From positions 1-51,457 of the forward strand of contig PEAD01000022.1 in NCBI GenBank assembly GCA_002753335.1: a stretch of DNA of 51,457 bases, given 5' to 3'. Below, one piece after another: positions 1 through 51,457 of this stretch. Under the pieces are notes generated by a model. The model ran no database searches. It was not told where the DNA came from and saw nothing but the letters and a program-made list of their open reading frames with translations. Each line of letters begins with the position of its first letter. Position 1 is the first letter of the stretch. This DNA comes from Nitrospirae bacterium MYbin3. Its GTDB lineage: Bacteria; Nitrospirota; Thermodesulfovibrionia; Thermodesulfovibrionales; Dissulfurispiraceae. Made by a program: the position numbers and the translations under genes.

Positions 1-647
1 TTGCATCGCATATGAGGAACCGTGTTTGGCAGAGCAACATTTCACTTTGGGAAGATGTTATCTCCAAAAGTCCTAACAAGGCCAGAGGATATGATTTTTT
101 AGGAACTGCATATTATCAGCGTGAAATATATGACAGGGCGCTTTTAAATTTTGATGCTGCTTTAAAAATGAACCCTAACTTTTATATGGCATACAATAAC
201 AGAGGGTTGCTTTTGGCGCGGACAGGCAACTTGATAAACGCAGTAGCTGATTTTGAAAGAGCTTTAAAGCTAAATCCATTATTTGTCGCTGCATATTACA
301 ACAGGGCTTTTGTTTATTCTCAGCTCGGAAACAATGATATGTCGATTGCGGATTACACTAATGCGATTTCTCTCAGGCCGAATTTTGCGGATGCCTACAA
401 TAACCGGGGCAATGTGTATCTGTTGTCAGGCAACTATGACAAAGCGATTTTGGACTATACTGCTGCTATTAATCTAATGAGGATAACAGGACACGAATTT
501 GCCTTGGCCCACTATAACAGGGGATTAAGTTTTTACAATACAAAAAGATTTGATATGGCCGCGCCGGATTTTGATAAGGCCTGTAAATCAGGCATAAATG
601 AGGGTTGTTTTAAGTTAAGGGAGATTGCAATAAGGCTGTTAAGATAA
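1..647 (+). CDS. Tetratricopeptide-repeat protein, C-terminal part (likely TMTC-like membrane protein; 5' end outside window)
   Basis: Frame is open to the left edge (gca tcg cat atg...). Tandem TPR motifs (AYNNRG, AYYNRA, AHYNRG) follow RNRVWQSNISLWEDVISKSPNKAR, typical of the TM-to-TPR junction of TMTC-like proteins. Confidence 0.8.
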   Translation, partial: ASHMRNRVWQSNISLWEDVISKSPNKARGYDFLGTAYYQREIYDRALLNFDAALKMNPNFYMAYNNRGLLLARTGNLINAVADFERALKLNPLFVAAYYNRAFVYSQLGNNDMSIADYTNAISLRPNFADAYNNRGNVYLLSGNYDKAILDYTAAINLMRITGHEFALAHYNRGLSFYNTKRFDMAAPDFDKACKSGINEGCFKLREIAIRLLR

Positions 648-782
648 TTTAAAAAAATGTTGAAAGAATTACTAGAATTTGAGGCCACTGAAAAAACCTA
701 GCATTGAGATTGCATAGTAAAAAAGGAGCAATCTGGAAATGTGGAAGGGTAGATGATAAAGAAACACCAAAGCCACATTAAG

Positions 783-1000
783 TGTAATCGCCAGGACTTA
801 ATCTGACAGCCCCTCAATTTTTAAGCCGCTGTCTGTAAAGTACAACGTCCAGCATTTTTTCTTTGGCCAAGGGCAACGAATCCTTAAAAGTCTGCATAGG
901 CGTTTTCCCATAGCAGTATTTGCCTGTGTGGGTTCGTTCCTCTTTATACTCATTCAACCACAGATCAAGGTCGCTCTGCAACTCTTCAAGTTTCTTTCTG
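783..1000 (-). mobile_element. IS481-family insertion sequence remnant (transposase C-terminus plus one terminal end)
   Basis: Manual minus-strand translation of 990..814 gives LEELQSDLDLWLNEYKEERTHTGKYCYGKTPMQTFKDSLPLAKEKML...N*, matching the IS481 C-terminal pattern. Downstream it ends TGTCAGATTAAGTCCTGGCGATTACA (TGT at 783 on +), fitting IS481 TGT...ACA termini. DDE core and other end are missing. Confidence 0.75.
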
Positions 1001-1135
1001 CAATCGGGCTTTTTAAAATCTTATAAATGGTGTAAATTATTACTGGAACTATGCATGCTGAAAATCAAGGTTAATATGTCCAAGATTTCACTTGACTTGC
1101 GTGAGTCTGCACTAAAATTCAAAATTGGAGGATAG

Positions 1136-1534
1136 ATGAACAATAACCATCAAGGTTGTTCATACAATGAGTCATTTCTCAGAAATACCAATTCACGGGA
1201 CCCTCGTTCCCCGGATCGGTAATGGCGTAGTAGTTTGCTTAAGCGATTCAAAGAACTGGGACAAAAGATGTCGCTTGACCATCATAGCCAAGGGGTGCTG
1301 ATTGTAGCAACCCTGTTTTTCTTGGTAATCAGGGCTTGGTGGTCACTTCTTGGTCTAATTTTATATGGAATCATGCACTTCCAATATGGTGGAACAGGTA
1401 CATTTCAGCATCCGTATAGGAATGATAGCCAAGAAGCGACAATTGCTGACGCGGTCTATTTAGTCATTGGTTTTTTTGGTTTAGTCATTATGCTTTGGGG
1501 GATAGCAAGACGTATTGCGGAAGTATTTGCATAA
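1136..1534 (+). pseudogene. Small membrane protein gene with an in-frame TAA at 1220-1222 (alternatively a shorter protein starting at 1235/1268)
   Basis: SD GGAGGA at 1127-1132 precedes ATG 1136, which is in the same frame as ORF 1235..1534 but separated from it by one TAA. The distal part has 2-3 hydrophobic segments. Confidence 0.5.
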
Positions 1535-1545
1535 TCGAACAAAAA

Positions 1546-1680
1546 GGGTCAATAACGCCCCGTGGTCTTGCCACGGGAACCGTGCGCAGTCGGGGGTGCA
1601 GGGCGTCGGAGCAAAGCGAAGACCCTTGCCGACCCACAGGGTCAACGCCCTGTGGTGTCGCCAGCGAGCGAAGCGAGTTT
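1546..1680. repeat. Cluster of GC-rich hairpins with an imperfect direct repeat (REP/MITE/IS-end-like)
   Basis: Hairpins CCCGTGG-tcttg-CCACGGG (1559-1577), GTCGG...CCGAC (1589-1633) and CCACAGGG-tcaacg-CCCTGTGG (1634-1655). Direct repeat gggtcaataacgccccgtggtcttgcca (1546) vs gggtcaacgccctgtggtgtcgcca (1639). GCGAGCGAAGCGAG at 1664-1677. Confidence 0.55.
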
Positions 1681-1870
1681 ATTTACATCAAGAAATTCGG
1701 CATAGATGCGCGCAAATTTGACCCGCCCCACATCAGTGTACCGCACTCAGGTTAGCATTTGAGCGGTTTGATGTCCTACCAGAACAATGGTCCAAATTGA
1801 AGTTGATAATTTTGTAAAAATTGACTGAAAGTTTTTAGCGAAAGTCCTTATTTTTTGTTGGAAGCAGATT

Positions 1871-2587
1871 GTGCGGATTAGTAGAGTATGCCGTGTAAAA
1901 CGTATGACTAGTCGGTTGAAGTCCGACCGTGGGAGTTCGGTAGCTCACCCACGTAGCTTGAGAAAGGTGCAAGGGGTAACCTGAAGCGCTAAGTTTTCTG
2001 ACAAAGGCTTCTATAAGGGAGTCGAGCAAACCTGTGGGTCGCAGCGAGAGCGAACCTAGATGTAGCCTCGAAACGTAAAATGGAGTTGTCGACCCTGTTC
2101 TACAAAGGGGAAGACCGCCGCATCTATCCTGACCATAACTACCGTAACCGATAGATGGACTTCCGGGGTATCAGGGGTGACACTCAGGGGCAGCCATACG
2201 ACAATGAACACGGGAGACCCTTGTCGATGCTGTGAGAGCAGCAACTGGTGGATATAAGAAAACGAAGTTTCACTAGGTCTGCAAGGGAGTCGGATTTGCC
2301 CATAGTACCGATATAATCCCAAAAGGACAACATAACCTCGGGAGAGGGAAGGGGCAATACCTTCATCATGCTTCTGAAAGAGAGACGGAAAGGAGATTGC
2401 GGTAACGCTATAAACTCCAAATGATTCCGAGATTTCTGGTGGGAGATATGCCAGAAGGCCAAGCGATAGCGAATGCCCCTGGAAGAAGATGATTGGAAAG
2501 CCGTATTCGGGAAAACTGAACGTACGGTTTGATGAGGGGGAACTGGAGATAGAGCATATTAGCCACTACGCCAGTTCTCTACTCTAC
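1871..2587 (+). ncRNA. Group II intron, ORF-less (IEP internally deleted)
   Basis: 5' GTGCG at 1871. Domain V AAGCCGTATTCGGGAAAACTGAACGTACGGTTT (~2498-2530) with AGC triad and AC bulge. Domain VI ends ...CTCTACTCTAC at 2587. Probable alpha-alpha' pair CGGTAG (1938-1943)/CTACCG (2139-2144). DIII-like GAGTCGGA...CATAGTACC...GGGAAGGGG. Domain IV is only ~100-120 nt with no RT ORF. Confidence 0.9.
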
Positions 2588-3014
2588 AGGCATTCGCATC
2601 CAATCAGCAGGAGCCTGAACTCTATCCTTTCCGCTGATAATCAATCAATATTTCTACCAAAAATTTCTAAAGGAAGTTTGGGCCGCAAAATCTTAATCGC
2701 TGAAAGACCGGTGCCGATATTTTCCAGAGACTATAAATATTGAAAAGAAATATTGATAGACAGTCACAACCTCACCGTTGCAAACTTCTGAGTTATTTTT
2801 TTGCTCATCTTATAACCCATTATAATTGAGTGATGATTACCCTCTATATTATGGAATATTGGGCATTTTTTAGGCCCTGAATTTTGCAATTATCTCCAAA
2901 CAACTTTATTTAAACTTTGAAAAATAAAGATTTTCATAACATATTGTTTTTATGTATAAATTAAATAATTACTACTATACAACTTTATTTTAAATGCACA
3001 TTTGGATGCTTCAT

Positions 3015-6000
3015 TCATTTGCTGTCACACCATTCGCGCGCATTTTGGAAAATTTTAAGCCATGGCGATGCTTTAAGGTTAGATTTCATATCTTCCGGCA
3101 TCCAGCCCCACTGCCATTTAAGAGCAACCCTTTCCGGGTGTGGCATCATTGCAAGATGTCTGCCGTCGGGGCTGCATAATCCGGCGATGCCGAGCGGCGA
3201 GCCGTTAGGATTGAATGGATACTTTTCTGTGACCTCTCCATTGTCGTCAACATATCTGATAGGCGCGAGCTTTTTTGATCTGACTTCATTTAGTATGGTT
3301 TTGTCCGGGAAGTGAGCGCGGCCTTCACCGTGCGCTGTCCATATTCCAAGAGTAGAGCCTTCCATGCCATGCAGCATAATCGAAGGGCTTTCGAGGATTT
3401 TTATTGTTGAAAATCTTGATTCGAACCTGCCTGACTTATTATGTATAAATCTGGGCTGCGACTTGCCGGCAATTCCTTGCCAAGGAACCCATCCGAGCAG
3501 CGCCGCAAGCTGGCAGCCGTTGCAAACACCCAGGCTGAAGGTGTCTGTTCTTTGATAAAACTTATGGAACTGTTCGTACAGCTTGTTGTTAAATCGTATT
3601 GTGCCTGCCCATCCTTTTGCCGAATCAAAAACATCGGCGTAACTAAACCCGCCTACAAATACAACACCTTTGAAGTCGTTAAGTGAAGCGTGTTCTTCTA
3701 TAAGATCGGTCATCGTAACATCCCATGAATCAAAGCCGGCCATGAAAAATGATGACGACATTTCCCTGTCACCGTTGCTGCCCTCTTCCCTGATTATCGC
3801 CACAGCTGGCTTTGTTTTTTTCTTGATGATTACCTCTGGAGTTTGTTCGGGCTCGAAGGTGACAACGTAATCAGGGCCTTTCCGGTCGTAATTTATCTCC
3901 TTCTCTTCAAGGACGCATTCCGGATTTGCCTGAAGCATTTCTAGATGATAGCTTGTCTCCTCCCATAATGCCCTGAGTCGGCGCATATCTTCATCCAAAA
4001 CAACTTCATCGTTTATGCTGAGTACAATCCTCTTTTGTTGAATAGTGTGGCCTATAATTGTGAAGGGCACAAATAGCTTGTCAAAGGCAGCCATGACATC
4101 GCTTTCCTTTTCGGTTTCGTACTCTATTACAAGACCGAGCTCTTCAGCAAAAAGCATGCGTATTGTGTCTTGCATGTTGATAATTTTCTTAGTGTATGAA
4201 AGCTCAATTTCGATACCGCAGTTGCCGGCAAAAGCCATTTCGAGCAATGTCGTAACAAGACCGCCGTCGCTCCTGTCATGTCCTGCAAGTATAAGATCCT
4301 GATCGATTAAATACTGAACAACATTGAAGGCATCCTTCAACTGCTGCGGGCTGTCCACATCAGGGCAATCATCTCCGACCTGTTTGTAGCAGTGGGCCAA
4401 AGAAGAGCCTCCGAGCCTGTTTTTTCCATTGCCTAAATCAACGTATATAAGGCTGCTTTTCCCGGGCATCTTTATATCAGGAGTCACAACTTTGGTTATG
4501 TCCGGACAGGAGGCGTATGCCGAAATCACGAGTGTTCCGGGGGATTTTACCGTTTCTGCATCGTCTGCGCCGTGTGCAACTTTCGCCGCCATAGAGAGGC
4601 TGTCTTTACCTCCATCAACCGCGATGCCCAGCTCGATCATCAAATCTTTCATAGATACTGCGGCATCATAGAGCTTTGCTCCCTCTCCCGGGAGCTTTGG
4701 CGCCCACATCCAGTTTCCGGAACATTTTATATCTCTCAGCGCTGTTATTCTCGCCCATACAATATTGGTCAAAGCCTCGCCAACACTCATCCTTGCCATA
4801 GCCGACGGGTCTATCAATCCCTTTATAGGCTGTTCGCCTATTGATATTGCCGCACCAGTATAAGCTTTGTCCGCAATAAAATGGCTTTGCGAAATCACCG
4901 CAACATTAGAAAGCGAAAGCTGAAGAGGACCTACGCACTGCTGTCTTGCGATAAGGCCAGTAACCGAGCGGTCCACTTTGTTGGTAAGAAATCTTTTTGA
5001 GCCAACAGATACCAGTTTTAACACTCTTTCTAGTGCGTCCATGATGGTTATATTGTCGGGTAGGTGCAGAGGCTGTATGTGGACAAACACTCTTTCGAGG
5101 TTGAATGTTTTTCTCGGCATCTCGCCGAGCACCTGATCAAGGTTAAGATTTACCGGGATTGAACTGTCTTCTTCATCAAAAAGAGTGATGTTTCCGTCTC
5201 CGGTTATTTTTCCTATAACAGCCACCGGAACCTTTTCTCTTGAACAAAGATCCTTGAACGCCCTTGCCTTGCTTTCATGGATCAAAAGCGCATCCTGTTC
5301 CTGATATTCGGCGCCCCAGATTTCAAGCACAGACAGTGTGTTATCGCCTATGATTATTTTTCTTATCTCGATTCTTCCGCCCGCAGGATAAATAATTTCT
5401 TTTACCACATTGCAGTTTCCGCCGGCGCCCTGATCATGAATACTGATGATAGGGTTGCTGTCGCCAAGTTCTACGCAGGTTCTTATGACCCTGTTGACCT
5501 TCTGCTCCATTTCTCGGTCGCCGCGCTGCACCGCATTGAAATCGAGCTCTTCGACATTCTCTCCCTGTATCATGCTTGATGCAGCGCCTCCGCCCATGCC
5601 TATCCTGTAGGCAGGACCTCCTATCTTGACCACCGCCATTCCTTTTTCTGGTTCGTTTTTAGCGATATGTCTGGCATCTATCTGCCCAACGCCGCCGGTG
5701 AACATTATAGGCTTCAGCCATTCACTGCGCTCTCCATCAGGAAGCCTCAGCCCGAAGGAGCGTGTGAAACCCTGAATAAGCGGCTCCCCGAATTTATTTC
5801 CGTAATCAGAGGCCCCATTGCTTGCATCTATAAGTATTTGAAGAGGAAGCGCCAAATTTTTCGGATACATAAGCGAGCCGTGCTCCCACTGCAGTGGGTA
5901 GTTGGGGAGAAATAGATTGCCTACGCAATACGCAGCGGTGCCGGCAACAACGAGAGAGCCTTTTCCTGTGGCATGAACATCTCTTATTCTCCCTCCGGTG

Positions 6001-6986
6001 CCTGTTTCGGCGCCAGGAAACGGAGCTATGCCTGACGGAAAATTATGCGTCTCGGCCGTAAATATCAGGTGATAGTTTAAATCGGTTTTCTTGAAATGCG
6101 ACGGCCCTCTTGGGTTTGATGGAATTATGGTGCTAATCTTAAAGCCTTTAATGGCGCTGGAATTATCTTTGAACGCGATGATGCTGTTGCCCGGATTGCG
6201 TCTGTGGGGTTCTTTGACTATCTGCATAAGGCTGCCGGAAGCTTCTTTGCCGTCTATAAACAGCCTGCCGCTGAAAAACCAGTGGCGTGAATGCTCGCTG
6301 TTGGACTGGCTGAGGTCGAAGCATTCCACATTGGTTGGATTCCTTCCGAGCTCTTTTGTAAAAAGATGGAAATAATAGTCTATATCCCAATCATCGAGGC
6401 CGAGCCCCATTTTTTTATTAATGCTTATAAGGGCAGACTTGCCCTCTTCTATAACAGGAATGTTGAATACTCGTTCAGGCTTTATGCCGGTTTCGAATGT
6501 TGTGATGGGTTCGGGATATTCGCATTCGGTCATCCTGTCATGCACTAAGGCAAGAAACTCAGTCCTTTGGATTTTTATATCCTGAGGGAGGATGACCCTG
6601 TATCTGCGCGAGCGCTCAATGCGCTTTATTTTTTTCAATCCGCAGGCATGGCAAATGGATACCGCATTAGTTGACCAAGCCGTAGAAAAGTTCATTCTCG
6701 GGCCTACTTCGAAAAGCTCAGTCTTATGTCCTTTAGGGGCTTTTTTGCCGAAAAGGCTGTTTTCCGAAAAGCTTTCTGGTTCGAAGGTTTCTGAAAGCAG
6801 CCAGCGCAGGGTTTCTGTTTCTGAATCGCTGAGCGCAGCCGAAACCTCTGCATTAAAACAGTATTCACTTTCTATTTCCTGAACTTCTATTCCGGTGCGC
6901 TCTTTCAACGCTTTTGCCAGAATGTTTTTCTTATAGTCCGAAAGTGCTGGCGCACGATAAAAACGAATAATTTTGCTTTGAGGCAT
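3015..6986 (-). CDS. purL: Phosphoribosylformylglycinamidine synthase, large single-chain form
   Basis: 1323 aa with SQSNSEHSRHWFF, AETHNFP, DQGAGGNCN, GGKDSLSM and C-terminal glutaminase motifs GVCNGCQ and MPHPER. Confidence 0.97.
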   Translation of the reverse strand: MPQSKIIRFYRAPALSDYKKNILAKALKERTGIEVQEIESEYCFNAEVSAALSDSETETLRWLLSETFEPESFSENSLFGKKAPKGHKTELFEVGPRMNFSTAWSTNAVSICHACGLKKIKRIERSRRYRVILPQDIKIQRTEFLALVHDRMTECEYPEPITTFETGIKPERVFNIPVIEEGKSALISINKKMGLGLDDWDIDYYFHLFTKELGRNPTNVECFDLSQSNSEHSRHWFFSGRLFIDGKEASGSLMQIVKEPHRRNPGNSIIAFKDNSSAIKGFKISTIIPSNPRGPSHFKKTDLNYHLIFTAETHNFPSGIAPFPGAETGTGGRIRDVHATGKGSLVVAGTAAYCVGNLFLPNYPLQWEHGSLMYPKNLALPLQILIDASNGASDYGNKFGEPLIQGFTRSFGLRLPDGERSEWLKPIMFTGGVGQIDARHIAKNEPEKGMAVVKIGGPAYRIGMGGGAASSMIQGENVEELDFNAVQRGDREMEQKVNRVIRTCVELGDSNPIISIHDQGAGGNCNVVKEIIYPAGGRIEIRKIIIGDNTLSVLEIWGAEYQEQDALLIHESKARAFKDLCSREKVPVAVIGKITGDGNITLFDEEDSSIPVNLNLDQVLGEMPRKTFNLERVFVHIQPLHLPDNITIMDALERVLKLVSVGSKRFLTNKVDRSVTGLIARQQCVGPLQLSLSNVAVISQSHFIADKAYTGAAISIGEQPIKGLIDPSAMARMSVGEALTNIVWARITALRDIKCSGNWMWAPKLPGEGAKLYDAAVSMKDLMIELGIAVDGGKDSLSMAAKVAHGADDAETVKSPGTLVISAYASCPDITKVVTPDIKMPGKSSLIYVDLGNGKNRLGGSSLAHCYKQVGDDCPDVDSPQQLKDAFNVVQYLIDQDLILAGHDRSDGGLVTTLLEMAFAGNCGIEIELSYTKKIINMQDTIRMLFAEELGLVIEYETEKESDVMAAFDKLFVPFTIIGHTIQQKRIVLSINDEVVLDEDMRRLRALWEETSYHLEMLQANPECVLEEKEINYDRKGPDYVVTFEPEQTPEVIIKKKTKPAVAIIREEGSNGDREMSSSFFMAGFDSWDVTMTDLIEEHASLNDFKGVVFVGGFSYADVFDSAKGWAGTIRFNNKLYEQFHKFYQRTDTFSLGVCNGCQLAALLGWVPWQGIAGKSQPRFIHNKSGRFESRFSTIKILESPSIMLHGMEGSTLGIWTAHGEGRAHFPDKTILNEVRSKKLAPIRYVDDNGEVTEKYPFNPNGSPLGIAGLCSPDGRHLAMMPHPERVALKWQWGWMPEDMKSNLKASPWLKIFQNAREWCDSK

Positions 6987-7187
6987 TGTTGAGGTTCTCC
7001 TTGAGTTTGCGTAAGAGTTCTATAATTTTACCACATCGGCTGGGTTGTGGTGGCGGTTGAGATATGACATAGACATTTCCAGGCAGACAGCAATGCTCTT
7101 TCCCCATTCTTATTTCAATAAATCAATCTTTGTTTTTGCCGAGAAATGGTCATTTTTTTGTTTGTTGAATGTTGTATCATTAAGTTT

Positions 7188-8597
7188 ATGGAAAAACGGT
7201 TTGTAATATTTCCATTTGGTGTGATAGAAGGATTGCTTTTTGTTGCGGTAGCGTTGTTGTCGAGTTTATTGCTTGCAGGGCCTTATTATATGTTTGCTAT
7301 TGTTCCGGCGCTTATACCTCTTGCATTGTATTTCTTCAGCAGATTCCCTAATATCGCATATTTCATAGTTGTTTTTATGATCCCGCTTGGGGCATTTAGG
7401 GCCCTCGGAGGCGGTGATACTAAGCTTTTAAATATATCGTGGCTGCTCGGTTTATTCTTGATGGGATTTTTGTTTTATAAGGTTATTATCGGGAAGGAGC
7501 CTGTTGCAAGCCTTAAATCCAACCTTTGGCCGCTTATAGGGATTTATTTTGTAGTAAACATAATTTCTGCCTTTATGTCTTCGTTTCCAGAAACCTCTTT
7601 TGACAATATTCGTCTTTCGGTGGTTGCGTATATTTTTGTACTTTTGAGCGTTTATTTTGCATCTTCCGAAAAGGCATATGTAAGAAATATTCCACTTATA
7701 CTTATAGCGAGCATAACCTTAAACTCTTTTCTCGGAGTTATAGGAAATCTTTTTAACATCGAGATGTTTGCAATAGAACATGCTAAATTTACGCGTAGTC
7801 GCGGCGGCACTATTGATCCAAACAACTTCTCTCTTATGGCTATATTCAGTTTGCCGTTGATAGTGAATGGTTTATCTTTCTGGAAAGGCCGTTTGATAAA
7901 AGTTTTTCTTATAGGCGCGTTTATCACTAACATTCTAGGTATTGTTTTTACTTTTTCAAGAGGCGGAGCAATGATGATGTTTTTTGTTGTAGGAGCTCTT
8001 TTTATAAATTATATTCGCAAGCTGCCTTCGAGAAAAATCGGGGTTGCTATAGCCATGATCGGGCTGATTTCATCGATTGTGATTGCCGTAATTCCACCGT
8101 CATTTTGGGAACGGCAGCAAACGCTCTTTGCCGAGAAGAAGGATTCCTCGCTCGGAAGAAGGACTTCATATATTTATGTGGCTGCCGATGCAATAAAAGA
8201 AAATCCTATTCTTGGCTCCGGCCCGGGCTCTTTTAGAGACATATTCTCCGAATCGGATTACGCTGAGATGTATCACCGCGAAGGAGACACTAAAAGGCGT
8301 TTTGCGCATAATACATATCTTGAAGTTTTGGTGGGAACAGGAATAGTCGGAGGTGCGATGTTTTTGTGGATTCTACAGCGGGCTATCAGAAATTTCATTG
8401 AAGCGATGAAGAATTTTGATATTGCAGGACGTTACGAAATATCGGCAGCAACAAAAGCATATCTTTTTTCTTTTGGCACGCTTCTTTTGTACCTGATGAT
8501 TTTCAGCGAAATGTACCACAAATATTTTCTTTTGTCACTTGCGTTATCTCAGGCTGCGCTTAATATTTCAAGGGATAAGGCAGTTTCCGGCAAATGA
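7188..8597 (+). CDS. O-antigen ligase / Wzy polymerase family membrane protein
   Basis: About 12 TM segments, TFSRGG, IKENPILGSGPGSF and AHNTYLEVLVGTGIVG motifs. Start ATG 7188 preferred over 7146. Confidence 0.85.
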   Translation: MEKRFVIFPFGVIEGLLFVAVALLSSLLLAGPYYMFAIVPALIPLALYFFSRFPNIAYFIVVFMIPLGAFRALGGGDTKLLNISWLLGLFLMGFLFYKVIIGKEPVASLKSNLWPLIGIYFVVNIISAFMSSFPETSFDNIRLSVVAYIFVLLSVYFASSEKAYVRNIPLILIASITLNSFLGVIGNLFNIEMFAIEHAKFTRSRGGTIDPNNFSLMAIFSLPLIVNGLSFWKGRLIKVFLIGAFITNILGIVFTFSRGGAMMMFFVVGALFINYIRKLPSRKIGVAIAMIGLISSIVIAVIPPSFWERQQTLFAEKKDSSLGRRTSYIYVAADAIKENPILGSGPGSFRDIFSESDYAEMYHREGDTKRRFAHNTYLEVLVGTGIVGGAMFLWILQRAIRNFIEAMKNFDIAGRYEISAATKAYLFSFGTLLLYLMIFSEMYHKYFLLSLALSQAALNISRDKAVSGK

Positions 8598-9769
8598 CTT
8601 TGTTTGAGTCGGCCGGGATATTTTTTTTAGTCCTGTCATTTTTGGGGATCATGCTTCCTCTTGGTGTTAACATGCTGCTTGTTTTTGGGTATTCGATTTT
8701 TGCGGTCAAAAAAAGCATTTCTTTCGAACCAACTGCTTTTTCGGTGAGCATTATAACTGTTGTGCATAACGGTGAGAAATTGGTTTCCGAAAAAATAATC
8801 AACTCACTTTCACTGAACTTTCCTTCCCCTCAATACGAGGTTGTAATATATTCCGACGGCTCAACCGACAGAACAGAGGAAGCTGTAAAGCCGTTTCTTG
8901 ATGAGCATGTACGGTTTTATTCATCCGCAGGCCATGAAGGCAAAATCAATGGTATGAACAATGCTGTCGAAAAATGTACAGGAGATGTGCTTGTCTTTTC
9001 TGATGCTGATGCACTTCTTGAAAAGGATTCTGTCGCAAAGCTTGTGCGGCATTTTGCTGATCCTGGGATAGGAGGGGTTTGCGGGCAGAGGGAGATATCG
9101 GCCGAGAAGCATAAGCTAAAAAAAGCGCAGGGCAGTTATATAAAATTTGACAGTATGATAAAGCTGCTTGAAAGCAGAAGCGGCAGCATATCATCAAATG
9201 ACGGAAAAATCTATGCGGTAAGACGAAGCCTGTATCGTCCGATTCCTGATGGCGTTACCGATGATTTATATGCATGCTTGTCTGTCATAGCTCAGGGATA
9301 CCGATTTGTTTTTGAGCCTGAAGCTGTTGCTTATGTGCGTGTTCCTTCGAGGAGTGCGCCGCATGAAGTTGTAAGAAGGCGGAGGATTGTCGGCACAAGC
9401 CTTAGAGGTATTTGGATGATGCGTGAATTGTTTAACCCTTTCAGGCATGGGATTTTTTCGCTGAGCCTGTTTATAAATAAAATATTGCGACGACTGCTTC
9501 CATTTTCGCTGATTATGTTATTTTTCAGCACTTTGATTCTTTCTTTTTATGGATTTGCGATGAAGATTTTTGTTGTTCTACAGGCAGCCTTTTATTTGAC
9601 GGCCTGCATTTATCTTCTTTTTATGAATAAGCTTTCGGGAAGGGGCGCTGTTTCAAAGGCCGCTTCGATGATCTTTTATTTTTGCCTTGGGAATTACGGA
9701 ACTCTTAGAGGTGTTCTCGATTTTATTTCGGGGCGTGTGGTAACAAAATGGAAACCGTTAAAAAATTAA
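8594..9769 (+). CDS. Glycosyltransferase family 2 (membrane-associated)
   Basis: SDGSTDRT, GKING, FSDAD, TDD and RRRRI motifs, N- and C-terminal TM helices. Overlaps the upstream stop (ATGA). Confidence 0.9.
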   Translation: MTLFESAGIFFLVLSFLGIMLPLGVNMLLVFGYSIFAVKKSISFEPTAFSVSIITVVHNGEKLVSEKIINSLSLNFPSPQYEVVIYSDGSTDRTEEAVKPFLDEHVRFYSSAGHEGKINGMNNAVEKCTGDVLVFSDADALLEKDSVAKLVRHFADPGIGGVCGQREISAEKHKLKKAQGSYIKFDSMIKLLESRSGSISSNDGKIYAVRRSLYRPIPDGVTDDLYACLSVIAQGYRFVFEPEAVAYVRVPSRSAPHEVVRRRRIVGTSLRGIWMMRELFNPFRHGIFSLSLFINKILRRLLPFSLIMLFFSTLILSFYGFAMKIFVVLQAAFYLTACIYLLFMNKLSGRGAVSKAASMIFYFCLGNYGTLRGVLDFISGRVVTKWKPLKN

Positions 9770-10875
9770 ACAATCAGGCAGTTCTTATTGTGAACCTCTC
9801 AAAGTGGTTTGGAGGAGCCGAGGTGAGGACTTTTGATCTTGCTGCTTTGCTTGAGGGAAAGGTTAGATATGCTGTTGCTGTGCTTGAAGGCTCTCCACTT
9901 CATGAACGATTGAAAAAGGCAGGTTTGCCTTCAATTCCTTTCTCATATGGGCGAGGAGATGTCCGGCTGCTTTTTGCTTTAAGGGAGGCCATACAAAGGA
10001 ACGGCTTTTCTATTGTTGATGCGCATAATCCTCAGTCTCAATTCTGGGGGTTGCTTGCCGGCATGGCCGAGAGCGCCGAAGTTCTTGTCTCAACTGTTCA
10101 CAGCTCATACGGCGATACTGATAAAGGGTTGAAAAAACTTGTATATGAACTTGTGTTGCGCATAAATAAGGCAATAGGGTGCAAGTTTATAGCTGTTTCT
10201 GAATCTGTTAATGAATATTTGCAGAAGCTTGGAGTTCCATCCGAAATAATTTCTTTAGTGCATAACAGCATAGCGATTCCCGAGGCTCCTTCGCAAAGGC
10301 AGTACGAGGGGATAAGGAGAGCGGCAGGATGGGGCAAAGACGATTTTGTTTTTGCTGTTGTCGGTCGCCTCGAACTCGTAAAGGGGCACATATACTTGCT
10401 GGAAGCTATATCAAAGGCGATAAAACAAAATCCTGCAATAAGATGCTTGATAGTTGGTACGGGACGTCTTCAGGCAGAGCTTGAAGCAAAGGTGAAAGAG
10501 TACAACATTGGGAATCACGTTTTATTTGCAGGATTTAGGGATGATGTGAAAGAACTGCTGATTTCGTGTGATGCTTTTTGCATGCCGTCTCTTTCCGAAG
10601 GCATGCCGTATGCGCTGCTTGAGGCATGCGTGTCTGCCCTGCCTATTCTTGCAACCAATGTAGGCGGTATTGTAAAACTGATTGAGCATGGCAAGACAGG
10701 CCTGCTTGTACCGCCTCAGGACTCCGGCGCGCTTGCGGATAGTTTAGTTCAGTTGGCAGGTAATCCTGAGTATGCTTCCAGACTTGGAGTCGCAGCTTTT
10801 GAGATGGTTCGTGAAAGACTTTCTTCTGAAAAGATGCTGTCAGGCACTCTTCAGGTTTACGGATTTGAAAAATAA
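9748..10875 (+). CDS. Glycosyltransferase family 4
   Basis: GGAE, VGRLELVKG, MPSLSEGMPYALLEA, ATNVGG. Confidence 0.92.
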   Translation: METVKKLNNQAVLIVNLSKWFGGAEVRTFDLAALLEGKVRYAVAVLEGSPLHERLKKAGLPSIPFSYGRGDVRLLFALREAIQRNGFSIVDAHNPQSQFWGLLAGMAESAEVLVSTVHSSYGDTDKGLKKLVYELVLRINKAIGCKFIAVSESVNEYLQKLGVPSEIISLVHNSIAIPEAPSQRQYEGIRRAAGWGKDDFVFAVVGRLELVKGHIYLLEAISKAIKQNPAIRCLIVGTGRLQAELEAKVKEYNIGNHVLFAGFRDDVKELLISCDAFCMPSLSEGMPYALLEACVSALPILATNVGGIVKLIEHGKTGLLVPPQDSGALADSLVQLAGNPEYASRLGVAAFEMVRERLSSEKMLSGTLQVYGFEK

Positions 10876-10886
10876 AGGGGGTAAAG

Positions 10887-11942
10887 ATGAAAAAAAAGTT
10901 AGTGTTAATAATCATGATGCCGATATTATTCTTGGCTCTGCTTTGCTGTCTCAGCTACGCTGGAGAAAAATCTCTTACTAATAAAGGAAATAGCCTGCCC
11001 GGCAAATGGAGGCCTTTTTCTGATGATTCATCATGGAATAAATTAATTGCATCAGATGCAAAGACCCATGTTGATTCTGATTCCATAATTGCATATATGT
11101 CGGGTGAGGCTAAAAATATCAGGTTTGCGAAGTCATATGCGGTGCCGGTCTGGGTTGTTAATTCTGACGGTATGCAGTTTTTAAAAATCAGAAGCAGCAA
11201 GATTTTTGACAGGTGGGATAAGGACAAAGATGGTTGGAGCGACGAAGGTATTCCTATTACTGAAGACATGTGGGGTGAAGGCACAGAGGATGGCCATATA
11301 AGCATTATAGATCCGGTAAAAAAGACCGCTTGGGAGCTGTCGGGATATAAAGGCTTTATGACTGCCGAAAACGGAGTTAGGGCTCCGCGTTGTTCCACAT
11401 TCAACATTTGGGATTTATCAGGCAAAGGTGAGGGGGATTCATCCGAAGGAGAACGCTGGTGGGCAAGGGGCGGTCGTGGTTCAGGTTTTCCTCTGATTGC
11501 AGGGCTTGTCAGGCCGGAAGAAATCAAGGAAGGTGCTATAAGGCATGCGCTTGTATTCACTTTTCCGAAGAACCGACGCGCCGACAACGGCAAGAATATA
11601 TTTATTCCTCCTGCATGCCGGAGCGACGGTAAACATACAGGCAGTCATTATCCGATTGAAGGTATGAGATTTCAGCTTGACCCTTCGCTTACAGAAAAAG
11701 ACTTTGATGCATTAGGATTGAACAGGGAAGGGAAAATAGTGGCCAGAGCGCTTCAGAAATACGGAATGTTTTTGGGGGATAACGGCGGCGCTATGGCGGT
11801 TCAGGTGCAGCTGCTCGCTCCAGCCGGAGATGAAAATCGCAAGAAATGGGACAGCATGTTCCCCGGTTTCTATAAGAGCATCGAGAAGATTCCTACAGCC
11901 AAATTTCGTGTGGTTTACACTGGCGAGCCAATAATTAAATAA
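10887..11942 (+). CDS. Uncharacterised secreted protein
   Basis: N-terminal signal peptide (MKKKLVLII...YA), SD GGGGG, Trp/Gly/Asp-rich body with motif-like segments RGSGFPLIAGL, IRHAL, RSDG and ALQKYGMFLGDNGG. Confidence 0.8.
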   Translation: MKKKLVLIIMMPILFLALLCCLSYAGEKSLTNKGNSLPGKWRPFSDDSSWNKLIASDAKTHVDSDSIIAYMSGEAKNIRFAKSYAVPVWVVNSDGMQFLKIRSSKIFDRWDKDKDGWSDEGIPITEDMWGEGTEDGHISIIDPVKKTAWELSGYKGFMTAENGVRAPRCSTFNIWDLSGKGEGDSSEGERWWARGGRGSGFPLIAGLVRPEEIKEGAIRHALVFTFPKNRRADNGKNIFIPPACRSDGKHTGSHYPIEGMRFQLDPSLTEKDFDALGLNREGKIVARALQKYGMFLGDNGGAMAVQVQLLAPAGDENRKKWDSMFPGFYKSIEKIPTAKFRVVYTGEPIIK

Positions 11943-11957
11943 CGGAAGGATGCAGGT

Positions 11958-12899
11958 TTATTCTACGACTGCGTTTTTTCTAAAAACGCAGTCGTTTATG
12001 CCTTTAATCACTCCACGAACTCTGTCAAAATTTCCCTTTTTCGGAGAGAGTATGAGGATAATAGTCCGGGACAGGGTATATCCGAGTAGAGCATAATAAA
12101 AAAGCAGCCAATTGAATATGCTTTTTTTTACATATTTGATGAAAAAAATATACGTGAAATTGATAAACATTTGGCCTTCCTTAAAATTGTCAGGACTCAT
12201 TTTCGGGGATTCCATATGCAGGAGACGGGCTTTAGGCGTATAAATAAGTTTGTATTTGTTTGCAACGCGGTAACTAAATTCCTTGTCTTCACCCATAGCA
12301 TAATTGCGGAACATTTCGGAATCAAAAGAAAAATCCTGAAATACCTGTTTGCGAAAAGAGCAGACACCGCCTGACAAAAAATCCACTTCTGTCCATTCAT
12401 GGATGGGAGAGCCTGTTGTTCCGTAGTTTGTGCAAAAACCTGAAGGCAGTACTTTACCTTCGTGAAAGCCCGAGACGAGAAAGATTATATTAAAAATTCT
12501 GCGTATTTTCTGGACTGACGTGATCGGTTTGGGGTTTGCTATTTCACCTCCAACACCGCCGACAATTTCTTTCTGGTCACCTTCGTAAACCCGGAGTATT
12601 TCTTCGACATAATCAGGGAAGAGAATGACATCGTCATCCAGGAAAAAAATAATATCGCCTGTGGCCAGTTTTATGCCCGAATTTCTTGAGGCCGTAAGGC
12701 CGCGTATTTTTTTCTTGTGATATATGTATTTTATCCCTGATTTTCTGCATTCCTCTTCAAAGGGCAGCCTGTCAAGATTGCCGTCATCAACAACTATGAC
12801 CTCATAAGGAATAACGGTCTGAACAAGTATCGACTCGATGCATTTTTTCAAGTCGTCAGGCCTGTTGTATGTAGGTATTATTATTGATGCAGTAAGCAA
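11958..12899 (-). CDS. Glycosyltransferase family 2
   Basis: SIIIPTYNR, VVDDG, SRNSG, FLDDD, MGEDKEF. Confidence 0.92.
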   Translation of the reverse strand: MLTASIIIPTYNRPDDLKKCIESILVQTVIPYEVIVVDDGNLDRLPFEEECRKSGIKYIYHKKKIRGLTASRNSGIKLATGDIIFFLDDDVILFPDYVEEILRVYEGDQKEIVGGVGGEIANPKPITSVQKIRRIFNIIFLVSGFHEGKVLPSGFCTNYGTTGSPIHEWTEVDFLSGGVCSFRKQVFQDFSFDSEMFRNYAMGEDKEFSYRVANKYKLIYTPKARLLHMESPKMSPDNFKEGQMFINFTYIFFIKYVKKSIFNWLLFYYALLGYTLSRTIILILSPKKGNFDRVRGVIKGINDCVFRKNAVVE

Positions 12900-12902
12900 C
12901 TT

Positions 12903-14006
12903 TTACCTCATAGACAGGATAGATATCCTGAAATTCTCGTGCATTTGTTTTATATCGGAGCTGTAAGGCAACGTCATTTTAAAACAACGGAGATTGTCTG
13001 TGTTTCTGTGAATCAGTGCATTCATTTTTGTGTGGTAATCATATCCGTGCAAGGAGAGTAATTTTAAAATATTGTCTATCTCGGGGAATGCCATCCAGTA
13101 AAGCGTTTTAGCCCTTTCTGCGAACTCCTCTCTGCTTATTTCCACAAAGCTCTGCTCTTTGGCATTGATGATCATAACAGCAATTTCCGGATGCACAGAA
13201 TTCAGCACCTGAACATTTGGAAATATATCCCGTATAAGTGCAAATACAGGAGGGTCTATAGCCTGTTTGATTTTTTCATGCAATTGAGCCGGCAGATTGT
13301 TTTTTATAAAGGATATCCCCACAAGTTTTTCTATGAATTTTCTCAGCCAAAATTTTGATGTTTTTTTGCTTTGCGAATTGTATATTGAAGTGAGTATTTC
13401 GGGGAACATATTCATGTGGTGTTTTCTGATAGGCATGTATGGCCTGAAGATATAGGCTTCTCTATTAAGGAAAATGAACTTGTCTTCACTGAGATAGTCG
13501 CATCCGTTATGGAGCATATGCAGCGCTAAAGGCGATTTGCCTATGCCTTCGGGGCCTACAATCAGCATCGGCAGCGTATTATATTTTAGAACAAGGCCGT
13601 GATATAAAAGTCCGTTTTTTTTAAGCAGAGCAAACTGTATCCCATGGATAATTGCATAGTACAAGGCTCCGAAATATCCGGGTCTCGGAGTGTATAGAAT
13701 CTTTATAGGATTCGAGAGAATTATGGCTATATCAGGTCTCTGTTTGTAGCCCAATACAATGCAGGCTCCGTCTTTATGTTCTCTGATCCAGAATTGAGCA
13801 GGATCTTTTGATTTGTGCTCTAATACGCCGGCTTCAACGTCCTGTAGTATGGTCATTACTATGTCAGGCTTAGAGCCAGGTTTGTTTTCGGTTAAGAAGA
13901 GTCCGAAAAATTTATGGAGTCTTGAAGCTACCTCCTCGTTCAGATCATAAGCCTCAAGGGTGATAATCGAATGAATGTCTAAAAATAGGTTTATTTTTTT
14001 GTCCAT
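12903..14006 (-). CDS. HPr-kinase-like P-loop protein
   Basis: HGLVL...IVGPEGIGKS (Walker A)...CDYLSED resembles the HprK C-terminal domain signature. Likely start ATG 14006 (MDKKINLF), overlapping the flippase end. Confidence 0.65.
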   Translation of the reverse strand: MDKKINLFLDIHSIITLEAYDLNEEVASRLHKFFGLFLTENKPGSKPDIVMTILQDVEAGVLEHKSKDPAQFWIREHKDGACIVLGYKQRPDIAIILSNPIKILYTPRPGYFGALYYAIIHGIQFALLKKNGLLYHGLVLKYNTLPMLIVGPEGIGKSPLALHMLHNGCDYLSEDKFIFLNREAYIFRPYMPIRKHHMNMFPEILTSIYNSQSKKTSKFWLRKFIEKLVGISFIKNNLPAQLHEKIKQAIDPPVFALIRDIFPNVQVLNSVHPEIAVMIINAKEQSFVEISREEFAERAKTLYWMAFPEIDNILKLLSLHGYDYHTKMNALIHRNTDNLRCFKMTLPYSSDIKQMHENFRISILSMR

Positions 14007-15478
14007 GGTTTTCTGATTTTGAGGCCTTTTAAGTGAGGGTTTATTTTTGTCGCTGAGATAATTAGCAGAATCATTCCGGTCATGTAAATTACAATGCTTG
14101 CGAAGGCCGAAATATAAGGTGAATAGCCTCCGGTTTTTGAGGCATACTCTGAGGCAAGAAAACAGAGGCACATAAAACAAGAAGGCAAACATAACGCAAT
14201 AGCATTCGATTTTAAGAAAGAGGCAGTGCAAGCATATCTTTTAAGTGCAAAAAACAATAGCGTTGCAAATAGCAAGAAATAGGAGATGCTGCTTACCGCT
14301 GCAACAGCAGCTATGCCTATGCCTGAAGACAGGAGAAAAATATTTGTAAGTGTATTTAATAAGCATATGAACAAAACTATAGCAGAGGCTTTTAGCTGCC
14401 AGTTGTTTGCTACGATAATTCCACGGGTCAGGTACGACAAAGAGAAAAAATAGCCGCCAATAGTCATAATTTGAGCAGGTACGATGGCCTCAGTATATTT
14501 GGGGAACAGCAAGGTTGTCAGTACAGGGATAGCAAAAACAATAGGCCCTATAATGAACGGAAGGTAATAGGCTGTATTTATGAGCGGCTTGAAAAGGTAT
14601 TCATCAAGCACTGCCTGCTTTGACTTATTGTTGAGTTCTGACATGAGCCGAGGTTCTATTACCTCCCGTGCGGCTCCCGGTATTTGTATCATAAAAGTGA
14701 AGACCGTTACGGCAAAGCTATAATAGCCAAGCTGTTTAATGCCGAGGAAGTGAGAAATCACAAACCGGTCTGCAGTACTTATGAGTATATTGCTGAAGTT
14801 GAACAGCATTATGGGGAAACCATGGTGCACAAGCTCTTTAAATATGGGGAGCTGAAACCCTTTGTTAATGCTGGGCCGGCAGTTTTTTATGATAAAGGCA
14901 AGTATCACTATATACGAGAAAATAATGCTTAGATACAACCCGTATATGCCCCATAAATACAGAAACAAAATACCGGAAAAAACTTTTGCGACCGTCATCA
15001 AATAGGTAAGTGAAGTGAGGAGTTTAAAATCCTGATATGCCTTTAGAAGGCTGACGGTGTATTCCTCATACCAAATCAAAATTATCATAACAGACATAAC
15101 AAGCAAGCCTGATGTTTCGACAATGCTAAAGTTTCCTGCGAGTGCAATGACGGCAACAAAGACCGCAATTATTAGGTTTAAAATGAGTGTTGCATAGAAA
15201 ACAGTGTCTTTTATTTGATTGCTTTGGGTTTCTTCTCCGGCTCCCAAATGGTATGGTATGCGATATTGCATTGAGGAGCGTGATCCCAGATGGACATATG
15301 CGGCATAAGTGGGAATAAGATTTAAAAGATTCCAGAGCCCGTAAAGTTCAGGCGACAGCAGCTTGGGTTTAAGGAAGCTATAAAACACACCAAAAATTTT
15401 TGAAAAGATGCTGCTTGCCGAATATCCGGCTATGATTTTTATCAAGGAGCTATCTTTCCTCTGTTCTGCTTCCGCCAT
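13991..15478 (-). CDS. Wzx-type oligosaccharide flippase
   Basis: 12-14 TM segments, KLLSPELYGLW, ADRFVISHFLGIKQLGYYSFA. Confidence 0.88.
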   Translation of the reverse strand: MAEAEQRKDSSLIKIIAGYSASSIFSKIFGVFYSFLKPKLLSPELYGLWNLLNLIPTYAAYVHLGSRSSMQYRIPYHLGAGEETQSNQIKDTVFYATLILNLIIAVFVAVIALAGNFSIVETSGLLVMSVMIILIWYEEYTVSLLKAYQDFKLLTSLTYLMTVAKVFSGILFLYLWGIYGLYLSIIFSYIVILAFIIKNCRPSINKGFQLPIFKELVHHGFPIMLFNFSNILISTADRFVISHFLGIKQLGYYSFAVTVFTFMIQIPGAAREVIEPRLMSELNNKSKQAVLDEYLFKPLINTAYYLPFIIGPIVFAIPVLTTLLFPKYTEAIVPAQIMTIGGYFFSLSYLTRGIIVANNWQLKASAIVLFICLLNTLTNIFLLSSGIGIAAVAAVSSISYFLLFATLLFFALKRYACTASFLKSNAIALCLPSCFMCLCFLASEYASKTGGYSPYISAFASIVIYMTGMILLIISATKINPHLKGLKIRKPWTKK

Positions 15479-15571
15479 TAGAAATCATAACACAAAAGCT
15501 GTAAGCCTCTGCGAGCTGTGTGCAGGCTGTTTATTCTATTCTTCTGAAAAAAACTTTTTGTGATATGCTAT

Positions 15572-15624
15572 CTTTTGCTATGCTTGTACTTATCCAGAAC
15601 GAGCTGAGGAGAGCATAGCAGAGG
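15572..15624 (+). promoter_or_regulatory. Leader hairpin occluding the Shine-Dalgarno of the deacetylase gene
   Basis: CTTTTGCTATGCTT (15572-15585) pairs over 14 bp (3 G-U) with GAGCATAGCAGAGG (15611-15624), covering SD GAGGG upstream of ATG 15632. Confidence 0.4.
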
Positions 15625-15631
15625 GTATGGT

Positions 15632-16618
15632 ATGAAGGCACTGAAGAATTATCTTAAAAAGTATCCTAGGGTTAGGCATTGTCTTAAAGATATCAAGGCC
15701 ACAACTTTCGGTATGCATTGGGGATTAGTCAAGAAAGGAAGTCTTGAATCAGCCTTAACGGTTTTTGTTTACCACGATGTATCTCCAGAGCCGGCGGAGT
15801 TCAGCAGAATCTATAACCTTAATGTCAGCCCCAAGGTTTTTGATTTTCAGATGCGTTTTATCAAAGATCACTTTCAGGTCATAGGCCCGGACGAGCTGCT
15901 TAACGATAGAATTCCCGAACGAGCCGCTCTAATAACCTTTGACGACGGCCTTAAGGGTGTTTTCAGGTTTGCGGTTCCGGTATTGGCAAAGCACGGTATT
16001 CCTGCATTATTTTTTCTCAATATGGCTCCCATAATCAAGAAAGAGATATTCTGGTCAGGGCTGATTACATATCTGTGTGAAAAACAGAAAGACTTTATCA
16101 GTTTCATGCAAGCAAGAGGTTCTGTTGTTTCTGAAAAAGCGCCGTTTCTAGCATGTTCACGTGAGGTGGTGCAGGCGTATCTAGAAAAAACTGGTCTGTC
16201 CTTAGCAGATGAGGTCATCGCTTTTGTTGGTGACTTTGCGGATGAGAATGATTTAATGGAGTCGTCAGAAATCGATGTTATATATTACGGCAACCACCTC
16301 TATAACCATGATGTTGCCCTTCTTCTTGCGGAAGAAGACCTTCTACGTTCATATCGCAATAACGAAGCTGCTTTGCAGGGTTATAAAAATTACAGACCGC
16401 TCTTTTCTTTCCCTTTCGGGCAGCCTAGCACTTGTTTTTTATCGCAGCAGGTGGATCTGTTGATGCAGAATGGTGCAAAGAGAGTATTCTCATCTTGGCC
16501 GGTGCCTAACAGAGACATATCATCTCCCTGTTTGCACAGGATAGCGCTTACAGATTTCAACGACACACAAGCCAAGGTGTGGTATCAGATTTTTTATCAA
16601 GAACTACGTTCAAAATGA
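15632..16618 (+). CDS. Polysaccharide deacetylase (NodB/CE4 family)
   Basis: VYHDV, LITFDDG, GNHLYNH, FSFPFG. Confidence 0.88.
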   Translation: MKALKNYLKKYPRVRHCLKDIKATTFGMHWGLVKKGSLESALTVFVYHDVSPEPAEFSRIYNLNVSPKVFDFQMRFIKDHFQVIGPDELLNDRIPERAALITFDDGLKGVFRFAVPVLAKHGIPALFFLNMAPIIKKEIFWSGLITYLCEKQKDFISFMQARGSVVSEKAPFLACSREVVQAYLEKTGLSLADEVIAFVGDFADENDLMESSEIDVIYYGNHLYNHDVALLLAEEDLLRSYRNNEAALQGYKNYRPLFSFPFGQPSTCFLSQQVDLLMQNGAKRVFSSWPVPNRDISSPCLHRIALTDFNDTQAKVWYQIFYQELRSK

Positions 16619-16694
16619 AACACCGCTTTATGTTGTTCAACGCTTAATATTTGAATTAGTAAATAATTTTTACCGTCTTCCTGTTGTTGCCTCG

Positions 16695-16724
16695 TTGTGA
16701 TTTTAAAAAAGGATAATCTATAAT
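16695..16724 (+). promoter_or_regulatory. Putative sigma70 promoter for the SBP-MCP pair
   Basis: TTGTGA-N18-TATAAT upstream of SD and ATG 16761. Confidence 0.35.
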
Positions 16725-16760
16725 GCATCTATTACGCATATCTGATAAGGGGGAAGGGAA

Positions 16761-18053
16761 ATGAAAAAGGTATGGTGTTTGGGGGTTCTCTGTCTTTTTT
16801 TTGCATTTGCAACAATTGGTTTTGCTGCGGATGCAGGAGTTGTGAAAATCGGCCTTAACTATCCAGAAACAGGTCCTTATTCAAAACAGGGGCTTGATCA
16901 GCGCAGGGCCGCAGAATTGGCGGTCGAAGAGATAAACGGTGCGGGCGGGATTCTGGGCAAAAAGATACAGCTTGTTTACCGTGACACTAAATCCAACGCA
17001 AAGGTAGCGAAAGAAAACGCCATAGACCTTTACGACAAGGAAGGGGTTCCAATGATTTTCGGAGGCTCCTCAAGCGCTGTTGCTATAGCCACAGGCAAGG
17101 TGGCTATGCAGAAGAACAAAATATTTTTCGGTACTCTTACCTACTCAACAGAAACCACCGGAGAAGAGGGCCACAGACATGTTTTCAGAGAGTGTTACGA
17201 TTCCTATATGGCAGCAAAGGTTGTATCCGACTACGTAACCAAAACTATGGCTGCGACACTGCAGGGCTTGGCTCCAAAGTTTTTTTATGTTACTGCTGAC
17301 TACACATGGGGTTGGACCACAGAGGATTCTATAAGGAAGTTTACCGGGACAACAGACAAGAATGAGCATCGTGGGGTTTTGACGAGGCTCGGTTCTGATG
17401 ACTTCTCTAAGGTTTTGGGTATTGCCAAAGAGGCAAAGGCTGATGTGCTTGTTCTTGTGCTTTTTGGCCGCGATATGGAAATAGCTGTAAAACAGGCTTA
17501 TGAGATGGGGCTTAAAAAGACGATGCAGATAATAGTTCCTAACCTTACACTTGACATGGCTGAAGGCGCAGGGCCAGAGGCAATGGAGGGTGTTATAGGC
17601 GCTATGCCGTGGACTTGGCGGGTTCCCTTTGCCAACAACTACCAAAAAGGAATAGATTTTGTGAAAAATTTCGAGGCAAAGCACAAGCGTTATCCTTCCA
17701 CCTCCGGAGCGTCCGCTTATGTAATTCTGCACCAATACAAAGAGGCGGTTGAGCGTGCAAAAACTTTTGACACCAAAGCTGTTATAAAGACGTTGGAAGG
17801 CCATAAATATACCGGTCTTAAGGACGAGCAGTATTGGAGGGCGTGGGACCATCAGTCTGTGCAGACGGTATATGCGGTGAAATGCAAACCTGCAGCCGAA
17901 GTTAAGAAGGACAAGTACCAGCAGGACTATTTCGAGATAGTAAACAGCATGAAGGGTGAAGCTGCTGCGATTTCGAACAAGGAGTGGACAGAGAATAGGA
18001 CAAGGGTGGGAATGCCGGCAACTCTTGAGGAATATATTGAAGCAGGACAGTGA
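16761..18053 (+). CDS. Periplasmic solute-binding protein, LivJ/branched-chain amino acid family
   Basis: Signal peptide, KIGLNYPETGPYS...AAELAVEEINGAGGILGKKIQLV.RD, GGSSSAVA. Confidence 0.9.
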   Translation: MKKVWCLGVLCLFFAFATIGFAADAGVVKIGLNYPETGPYSKQGLDQRRAAELAVEEINGAGGILGKKIQLVYRDTKSNAKVAKENAIDLYDKEGVPMIFGGSSSAVAIATGKVAMQKNKIFFGTLTYSTETTGEEGHRHVFRECYDSYMAAKVVSDYVTKTMAATLQGLAPKFFYVTADYTWGWTTEDSIRKFTGTTDKNEHRGVLTRLGSDDFSKVLGIAKEAKADVLVLVLFGRDMEIAVKQAYEMGLKKTMQIIVPNLTLDMAEGAGPEAMEGVIGAMPWTWRVPFANNYQKGIDFVKNFEAKHKRYPSTSGASAYVILHQYKEAVERAKTFDTKAVIKTLEGHKYTGLKDEQYWRAWDHQSVQTVYAVKCKPAAEVKKDKYQQDYFEIVNSMKGEAAAISNKEWTENRTRVGMPATLEEYIEAGQ

Positions 18054-18087
18054 AGAATTATAGAACTAATGTTGCGTTTAGTATTTG

Positions 18088-18126
18088 AAATTGATAGGCC
18101 GTAGTTAAACTACGGCTTATCAATTT
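18088..18126 (+). terminator. 18-bp stem hairpin between SBP and MCP (terminator or mRNA stabiliser)
   Basis: AAATTGATAGGCCGTAGT-taa-ACTACGGCTTATCAATTT (one G-U pair), followed by GTTT. Confidence 0.6.
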
Positions 18127-18166
18127 GTTTGGATTCTGAGAGGGATATTTTGGGAGGGGAAATAAA

Positions 18167-20632
18167 ATGAATATCGGGAAAAAGCTCACTCTGAATGCGG
18201 GTGTGGCGTTGCTGCTTTTGATCACTATAGGGGCGGTGGCGGTGCTAGGCATTATCTATATAGATAATAGAGTTGCTGAATTAACACAGAAGTCAACGCC
18301 ATACCAGATAGCTGTTTTCAACCATCAGGGCGCTATGCAGGCCCATTCGTCAAATCTTCTTAAGGCAGCATCTTCCGAGTCTATAGATGAATTTAAAAAG
18401 AATGCGGCCGAGGTTAGCGAGTCTGAAAAAGAACAAATAAAGACCTCTCAGGAAATTATAAAATTAGGCGGTAAGAAAAATGAAGGTGAGGCACAGATTG
18501 CAGAGATAACCAAAAGCCTGCTTGAAATTACCGAAAAAAGGATTGCGCTTCAGAAATCTATGGCGCTATCCGTAGATTCGATGAGAAAGAAGCTGGGCGA
18601 AGCCTCAAAGAAGCTGAAGATGCTTGACGATAGTGTTCAAGGCCTTCAGCGGGGTGCAACCAAGAGCATGCTTTCGAGCATAGATAAATCGGGAAACACT
18701 ACCGTAAACGCGAATAATCTTATAGTGGTAAGAGAGGGTTTCAAAGATCTCACGCTTTATGCCACAAAATTTCCGTCTTTAAACGACCGCAGGACCATAG
18801 TTGACAACAAAGAGGTATTCGAGGCTATTGCTGCGAAGGTTTTGCAGGCGGTAAAAAACATAAGCTGGGAAGAGAAGGCGAGCGGCGAGGAGCTTTATCA
18901 GAGGGTTAAGGATATGTCCGCTAAAATGACAGGCGCCTTCAACCTTAAGCTGAAGTATCTGAAAGAAGAGGATGAAGCGCTCAAGACAAAGGCCGAGAGG
19001 CTGGCCAAAGACACGGAATATGAGCTTACTTACCTGATGCCGGCTGTTCTGCAGGAGTTCCAGAAGGCCAATGCGCAACAGAAGCTGAGCGTAAAGAACA
19101 TGTCCAAGAGTGTAGGTTCTTTTACCGGAACAAACGAAATTTTGCTTGCTTCCTCAACTCTTATGACGCTTACCTCTTCAATAGAATCGAACATAAGCTA
19201 CAGTTTTTCACTCAAAAGCCTGAACGAATTTGAAAGGGTTGTCGGGACTATCCAGAAGATGTTTGAAGAAGCCATGAAAACGCATAAGAAGCTGCACGAA
19301 CTCACCGCTAACTATTCGGATGCGAACAAATTGTGTGCGTCATCTTCCGAAACCATTATGTCGGTTCAGAGAGAGTTTCTAGGCAAGGGCGGGACTGCCG
19401 AAAATATCAGATCTTCTCTTAAGACAGTAGAGTTGGTTTCTGGGCTTAACCAAAAGATGAAGGACATTATAGCTCATGAAATTAAGGAGACCACAAAAGA
19501 TATAGCCGAGGCAAAGAAGAAACAGGAAGTTTCTGTGGGAGGAGTAAGGTCGGCCGTCGGGATTACCATTAAGCTTATTATAGGTGTGGCCTTAATTGCT
19601 CTGGTATGCTCTATTTTGTTCAGCCGGTGGATAGGGCTTTCGGTTGTAACCCCAATTGCAGAACTCAGCAGCCTTGCAGAGGGTTTCCGCCTTGGTAATT
19701 TCAATATGAAACTTGATGAAAAGAGAAAGGACGAATTCGGGCGGCTTGCAGGTCATTTCAATATTGCGGTGGACAAGATAGATGAAATAATCAAAAATCT
19801 TGCGGAGGGTATAGATAGGATGTCCAATAGCGCTGCAGGGCTTGCAGAAACTTCGGCAGAGCTTTACCGTGTATCACAGGAGCAGACGGATCAGACAGAG
19901 CAGTCGGTGACCGCAACAACAGAGATAGAGCAGACCGTAAGTGGTGTTGCCAGGAACGCTGATGACGCATCCAACGCATCCAAGGAGGCATTGGATAAGG
20001 CGGCAAGCGGCAAGGATATAGTTATCAAGACGGTCAGGAAGATGGAGATAATAGCCGATTCTGTTCGGGATGCTGCCTCTAATATAACGAAGCTGAGTGA
20101 AAGCTCCAATAAGATAGGCTTGATAGTAAAGACTATTAATGAGATTGCGGATCAGACTAATCTATTGGCTTTGAATGCGGCTATAGAAGCAGCAAGGGCA
20201 GGAGAGCAGGGCAGGGGGTTTGCGGTTGTTGCTGATGAGGTGAGAAAACTTGCTGAGCGCACGAGCGAATCAACAAAAGAGATAGGCGCGATTATAAAAG
20301 AGATACATGAGGACACGAAACGCTCGGTCATCGCGATGGAGAGCAGTAAGGGTGATGTTGAAGAAGGAGTGAGGTTTGCGACTGACGCTAGCCATTCACT
20401 TGAAGAAATTGTGAGCGCTTCGACGCGTGGTGTTGAAATGGCGAATATGATAGCCTCGGCTACGGGCCAGCAGGCATCGGCAGCCGAGCATGTTTCGCTC
20501 AGCATGGAAAACATAAGGACTATAACCAGAAAGCTTGAGTCTTCGACAGAGACGATAGCAAAAGAATCCAAGGATCTGTCTTCGCTTGCGGCTTTTCTTA
20601 AAGAGACATCCGCATGGTTTAAGATTAAATGA
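18167..20632 (+). CDS. Methyl-accepting chemotaxis protein
   Basis: Two TM helices, HAMP ([13 protein letters not shown]), signalling hairpin [40 protein letters not shown]. Confidence 0.96.
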
Positions 20633-20662
20633 GGGGCAAAGTCTTTATCTTTGCCCCTCATT
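20628..20662 (+). terminator. Probable intrinsic terminator after the MCP gene
   Basis: Perfect 14-bp inverted repeat AATGAGGGGCAAAG / CTTTGCCCCTCATT. The U-tract is weak. Confidence 0.65.
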
Positions 20663-20944
20663 AATAATAAGCATATAACTCGCTTTTTCCTATCGGCAAA
20701 ACTTTCCTCTGTTGTTTTCTTAAAACAATCTGTTTTTTAAGTGTTTTTGTTCTATTTTAAACTAGCACGATTTTTGCATTAAAAGTATGGGTTTTTTGCA
20801 TATACAAAATACGAGCAAGTAGAAAAATGCATAAAAATACTGTGATTTCAAAGAGTTTATTGTATGCAACTTGTAATAAAAATAATATCAGTTAGATTTT
20901 TGAGACTTTATAAGACAAAATTTTGACAGGAGTTTATATCTGAA

Positions 20945-21628
20945 TTGATGGAAAAAATGAATATTTCGCAGGGGACACTCTCAGAAAGAGTAAGAGAGAT
21001 AATCACAAAGAACAGGCGTGAGCTTTCTGAAGTCGAAGGGAATATTCTTAGTCTTGCTGCTAAGGATAAAGATGTTAGAACCATTTTTGTAACAAGCTGC
21101 AATAACTCTGAAGGCAAGACTATTTCGGCAATAAGCCTTGCGTATGCTTTGTATAATGAGACTAATCTTAATGTTCTTCTTGTGGATGGGAATCTTCAGC
21201 GTCCGAAATTGCATGAGCTTTTTAATGTAGAGCAATCTCCCGGGTTATCTGATTTTGTCCTTGAGGGCTCGGTGAATGTTTTCAGGGAGACCGAGTTTGA
21301 GCGGCTGATGGTTATGCCTGCAGGAACAAAGATATCCAACACTCTTGATGTTTTTAGGGCAACGGATTTTGGCGAAAAAATGGCTATGTTGAGGGATAAA
21401 TTTGATTACGTTATTGTTGACAGCAGCTCTATTCTGGGCTCATCCGATACTTCGGTAGCAGCACAAAAATTTGATGGGGTTGTTTTCGTTCTTGAGTGCG
21501 AAAAAACCAAATGGGAGGTGCTCCAGATGGCTGTGGATAAGGTCGTCAAGCTTAGGGGGCATGTGCTCGGAGTGGTGATGAACAAGAGAAAATATTATAT
21601 ACCGAGATTCCTTTATGGGAAAATATAA
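20945..21628 (+). CDS. CpsD/CapB-family bacterial tyrosine kinase (stand-alone)
   Basis: FVTSCNNSEGKT, VLLVDGNLQRP, PGLSD, FDYVIVDS, LGVVMN and a C-terminal Tyr-containing tail (RKYYIPRFLY). Confidence 0.87.
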   Translation: MMEKMNISQGTLSERVREIITKNRRELSEVEGNILSLAAKDKDVRTIFVTSCNNSEGKTISAISLAYALYNETNLNVLLVDGNLQRPKLHELFNVEQSPGLSDFVLEGSVNVFRETEFERLMVMPAGTKISNTLDVFRATDFGEKMAMLRDKFDYVIVDSSSILGSSDTSVAAQKFDGVVFVLECEKTKWEVLQMAVDKVVKLRGHVLGVVMNKRKYYIPRFLYGKI

Positions 21629-22829
21629 AATTTATTTGATAAAAATAAGATTTGTCTTGTCTGTGTTGCTCTTTGCAGCACTTATTCTGCCTGGTTGCGG
21701 GGTTCGTACCGAATCTATAAAAAGGGGCGAAGAGGTGTCTCTTGAGATGACAACCTTTTCGTTTGACCAGAAAAATCATCCTTATGAAAAATTGCCTGAT
21801 TACAAAATATCTCCCGGTGATGTTCTGGATGTTTTATACCAGATACGCACATGGGAAAAGAAAGATCAGTTTGAAATGGGCATAGACTACAACATATCGG
21901 TCAAATTTGTGCATGTGCCGGAGATGAATGTTGATGAAAAAGTCAGGCCTGATGGGACAATATCTCTTCCTTACATAGGCAAGTACATGATTGCTGGCAA
22001 GACGATAGATGCAGTAACAAAGGAATTGAAATCTCGCTACGACAGCATACTGCAGAATTCGGATCTTTTTATTATGGTTCCTGATTACCGCACCGCTATA
22101 AAAGAACTGAAAGCAGACCTTCACACCGCACCGAGGGGCTTGAGCAGGCTTGTTACAGTTAGGCCTGACGGGTATGTAACATTTCCTATGCTGGGTGATA
22201 TATTAGCAGGCGGAAGGACCGTTCCTGAGGTTTCCAAGGAGCTGGACAGCAAATATCCGAAAGTACTTCCTGATCTTCATGTGGATCTGTTTCTTGAAAA
22301 ACATAGCGGGGCAAGGTTTTATGTGTTAGGACAGGTTCAGCGTTCAGGGGTATATGAGATTCCCAAACCGCTCACTGTTGAGCAGGCCTTGTCAATGGCA
22401 GGAAGCTTCACTCCCGGAGCTCAGCTTGACAATATAATCGTTGTAAGAAAGCAGAAAGACAAGATGATCGCTACAAGAGTTAATCTAATGGACACATCGT
22501 TTGGAGTTAACCATTCCAGTGCTGATGAAGGACATGCAAAGCGGTCCGAGCAGGAATACACAAAGCTTTGTCACAACGAAGCCTGCGGCAAAGCTTCTGC
22601 GGATACTAAAGGTGTCAATACATCAAAGACGGGTTCTGAATACAGCCACAGATTCTTTTTCCTTATGCCTGACGATATTGTTTATGTTCCGAAGAGGCCG
22701 CTATGGAGAGCAGCCGAGATTATGCGCGAGATTAGTGATGTTTTGTTATTTAAAGGTTGGAATATTGGTCTGACTTGGGAGTTGCATAATGAGCCTCAAA
22801 CAAAAGATTCGAGGGTGTTCAAAGATTGA
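21615..22829 (+). CDS. Polysaccharide export outer-membrane lipoprotein (Wza/OPX family)
   Basis: Lipobox LPGC, YKISPGDVL, two VRPDG motifs, SLBB domain YVLGQV...DDIVYVP. Confidence 0.9.
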   Translation: MGKYKIYLIKIRFVLSVLLFAALILPGCGVRTESIKRGEEVSLEMTTFSFDQKNHPYEKLPDYKISPGDVLDVLYQIRTWEKKDQFEMGIDYNISVKFVHVPEMNVDEKVRPDGTISLPYIGKYMIAGKTIDAVTKELKSRYDSILQNSDLFIMVPDYRTAIKELKADLHTAPRGLSRLVTVRPDGYVTFPMLGDILAGGRTVPEVSKELDSKYPKVLPDLHVDLFLEKHSGARFYVLGQVQRSGVYEIPKPLTVEQALSMAGSFTPGAQLDNIIVVRKQKDKMIATRVNLMDTSFGVNHSSADEGHAKRSEQEYTKLCHNEACGKASADTKGVNTSKTGSEYSHRFFFLMPDDIVYVPKRPLWRAAEIMREISDVLLFKGWNIGLTWELHNEPQTKDSRVFKD

Positions 22830-22838
22830 GGGGGATGC

Positions 22839-24608
22839 GTGAAAGCGGAAGATTATAAAAAAGAATTGGTGACAACGCTTTTTGCTAAGAAAAAACTGAT
22901 TAGCGAAATCACACTTTTTGTTTTTGTATGCTCCATACTGATTGCATTTTTCTGGCCTCCAACATATGGCTCGTACGGATCTGTTCTTGTCAAGGTGAAG
23001 AAACCTGTCAAAAGCCCTGAAGCTGTTGAAGAGGCTACGATTCGTTACGATTCGATAACTAAGGAAGACCTGAATTCAGAAATGACGATGCTTACATCGC
23101 CTGATGTAATACAGCGGGCGATAAACTACCTTAAAGAACAGGGTAAATATGAGCCGCCGAAACAGCCTGTGCCGGTTATAGACGATATTAAAGAGGCTGT
23201 GAGTCTCATAAAGGACAAGCTGACGATATTATTGTCCGACCGTAAAGAAAAACTAAACAAAGAAGTTTATAAAATGAAAGAAAGCATAAAGACCGAAATG
23301 ATTCCCAACTCAAATGTGATAGAGGTTACGTTTTTTCATGTTGATGAAAAGTTTGCGGTGCGGTTTTTGGACGCTTTGTTTCAGCAATACATAACTTATC
23401 GCATGGAGATTTATTATCCGGAGGAGGCTAAAAAGTTTTTTTCGGATCAAAAGGGGGATTTAAGCGGTGAACTTGAAGGCAAGCGCAAAGACTGGATTAA
23501 TGTTGTAGAAAAACACCGCATAGCAGATCCGCTTAAAGAGATCGAAAATAACCTTCTTGTAAAAAAAGAGCTCGAAACTCAGCTTAATGCCCTAAACAAT
23601 CTCGCGATAGAAAAAAAGCATTACATAGAGTATCTGGATAATGCCCTTGCAAGTAAAGATGTACAGTTCTTTTCGTTTATAGACAAGTTGGCGATAACAA
23701 ACCTCAGCAACTCTCTTCAGCAGATATATTTAGAGTACGGCAAAGTTATTAGGACCTACAAACCTGCAAGTGACAAGGCTAAACCGGTCGAAAAACAGAT
23801 GAATGATGCGCTTGCTCTTCTTCGGGGAGAGGTTCAGTCTTATAGAAACAGTATTGCGAAAGAGTTGGCCGGCATTAATAAGAAGATAGAGTACATCAAA
23901 TCTACAATCAAAGAGATAAATGACAGGAATGTGGAGTTGCAGAAACAGAATATTGATACGCAGAAGATTGCGATAGAGATGAACCTGCTGAAGCATTCTT
24001 ATGAAACTTTTTCTAAGAGGAAAGATGAGGCTGTGCACGGAGAGTTGTCACCCACGAATTCTTATCTTAGCATTCTAAGAAAACCCTTCCCTTCGGATGG
24101 GCCGATATTTCCCAAGAAGAGAATAGTTATCCCCTTGGGTCTTATAATTGGGTTTATACTAGGCTGCAGCTTTGCTTTTATTAGCGAGTATCTTGATCAT
24201 ACATTTAAGAAGATAAGCGATGTGGAAAGGATGATGGGATTGAGTGTTATTTTCTCGATTCCCGATTTTCAGGAGCCGGTCAAAAAGAAGAAGCCGGCGG
24301 CAGCAACTGTTGGTGCCGCAGCTTTAGCTTTTTCGTCCAGTTGTTTATTGTTAGGCTCCTTTATGTACTATGAACCCGATGTAAGCCTCTTAAGAATAGA
24401 AGCAGAAAAGAGCGTGAACATAATTACGGCAGAGGCAAAGAAATATTTTTATTCCAAGAATATTGAGGCCCCCCTAGTTGTTGGCCGAAATGAGCCTGTT
24501 AAGTCTGCGCCAAATGGTCAGACCGAAAATGCTGTGCCTTCATACTCATCATTGATTGGTGCAGGCGGACAGCAGCAGGGCAACGGTATAATCGTGGTAA
24601 GCCAGTAG
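22839..24608 (+). CDS. Polysaccharide chain-length determinant / co-polymerase (GumC/Wzc N-terminal type)
   Basis: Two TM helices flanking a long coiled coil, PSDGPIFPKK, EYLDHTFK..DVE. Extra C-terminal hydrophobic extension. Confidence 0.85.
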   Translation: MKAEDYKKELVTTLFAKKKLISEITLFVFVCSILIAFFWPPTYGSYGSVLVKVKKPVKSPEAVEEATIRYDSITKEDLNSEMTMLTSPDVIQRAINYLKEQGKYEPPKQPVPVIDDIKEAVSLIKDKLTILLSDRKEKLNKEVYKMKESIKTEMIPNSNVIEVTFFHVDEKFAVRFLDALFQQYITYRMEIYYPEEAKKFFSDQKGDLSGELEGKRKDWINVVEKHRIADPLKEIENNLLVKKELETQLNALNNLAIEKKHYIEYLDNALASKDVQFFSFIDKLAITNLSNSLQQIYLEYGKVIRTYKPASDKAKPVEKQMNDALALLRGEVQSYRNSIAKELAGINKKIEYIKSTIKEINDRNVELQKQNIDTQKIAIEMNLLKHSYETFSKRKDEAVHGELSPTNSYLSILRKPFPSDGPIFPKKRIVIPLGLIIGFILGCSFAFISEYLDHTFKKISDVERMMGLSVIFSIPDFQEPVKKKKPAAATVGAAALAFSSSCLLLGSFMYYEPDVSLLRIEAEKSVNIITAEAKKYFYSKNIEAPLVVGRNEPVKSAPNGQTENAVPSYSSLIGAGGQQQGNGIIVVSQ

Positions 24609-24624
24609 TATAGTTTAACCATTG

Positions 24625-24654
24625 CAAAAAAACGCAAAAAAACTCAAAAAAAGC
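24625..24654. repeat. Three A7 tracts at 10-bp period
   Basis: caaaaaaacg-caaaaaaact-caaaaaaagc with A-tracts at 24626, 24636 and 24646. Confidence 0.7.
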
Positions 24655-24724
24655 TGAATATTAGCTCTAAACTCCTTTATTCCTAGTTATCTTGCCTTGT
24701 TATTAAACTTATTTTTGCGATATA

Positions 24725-24751
24725 TTAGCACTCAATGGCAGCGAGTGCTAA
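24725..24751 (+). promoter_or_regulatory. CIRCE element (HrcA operator)
   Basis: Perfect TTAGCACTC-N9-GAGTGCTAA upstream of groES. Confidence 0.97.
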
Positions 24752-24814
24752 TAGACTGCTAAAAACTGGCCGGGTTTCTGGCCAAAATCAATAAAACCCC
24801 AAAGGAGGTTAGGT

Positions 24815-25105
24815 ATGAAGATTAGACCACTCAAGGACAGAGTAGTAGTGAAGTACTCTGAAGAGGAACTGGAAAAGACCGCAGGCGGAATCTATGTTCC
24901 TGATGTAGCAAAGGAGAAGCCGCAGAAGGGCACAGTTATAGCCGCAGGTTCGGGCAGGATAACTGATGACGGCAAAAAACAGGCGATGGAAGTTAAGGTC
25001 GGCGATGTTGTTTTATTTGACAAATATTCCGGCTCCAAAATTAAACTCGACAACGTCGAGCATCTCATCTTAAAAGAAGAAGACATACTCGGCATCATCG
25101 AGTAA
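24815..25105 (+). CDS. groES: Co-chaperonin GroES
   Basis: [12 protein letters not shown]...[17 protein letters not shown]...[18 protein letters not shown]. Confidence 0.98.
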
Positions 25106-25127
25106 TCTATACAAAGGAGGAAGAAAA

Positions 25128-26762
25128 ATGGCCGCAAAACAGATATTGTATAACGAAGCAGCAAGGCAGTCTATGTTCAAAGGCGTATCCGCTCTTACCG
25201 ATGCTGTAAAGGCAACCCTCGGACCAAGGGGCAGAAACGTAATTATCGACAGGAAGTTCGGCGCTCCAAATATAACCAAGGATGGAGTAACCGTTGCAAA
25301 AGAGATAGAGCTCAAAGACCCTTATGAAAATATGGGCGCACAGCTCCTGAGGGAAGTGGCTTCAAAGACTTCCGATATCGCAGGTGACGGAACAACCACA
25401 GCAACTGTGCTCGCATACGCCATCTACAAAGAAGGCATGAAGCATGTTACCGCAGGCGCCAATTCTATAGACCTTAAGAGGGGCATTGACAGGGCTGTTG
25501 AGGTTGTTGTTGAAGAGATTAAGAAAATGTCCAAGACCGTAGCCGACAAGAAGGAGATTGCTCAGGTCGGCACCATATCAGCCAATAACGACCCTTCGAT
25601 CGGCGAGCTTATCGCAGAGGCTATGGATAAAGTGGGCAAAGACGGAGTTATCACTGTTGAAGAGGCAAAGAGCATGGCCACCAACCTGGATGTTGTAGAG
25701 GGCATGCAGTTTGACAGAGGATACGTCTCTCCTTACTTCATCACCGATGCAGACAGAATGGAGTGCATTCTCGACAATCCATTCATCCTTATCCACGACA
25801 AGAAGATATCGAGCATGAAGGACATTCTTCCTGTACTCGAGCAGATAGCTAAGATGGGCAAACCCCTTCTCATAATCTCTGAGGATCTCGAAGGCGAGGC
25901 TCTCGCAACTCTCGTAGTCAACAAGCTGCGCGGAACCTTGCATATCTGCGCTGTCAAGGCTCCTGGCTTTGGAGACAGAAGAAAGGCGATGCTCGAAGAT
26001 ATCGCTATCCTCACCGGCGGTACCGTTATTTCTGAAGATATCGGACTTAAGCTCGAGAATGTAAAGATAAACGATCTCGGCAAGGCAAGAAAGGTTACTG
26101 TTGAGAAAGAAAATACAACAATCGTCGAAGGCGCTGGAGACAACAACAGCATTCAGGGCAGAATCAAGCAGCTTAAGGCCCAGATAGATGAAACCACCTC
26201 GGACTACGACAGGGAAAAGCTTCAGGAAAGGCTCGCAAAGCTTGCCGGCGGAGTAGCTGTAATCCATGTCGGCGCGGCAACAGAGGCCGAGATGAAGGAG
26301 AAGAAGGCAAGAGTTGAAGATGCTCTCCATGCAACAAGAGCGGCTGTTGAAGAAGGTATTGTTCCGGGCGGAGGCGTTGCGCTGCTCAGGTGTATCAAGG
26401 CTATCGACAAGATGAAGTTGGATCACGACCAGCAGCTTGGCGTGTCTATCGTTAAGAAGGCCCTCGAAGAGCCAATTAAGCAGATAATCCAGAATGCCGG
26501 TATAGAGAGCGCCATCATCGTAGAAAAGGTGAAGGGCTCCAAAGACCAGAGCTACGGATATGATGCATATAAGGAAGAGTATGTTGATATGATTCAGGCC
26601 GGAATCATCGACCCGACAAAGGTTACACGTTCTGCTCTGCAGAACGCTTCATCAGTGGCTGGGCTTATGCTCACCACAGAGGTGATGATAACCGAACTGC
26701 CTGAGGAAGATAAGAAGATGCCTCCGATGCCTCACGGCGGCGGCATGGACGGAATGTACTAA
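25128..26762 (+). CDS. groEL: Chaperonin GroEL
   Basis: [35 protein letters not shown] tail. Confidence 0.99.
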
Positions 26763-26788
26763 AAACGGTTCTACCGTTTAAGTCTTTA

Positions 26789-26826
26789 GCGGACGGCAAT
26801 CCAGATGGGTTGCCGTCCGTATTTTT
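26789..26826 (+). terminator. Intrinsic terminator of groESL
   Basis: GCGGACGGCAATCC-agat-GGGTTGCCGTCCGT followed by ATTTTT. Confidence 0.85.
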
Positions 26827-26864
26827 AGGTGTCAAACAAGATGTCCTTTTGGTATTCTAATACT

Positions 26865-27875
26865 ATGCATATCAATCCCAAACTGCTTGCGTTAGGCACA
26901 GGTGCTCTCTTTATTCTTTATGTCCTGATTCAGTTGTTTGTGCCTTCGAACATAGGAAGCACGCAGGTCGAGGTGCAGGTGCCGGAAGGTGCGACTTTTA
27001 AACAGGCTATTAATGTACTCTATGAAAACTCTCTTATCAGGGACAAGAATCTTTTTTTGCTTATCGGCAAGTTCAGCGGACAGGACAGGAGAATACGGGC
27101 CGGCTATTACGCTTTTTGGGGGCATATGAGCCCTATTGATGTTTATAGAAGGCTTTTAAGCGGAAAGATAATAGAGTATGATTTTACGGTAATCGAAGGT
27201 GACAGCCTGCCCGAGATAGGTAAAAAACTTGCTGCGACAAAGATAATGACTTTGGAAAAATTTGAGCGTCTTGCCACAGATAAAAACTTTATGTCTTCGC
27301 TGAAAATAGATGCGCCTAGTCTTGAAGGTTATCTTTATCCGCAGACCTACAAGTTCCCCAAAGGTGCACAGCCCGAATCTGTTGTAAAGCTAATGGTTAA
27401 CAAGCTGCGTGAAGAGTTTGGCGATGACCTTCAAAAGAAGGCTAAAAAAATGGGCTGGACAGAGAACGAGGTATTGACCCTTGCATCAATTATAGAGAGA
27501 GAGGCGGTTACGGAAGGCGAGAGGACGCTTATCTCTGCAGTTTATCACAACAGGATAAAGAAGGGCATGCCTCTTCAGGCGGATCCCACCGCTGTTTACG
27601 GCGTGAAGAGTTACAGAAAAAAGATAACCAGAAACGACCTGAAAAAGAAGACAGAGTATAACACTTATGTCATCAAAGGCCTGCCGCCCGGACCAATAGC
27701 GTCTCCTGGCATAAGATCAATAATAGCTGCGCTTCATCCGGCTGATGTTGGCTATCTGTATTTTGTGGCACAGGGCGATGGCTCGCACTATTTCTCAAAG
27801 ACTATGGCAGAGCATATTTCGGCTACTAAAAAGCTGAGGATGAAACAGGCTGCTGCAAGAAAGGAAGATGGTTAA
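26865..27875 (+). CDS. mltG: Endolytic transglycosylase MltG
   Basis: LEGYLYPQTY, LASIIERE, NRIKKGMPLQADPT, YNTY...GLPPGPIASPG, YLYFVA. Likely start ATG 26865. Confidence 0.95.
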   Translation: MHINPKLLALGTGALFILYVLIQLFVPSNIGSTQVEVQVPEGATFKQAINVLYENSLIRDKNLFLLIGKFSGQDRRIRAGYYAFWGHMSPIDVYRRLLSGKIIEYDFTVIEGDSLPEIGKKLAATKIMTLEKFERLATDKNFMSSLKIDAPSLEGYLYPQTYKFPKGAQPESVVKLMVNKLREEFGDDLQKKAKKMGWTENEVLTLASIIEREAVTEGERTLISAVYHNRIKKGMPLQADPTAVYGVKSYRKKITRNDLKKKTEYNTYVIKGLPPGPIASPGIRSIIAALHPADVGYLYFVAQGDGSHYFSKTMAEHISATKKLRMKQAAARKEDG

Positions 27876-28930
27876 TGATTTCAAGAAAACAAACAAAGCG
27901 TATAAATGTGGGCTCTGTTGCTGTCGGCGACGGAAGTCCTGTATTGGTGCAGACCATGACCAAGACCGATACGAGAGATGTTGCGGCAACGTCAGCGCAA
28001 ATCAACGCGCTGGCAGAAGCTGGCTGCGAGATTATAAGGCTTGCTGTTCCTGACATGGATGCCGCAGTTGCACTCGGTGCAATAAAGAAAAACTCTGCTG
28101 TTCCTATGATTGCGGATATTCATTTTGACTGGCGGCTTGCGCTTGAAGCTATAAAGCAGGGCGTGGATGGGTTACGTCTGAATCCGGGAAACATAGGCGC
28201 TGAATGGAAGGTAAAGGAAGTGGTTACCGCTGCAAAAGAACGGAGCTTGCCGATAAGAGTAGGCGTAAACGCAGGCTCTCTTGATAAAGGGTTGCTCGAA
28301 AAATACGGCCATCCCACGCCCGAAGCCCTTGTGGAGAGCGCAGAACAGCATATAAAAATTCTCGAAGACATGGATTTTTTCGACATCAAGGTATCTCTTA
28401 AGGCATCGAATGTTATGAGGACGGTCGAGGCATACAGGCTTTTCTCGCAAAAACATTATTATCCTCTGCACATAGGCATTTCTGAAGCTGGGCCTTCATT
28501 CAGCGGAACGATAAAAAGTTCGGTTGGGTTGGGAATACTGCTTGCAGAGGGCATCGGCGATACCATGCGCGTCTCTCTTACTGCAGAGCCTGAGGAAGAG
28601 ATTCGTGTTGCGTATGAAATTTTGAAAGCTCTCGGCATAAGAAGAAGAGGGGCTGAGATAATCTCCTGCCCCACCTGCGGAAGGTGCCAGATTGACCTGA
28701 AGCCGCTTGCACAAAGGGTTTCTGATGCGATTAAAGATATCAAAGCTCCCATAAGCGTTGCTGTTATGGGCTGCGTAGTGAACGGCCCGGGCGAGGCGCG
28801 TGAAGCCGACTTTGGCATTGCAGGGGGCAAAGGCATGGGACTTGTGTTCAAGAAAGGCGAAGTCGTCAAGACGGTCAAAGAGGATGAATTGATGAATGCG
28901 CTGATGGAGATGATAAAAGAAGCTGAATGA
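27875..28930 (+). CDS. ispG: 4-hydroxy-3-methylbut-2-en-1-yl diphosphate synthase
   Basis: ADIHF, RLNPGNIG, RVGVNAGSL, SCPTCGRC, MGCVVNGPGEA. Confidence 0.97.
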   Translation: MISRKQTKRINVGSVAVGDGSPVLVQTMTKTDTRDVAATSAQINALAEAGCEIIRLAVPDMDAAVALGAIKKNSAVPMIADIHFDWRLALEAIKQGVDGLRLNPGNIGAEWKVKEVVTAAKERSLPIRVGVNAGSLDKGLLEKYGHPTPEALVESAEQHIKILEDMDFFDIKVSLKASNVMRTVEAYRLFSQKHYYPLHIGISEAGPSFSGTIKSSVGLGILLAEGIGDTMRVSLTAEPEEEIRVAYEILKALGIRRRGAEIISCPTCGRCQIDLKPLAQRVSDAIKDIKAPISVAVMGCVVNGPGEAREADFGIAGGKGMGLVFKKGEVVKTVKEDELMNALMEMIKEAE

Positions 28931-29649
28931 TCTCGCATGATTTTCTCAGGGACATAAAGATAGTCCAGAACGAAAACGGCTACCGTTTTTCGGTTGATGC
29001 CATCCTGCTTGCATCATTTGTCAATATTCCCCGCGCAAAGATGGTTGCGGATTTGGGCGCGGGGTCGGGTGTGATAGGTCTTCTGCTCGCCCGCGAATAT
29101 CCCGAAGCAAATATTTCGCTTGTTGAGCTGCAGGATACGCTTGCGGAAAGGGCTGAGGGGAACATTCTTCTTAACGAACTTCAGCACAGAGTCCAAACTG
29201 TAAGGGCGGATATAAATGAGATATCGTCCGTCGCATCACCGCTGCCACATAACTCGTTCGATATAGTTGTTTCAAATCCGCCGTTCAGAAGACCCAAAAC
29301 CGGCCTGATAAGCCCGGAGGATGAGAAGGCTGTTGCCAGGCATGAGATAAAGCTTGAGCTAAAAGACCTGCTTCAAGCTGCATCTTTACTTCTTAAACAT
29401 CACGGAAGGTTTTTCATGATCCATCTGCCCGAAAGGCTTATAGAGATATTGAGGCTTATGGAGCGGCATGCGCTTGAACCCAAGCGCGTTAGGACGGTGC
29501 ATTCATTTATCCGTTCAGAGGCGAAGATGGTTTTGATAGAGGCTGTCAAGGGCGGAAAGACCGGATTGAAAATCGAGCCGTCTCTTGTCATTTACAAAGA
29601 AGACGGAAGCTATACCGATGATATGAAGGAGATTTACAGGATTGGTTGA
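28927..29649 (+). CDS. tRNA1(Val) (adenine37-N6)-methyltransferase-like protein
   Basis: GYRFSVDAILLA, DLGAGSG, SNPPF, ARHE. Confidence 0.85.
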   Translation: MISHDFLRDIKIVQNENGYRFSVDAILLASFVNIPRAKMVADLGAGSGVIGLLLAREYPEANISLVELQDTLAERAEGNILLNELQHRVQTVRADINEISSVASPLPHNSFDIVVSNPPFRRPKTGLISPEDEKAVARHEIKLELKDLLQAASLLLKHHGRFFMIHLPERLIEILRLMERHALEPKRVRTVHSFIRSEAKMVLIEAVKGGKTGLKIEPSLVIYKEDGSYTDDMKEIYRIG

Positions 29650-29680
29650 CTTTAAGCTATCCATCGATTAACTTAAACCT

Positions 29681-30661
29681 ATGCCTGCATATATATCAAA
29701 ACGACTGATTTTAATGCTTCCTCTGATATTCGGCATTACGCTGATTACATTTACGGTGATTCATCTTGCGCCCGGCGGACCTGTTGAAGTCGAGACCGAG
29801 ATGTCGCTGAAAACTTCTGCGCAGGCGAGGGACAATCTGAAGAAACTTTACGGCCTAGACAAACCTCTGCACATTCAGTATTTTGAGTGGATCAAAAGGT
29901 TTGTGATGCTAGATTTCGGCAAATCATTTGTTGACAACAAAAAAGTGGTTGACAAGATATTCGAACGGATTCCTATAACTCTTGCAATAAACCTGCTGTC
30001 GCTTTTTTTGATTATGGCGATAGCTATTCCTGTGGGCGTAGTCTCTGCCACAAGACAGTATTCACTTTTTGATAAACTGACGACGGTATTTGTTTTTCTA
30101 GGCTTCTCCACGCCAACCTTCTGGCTTGCGCTGATACTGATGATAATATTCGGCGTAAGCCTTGGAATGCTCCCTATTTCGGGCATACAGAGTATTGATG
30201 TAGCAGGCATGAATTTTTTTGAAAGGCTTGTTGACTGGATAAAACATTTAATTCTTCCTGTCGGCCTAAGCGCATTCGGGGGTATAGCCGGAATGAGCAG
30301 GTACAGCCGTTCGAGCATGCTGGAGGTGATAAGGCAGGACTATATCAGAACCGCGCGGGCCAAGGGGTTGAAGGAGTCGGATGTGATAATCACCCATGCC
30401 CTCCGCAATGCCTTGATGCCTGTAGTTACGATACTCGGTCTTTCTGTTCCGGGACTGATAGGCGGCAGCGTGATATTTGAGACTATATTCGCAATCCCCG
30501 GAATGGGCCAGCTTTTCTACGCCTCAACCATGTCACGAGACTATCCTACGATAATGGGCATACTGGTTATCGGCGCGGTTTTAACGCTTGTCGGCAATCT
30601 CATCGCAGATATTTCTTATGCGTTGGTTGACCCGAGAATACGGGTGAGCGGTAGAAAATAA
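29681..30661 (+). CDS. Peptide/nickel ABC transporter permease (OppB/DppB type)
   Basis: LAPGGP, YGLDKP, DFGKS, EAA loop [13 protein letters not shown]. Confidence 0.93.
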
Positions 30662-30665
30662 TCTT

Positions 30666-31082
30666 ATGAAATCATACCGCAAAGAGCTTTGGTTTAATGT
30701 TCCTGCGAGAAGAGAATTTATAAATATCACCCCTCAGGTGGAAGAATGCCTGAAAGAGAGCGGCATAAGAGAAGGGCTTGTGCTCGTAAACGCCATGCAT
30801 ATAACGGCTTCGGTATTTATCAACGATGATGAGTCGGGGCTGCATCATGACTTTGATGTTTGGCTGGAAAAACTTGCGCCGCATGAGCCTGTTTCTGGCT
30901 ATCGTCATAACGTCGGCGAAGACAATGCGGACGCACATCTTAAGCGGCAGGTTATGGGCAGGGAAGTTGTTGTTGCAGTGACCGAGGGCAAGCTCGACTT
31001 TGGTAGATGGGAGCAGATATTTTACGGCGAGTTCGACGGCAGGCGAAAAAAACGGGCTCTGGTGAAAATCATAGGAGAATGA
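30666..31082 (+). CDS. YjbQ / UPF0047 family protein
   Basis: [30 protein letters not shown]. Confidence 0.92.
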
Positions 31083-31798
31083 ACACAGCAGTTTCAATGA
31101 TATCTTCTTTTGGCATAAATCAGAATGCAAACAAAGCGGAACAGGATGATAAAAAATACTGTAATTTTCCGGTGCAGTTTAGAGCTAAACCATATAGTCT
31201 AAAGCGTTTATTTGATATAGTATTTTCAACCTTTTTGCTTGTTTTGACTTTTCCTATTGTACTTGCTGTTGCTATCTCAATAAAATTGTGCGACAGTGGG
31301 CCGGTTTTTTTTGTTCAGCCTCGAGTAGGGTATGGTGGAAGAGCGTTTAATATTATTAAATTTCGCACAATGGTTGAAAATGCAGAGGCACTGAAAAAAT
31401 ATTTGATAGATAAGAGCGATGTTAAAGGGGCATTTAAAATGAAAAATGACCCACGTGTAACGAGGATAGGATTTTTTTTAAGAAAGACTAAACTGGATGA
31501 ACTGCCCCAGTTTATAAATGTACTGTTTGGAGACATGTCTATGGTTGGCCCACGGCCTACGAGTTTAGAGGAAGTTATACGCGCATACGGAGAAGATGCC
31601 TGTCAGAAATTCATTTCCGGGATTAAGCCCGGAATTACAGGTCCTGTTCAGATTCATGAGGCTTTTTACGGCAAGATGGATTTGGATGAACAGTTGCAGT
31701 TGGATTTTAATTACATACGCAACAATAATTTTTTTGTAGATTTGAAGCTTGTGTTGTTAACTCTTGTTGCCATATTTGCTGGATATAAAAATGTTTGA
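31079..31798 (+). CDS. Priming sugar (phosphoglycosyl) transferase, WcaJ/PglC catalytic-domain type
   Basis: [47 protein letters not shown] 31079 overlaps the yjbQ stop (ATGA). Confidence 0.92.
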
Positions 31799-31831
31799 TA
31801 ATAGGAGTTGTATTGGAAGAATGGTAAGAAA

Positions 31832-32674
31832 ATGTTTTACGTAATCTGGAACAGATTTAAGAAGAACCCTCTTTCGGTTGCAGGGCTGGCGGTAATAGCC
31901 TCGCTTACCCTGGCTGCCATTGCCGCGCCGCTTATTTCGCCGCATTCACCGACCGCTATAGATGTTTACAATGTGCTTTCGCCGCCCGATTTTTCTCATC
32001 CCTTTGGAACTGACGAACTCGGCAGGGATGTTTTTTCTAGGATGCTCTGGGGAAGCAGGGCATCGCTTAAAGTCGGGTTTATAGCTGTCGGCATAGCTAT
32101 ATCAATAGGCTTATTTATAGGCGCGGTGGCAGGGTTTTACGGCGGCAGGGTTGATGCGGTTCTGATGCGGTTTGTTGATATAATGTTGGCCTTTCCTACG
32201 TTCTTTTTGATTTTGGCTGTGATAGCGGTTGTGGAGCCGAGTATATCCACTATCATGATCGTGATAGGCTTGACAGGCTGGATGGATGTGGCGCGGCTTG
32301 TGAGGGCCGAATTTCTTACGCTTAAAGAGCGCGATTTTGTATCTGCGGCACGGGCTTTGGGTGCAGTGGATTCACGGCTAATAATGCGCCATATAATACC
32401 TAATGCACTCTCACCGGTGTTTGTGGCTGCCACCTTCGGCATAGCCGGAGCTATACTTACCGAATCCGGCCTTTCATTTCTGGGGCTCGGAGTTCAGCCC
32501 CCTGATCCGAGTTGGGGCAATATGCTTACTTCGGGGAAAGACAATATAACTGTTGCGTGGTGGTTGTCGCTTTTTCCGGGGCTCGCGATACTGACTACTG
32601 TTTTAAGCTATAACCTTGTGGGAGAAGGTTTGAGGGATGCCCTTGATCCGAGGCTATGGATGGGCGATGAATGA
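31832..32674 (+). CDS. Peptide/nickel ABC transporter permease (OppC/DppC type)
   Basis: HPFGTDELGRD, EAA loop SAARALGA, GEGLRDALDPR. Likely start ATG 31832. Confidence 0.93.
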   Translation: MFYVIWNRFKKNPLSVAGLAVIASLTLAAIAAPLISPHSPTAIDVYNVLSPPDFSHPFGTDELGRDVFSRMLWGSRASLKVGFIAVGIAISIGLFIGAVAGFYGGRVDAVLMRFVDIMLAFPTFFLILAVIAVVEPSISTIMIVIGLTGWMDVARLVRAEFLTLKERDFVSAARALGAVDSRLIMRHIIPNALSPVFVAATFGIAGAILTESGLSFLGLGVQPPDPSWGNMLTSGKDNITVAWWLSLFPGLAILTTVLSYNLVGEGLRDALDPRLWMGDE

Positions 32675-35463
32675 GACCAATCCCTTCTGTTCCTGATCAG
32701 GACAGGGCTAAAAACAATATAGAGGCTTTTCTTTCGGAGTATCCGAACTATTCGGATACTGTTAACGAGCATATCGAGAAGATTGCGCTTTTATTTTCGA
32801 ACAGCCAGTTTCTTTCTAATCATAGCCTTATCTATCCTGAAGACCTTATCTATTCATTGAACTGTTTTAGAAATCAACTGACCTCTCAAACACTGCAAAA
32901 TGAGCTAAGAGATTCTTTGGGCAGATGCTCTTCGGTTAAGGATGGCATGAAGGTTGTCCGTCTATTCAGAAAAAAACATATGCTGTCGCTTACGCTTAAA
33001 GATTTATTAAAGGCTAGCGATATGCAGGAAGTTATGATAGAGATGAGCCTGCTTGCTGATGTTGTAATATCGGAATCTCTGAAATTTGTGGAGCCGTTTC
33101 TGGCTGAACGCTATGGCGCTCCTGATAAGCACTCATTTGCAGCTCTCTCCCTCGGCAAGCTGGGGGCAGAGGAGCTGAACTACAGCTCTGATGTGGATCT
33201 GATTTTTGTTTATGCGGAAGATTGCGATACCTCAGGGGTTTCTAAAATTCAGGGTGTGACTATAAACAAGATTACCGCTTCGGAATACTATGCAAAGCTT
33301 ATAGAAGAGTTGTCTCGCTTTCTTTCGCTGAATACAGAAGACGGTTTTGCCTACAGGGTGGATTTAAGGCTGAGACCTCAGGGACAAAAAGGCAATCTTG
33401 CTATGGCATTGTCGGGCTATGAAGAGTACTACGAATCGTGGGGCCAACTTTGGGAGCGGGCTATGCTGCTTAGAACAAGGCCTTTGGCAGGGGATATGGA
33501 GCTCGGCGAGCGGTTTTGCGATATGATAAAACCTTTTGTGTATAGGAAATACCTTGATCTCGATACTATAGAAGAAATACGGAAAATGAAGTCTCAGGTG
33601 GAGCATATAAAGTCCGGCACTTTGAGCATGGATATTAAGAGGGGATATGGCGGCATAAGGGAGATAGAATTTTTTATCCAGATATTCCAGCTTATTTATG
33701 GCGGCAAGGAGCCGCATATCCGCGAAAGAAGCACCATCAAGGGTTTGCACAAACTGCTTCAGAAAAGGTTAATTGGACATGAGGATTTTCAGCATCTTTC
33801 GGACAACTATATTTTTCTCAGGACATTAGAGCACAGGCTTCAACAGATGAACGATCTGCAGACGCATTCGCTTCCTGCCGGCGAGCATGAGCTTAATATT
33901 CTTGCTTTAAAACTCGGTTTTTTGGACAGGGAATCGTTCGTGAATGCCCTATCAGCAAGGCGCAGCAGAGTTAGGGAAATTTACGATTCTCTGCTGGAAA
34001 CAAAAAGTGAAGAGGCACACAACCCCGTCTCTATTTTGAGCAGGGTGTTCTGGGATATTGAAAGCCCGGTCGAAAACCTTCTTACGGACGAACTGAGAAA
34101 AAGTAGAGTTTTAAATTTGCAGAAGTCTATTCACTGTCTCGTAAAAATCCGGAACAATATAAGCTCTTTTCAGACAATAAAGGGGCGCAGACTTTTGGAA
34201 AGCCTTGTTCCGCAATTTGTGGATGATGCAGTAGTAAGTGAAAATGCGGATATTGTGCTTTCCCAGCTTGTGGATTTTTCATCGGTTCTGGCCACCAAAG
34301 AGTCGTATCTTGAGGTGCTGTCGCAGAGGCCCGGAATAGTTTCAACATTGAACTTTGTGTTTGCCCACAGCGGGTATCTTTCCAGAATAATCATGCAGAG
34401 CCCTGAATATCTTGAGTCGCTTGTCGGTCATGAAATAAAGATCAAGTTGTTTGGAGAATTGAAAAGCGAGCTCGTATCTCTTATAGAAAAGCAGGGCATG
34501 ACCAACGCAATAAGATTTCTGAGAAGAACAGAAGAGGTGAGGCTCGGACTGCTGTATTTGAACAACAGCATCGGTGTGCATGAACTGTTGAGTTCTTTGA
34601 GCCGCACGGCCGAGGCAATATTCTCGGAGCTTGTCGCAGTATTGTCACCGGATATTGCTGTAATCGCATTCGGTAAATTCGGGGGGCGGGAGCTTACTTT
34701 TAATTCGGATCTTGACATTATATTTGCCTCTGACTCTGATTCTTCTGTGGAGCAGATTAAGTCTGCTGAACGGCTGATAAAGGTTTTTACATCTTACACA
34801 AAAGACGGTGTGGCTTATCAGGTTGATACAAGGCTTAGGCCTGAGGGCAGCAAGGGGCCTCTTGTTTCCTCTATGGAAGGATTAAGGAAGTACTATCTTA
34901 ATAATGCACATGCATGGGAAGTGCAGGCGCTTCTTAAAGCGAGGCCTGTTGCGGGCAACAAAGGGCAATCTGCTACGGGACGGCTTTTTTCGGAACTGAG
35001 GAGGGATATTCTTATCCGCAGAGGCAGTGAATATAAAATTGAGGATTTGCATCGCATGCGTGAGAGGATCGAGAATGAGCTTGCGGATTCATCTAAGGGA
35101 TTCGATCTTAAGCTGGGGCAGGGAGGGTTGGAGGAGCTTGAGTTTGGAGTGCAGTACATTCAATTGAAACACTGCGCCGAGCATCCTGAACTGCTTGCGC
35201 ATGGAACGGTGAATGCGCTTAGAAGACTCGAAAAGTTCAATGTGTTGGGAAGCGCCGACACAAAGGCGCTTTGCGATATTTATCTGTTTTACAGAACGGT
35301 GCAGTCGCTTATGAGGCTTCAGGAGGAGTCAATCTTAAGGCCCGGAAGCCCTTCTTTTAAAGGCATAGCTAGATTTATAGGGATGAAAGATGAAGAGATC
35401 CTTGCTGAGAAGATAGAGCAAAACAGAACAAAGATTTCTAATTTCTGGAGTTCTCTAGATTGA
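32671..35463 (+). CDS. glnE: Bifunctional glutamine synthetase adenylyltransferase/adenylyl-removing enzyme
   Basis: Two nucleotidyltransferase domains: GKLGAEELNYSSDVDLIF...RVDLRLRPQG and GKFGGRELTFNSDLDIIF...VDTRLRPEG. Confidence 0.95.
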   Translation: MRPIPSVPDQDRAKNNIEAFLSEYPNYSDTVNEHIEKIALLFSNSQFLSNHSLIYPEDLIYSLNCFRNQLTSQTLQNELRDSLGRCSSVKDGMKVVRLFRKKHMLSLTLKDLLKASDMQEVMIEMSLLADVVISESLKFVEPFLAERYGAPDKHSFAALSLGKLGAEELNYSSDVDLIFVYAEDCDTSGVSKIQGVTINKITASEYYAKLIEELSRFLSLNTEDGFAYRVDLRLRPQGQKGNLAMALSGYEEYYESWGQLWERAMLLRTRPLAGDMELGERFCDMIKPFVYRKYLDLDTIEEIRKMKSQVEHIKSGTLSMDIKRGYGGIREIEFFIQIFQLIYGGKEPHIRERSTIKGLHKLLQKRLIGHEDFQHLSDNYIFLRTLEHRLQQMNDLQTHSLPAGEHELNILALKLGFLDRESFVNALSARRSRVREIYDSLLETKSEEAHNPVSILSRVFWDIESPVENLLTDELRKSRVLNLQKSIHCLVKIRNNISSFQTIKGRRLLESLVPQFVDDAVVSENADIVLSQLVDFSSVLATKESYLEVLSQRPGIVSTLNFVFAHSGYLSRIIMQSPEYLESLVGHEIKIKLFGELKSELVSLIEKQGMTNAIRFLRRTEEVRLGLLYLNNSIGVHELLSSLSRTAEAIFSELVAVLSPDIAVIAFGKFGGRELTFNSDLDIIFASDSDSSVEQIKSAERLIKVFTSYTKDGVAYQVDTRLRPEGSKGPLVSSMEGLRKYYLNNAHAWEVQALLKARPVAGNKGQSATGRLFSELRRDILIRRGSEYKIEDLHRMRERIENELADSSKGFDLKLGQGGLEELEFGVQYIQLKHCAEHPELLAHGTVNALRRLEKFNVLGSADTKALCDIYLFYRTVQSLMRLQEESILRPGSPSFKGIARFIGMKDEEILAEKIEQNRTKISNFWSSLD

Positions 35464-35573
35464 TAGAATGTTATACTTAAATACAAATGTTTAGTTAGGT
35501 GTAAGTGAGCAGGCGGAGTAGTACTCTTGCATACCATGAAAACACACTCATAAATTATACAAATAATTCAGAT

Positions 35574-37067
35574 ATGACCCTTCTAAAGCGTAACATTATA
35601 GCCAACTTTGCGGGGCAAGGCTGGGTGGCACTGATGGCTTTGGCATTCGTTCCTATTTATATCAAGTTTCTCGGGATTGAGGCATATGGTCTTATAGGTT
35701 TTTTCACCATGTTGCAGGCATCGTTCCAGATTCTCGATTTTGGCCTTAGTCAGACGATGAACCGGGAAATGGCCCGATATGCGGCTTTGCCGGAGAAAGC
35801 AGGTGAAGCGCGTGATTTTGTGAGAACATTGGAAGTAGTGTATTGGTTGATAGGAATCCTTATAGGTGTTGGCGTTCTGATAGGGTCACCGTTTATCGCG
35901 CGCTATTGGATAAATGCAGGTGCTATACCTGTTGAAACGATACAGCATGCTGTTATGATTATGGGTTTGGTGTTGGCACTCCAGTGGCCGCTCAGTTTTT
36001 ATGAAGGCGGTCTTATGGGACTGCAAAAACAGGTGCTGTCGAACAGTATTAAGATCAGCATGGCTACGCTAAGCAGTTGTGGAGCAGCATTAATTCTCTG
36101 GAAAGTATCCCCTACTGTAACAGCCTTTTTCGCTTGGCAAATTATTGTGACAATTCTTTATGTCAGTCTGTTTGTTGTTTTCCTATGGCGGAGTTTGCCA
36201 TCCGCCGAAGGTTTTCCACGCTTTAATCTTGGACTGCTGAGCAATATTTGGCGTTTTGCAGCAGGTATGAGTGGTATTGGTTTTTCAGGCATCCTCTTGA
36301 TGCAGATGGACAAAATACTACTGAGTAATTTTCTCTCTCTTAAAATGTTCGGCTATTATACTTTAGCCAATGCTATAAGCAATGCGATACCAACTATGTT
36401 GGTCAGTCCTATTTTTAACGGCATGTTTCCCCGCTTTTCGTCATTAGTTATGGCCAATGATGAAGTGTCTCTAAAAAATTTATATCATCAGGGTGTCCAA
36501 GTGACAGCCATAATTATTTTGCCTATATCTACCGTTATGGCGTTTTTTTCATACGATATTTTATTATTATGGACACGAAATGCAGAGGTTTCCAGTATCG
36601 CCTCTCCTATAGTGACTTTTTTGGTTATAGGTATGGCTTTAAATGGGATGTCAGTCCTTACATTTGCGTTGCAATTGTCCTATGGCTGGACAAAAATTGG
36701 ACTGGGAATCAATATTTTTCTAATTATAGCTCTTGTTCCTGCAATATATTTCATGGCTGTACACTATGGAGCAATAGGTGCAGCCGCTGTATGGTTAGCG
36801 TTGAACAGTATATATTTAATAATTGTGGTTCCACTCACACATCGCCGTATTTTAAAGGGAGAAGCATGGCGCTTGTATATTGAAGATATTGTGCCGCCGT
36901 TAGCTGCTACACTTGTGGTAGTTGGGCTTGGGCGCTTGCTGATTGCAACTCAGATGACTGCGATAGCAACAGTTGTAATACTCTCGGCCATTATACTTGT
37001 TGCGTCAGCATTGTCAGCGTTTGCTGCGCCAAGAGTGAGATATTGGATAATGACCGAAATAATCTGA
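35574..37067 (+). CDS. Wzx-type O-antigen/oligosaccharide flippase
   Basis: LKRNIIANF.GQGW, LGIEAYGLIG, LDFGLS, QMDKILLS...FGYYTLA, many TM helices. Likely start ATG 35574. Confidence 0.9.
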   Translation: MTLLKRNIIANFAGQGWVALMALAFVPIYIKFLGIEAYGLIGFFTMLQASFQILDFGLSQTMNREMARYAALPEKAGEARDFVRTLEVVYWLIGILIGVGVLIGSPFIARYWINAGAIPVETIQHAVMIMGLVLALQWPLSFYEGGLMGLQKQVLSNSIKISMATLSSCGAALILWKVSPTVTAFFAWQIIVTILYVSLFVVFLWRSLPSAEGFPRFNLGLLSNIWRFAAGMSGIGFSGILLMQMDKILLSNFLSLKMFGYYTLANAISNAIPTMLVSPIFNGMFPRFSSLVMANDEVSLKNLYHQGVQVTAIIILPISTVMAFFSYDILLLWTRNAEVSSIASPIVTFLVIGMALNGMSVLTFALQLSYGWTKIGLGINIFLIIALVPAIYFMAVHYGAIGAAAVWLALNSIYLIIVVPLTHRRILKGEAWRLYIEDIVPPLAATLVVVGLGRLLIATQMTAIATVVILSAIILVASALSAFAAPRVRYWIMTEII

Positions 37068-37133
37068 TATTCGTAAAGATAACGATGCAAAAGTATTCCT
37101 ATACCTCTCACATAAGATTAGGATCTTTTTTTC

Positions 37134-39356
37134 ATGAAAATATTACTCATTAATCCCAGCGGTGGATATCCACATGAATTTCCCCCTTTGGGAATTCTTT
37201 CTATAGCCTCCGTTTTGAAAAATGAAGGTCATGCTGTCGGATTTTTCGACGAAGGGGCTTTTCATAGGGACAACATGGCTCTGTTCGATTATGTAAGGGA
37301 ATTTAGTCCCGACGTATTCGGAATTTCACTATATACTTCTAATATTGTTGAAACCTTCAAGACAGTTTCGATACTGAGATCAATTATTCCGAAAAGTACC
37401 ATTGTTGTTGGCGGACCACATGCCACTGTTCTGCCTGAAAGGACAATGTTTGAGTGCAGGGACATAGATTTTCTTATTTGTGGTGAAGGAGAGCTTACAG
37501 CAAAGGAGTTGATTGAGTCACTACAGGGCAAACTGGATGTGCATCAAGTAAAAGGTCTCTATTTTCGTGAAAAGGAGGCGATTGTTAAAACAGGGCAGCG
37601 TGAATTCATTGCTGACCTTGATACGATTCCAAATCCAGACCATGACTTTGTTGCCCGTTTTTCGTATTCTTACGGCGTATTACGAGCTGGTAAAAAAGTG
37701 GCGACAATAATGTCGTCCCGTGGTTGTCCCTTCGATTGCTCATTTTGCGCTGCGAAGGCTGTGTGGAGAAGGAGTTTTCGCAGGAGAAGTCCTGAAAATG
37801 TTGCTGCCGAAATTGAATTGCTCATAAATAATTATGGGTATGACGAGATTTATTTTATGGATGACCTATTTGCTGTGGACAGGAATTGGCTTGACAAATT
37901 ATACGTTGACATGAAAAAAAGATCCATATTAGTTCCTTGGAAATGCCTTGGCAGGGTGGATTTGCTATCTTTTGCCGATTATCAGAAAATGGCTGATAAC
38001 GGTTGTTACCTTATTCAATTTGGAGTTGAATCTGGAGATGATGATATCCTGAAAGATATAAATAAGAAAATAAACACGGATCAGGTGAGGAAGGCATTTG
38101 CCGAAGCAAAAAAAGCCAGATTGAATACTTACGGATTTTTCATTGTCGGCCATAATATGGACACATATGAGACAATTCTTAAAACGATTTATCTTGCCCG
38201 CTATTTAAACCCGGATTTTGTTTCTTTTTTTGCGTCAGTGCCATTTCCCGGAACAAAATTGCATGATGCTCTTCCTGAACATGTGAAATATAATTGGAAT
38301 TTGATACGGTATACCAGTTATTGGCAGGATAAGATGCCAGTACAATTATGCCAGGTCGATTCACAAGATCTGCGGAAGTTTGAACTGCAAGCTCATACTG
38401 CTGTATATGTAACAGCATCTTATTTTATTAATATGCTTTTTGGCCTTCGCCGAAAGAGAATTTTGTTTTGGAAGTTGTTGATGTTCTTTGTGCAACTGAA
38501 GCAACGCCTATTTTTTTCAATAAAAGGAACATGGATATTGGCTCGCTTTCGCAATCTAGACCTTACAAGCCATTTACGCAAAAAATCTTTTTCTGATTTT
38601 TGGATACATCGCTTCAGTTTGATAGACATATCTGATGAAGTTAAACACCATATTGGTGAAAGAGTACAATTTTACGGTACCATGCAAAAAGCAATCAGTT
38701 CATTTAATGCAGCGAATATACTTGGAGTCGGTTGCGGTACCATTATAGATTCACATCATCTTTCTCTAAAACATCCTGATTTGCATTTTATTGCCACCGA
38801 TAAATCACCTGAGGCGGTGAAAATAGCTGCTAAAATTGGAACTTTAATGGGGACACGTACAAAGATATTGGTTGACGACGAAGAGTCTATGCAGTTTGAT
38901 CGTAATCAGTTCGATATTGTTTTTAGTCAAGGATTGCTTGGATATTCCGGCACACCGGAACGTCTTTTAATGGAACAAATGCGAGTGCTAAAACAGGATG
39001 GCTGCCTCATCGTTAGTGTTCCTCAAAAATATAACCTCTATACTGTCTACAAGCACAGAAGGATGCGTGAAGGGATATGGGAGCACGGATGGGAACAGGA
39101 ATTTTCCTATATGGATTTAAAGCGTATGGGACATAATCTTGGTCTCGAAACAGTGGCTGTAAGCTCCTATGGATATGGATATAAGCAAGACTACGGTTTC
39201 AGTATCATTCCTAGAATCTTGAGGAGTGCTGCAAATAGTAGCAACCCCCTTGTGGCTGGACCCGGAAGAATATTGGTTGAAATTCTCTATATGGTGGAAC
39301 GAAAATTTGGCCATTTTTTCATGCAGAACATAACTGTAGTTTACAGGAAAAAGTGA
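37134..39356 (+). CDS. Cobalamin-dependent radical SAM protein fused to a C-terminal class I SAM methyltransferase domain
   Basis: B12-binding N-terminus (PPLGILSIA, VGGPHAT, GEGE), SRGCPFDCSFC, FGVESG. C-terminal GVGCGT...FDIVFSQG...RVLKQDGCLIVSVP. Confidence 0.85.
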   Translation: MKILLINPSGGYPHEFPPLGILSIASVLKNEGHAVGFFDEGAFHRDNMALFDYVREFSPDVFGISLYTSNIVETFKTVSILRSIIPKSTIVVGGPHATVLPERTMFECRDIDFLICGEGELTAKELIESLQGKLDVHQVKGLYFREKEAIVKTGQREFIADLDTIPNPDHDFVARFSYSYGVLRAGKKVATIMSSRGCPFDCSFCAAKAVWRRSFRRRSPENVAAEIELLINNYGYDEIYFMDDLFAVDRNWLDKLYVDMKKRSILVPWKCLGRVDLLSFADYQKMADNGCYLIQFGVESGDDDILKDINKKINTDQVRKAFAEAKKARLNTYGFFIVGHNMDTYETILKTIYLARYLNPDFVSFFASVPFPGTKLHDALPEHVKYNWNLIRYTSYWQDKMPVQLCQVDSQDLRKFELQAHTAVYVTASYFINMLFGLRRKRILFWKLLMFFVQLKQRLFFSIKGTWILARFRNLDLTSHLRKKSFSDFWIHRFSLIDISDEVKHHIGERVQFYGTMQKAISSFNAANILGVGCGTIIDSHHLSLKHPDLHFIATDKSPEAVKIAAKIGTLMGTRTKILVDDEESMQFDRNQFDIVFSQGLLGYSGTPERLLMEQMRVLKQDGCLIVSVPQKYNLYTVYKHRRMREGIWEHGWEQEFSYMDLKRMGHNLGLETVAVSSYGYGYKQDYGFSIIPRILRSAANSSNPLVAGPGRILVEILYMVERKFGHFFMQNITVVYRKK

Positions 39357-39411
39357 GTATGTTTTTATCGTTTTCTGTTTTTTTGCAGACTATACGGAAT
39401 GGACTTTGTCT

Positions 39412-40866
39412 ATGAGAAAGCTGACTTTGGTAAATATTAGCAAAGGTTTTGCATCAGGAATAATCCCTTTGGGAATTACTTCAATATCAGCTTATCTTAA
39501 GAAATATGGCAATTTTCAAAATATAAGCCTTCTTGATTCAAACTGTCAGGATATTTATAAGTCGTTGGAACCAACCGATATTGTAGGAATCAGTTCTGTC
39601 ACTCAAGATATTAAAAATGCAGTGTTATTTGCTGAATATGTAAAATCACGATATGACATACCAGTTATTCTTGGTGGGGTTCATATTTCCACTTACAGAA
39701 AGCTGCCTGCACCGTTTGATTTGGGCGTTATCGGTGAAGGTGAAGAGACCATGCTTGAACTGATGCAGCTTCAGGATTTTTCTAAAGAAAGATTGAGGAG
39801 AGTAAAAGGAATTTGCTATAACGAAAACGGGAAAACGGTTTTTACCGAACCACGAGACTTAATATACGAACTTGACAGGATCCCTATTCCTGATAGGGAT
39901 ATCGCAAATCTGGATTATTATTTACAACGCAGACAGATTATTCCCTACCATGTTGGACGATCACTGACTATGATAAGCAGTCGAGGTTGTCCGTTTACAT
40001 GCGTTTTTTGCTCAACAAAGGTGCACTGGAAAAAATTCAGGAGTTTTTCTGCAGAACGAGTCTTAGAGGAGATAGAGCTTTTAATAGGGAAATATCAAGC
40101 CGAGATTATCCATATATTCGATGACCTATTCATAGCAGACAAACGACGACTAACTGAAATCCACCACGAAATAGTGAAGCGAGGCATCAACAATAAAGTA
40201 AAGTTTATGTGCCTTGTTCGGTCAGATATGATCGATGATTCGACGATGAAGATGCTGAAAGATATGAACGTGGTCGTAACCGGCATAGGCATGGAATCCG
40301 GCTCCCAGAAGATACTTGATTATTTAAAGAGACGGACCACGACTATCGATAAGAACCGGTATGCAATAGAACTGTCACAGAAGTATGGTATCCCGACAAT
40401 GGGATCTTTTATGGTGGGCAATCCCGGGGAAACTGAGCAAGATCTGCTGCAAACGCTGGATTTCATAAGGAGCTATAGATATTCACCCTATCTTGCTCCC
40501 CTTTCGTATGTTTCGACAGCGTTTCCAGGTACTGAGTTCTGGGACTACGGGATTAGAAAGGGCATTAATGTAGAAGCCATCGATAAGATCGTTATGGATA
40601 TACCTGACGACATTCATAAGCTAGATGGCGCTCCTCTACTTACCGATATTCCAAAGGAACGATTCTTTTCAATAATTCAGCTTTTTGCCAAAGAGACCCG
40701 TTACGGGATGATCAAAAGGTACATTTTTCTCCCTGATAATATTCTCAGTATAGCCAAAGCTTATGCTCATGGCATGATTATAGAAAAAAATCCACTCAAA
40801 GGTATCATTGAGATAACCAGGATCATAATCAACTTCATAAAAATAAAAATGGCTGGTTGTGTGTGA
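39412..40866 (+). CDS. Cobalamin-dependent radical SAM protein
   Basis: PLGITSI, ILGGVH, GEGEET, SRGCPFTCVFC, GMESGS, FMVGNPGET, FPGTE. Confidence 0.9.
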   Translation: MRKLTLVNISKGFASGIIPLGITSISAYLKKYGNFQNISLLDSNCQDIYKSLEPTDIVGISSVTQDIKNAVLFAEYVKSRYDIPVILGGVHISTYRKLPAPFDLGVIGEGEETMLELMQLQDFSKERLRRVKGICYNENGKTVFTEPRDLIYELDRIPIPDRDIANLDYYLQRRQIIPYHVGRSLTMISSRGCPFTCVFCSTKVHWKKFRSFSAERVLEEIELLIGKYQAEIIHIFDDLFIADKRRLTEIHHEIVKRGINNKVKFMCLVRSDMIDDSTMKMLKDMNVVVTGIGMESGSQKILDYLKRRTTTIDKNRYAIELSQKYGIPTMGSFMVGNPGETEQDLLQTLDFIRSYRYSPYLAPLSYVSTAFPGTEFWDYGIRKGINVEAIDKIVMDIPDDIHKLDGAPLLTDIPKERFFSIIQLFAKETRYGMIKRYIFLPDNILSIAKAYAHGMIIEKNPLKGIIEITRIIINFIKIKMAGCV

Positions 40867-40947
40867 AAATTACAGCGTGCATGCAAAAAATAAACTTTGA
40901 GGCGTTCCGGTCTGTTGATATCCTAATAATAAGGAAAGTTAATACCC

Positions 40948-41661
40948 ATGGCAGCTGAAGTCCTACTTCAACGAGCACAGATTCAAGAGGCCCGTGCAGA
41001 ACTGCTCCGGCGCAGCCTAAACTGCATCGGGTCACCGTTGCGCCATTTTCTTTTAAGGTTCGGTATGCTCAGAGGTGTAAAGATTGGCGATGAACTCAAG
41101 AGCTGGGACGTTCTGCAGACGGCACGGTTTATTGAGGATCATGTGGGGCAGTATGCGCCGGTTCTCGATATTGGCGCTTATGCTTCTGAAATCCTATGCA
41201 TTCTAAAACGGATTGGATACGCGGATCTGACGGGCATTGACCTGAATCCTAATATTGTCCGCATGCCTTATGCGGACAATATCCGCTATATTGTTTCTAA
41301 CTTCATGCATACACCTTTCGAGGATAGTTCTTTTGCAGCCATCACTTCGATTTCGGTAATAGAACATGGATTCAATGCACAAGCTCTGCTTGCTGAGATC
41401 TCGCGGTTGCTGCAGCCGGGAGGTTTTTTTATAGCATCTGTTGACTATTGGCCGGACAAAATAAGTACTGAAGGTATTAATGTTTTCGGGTTGGATTGGT
41501 GTATATTTTCGAAAGATGAAATTCTTGCATTTTTAGAGGGTGCACATAAATACGGTTTTTCACTTGTCGGTGATTTAAAATTGTCCGCTTTAGAGCCGAC
41601 AATTTCATGGCAAGGTAAACAGTACACATTCTTGTGGTTTGCAATTCAAAAGAGAATTTGA
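40948..41661 (+). CDS. Class I SAM-dependent methyltransferase
   Basis: VLDIGA, GIDLN, SISVIEHG, RLLQPGG. Confidence 0.85.
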   Translation: MAAEVLLQRAQIQEARAELLRRSLNCIGSPLRHFLLRFGMLRGVKIGDELKSWDVLQTARFIEDHVGQYAPVLDIGAYASEILCILKRIGYADLTGIDLNPNIVRMPYADNIRYIVSNFMHTPFEDSSFAAITSISVIEHGFNAQALLAEISRLLQPGGFFIASVDYWPDKISTEGINVFGLDWCIFSKDEILAFLEGAHKYGFSLVGDLKLSALEPTISWQGKQYTFLWFAIQKRI

Positions 41662-41679
41662 TAGTTAGACACACAATGC

Positions 41680-42786
41680 TTGCTATTAAATAATTTCTTA
41701 GGGGTAGATGAGAAGCTGAAAATATCTTTTTATACATCATGGAACATAAAGTGTGGAATAGCTGATTATTCTGCACGGTTCAAATCTGCTCTGGAAGATG
41801 TGGGGATTTCAGTAGCTATCATTCCGGTAGGTTCGAAAAAAGGACTGCTCAATATTAAACATCTTGGTAAAATGATGAATGAAGCAGATATCGCCCATAT
41901 CCAGCATGAGTTTTCTTTTTTTGCTAATGCTTTTTTTATATGTTCTTTTGTCCACTGCGCTATTTTTTTGCGTCAAATTAAAATCCCTAAGGTGCTTACT
42001 GTGCATGAAGTGGCCCCCTTGGGCGAACGGTTGAGCCGCTTCCCGTTTCTGAGACTCTATCGAACGATATTTGCTTTAGTGGACCTTATCATTGTACATA
42101 CTGAAAAGCATCGAATGATGATACTGGAAATGGGTGTTCCCGAGTCTAAAGTCATCAACTTGTCTCATCCAGTTCCTGAAGTAAAGCTACCTGTTGAAAC
42201 AAAAAAAAATTATAAGAAGTTATTTGGAGTTGACAGGAAAAATGTTCTCACTGTTTTTGGATTTCCGAACAGGAGAAAAGGATATGAACTGGTTCTCGAT
42301 GCAATCCAAGACCTTGACGACTGCATCTTCTTTATTGCTGGGGGACAGCATCCTAATGACAGGACCGGCTATATAGAACAACTTAAAAATAAAATCCTAC
42401 TTATGAACTTGGAACATAAGGTAAAGATATTAGGATATCTGCAAGAGGCAGATATCCCTGCTGTAATGGGAGCAACTGATATTGTGCTTGCCCCTTTCTG
42501 TGACATGCCGGGCTCAGGTTCCCTGAGCTTGGGGATTGCTTACCATAAGCCCATTATTGGGTCTGATATAGAGCAGATGCAGGAATTGAAGTCAAGGGGT
42601 GTCGGCATAGAACTATTTCAGAAAAACAAAAAAGGGGATTTGAGAGAAAAGATAGTATTTCTGTTACATGATATCCAAAGACAATCAGAACTTGAACGAC
42701 ATACGATAGCTTATGCACAAGAATACAGTTATGGAAAAACTGCTGCGAAATTTTTAGAACTCTATTCTAAACTACTCAGAAACTGA
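41680..42786 (+). CDS. Glycosyltransferase family 4
   Basis: CGIADYS, HIQHE, FGFPNRRKG, SGSLSL...KPIIGSD. Start codon uncertain. Confidence 0.85.
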   Translation: MLLNNFLGVDEKLKISFYTSWNIKCGIADYSARFKSALEDVGISVAIIPVGSKKGLLNIKHLGKMMNEADIAHIQHEFSFFANAFFICSFVHCAIFLRQIKIPKVLTVHEVAPLGERLSRFPFLRLYRTIFALVDLIIVHTEKHRMMILEMGVPESKVINLSHPVPEVKLPVETKKNYKKLFGVDRKNVLTVFGFPNRRKGYELVLDAIQDLDDCIFFIAGGQHPNDRTGYIEQLKNKILLMNLEHKVKILGYLQEADIPAVMGATDIVLAPFCDMPGSGSLSLGIAYHKPIIGSDIEQMQELKSRGVGIELFQKNKKGDLREKIVFLLHDIQRQSELERHTIAYAQEYSYGKTAAKFLELYSKLLRN

Positions 42787-42804
42787 ATAACAATAAGATA
42801 GATT

Positions 42805-43827
42805 ATGAGAAATATTTGTCTTTCCATCTGCATCCCGGTCTATAACTTCGGAGCCTTCATCGGCGAGACGTTGGCGAGCATCATCCCTCAGGCGACTGAG
42901 GAGGTCGAGATTGTAATTGTAGATGGTGCTTCGACCGACAACACCGCCGAGGTGATCACGTCGGTACAGCGGACTTTCCCGCGGTTACGCTACCACCGTC
43001 TTGAAAAGAAAGGCGGTATAGACAGGGATATGGCTAAGTCTGTGGAACTGGCGCAGGGTGAGTACTGCTGGCTTTTCGGGGGTGACGACATTATGATTCC
43101 GGGCGCAATAGCCGACATTCTGAGGCAGGTACAAGAGGGGCATGACATCTATCTCTGCGAGTCGATTCTTTGTCGCTCAGACATGACACCGATAGGTAAG
43201 CATAATCTTCTTGCTGCCGATGATGGGCAGGTTTTTGATCTGGGAGACCATGCAGTTCGGGTTGATTATTTCAGCCGGGCTAGGAACACAGCTGCGTTTT
43301 TCAGTTTTTGCAGCTCTCTTATTTTCAAGAAAGCGCGTTGGGCTGCCGTTCTTACTGATGATAAGTTTGTGGGCTCACACTGGGACCACGTGGCGCGCTT
43401 TTTTCGTATAATCCCTCATGGTCTCCGGGTCAAGTATCTGTCGGTGCCGCACCTGTCCAAGCGGGGTGATAACGACTCGTTCATTAACCAAGGGATCGTA
43501 AATCGTTATCGGATAACTATCGAGGGGTTCGACCGGCTTTCCCGTGCGTTCTTTGACTCTGGCAGTAATGAGGACTTTCACATCCGTCGCACAATGAAAG
43601 CGGAGCACAACCTGAAGGCTTTTCTGGATGCGAAACTGCTCTGTAATGAACGTGGACTGACAGAAGACTTGGCAGTTCTTGATCAGCTTGCCAGAACTCA
43701 GTATGGATATCCTCTTCTTTCGAACCATTTTATGCTTTTCGTTTACAGGTTCTCGCCCGTCGCGCTTCTCCGTATCGCAAAGCCGGTATATGCATTCATC
43801 AAGACTAAAATTCTGAGTACTCTATGA
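42805..43827 (+). CDS. Glycosyltransferase family 2, RfbV (abequosyltransferase)-like
   Basis: LSICIPVYN, VDGASTDNT, GIDRD, YCWLFGGDD, FSFCSSLIF, RGDNDSF. Confidence 0.82.
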   Translation: MRNICLSICIPVYNFGAFIGETLASIIPQATEEVEIVIVDGASTDNTAEVITSVQRTFPRLRYHRLEKKGGIDRDMAKSVELAQGEYCWLFGGDDIMIPGAIADILRQVQEGHDIYLCESILCRSDMTPIGKHNLLAADDGQVFDLGDHAVRVDYFSRARNTAAFFSFCSSLIFKKARWAAVLTDDKFVGSHWDHVARFFRIIPHGLRVKYLSVPHLSKRGDNDSFINQGIVNRYRITIEGFDRLSRAFFDSGSNEDFHIRRTMKAEHNLKAFLDAKLLCNERGLTEDLAVLDQLARTQYGYPLLSNHFMLFVYRFSPVALLRIAKPVYAFIKTKILSTL

Positions 43828-44846
43828 GCAGCATCAAACTATCTATATGTATTCCCACCTATAACTTCGGCGAGTTTATCGGAGAAACGCTCTCGTCAGT
43901 TATCGACCAGTCCATGGGACGTAAGGACGTGGAGATAGTGGTCCTCGACGGCGGTTCAACTGACAACACCGCTGAGGTCGTTCTGGGCTTTAAGACACGT
44001 TTCCCTTCCCTCATCTATCACCGTCTGGAGCAGAAAGGGGGGATTGACAATGACCTTTCCTCATGTGTAGATCTGGCTACAGGTGAATATTGCTGGCTGC
44101 TTTCAAGTGATGATGTCCCAGTACAAGGTGCAATAGGCAGAATGTTCAGCGAAATCACATCTAAGGACGACATTTATCTTTTCAACCGAATTGAGTGTGA
44201 CGGTTTGTTATCGCCCTTACGGACTAGATTATGGCTTGATCCGGAAATTATTGATCGGTCTATCAGGTTTTATGAATCGTGTGACTATATTGACTATTTC
44301 GGTCATTCTAAATCTTTAGGAGCTCTTTTTAGCTATATCAGTTCCATAGTTGTTAGTCGCTCAGTTTGGTGCGATTGTCCTGCGATTAAAGAATCCATTG
44401 GGACCAACTATGCACATGTAGGAAGACTTTTTTCTGTGCTTCAGCGTGGTGGAAGCTTGCGTTACATTCGTGAACCCCTTGTGCTTTGCCGTGGATACAA
44501 CGACAGCTTTTTACAAAGAGGCCTTATTAGTCGCCTGCTGATAGATATTGATGGCTACATGTTGCTGTCATCACATTTGTTTGCTGATTATTCTGTGAGA
44601 ATGGCGTTTCTTGGAGTGATGAAACAGCAGCATAAATGGTACGTATTTGTAGAGATGAGAAGTTTAATCCAGGACAAGTCGCTCTGGCAGTGTATTGCAA
44701 AAAAGCTTATGCAGGTAGGGTACCCTAAATGGAATATATTTTTGATTGAATTAATAGGGGCGTTTCGCATCGGTGTCAGTTTTGCACGTCTTATTATTAA
44801 CGGATATCGCAAGGTGCAATTTTTCCTGGCCCGACTGCGGAAATAG
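43824..44846 (+). CDS. Glycosyltransferase family 2, RfbV-like (paralog of the upstream gene)
   Basis: LSICIPTYN, LDGGSTDNT, GIDND, YCWLLSSDD, FSYISSIV, RGYNDSF. Confidence 0.82.
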   Translation: MSSIKLSICIPTYNFGEFIGETLSSVIDQSMGRKDVEIVVLDGGSTDNTAEVVLGFKTRFPSLIYHRLEQKGGIDNDLSSCVDLATGEYCWLLSSDDVPVQGAIGRMFSEITSKDDIYLFNRIECDGLLSPLRTRLWLDPEIIDRSIRFYESCDYIDYFGHSKSLGALFSYISSIVVSRSVWCDCPAIKESIGTNYAHVGRLFSVLQRGGSLRYIREPLVLCRGYNDSFLQRGLISRLLIDIDGYMLLSSHLFADYSVRMAFLGVMKQQHKWYVFVEMRSLIQDKSLWQCIAKKLMQVGYPKWNIFLIELIGAFRIGVSFARLIINGYRKVQFFLARLRK

Positions 44847-44984
44847 TTCCTGTTTATATAATTATAGACCACGGATGAGTAATATTTGACCAGTCTCAAG
44901 ATCTATAGGTATTATAAAAAAATGCTTTGTTGCAGAAGCTGTATCAGGTAAAATTTATATTGTAATTGTATTGAAAGGGGCATT

Positions 44985-46247
44985 ATGCATTTAATCCACA
45001 GGAACACTTGTCGAGTCTGCGGCTCTTCTGCCCTGACCAAGGTCATTGATCTAGGTGAGCAGTATCTGCAAGGGTCGTTTGTCAAACCAGGCAAGGAATT
45101 GCCTCCTATGCGGAAAATACCCTGCGTCTTGATGCGCTGCGATCCCACACAGGATGAAAAGGCATGCGGTTTGTTGCAGATGGCTCATTCTGTTCCACCT
45201 AGGATACTGTATTCAGCATACTGGTATCGGTCTGGCACAAACCAGACCATGCGCGATCATCTCAAGGGCATAGCCGACGAGGCTGCTGGCATTATCAATA
45301 TCAAGGACGCCCGCGTTCTTGATATTGGTTGCAACGATGGCACTCTTTTGCGTAACTATCCAGATGGATTCATCAAGTTCGGCATAGATCCTTCCGATCT
45401 TGCACAGGAAATCAAGGGAGACATCACGGTTGTCCAGGATATTTTCCCTTCAGAGCAGCTCAACAAGTCTACCGGGGGAAACAAGTTTGACATAATCACA
45501 TCAATTGCCATGTTCTATGATTTGGAGAACCCTGTGGCGTTTGTGAAAAGCATTAAACAGTCATTAACTCCGGATGGAGTCTGGATTTTCGAGATGTCCT
45601 ATATGCCTACTATGCTCAAGATGAATTCTTATGACACGATATGCCATGAACATCTGGAGTACTACAGCCTTGCTGTGATTGAGGACATTCTCAAACGCGC
45701 CGGCATGAAGGTGATTAGGGTTGGTATGAACGATATCAACGGCGGCAGTATCCGTTGTTATGCCACTCATGACGATTCGTTCAAATATACACAGAAAGAA
45801 TTTCTTCAATCGCTGGAAACATTGCGTCAGGAGGAGTTTGATCTTGAGTTGGATACAGACAAACCGTACCGGAACTTTCAGGAGAGGATCAATGTTCATC
45901 GCGAGGAACTTACGTCATTGCTCAAAAAGCTTAAGTCCGAGGGCAAAAGGATCCATCTATATGGAGCCTCGACCAAGGGCAATACGATTCTTCAGTGGTG
46001 CGGTATTGATAGGTTCATTATAGACTATGCGGCTGATCGCAACCCCGATAAGAATGGAGCGCGCACAATCGGTACTGACATTCCGATTATTGATGAGGCT
46101 TCATCACGGGCGATGAAGCCTGACTATTATCTTGTCCTGCCGTGGCACTTTAAAAAGGAGTTTGTAGAAAGGGAGAAAGATACTCTTGACAGGGGTATCG
46201 GTATGATCTTCCCCCTTCCGACCATCGAAGTTATCAAGAAACATTAG
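44985..46247 (+). CDS. NDP-hexose C-methyltransferase (TcaB9/NovU/EryBIII-like)
   Basis: N-terminal CRVCGS, YWYRSG, LDIGCNDG, DTICHEHLEYYS, NGGSIR, YGASTKGN, PDYYLVLPWHF. Confidence 0.85.
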   Translation: MHLIHRNTCRVCGSSALTKVIDLGEQYLQGSFVKPGKELPPMRKIPCVLMRCDPTQDEKACGLLQMAHSVPPRILYSAYWYRSGTNQTMRDHLKGIADEAAGIINIKDARVLDIGCNDGTLLRNYPDGFIKFGIDPSDLAQEIKGDITVVQDIFPSEQLNKSTGGNKFDIITSIAMFYDLENPVAFVKSIKQSLTPDGVWIFEMSYMPTMLKMNSYDTICHEHLEYYSLAVIEDILKRAGMKVIRVGMNDINGGSIRCYATHDDSFKYTQKEFLQSLETLRQEEFDLELDTDKPYRNFQERINVHREELTSLLKKLKSEGKRIHLYGASTKGNTILQWCGIDRFIIDYAADRNPDKNGARTIGTDIPIIDEASSRAMKPDYYLVLPWHFKKEFVEREKDTLDRGIGMIFPLPTIEVIKKH

Positions 46248-46259
46248 CATTTTTAGTCT

Positions 46260-47135
46260 ATGAATGCCCTTATCTTCGGCGCCAATGGCCAAGACGGCTA
46301 CTATCTAAGCGAGCTCTGCCGGGCGCATGGTATTTACCCAATCGGTATATCTCGTACAGGGGACGGCTTGCGCGGTGATGTGTGCAATTACGAGGATGTT
46401 AATGCGTTGATCAAAAAGTATTCTCCGGCGTATATTTTTCATCTTGCTGCGCGATCAACGACCCATCACGACGCACTTTTCGAGAACCATCAGACAATCT
46501 CAACGGGGACCCTGAATATACTCGAATCGGTCAAGACAAGCTGTCTTCAAGCCAAGGTTTTTCTCGCTGGCAGTGGGCTCCAATTTGTGAACACAGGAAG
46601 TCCAATTTCTGAAACTGCCCCCTTTTACGCAAGCAGCCCATATGCGGTTGCCCGTATTCAGTCTGTATATGCTGGTCGTTACTATAGATCTCTCGGAATT
46701 CCTGTGTATGTAGGCTATTTGTTTCATCATGAGAGTCCTCTCAGAAAACCGAGTCATGTCAGCAAAATGATCTCGCTTGCAGCACAACGTATAGCCTCTG
46801 GTAGTGTTGATAATATTGAGGTGGGCGATCTTTCTGTTGAAAAGGAATGGACATTTGCCGGCGATGTTGCGGAGGCGATGTTCACTCTGATTTCTCAGGA
46901 TTCCATATTTGAGGCAGTGATTGGTTCTGGCGTTACCTATTCTATTCAGAACTGGCTGGAACAGTGTTTCAAAATCATAGGAAAAGACTGGCACGATCAC
47001 GTTCGTATTCGTGAGGGATTCTCACATGAATATCCGATACTTGTATCGAATCCTTCGACGATAAGGTCTCTAGGCTGGTATCCGAAGGTTGGATTTGTAG
47101 AACTCGCCAAAAGAATGATGGAGTTTTCGGAATGA
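46260..47135 (+). CDS. GDP-mannose 4,6-dehydratase-like extended SDR (probably a reductase)
   Basis: ALIFGANGQDGYYL, FHLAA, SPYAVAR, LFHHESPLR. Lacks the GMD catalytic Glu and has YxxxR. Confidence 0.75.
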   Translation: MNALIFGANGQDGYYLSELCRAHGIYPIGISRTGDGLRGDVCNYEDVNALIKKYSPAYIFHLAARSTTHHDALFENHQTISTGTLNILESVKTSCLQAKVFLAGSGLQFVNTGSPISETAPFYASSPYAVARIQSVYAGRYYRSLGIPVYVGYLFHHESPLRKPSHVSKMISLAAQRIASGSVDNIEVGDLSVEKEWTFAGDVAEAMFTLISQDSIFEAVIGSGVTYSIQNWLEQCFKIIGKDWHDHVRIREGFSHEYPILVSNPSTIRSLGWYPKVGFVELAKRMMEFSE

Positions 47136-47159
47136 GCTTTCTTATTGAGATGTCAAATC

Positions 47160-48305
47160 ATGCGAATTGGGATTAATGCCCTTTACCTTGTGCCTAAAAA
47201 GGCTGGTGGACTTGAAACCGTTCTAAGGAATCTTCTTGCTGCCATAGCAAAGATTGACAACAAAAATGAGTACTACCTTTTTACCAATAGTGAATGCTCT
47301 GGAACTTTCGAGACTGGACGTATAATTAATGAGGTTAAATGTCCTGTTTCTGGAGCTTGCCGTCCATGTAAGCATATTTGGGAGCAGACGATTTTTCCTT
47401 GGTGGCTCAAAAAATATAAAATTGATGTGTTGCTATCACCGGGGAATGTTGCTCCACTTTATTCTCCCTGTCCTTCTGTATCTATAATCAATGATGCGAT
47501 TCCCTTTATTCGACCGGAGAGTTTTGGTCTTGTTGAAAAGATTATGCTGCGGATTCTATTTCGTCTGACCGCGATGAGAAGTGCAGCAATACTTACACTC
47601 TCTGAATCCGCAAAAAGAGAAATAGTCCTGCATCTTGGCGTCAAAAGCAAAAAGGTTCAGGCTGTCTACCTTGCGGCTGAAGAGCGCTTTTTCCCTTCTA
47701 TAGATAATTTGGATGAGGTTTTGAACCGTCACGGCATAAGAAAACCCTATTTGATTTGTGTTGCATCAAGCCGGCCGTATAAAAATGTCGGAGGCTTGGT
47801 GCGTGCATTTGCCCTCTTAAAAGAAAGGCATAGCATTCCCCATCAGCTTGTGATTATAGGACTTGCAGGCAGCGCCCATACCGAGCTTTTAAATATCGCA
47901 GATGTATTGATAGCTAACAGTGATATAATTTTTACCGGTCATGTTAAAGACGATGAATTGCCGAAATTGTATTCAGGGGCAATAGCATCAGTATATCCGT
48001 CATTTTACGAAGGGTTTGGGCTTCCTCTATTGGAGTCTATGGCGTGTGGAACTCCTGTTGTTTCATCTAATGCGGCCTCTCTTCCTGAAGTTTTAGGTGA
48101 TGCCGGAATTCTTTTTGATCCGCACGATATCAAGCTGATGAGCGAGGCGATATTCTCGGTTATTTCTGATGAAGGTCTGAGAAATGTTTTGCGTGAGAAA
48201 GGGTTTGAACGGGTAAAGACTTTTTCATGGGAAACATCAGCGGGACAAATCATAAATATACTTGAAGAGGAAGCGCATTATTTTATGGCAGGCAGGCGCC
48301 ACTGA
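47160..48305 (+). CDS. Glycosyltransferase family 4 (mannosyltransferase-like)
   Basis: MRIGINA, RPYKN, YPSFYEGFGLPLLESMACGTPV, SLPEV. Confidence 0.92.
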   Translation: MRIGINALYLVPKKAGGLETVLRNLLAAIAKIDNKNEYYLFTNSECSGTFETGRIINEVKCPVSGACRPCKHIWEQTIFPWWLKKYKIDVLLSPGNVAPLYSPCPSVSIINDAIPFIRPESFGLVEKIMLRILFRLTAMRSAAILTLSESAKREIVLHLGVKSKKVQAVYLAAEERFFPSIDNLDEVLNRHGIRKPYLICVASSRPYKNVGGLVRAFALLKERHSIPHQLVIIGLAGSAHTELLNIADVLIANSDIIFTGHVKDDELPKLYSGAIASVYPSFYEGFGLPLLESMACGTPVVSSNAASLPEVLGDAGILFDPHDIKLMSEAIFSVISDEGLRNVLREKGFERVKTFSWETSAGQIINILEEEAHYFMAGRRH

Positions 48306-49459
48306 TGCATATATGCTTTGTCATAGAATATTACTATCCGCACATTGGCGGGGCAGAGATACTGTTTCAGAATCTTGTTGAGGGATTGGTCGGTTTGGGC
48401 CATGAATGCAGTGTTGTCACTTGCCGTTTGCCAAATACCCGGAAGGACGAAGTTGTTAATGGTGTAAATGTACATCGTGTTTGGGTTCCGACATTTGGGG
48501 ACAGATACTGGTTCACTTTTTTAAGTTTATTTTCTGCATGGAGATACGGACGCAAGGCAGAAATAATTCATACAATGACCTATAACGGCGTACTTGTTGC
48601 ATGGCTTGTGTCTATGCTGCAAAACAAACCTTTATTTATAACTGTTTTTGAGGTTATAGGCAAAAAATGGCATAAGTTGGGGCTTAGCTCTGTAAAAGCT
48701 TTTGTGTTCAGATTGATCGAAAGGGTAGTCCTCGCTTTCCCCTATGATTCATATTCTTGTATCTCTAGAAATACTATGGCTGCCCTTCAGGAATATTGCA
48801 TTCCGGCAAAGAAACTTTTTCTTGCTTATCCCGGAATAGATTACAAGCTTTTTAGTCCCACAGGCTATCCTGAAAAGAGTAACCAGATAACTATAATTCC
48901 TGGCAAGGCACCAGAAACATTTTTGTATACATATTATGGACGCCCCGGTTTTGTAAAGGGTGTTGAGTATCTCGTGAGAGCGATTCCGGAGATTAGACAA
49001 AAAATCCCACATTCGCGTTTGCTGCTCATATTATCAAGAAAGCCTGAAAATCTATATAAAAAAATAATCCAGCTTATTGAAGCTTTAGGCCTCAAGATAG
49101 GTGAGGACTTGTATTTAATCGATTCTGTGCCGAGAGATCAACTGCCTCTATATCTCAGAGCAAGCGATTGTATTGTTGTTCCGTCGTTAAACGAAGGTTT
49201 CGGCTTTTCTTGTGTTGAAGCATGTACTTTAGGGCTGCCTGTTGTTGTAACAAGTGCAGGTTCTCTTCCTGAAGTCGTATTCGGTAAATATGTAATTGTG
49301 GAGCCTGCTGATTCTTCGGCGATTGCTCGTGGTGTTGCAAGTGTTTTTAATCGAGAGTGGATGGTTTCGGGAGAGAAAATTTTTTCATGGGAGAATTATA
49401 TAGAAAGACATGTTGAGGTCTATAACAGCGAGTTATCTATAAGGAGCCAAAAGGGCTAA
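48305..49459 (+). CDS. Glycosyltransferase family 4
   Basis: YYPHIGGAE, GRPGFVKG, VPSLNEGFGFSCVEA. Confidence 0.9.
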   Translation: MHICFVIEYYYPHIGGAEILFQNLVEGLVGLGHECSVVTCRLPNTRKDEVVNGVNVHRVWVPTFGDRYWFTFLSLFSAWRYGRKAEIIHTMTYNGVLVAWLVSMLQNKPLFITVFEVIGKKWHKLGLSSVKAFVFRLIERVVLAFPYDSYSCISRNTMAALQEYCIPAKKLFLAYPGIDYKLFSPTGYPEKSNQITIIPGKAPETFLYTYYGRPGFVKGVEYLVRAIPEIRQKIPHSRLLLILSRKPENLYKKIIQLIEALGLKIGEDLYLIDSVPRDQLPLYLRASDCIVVPSLNEGFGFSCVEACTLGLPVVVTSAGSLPEVVFGKYVIVEPADSSAIARGVASVFNREWMVSGEKIFSWENYIERHVEVYNSELSIRSQKG

Positions 49460-49470
49460 GAGCAAAAACT

Positions 49471-51363
49471 ATGTGCGGCATTTGTGGAAAAATTAATCTT
49501 GACGGTCAGCCGGTATCAGAAAGGCTGATCAAAAGCATGAATTCAGCCATTGTTCACAGGGGGCCTGATGACGAGGGGGGGGTCATTAAAGGACCTGTGG
49601 GGCTCGGTCATCGTAGGCTGAGCATAATCGACTTGTCCGATTCAGCCCGCCAGCCAATGTGCAATGAGGATGGCACTATATGGATTGTATTCAACGGTGA
49701 AATATACAATTTTCAGGAATTAAGCAGAGACTTGCTGTCAAAAGGACATGAATTCCGTACAAAGAGCGACACAGAGGCAATAATCCATCTTTACGAGGAA
49801 TACGGCGCCGAATGTCTAAAATATCTAAGGGGCATGTTCGCTTTTGCTATTTTTGATGAAAAACGTGATGAGCTTTTTCTTGCGCGAGACAGGGTAGGGA
49901 AAAAACCTCTTTACTATTACCACACCGATAAAACATTTATTTTTGCTTCAGAGATTAAGGCCATACTTCAGGATAACAGTATTCAAAGAACACCAGACCT
50001 TGAAGGGATTAACCACTATCTGACCTACCTGTATGTGCCTTCCCCGTGGTCGGCTTTTAAGGGAATAAAAAAACTGCCGCCAGCTCATTATATGATTTTG
50101 AAGGATGGAAAAATAAAGACAGAACGGTACTGGAAGCTGTCATATCTGCCCAAACATCAAATTTCCTTTGAATCTTTGAAAAAAGAAATCATCAACAGGC
50201 TTAGAGAAGCTGTAAAAATAAGGCTTATAAGCGACGTGCCTCTCGGTGCGTTTCTTAGTGGTGGGGTTGATTCAAGCGCTATAGTGGCGTTGATGTCTCA
50301 GTTGATGAGGGAGCCTGTCAAGACTTTTTCTATAGGGTTCAAGGAGGAGGCATATAACGAGCTTCGTTATGCGAGGATGGTTGCCGAAAGATTCAAGACC
50401 GACCACACCGAATTTATGGTGGAACCTAAGGCCGTAGATCTGCTGCCCAAACTAGTCTGGCATTATAACGAACCTTATGCTGATGTGTCGGCAATTCCAA
50501 CTTATTATGTATCAAAACTTGCTCGCGAGCATGTGACAGTTATTCTTAACGGGGATGGGGGAGATGAGAATTTCGCCGGATATGGTAGATATGTTGCTAA
50601 TGAGTATTCGGCGCTGATGCACAGGTTTTTGCCTGCAGCTCTGGTTAATATGACACTGCCGCTTTTGAATAATATTCCGCACGGCCACCATCCTAGGGGT
50701 TTTATCTGGAGGCTTAAGCGTTTTCTTAAGGAGTACGTAAAACCTTCTGAAGTGAGAAACGGCCACTGGATATCTCAGTTTACGACAGAGATGAAGTCAG
50801 AACTTTGTACAGATGATTTTATTGAAAGTGTTTTTCATGCCGATTCTTTGGATCTGCTGCTTGATAAATATAAAGAAGCTGAAGCCGAAACATTTTTGGA
50901 TAAGACTCTTTATGCTGATGTGGCGATGTATCTGCCGGAAGATTTGCTTGTGAAGGTTGATATAGCATCGATGGCTAATTCTCTCGAATGTCGTTCTCCC
51001 TTTTTAGACCAAGAATTTATGGAGTTTGCGGCTATGATTCCATCGGAATACAAACTAAAAGGCAGATCAACAAAGCATATATTGAAGGAATCCCTTAGAG
51101 GTATTTTGCCTGATGAGGTTATGTTCAGGGAAAAGATGGGTTTTGGAGTCCCGCTGGACTATTGGTTCAGGAATGAGTTAAAGGATATGGCTTATGATAC
51201 TCTTCTCGGAAGGCAATGTGTTGAGCGTGGATACTTTCATAAAGAATATATTCAGCGAATTCTTGACGAACATGTATCTGGAAAGTGGAACTGGCAAAAC
51301 CATATATGGAGCCTGTTGATGCTGGAGTTGTGGCACCAAACGTTTATTGATGGCTATGCATAA
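49471..51363 (+). CDS. asnB: Asparagine synthase (glutamine-hydrolysing)-type amidotransferase
   Basis: N-terminal [52 protein letters not shown]. Confidence 0.92.
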
Positions 51364-51457
51364 AAAGGCCGTAGTTCTTTTGAGCGGAGGGGTTGATTCT
51401 TCTACTGTTGCAGCTATTGCAAGGTCTGAGGGTTATGATATCTATGCTTTAAGTTTT
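51356..51457 (+). CDS. queC: 7-cyano-7-deazaguanine synthase QueC, N-terminal fragment (runs off window)
   Basis: Manual translation [34 protein letters not shown] matches the QueC N-terminus with its SGGxDS PP-loop. Overlaps the asnB stop. Confidence 0.8.

Follow-up and report, generated by a model that had tools for sequence, protein, structure and literature searches.

The window, a stretch of 51,457 nucleotides on contig PEAD01000022.1 of Nitrospirae bacterium MYbin3, contains at 1886-2587 of the + strand an ORF-less group II intron of 702 nt that begins with GUAUG and ends with CUAC. The intron has a IIB-like ribozyme; it is probably spliced, and would also be mobilised, through the action in trans of the reverse transcriptase (RT)/maturase, or IEP, of full-length relatives, such as the one found on contig C35 of the same genome. 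The original prediction had described an intron with a complete ribozyme that had lost its RT. This description is borne out, since all six domains have been folded and no RT-type ORF was found inside the intron. Two Rfam models match the element on the + strand: RF02003 (group-II-D1D4-4) at 1909-2049, with 84.2 bits and at gathering level, and the DV/DVI model RF00029 at 2496-2587, with 48.1 bits relative to a gathering score of 40. These were the only models matched at E<=1 over 1100-3000; consequently, the intergenic repeat that surrounds the intron and a GC-rich stretch in this interval are without a known family. A scan of 1100-3100 for promoters and terminators gave counts no higher than those of shuffled sequences.

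Splice sites, domains and exon recognition

The intron, its domains and its exons are positioned as follows.

1814-1885, + strand: 5' exon, the 5' part of the repeat (nhmmer repeat profile, hmm 4-75)
1886-2587, + strand: ORF-less group II intron (Rfam matches; comparison of copies; covariation in 20 ORF-less copies)
1891-2213, + strand: domain I (consensus folds; RF02003 covers 1909-2049)
2214-2291, + strand: domain II (consensus-fold helices 19-22)
2292-2361, + strand: domain III (consensus-fold helices 23-25)
2363-2492, + strand: domain IV, cut down to 130 nt (helix 26; basal stem UCAUC at 2363-2367 with GAUGA at 2488-2492)
2498-2530, + strand: domain V, canonical, with an AGC triad and a 2-nt bulge (RF00029, 48.1 bits; fold z-score -4.4; compensatory pairs)
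2534-2584, + strand: domain VI, in which the branch-point A (2581) is bulged (MFE and consensus folds)
2588-2786, + strand: 3' exon, the 3' part of the repeat (nhmmer, hmm 76-274; IBS3 is A2588)

The 5' end had been placed at a GTGCG at 1871. However, this motif (1871-1875) sits within the 5' exon; the intron starts 15 nt further 3', at the GUAUG of 1886, and 1871-1885, which includes IBS1, is exonic. A search of six copies for an intron segment with consistent pairing to the bases that precede the GTGCG found none. The splice site at 1885/1886 is instead fixed by three observations: every BLAST alignment among intron copies begins at window position 1886, EBS1 covaries with the bases just upstream, and intron-less copies of the repeat read across the site. 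As a result, the length is 702 rather than 717 nt, and the ligated exon that had been proposed (...GCAGATT joined to AGGCATT) is wrong. The predicted junction joins ...TTAGTAGA to AGGCATT, or, as RNA, ...UUAGUAGA to AGGCAUU.... Among the copies compared, the 5' end is GUAUG, with GCAUG or GUGUG in a few, and G1 and G5 are invariant; relative to the GUGYG consensus, position 3 is A rather than G, and U2 is replaced by C in a few copies. At the other end, the DV, DVI and AC terminus of the original prediction are found as described. A2581 is unpaired in both the MFE and the consensus folds, 7 nt from the intron end, which reads ...CUAC at 2587. In the window copy, all six group II domains are present, DV is canonical and the branch A is bulged.

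No recognisable gene was thought to be interrupted, and the site is indeed intergenic, but a repeated element is interrupted there: the intron splits one copy of an intergenic repeat of about 270 nt, other copies of which are without an intron. The nhmmer repeat profile divides exactly between 1885 and 2588. Intron-less paralogs of the repeat are present on contigs C59, C27, C41, C57 and C8 of the same genome; in BLAST comparisons, five genomic copies other than the interrupted one start exactly at base 2588, and they read ...GTAGA joined to AGGCATTC... without the intron. At least two perfect-looking empty sites (C59 and C27, ...GTAGA joined to AGGC...) are still unoccupied. The sister species G001 has no intron copy anywhere, and its homologous 5' flank (GTGCGGA...TAGA) is intron-free at G001:C140.

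Recognition of the exons involves three short elements.

1881-1885, + strand: IBS1 (GUAGA), the last five bases of the 5' exon (covariation with intron nt 214-218)
2099-2103, + strand: EBS1 (UCUAC), in the loop that closes a hairpin of domain I (covariation with the bases before the 5' splice site)
2171, + strand: EBS3 (U), the partner of A2588 (IBS3), with which the 3' exon begins

In 51 distinct copies, the pairing between exon positions -1 to -5 and intron nt 214-218 holds in 86-96% per position, and three to four Watson-Crick pair types occur at each position; as read off the alignment table, IBS1 and EBS1 match in 27 of 30 copies. Similarly, where the 3' exon is known (29 copies), EBS3 (intron nt 286, window position 2171) pairs with its first base in 93% of cases (T-A in 16, A-T in 7, C-G in 3). 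The window copy itself has all five IBS1/EBS1 pairs and the EBS3/IBS3 pair. The delta-delta' rule of class IIA does not fit, because a U precedes EBS1 in copies with A at +1 as well as in those with T, and EBS3 is preferred. The ribozyme is IIB-like, with EBS3 in domain I, rather than a delta beside EBS1, pairing with the first base of the 3' exon. A scan of the 51 copies revealed no intron column that covaries with exon positions -8 to -16, where an IBS2 was sought; T-14 and G-13 are merely conserved (35/51 and 33/51 copies). The sequence CCGCAU, just 3' of the EBS1 hairpin, was considered as an EBS2 for exon GUGCGG and rejected, since there is no covarying column in the 51 copies. By eye, this pairing fits in the window copy and in some copies from G087 and G089.

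Class IIC introns are marked by a short DV with a CGC-type triad, an IBS1 of 3-4 nt, and insertion immediately downstream of a terminator or attC stem. The intron and its relatives resemble this class in having a compact RT/maturase (about 430-445 aa) without En and EBS3/IBS3 recognition without a detectable EBS2. Membership was nevertheless rejected: DV has an AGC triad and a lower helix of full length, IBS1 comprises 5-7 nt rather than 3-4, and the insertion site is not directly behind a terminator or attC stem, with no hairpin directly before it. The nearest solved relatives of the IEP are 7uim and 6ar1 GsI-IIC RT.

The domain IV deletion and the full-length relative

Both an IEP-encoding relative and sister copies have been found, the latter in this and other genomes. 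The full-length sister lies at C35:360-2305 on the - strand of the same genome (G000) and contains an uninterrupted ORF of 445 aa, the product of which has RVT_1 (2.5e-41) and GIIM (2.4e-14) domains and a YADD motif; an En domain was not found in it with Pfam. A further copy at the end of contig C12 is 99% identical over 113 nt. In this 66-contig MAG, only one ORF-less copy has been assembled. The DV of C35 scores below the RF00029 gathering level. A reading of this DV as damaged was rejected, because its GGAAUUG form is common to five of the six full-length copies, including multiple copies in G087 that are identical in the sampled stretches. Given this sharing, the C35 form is probably functional.

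Alignment with C35 also shows what is left of the IEP gene within domain IV.

2370-2446, + strand: DIVa hairpin, the presumed maturase-binding site (helices 27-32, double changes)
2397-2464, + strand: decayed first ~23 IEP codons (alignment with C35 and with the 445-aa ORF inside it)
2465-2468, + strand: deletion junction, with GATA filler (alignment with C35)
2469-2492, + strand: last 8 IEP codons and stop TGA (2490-2492), just before DV (alignment with C35)

DIVa is the established IEP-binding site of group II introns. Here it contains the SD-like GGAG seen in the original prediction (2392-2395), a dead IEP start TTG at 2397 and a stop TAA at 2403-2405, so that the GGAG is followed by TTG-CGG-TAA, a start-codon remnant and then a stop. 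The stretch 'ICQKAK', which had been taken as an echo of an IEP N-terminus, aligns with ...LYRKAKQ of the intact C35 protein, and the IEP-end-like segment noticed before DV is the remnant at 2469-2492, which ends in TGA. Relative to C35, about 1.25 kb of the IEP gene are missing. The gene was removed by an internal deletion in domain IV that joined the IEP start to the IEP end. The filler at the junction varies by 4-16 nt between ORF-less copies and, given this variation, a few independent deletions may lie behind the shared form.

The TTCTGG/CCAGAA hairpin that had been proposed for this region is present in the sequence. However, in the consensus of 20 copies its segments pair with other partners: CCAG (2451-2454) pairs with CUGG (2479-2482) in helix 33, and UUCU pairs upstream in helix 28, where 4/4 pairs are doubly changed. 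Elsewhere in the domain, the basal stem shows C-G to U-A compensation relative to the full-length copy, and the DIVa pair 494/579 alternates between UA (11 copies) and CG (9 copies).

A shared form in many genomes

The deletion architecture is common to 12 ORF-less copies in the order to which the host belongs. The junction pattern is present at 47 loci in contigs of reference genomes, 47/47 of which are BLAST-similar to the intron, and on at least 120 metagenome contigs, a count that is a lower bound; viral contigs gave 0 matches to the pattern. Some of the junction-bearing reference contigs are 0.15 to 3.6 Mb long, and, with taxa as the sequence records name them, the lineage on long contigs reaches at least Nitrospirota and Thermodesulfobacteriota. 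The copies lie at unlike sites with unrelated flanks, and EBS1 and EBS3 of each fit its own exons. In addition, derived characters set the ORF-less DIV-DVI apart: its stop is TGA rather than TAA, its DV reads GG-UUUG rather than GGAAUUG, and its DIVa loop is distinct. The element type is already known; what is unusual is its spread over many genomes.

Consensus folds were obtained from 12 mixed copies and from 20 complete ORF-less copies. The six-domain consensus of the latter has 97.2% of cells paired. Changes on both sides are seen in 51 pairs, compared with 20.8 +/- 2.9 in shuffles (0/500 reach 51) and 9-16 in slid controls, and the double changes extend to DIV/DIVa helices 26-30. That the 51 doubly changed pairs include DIVa and lie far above the controls argues for selection on the fold after the deletion. 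The original prediction had named, as a risk, that domains I-III might fail to fold or that relatives might be lacking; the fold is kept in 20 copies, and relatives are many. The G027 copy has AAC in place of AGC in DV.

Different parts of the window copy resemble different relatives. Over DI-DIII, the window copy is 94.4% identical to C35 and 89.5% identical to an ORF-less copy from another family; over DIVa the two values are 72.5% and 89.6%, and over the last 119 nt they are 84.5% and 92.4%. DI-DIII reject an ORF-less clade, with a p-AU of 2.5e-36 (12 vs 17 rows) and of 5.8e-5 on the same 16 rows, and the tree of DIVa plus the 3' module places the 10 ORF-less rows on one side of a branch with support 86/82. 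Since DI-DIII resemble the resident full-length intron and DIV-DVI the ORF-less lineage, the window copy is a mosaic of the two.

Ten further genomes of the order contain ORF-less copies; an uninterrupted cognate IEP (at least 75% identity) was found in 0/10 of them. There was no match in G027, G170 or G290, a 79% match is split into two pieces in G188, fragments occur in G232 and G204, and the RTs of the remaining genomes do not exceed 49% identity. Such absences are weak evidence because MAGs often lose repeated elements.

Independent assemblies cover the intron itself: a 1550-nt contig from run X2 spans 1847-2589, and a contig from run X4 spans 2165-2514. An RNA library yielded two contigs that are at least 99% identical, both intron-internal; these could be DNA carry-over. 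Contigs across the exon-intron borders or the ligated exon were sought in RNA run X1 and none was seen, and no contig in 4 runs covers the flanks at 1688-1819 and 2700-2900; in both cases the contig data are uninformative either way.

Proposed mechanism, alternatives and significance

The closest precedent is the TeI3 family of Thermosynechococcus elongatus. In the account by Mohr, Ghanem and Lambowitz (2010, PMC2882425), 17 ORF-less TeI3 introns share one common deletion, and remnants of both the N- and the C-terminal part of the ORF are retained; EBS/IBS pairings are good, and E. coli assays show that IEPs mobilise these introns in trans. The lineage described here resembles TeI3 in its single DIV deletion with the same break points, remnants of both IEP termini and disrupted frame, as well as in its good EBS/IBS fit, mostly non-genic insertions and IEP-encoding full-length relatives in the genome. 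A driver IEP acting in trans, as set out there for TeI3, is the mechanism adopted for the window intron. In contrast, TeI3 comprises 17 copies in one genome with mobility shown experimentally, whereas the lineage described here extends across many genomes of an order (12 copies). Also unlike TeI3, it often has no intact cognate IEP alongside, and the C35 IEP has no En domain detected by Pfam.

By this analogy, the window copy would be spliced and mobilised in trans. It would have entered its site by EBS-guided reverse splicing, followed by reverse transcription by a borrowed IEP. Transcription would occur by read-through, given that the repeat adjoins the 3' side of genes elsewhere in the genome, and splicing would be aided by the resident 445-aa IEP bound to DIVa. 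DI-DIII may have been exchanged with the resident full-length intron through recombination or RT template switching. Recognition by the C35 protein is not assured, since DIVa is just 72.5% identical to that of the resident copy. Also counting against this reading are the unoccupied C59 and C27 sites and the single ORF-less copy, which speak against much current activity, together with the missing EBS2/IBS2 partner, a 5' GUAUG that departs from GUGYG, and damage in some copies.

The same evidence bears on whether the window copy is a decaying relic, a single insertion that is no longer spliced or mobilised and that has kept its ribozyme features only because little time has elapsed. The lone assembled copy, the unfilled targets and the diverged DIVa would fit such a relic, as would the lack of an uninterrupted cognate IEP in the ten other genomes, the DV damage in G027, and the statement of Zimmerly and Semper (2015, PMC4424553) that non-mobile derivatives seem short-lived in bacteria. 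This reading is nonetheless unlikely: the window copy has a canonical DV, a branch A and complete IBS1/EBS1 and EBS3/IBS3 pairing; the doubly changed pairs of the lineage, including those in DIVa, indicate selection after the deletion; and the genome has an intact IEP and nearly identical contigs in an RNA library.

Far less probable still is that the host has put the intron at this locus to some use, such as that of an RNA for regulation or processing within an intergenic transcript, and retains it for that reason. The original prediction had left the choice between a non-autonomous retroelement and a domesticated ribozyme, and the comparative data favour the former. Conservation of the ribozyme fold without a coding function would be expected of a domesticated RNA, and ORF-less copies do occur in genomes without a detectable cognate IEP (for example G027, with 98% completeness). 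The C.te.I1 intron of Clostridium tetani is said to lie in a gene, to be alternatively spliced and to self-splice robustly in vitro. PMC4424553 records it as an independent ORF-less intron that lives without an IEP, and the G027 copy is like it in having no genomic cognate; the window intron is unlike it, lying in an intergenic repeat with a cognate IEP in the genome. However, flanks are unrelated between genomes and there is no orthologous locus; the sister species G001 has no copy and an intron-free 5' flank; the other copies of the host repeat are without the intron; and EBS1 varies from copy to copy, tracking the insertion site, as is the behaviour of a retroelement. Copies with the same deletion at different sites, each with its own EBS matches, are not one inherited locus and thus argue for a non-autonomous retroelement. 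An assembly artefact, in which a full-length intron collapsed to give a false deletion, had also been named as a risk. The assembly is indeed a 66-contig MAG in which another copy breaks a contig (the C12 end), but the independent X2 and X4 contigs cross the junction, the same junction is found in the other reference genomes and metagenome contigs counted above, and the ORF-less DIV-DVI has derived characters of its own; with independent contigs spanning the junction, collapse is for practical purposes excluded.

Beyond the preferred reading of an intron spliced and mobilised in trans lies a broader one, which falls somewhat short of an even chance and is offered tentatively. The ORF-less copies may represent an old, SINE- or MITE-like lineage, in which one DIV-DVI module, under selection for its ribozyme and its maturase-binding site, has persisted and spread across whole orders and at least two phyla, parasitising the RTs of autonomous relatives and swapping DI-DIII and, with them, target specificity. 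According to PMC4424553, which draws on Simon et al. (2008, RNA 14:1704), bacterial ORF-less introns are rare, live with close IEP-encoding introns that may help in trans, are confined to the genomes of such relatives, and are presumed to be short-lived. Against that picture, one form is found here at 47 reference loci and on at least 120 metagenome contigs.

For annotation, the lesson is that a perfect GTGCG can be a decoy, and that comparison of copies was needed to find the true 5' end. More generally, ORF-less introns relying on a protein that they have in common usually serve as the model of how introns of the spliceosomal type, served by one common machinery, could have arisen from mobile introns. 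The one well-studied bacterial case of such introns sits in a single cyanobacterial genome (PMC2882425). The lineage described here, with compensatory evolution in all domains and signs of module exchange with autonomous partners, is a natural data set for asking how long a non-autonomous intron lineage can persist, how relaxed IEP specificity must be, and whether recombination re-arms such elements with new target specificity.

Identity, boundaries and insertion site

Searching the whole window against Rfam at gathering thresholds gives exactly two matches, both to group II intron models and both on the + strand, which bears out the original prediction of such a ribozyme. A permissive Rfam scan of 1100-3000 finds no match beyond these two models, and no RT-like ORF was found inside the intron.

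Features of the intron and its host repeat (window coordinates unless a contig, C, of the same genome is named)
1814-1885: 5' piece of the repeat (profile hmm 4-75)
1891-2213, +: DI
1909-2049, +: RF02003 group-II-D1D4-4 (Rfam, 84.2 bits)
2214-2291, +: DII
2292-2361, +: DIII
2363-2492, +: DIV
2496-2587, +: RF00029 Intron_gpII, modelling DV/DVI (Rfam, 48.1 bits)
2498-2530, +: DV, a canonical two-helix hairpin with AGC triad and 2-nt bulge
2534-2584, +: DVI, with A2581 bulged, 7 nt from the intron end
2588-2786: 3' piece of the repeat (profile hmm 76-274)
C27:47492-47758, -: repeat, intact
C59:45730-45996, -: repeat, intact
C41:1131-1402, -: repeat, intact
C57:25272-25393: repeat, partial
C8:6563-6661: repeat, partial
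C35:360-2305, -: full-length relative of the window intron (DNA search of the genome)

The ribozyme is complete, with all six domains present; the DV/DVI fold has a z-score of -4.4, and the 5' pentamer, GUAUG, is a variant of GUGYG. From 2588 on, the sequence recurs elsewhere in the genome: BLAST finds five other copies that begin at this very base, and these read ...(U)UGUAGA|AGGCAUUCGC... straight through with no intron. A profile of the repeat matches the three intact and two partial copies, together with two pieces in the window that are exactly the flanks of the intron. In the sister species (G001), a DNA search finds no intron match; its genome has the 5' flank, including GTGCGGA...TAGA, followed by unrelated sequence. 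The intron is thus 1886-2587, 702 nt inserted in an intergenic repeat of ~270 nt, and this repeat family, which may be a 3' UTR element, a small RNA or a MITE, is its homing site.

GTGCG at 1871 had been taken as the 5' end, but four lines of evidence move that end to 1886. BLAST matches to other copies all begin at position 16 (counting 1871 as position 1), which is 1886. Three of the four full-length copies found in one related genome (G087) have their first intron bases, last ~120 nt and BLAST figures in common, while the 10-15 nt before position 16 are wholly different; across 36 distinct 5' junctions the intron starts G(U/C)(A/G)UGCCGUG, and the pentamer at -15 is merely a loose nUGCG-like motif. 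In consensus folds the first DI helix begins 5 nt after 1886, the normal distance from an intron start. Finally, the last five bases of the exon, just ahead of 1886, covary with EBS1, the loop at the tip of a DI hairpin. In the window, IBS1 GUAGA pairs with EBS1 UCUAC (2099-2103); other copies have CUGUG/CACAG, GUCGG/CCGAC, GGUUC/GAACC, UGACC/GGUCA and more, with a match in 27 of 30 copies read from the alignment table. Over 51 distinct copies, exon positions -1 to -5 are paired with intron nt 214-218 in 86-96%, each position using 3-4 Watson-Crick types. No consistent EBS1 could be obtained with the 1871 boundary. Intron nt 286 (window 2171), an EBS3 of IIB type, pairs with 3' exon base +1 in 93% of the 29 copies whose 3' exon is known (T-A 16, A-T 7, C-G 3); the covariation scan of the 51 copies found no EBS2 partner. 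Once its 5' end is corrected, the observation behind the original prediction is real and its interpretation supported.

The repeat lies some 40-150 nt downstream of a same-strand gene at C59, at C27 and at the diverged copy hosting the C35 intron, beginning ~40 nt past the stop codon at the first two; the intron could therefore be transcribed by read-through without harm to a gene. A consensus promoter and terminator scan around the window intron gives nothing above shuffles, and the two halves of the repeat in the window have no Rfam match. The intergenic region is AT-rich apart from a GC-rich stretch at 1560-1680, which contains two short hairpins (ccgtggtcttgccacgg; cacagggtcaacgccctgtg). 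BLAST finds this stretch nowhere else in the genome, Rfam gives no match to it at E<=1, and a contig of sequencing run X3 covers 1600-1661.

The autonomous relative and the ORF-less lineage

The genome assembly (66 contigs, 2.93 Mb, 93.7% complete) holds a full-length, IEP-encoding sister copy of the kind looked for. The C35 ribozyme is 88% identical to the window copy over positions 1-594 and 81% over 609-717, and the ~1.25 kb separating its two parts is an uninterrupted ORF of 445 aa with RVT_1 (E 2.5e-41) and GIIM group II maturase (2.4e-14) domains and a YADD motif; no endonuclease-domain match was found in this IEP. Contig C12 is broken at its end by another copy, 99% identical to C35 over the available 113 nt. 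Domain IV had been described as an IEP start joined to an IEP end, and this is upheld because the window copy, aligned to C35, retains the IEP start as far as ...LYRKAK together with the final 8 codons and the stop, the two remnants meeting at 2465-2468. As noted originally, the copy carries GGAG (2392-2395), 'ICQKAK', an IEP tail before DV and an AC 3' end; a TAA at the third codon closes the remnant frame. Class IIC was considered for the ribozyme and rejected, since it does not show the hallmarks of IIC introns, though the solved structures closest to the IEP by sequence are class IIC RTs (7uim, 6ar1). A second RT-like gene of the genome, C63:23873-24607(-) (locus L006), shares 33% identity with the IEP across residues 60-317 and lies in a 359-aa open frame; it may be of retron, DGR, group II-like or other type.

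A lack of related copies had been named as a sign against the element. By DNA search, relatives of the intron occur in 8 of the 61 relatives sampled; the figures are 18 of 68 for genomes of the family and 50 of 317 for those of the order, this last search scoring two candidates per genome. The order has 12 distinct ORF-less copies, eleven of ~695-714 nt and one of 594 nt; the eleven share one architecture, in which the IEP start runs to ...GCCAAG(C), followed by 4-16 nt of filler, GCGAANGCC...GAAGAUGA and DV. In the 594-nt form (L009:1503-2096, G040:C16) DIVa is also gone, and the sole IEP remnant is the tail before DV. Two ORF-less copies of 746-747 nt, L093:860-1605(-) and L103:430-1176(+), have an extra ~50 nt in distal DVI.

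A degenerate junction-spanning pattern was run on one-genome-per-species reference contigs, metagenome contigs and viral contigs. It finds 47 loci in the reference contigs, all 47 BLAST-similar to the window intron, at least 120 metagenome contigs, and none among the viral contigs. By record title the MAGs are Thermodesulfovibrionales/Nitrospirota and Syntrophales/Thermodesulfobacteriota/'delta proteobacterium', some contigs being 0.15 to 3.6 Mb; the few matches in Brocadiaceae, Planctomycetota, Bacteriovoracaceae and Pseudomonadota MAGs are on short contigs that may have been misbinned. Three or four copies occur in each of several genomes. Flanks vary from copy to copy and the EBS1 of each fits its own exon, so the element went on inserting after the deletion. 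Collapse of the assembly, which had been raised as a source of the apparent deletion, is excluded because the junction is also crossed in independent assemblies: run X2 has a 1550-nt contig over 1847-2589 with 33 differences, and a contig of run X4 covers 2165-2514.

Ancestry and maintenance of the fold

In a DI-DIII tree the ORF-less copies do not group together, and the window copy is sister to the full-length intron of its own genome (SH-aLRT 96). A forced ORF-less clade on DI-DIII is rejected (12 versus 17 rows, delta lnL 189, p-AU 2.5e-36), as it is on the 16 rows shared with the tree of DIVa and the 3' end (5 changes, p-AU 5.8e-5). With DIVa and the last 119 nt, 10 ORF-less rows lie on one side of a branch and 6 full-length rows on the other (1 change, support 86/82, not starred). 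Over DI-DIII, DIVa and the last 119 nt, the window copy is 94.4%, 72.5% and 84.5% identical to C35, and 89.5%, 89.6% and 92.4% identical to an ORF-less copy of another family. On the simplest reading, the deletion arose once or a few times in an ancestor, and DI-DIII were later swapped with those of autonomous introns in the same genome by recombination, gene conversion or RT template switching; repeated independent deletions at nearly identical break points are a possible alternative. Such exchange would explain why the window copy and C35 share EBS1 (UCUAC) and the same position in the same repeat family.

The 3' strand of DV reads ...ACGGAAUUGAU in five of the 6 full-length copies (L002:138-257(-), which is the C35 copy, L022, L040, L044 and L046); the ORF-less copies all read ...ACGG-UUUGAU there (one AUUG; in the window, within DV 2498-2530). 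In the MFE fold of the full-length variant, the A and G of the AGC triad lie in an internal loop and an added helix takes in the IEP stop codon; the C35 DV falls below the RF00029 gathering score. The variant is probably functional, because G087 has several copies identical in the sampled stretches. A full-length copy at G077:C1 ~913476-915357 (L032/L038) matches the C35 intron to position 1332 and resumes at 1345 ~1.9 kb on, which points to an insert, perhaps a nested element, within the IEP gene. At G089:C2 (L020, L035) 13 kb separates a 5' part, running to position 867, from a 3' part.

When 20 distinct complete ORF-less copies (mean column identity 80%) are aligned and folded jointly, 97.2% of cells are standard pairs and, of the 209 pairs, 51 have changed on both sides, compared with 20.8 +/- 2.9 in 500 shuffles, none of which reaches the observed number. 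Sliding the partners by 1-3 columns, a fairer control since shuffles ignore relatedness and the structure comes from the same alignment, gives 9-16 such pairs, far below 51. Each of the six domains has double changes, as does what is left of DIV, where the basal stem and the DIVa hairpin enclosing the dead start codon (helices 26-30) are among the sites; pair 494/579, for example, has 11 copies with UA and 9 with CG. The fold has thus stayed under selection since the ORF was lost. DIVa is the high-affinity IEP-binding site, and its upkeep when no gene is left to translate accords with reliance on an IEP provided in trans.

Proposed mobility in trans and its meaning

The window element is presumably a non-autonomous retroelement, an ORF-less group II intron mobilised in trans. 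It would be transcribed with its host repeat, and its folding and splicing would be aided by a C35/C12-type IEP bound at DIVa; it would then reverse splice into DNA sites matching EBS1 (5-7 nt) and EBS3, and the borrowed RT would copy it. Endonuclease-less introns prime from replication intermediates, and such priming would apply here because the IEP has no En domain.

Two contigs of the sediment metatranscriptome X1 match 1921-2166 and 2231-2409 with 1 and 0 differences (>=99% identity), closer to the window copy than C35 is, so this copy or an identical one is present in the RNA library. These two intron-internal contigs from a single library, with DNA carry-over possible, are the whole of the transcript evidence, and current activity is further argued against by the single ORF-less copy assembled in the genome, by perfect-looking empty sites still unfilled, and by the divergence of the window DIVa from that of the resident IEP's own intron. 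An uninterrupted cognate IEP is found in none of the 10 other ORF-less-bearing genomes of the order, a count weakened by the incompleteness of MAGs for repeats, and 3 of the 10, including G027 (98% complete, 5 contigs), have no IEP match; this suggests that the lineage often outlives its partner. Some ORF-less copies look dead, such as that of G027, with AAC for AGC in DV.

The closest known system is TeI3/TeI4 of Thermosynechococcus elongatus: the TeI3 introns have the same anatomy as the window element, and the trans pathway has been shown for them experimentally (PMC2882425). Bacterial ORF-less introns are described in a 2015 review as rare, nearly always beside a related IEP-encoding intron and probably short-lived (PMC4424553); a 2022 survey counts them as a category that has grown in certain genomes (PMC8919778). 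Among the top-ranked full-text literature matches, none describes an ORF-less lineage of this kind that extends across genomes. The kind of element, an ORF-less, presumably trans-mobilised group II intron, is already known; what makes this one of interest is how widespread and persistent its lineage is, together with the mosaic pattern that links it to its autonomous partners.
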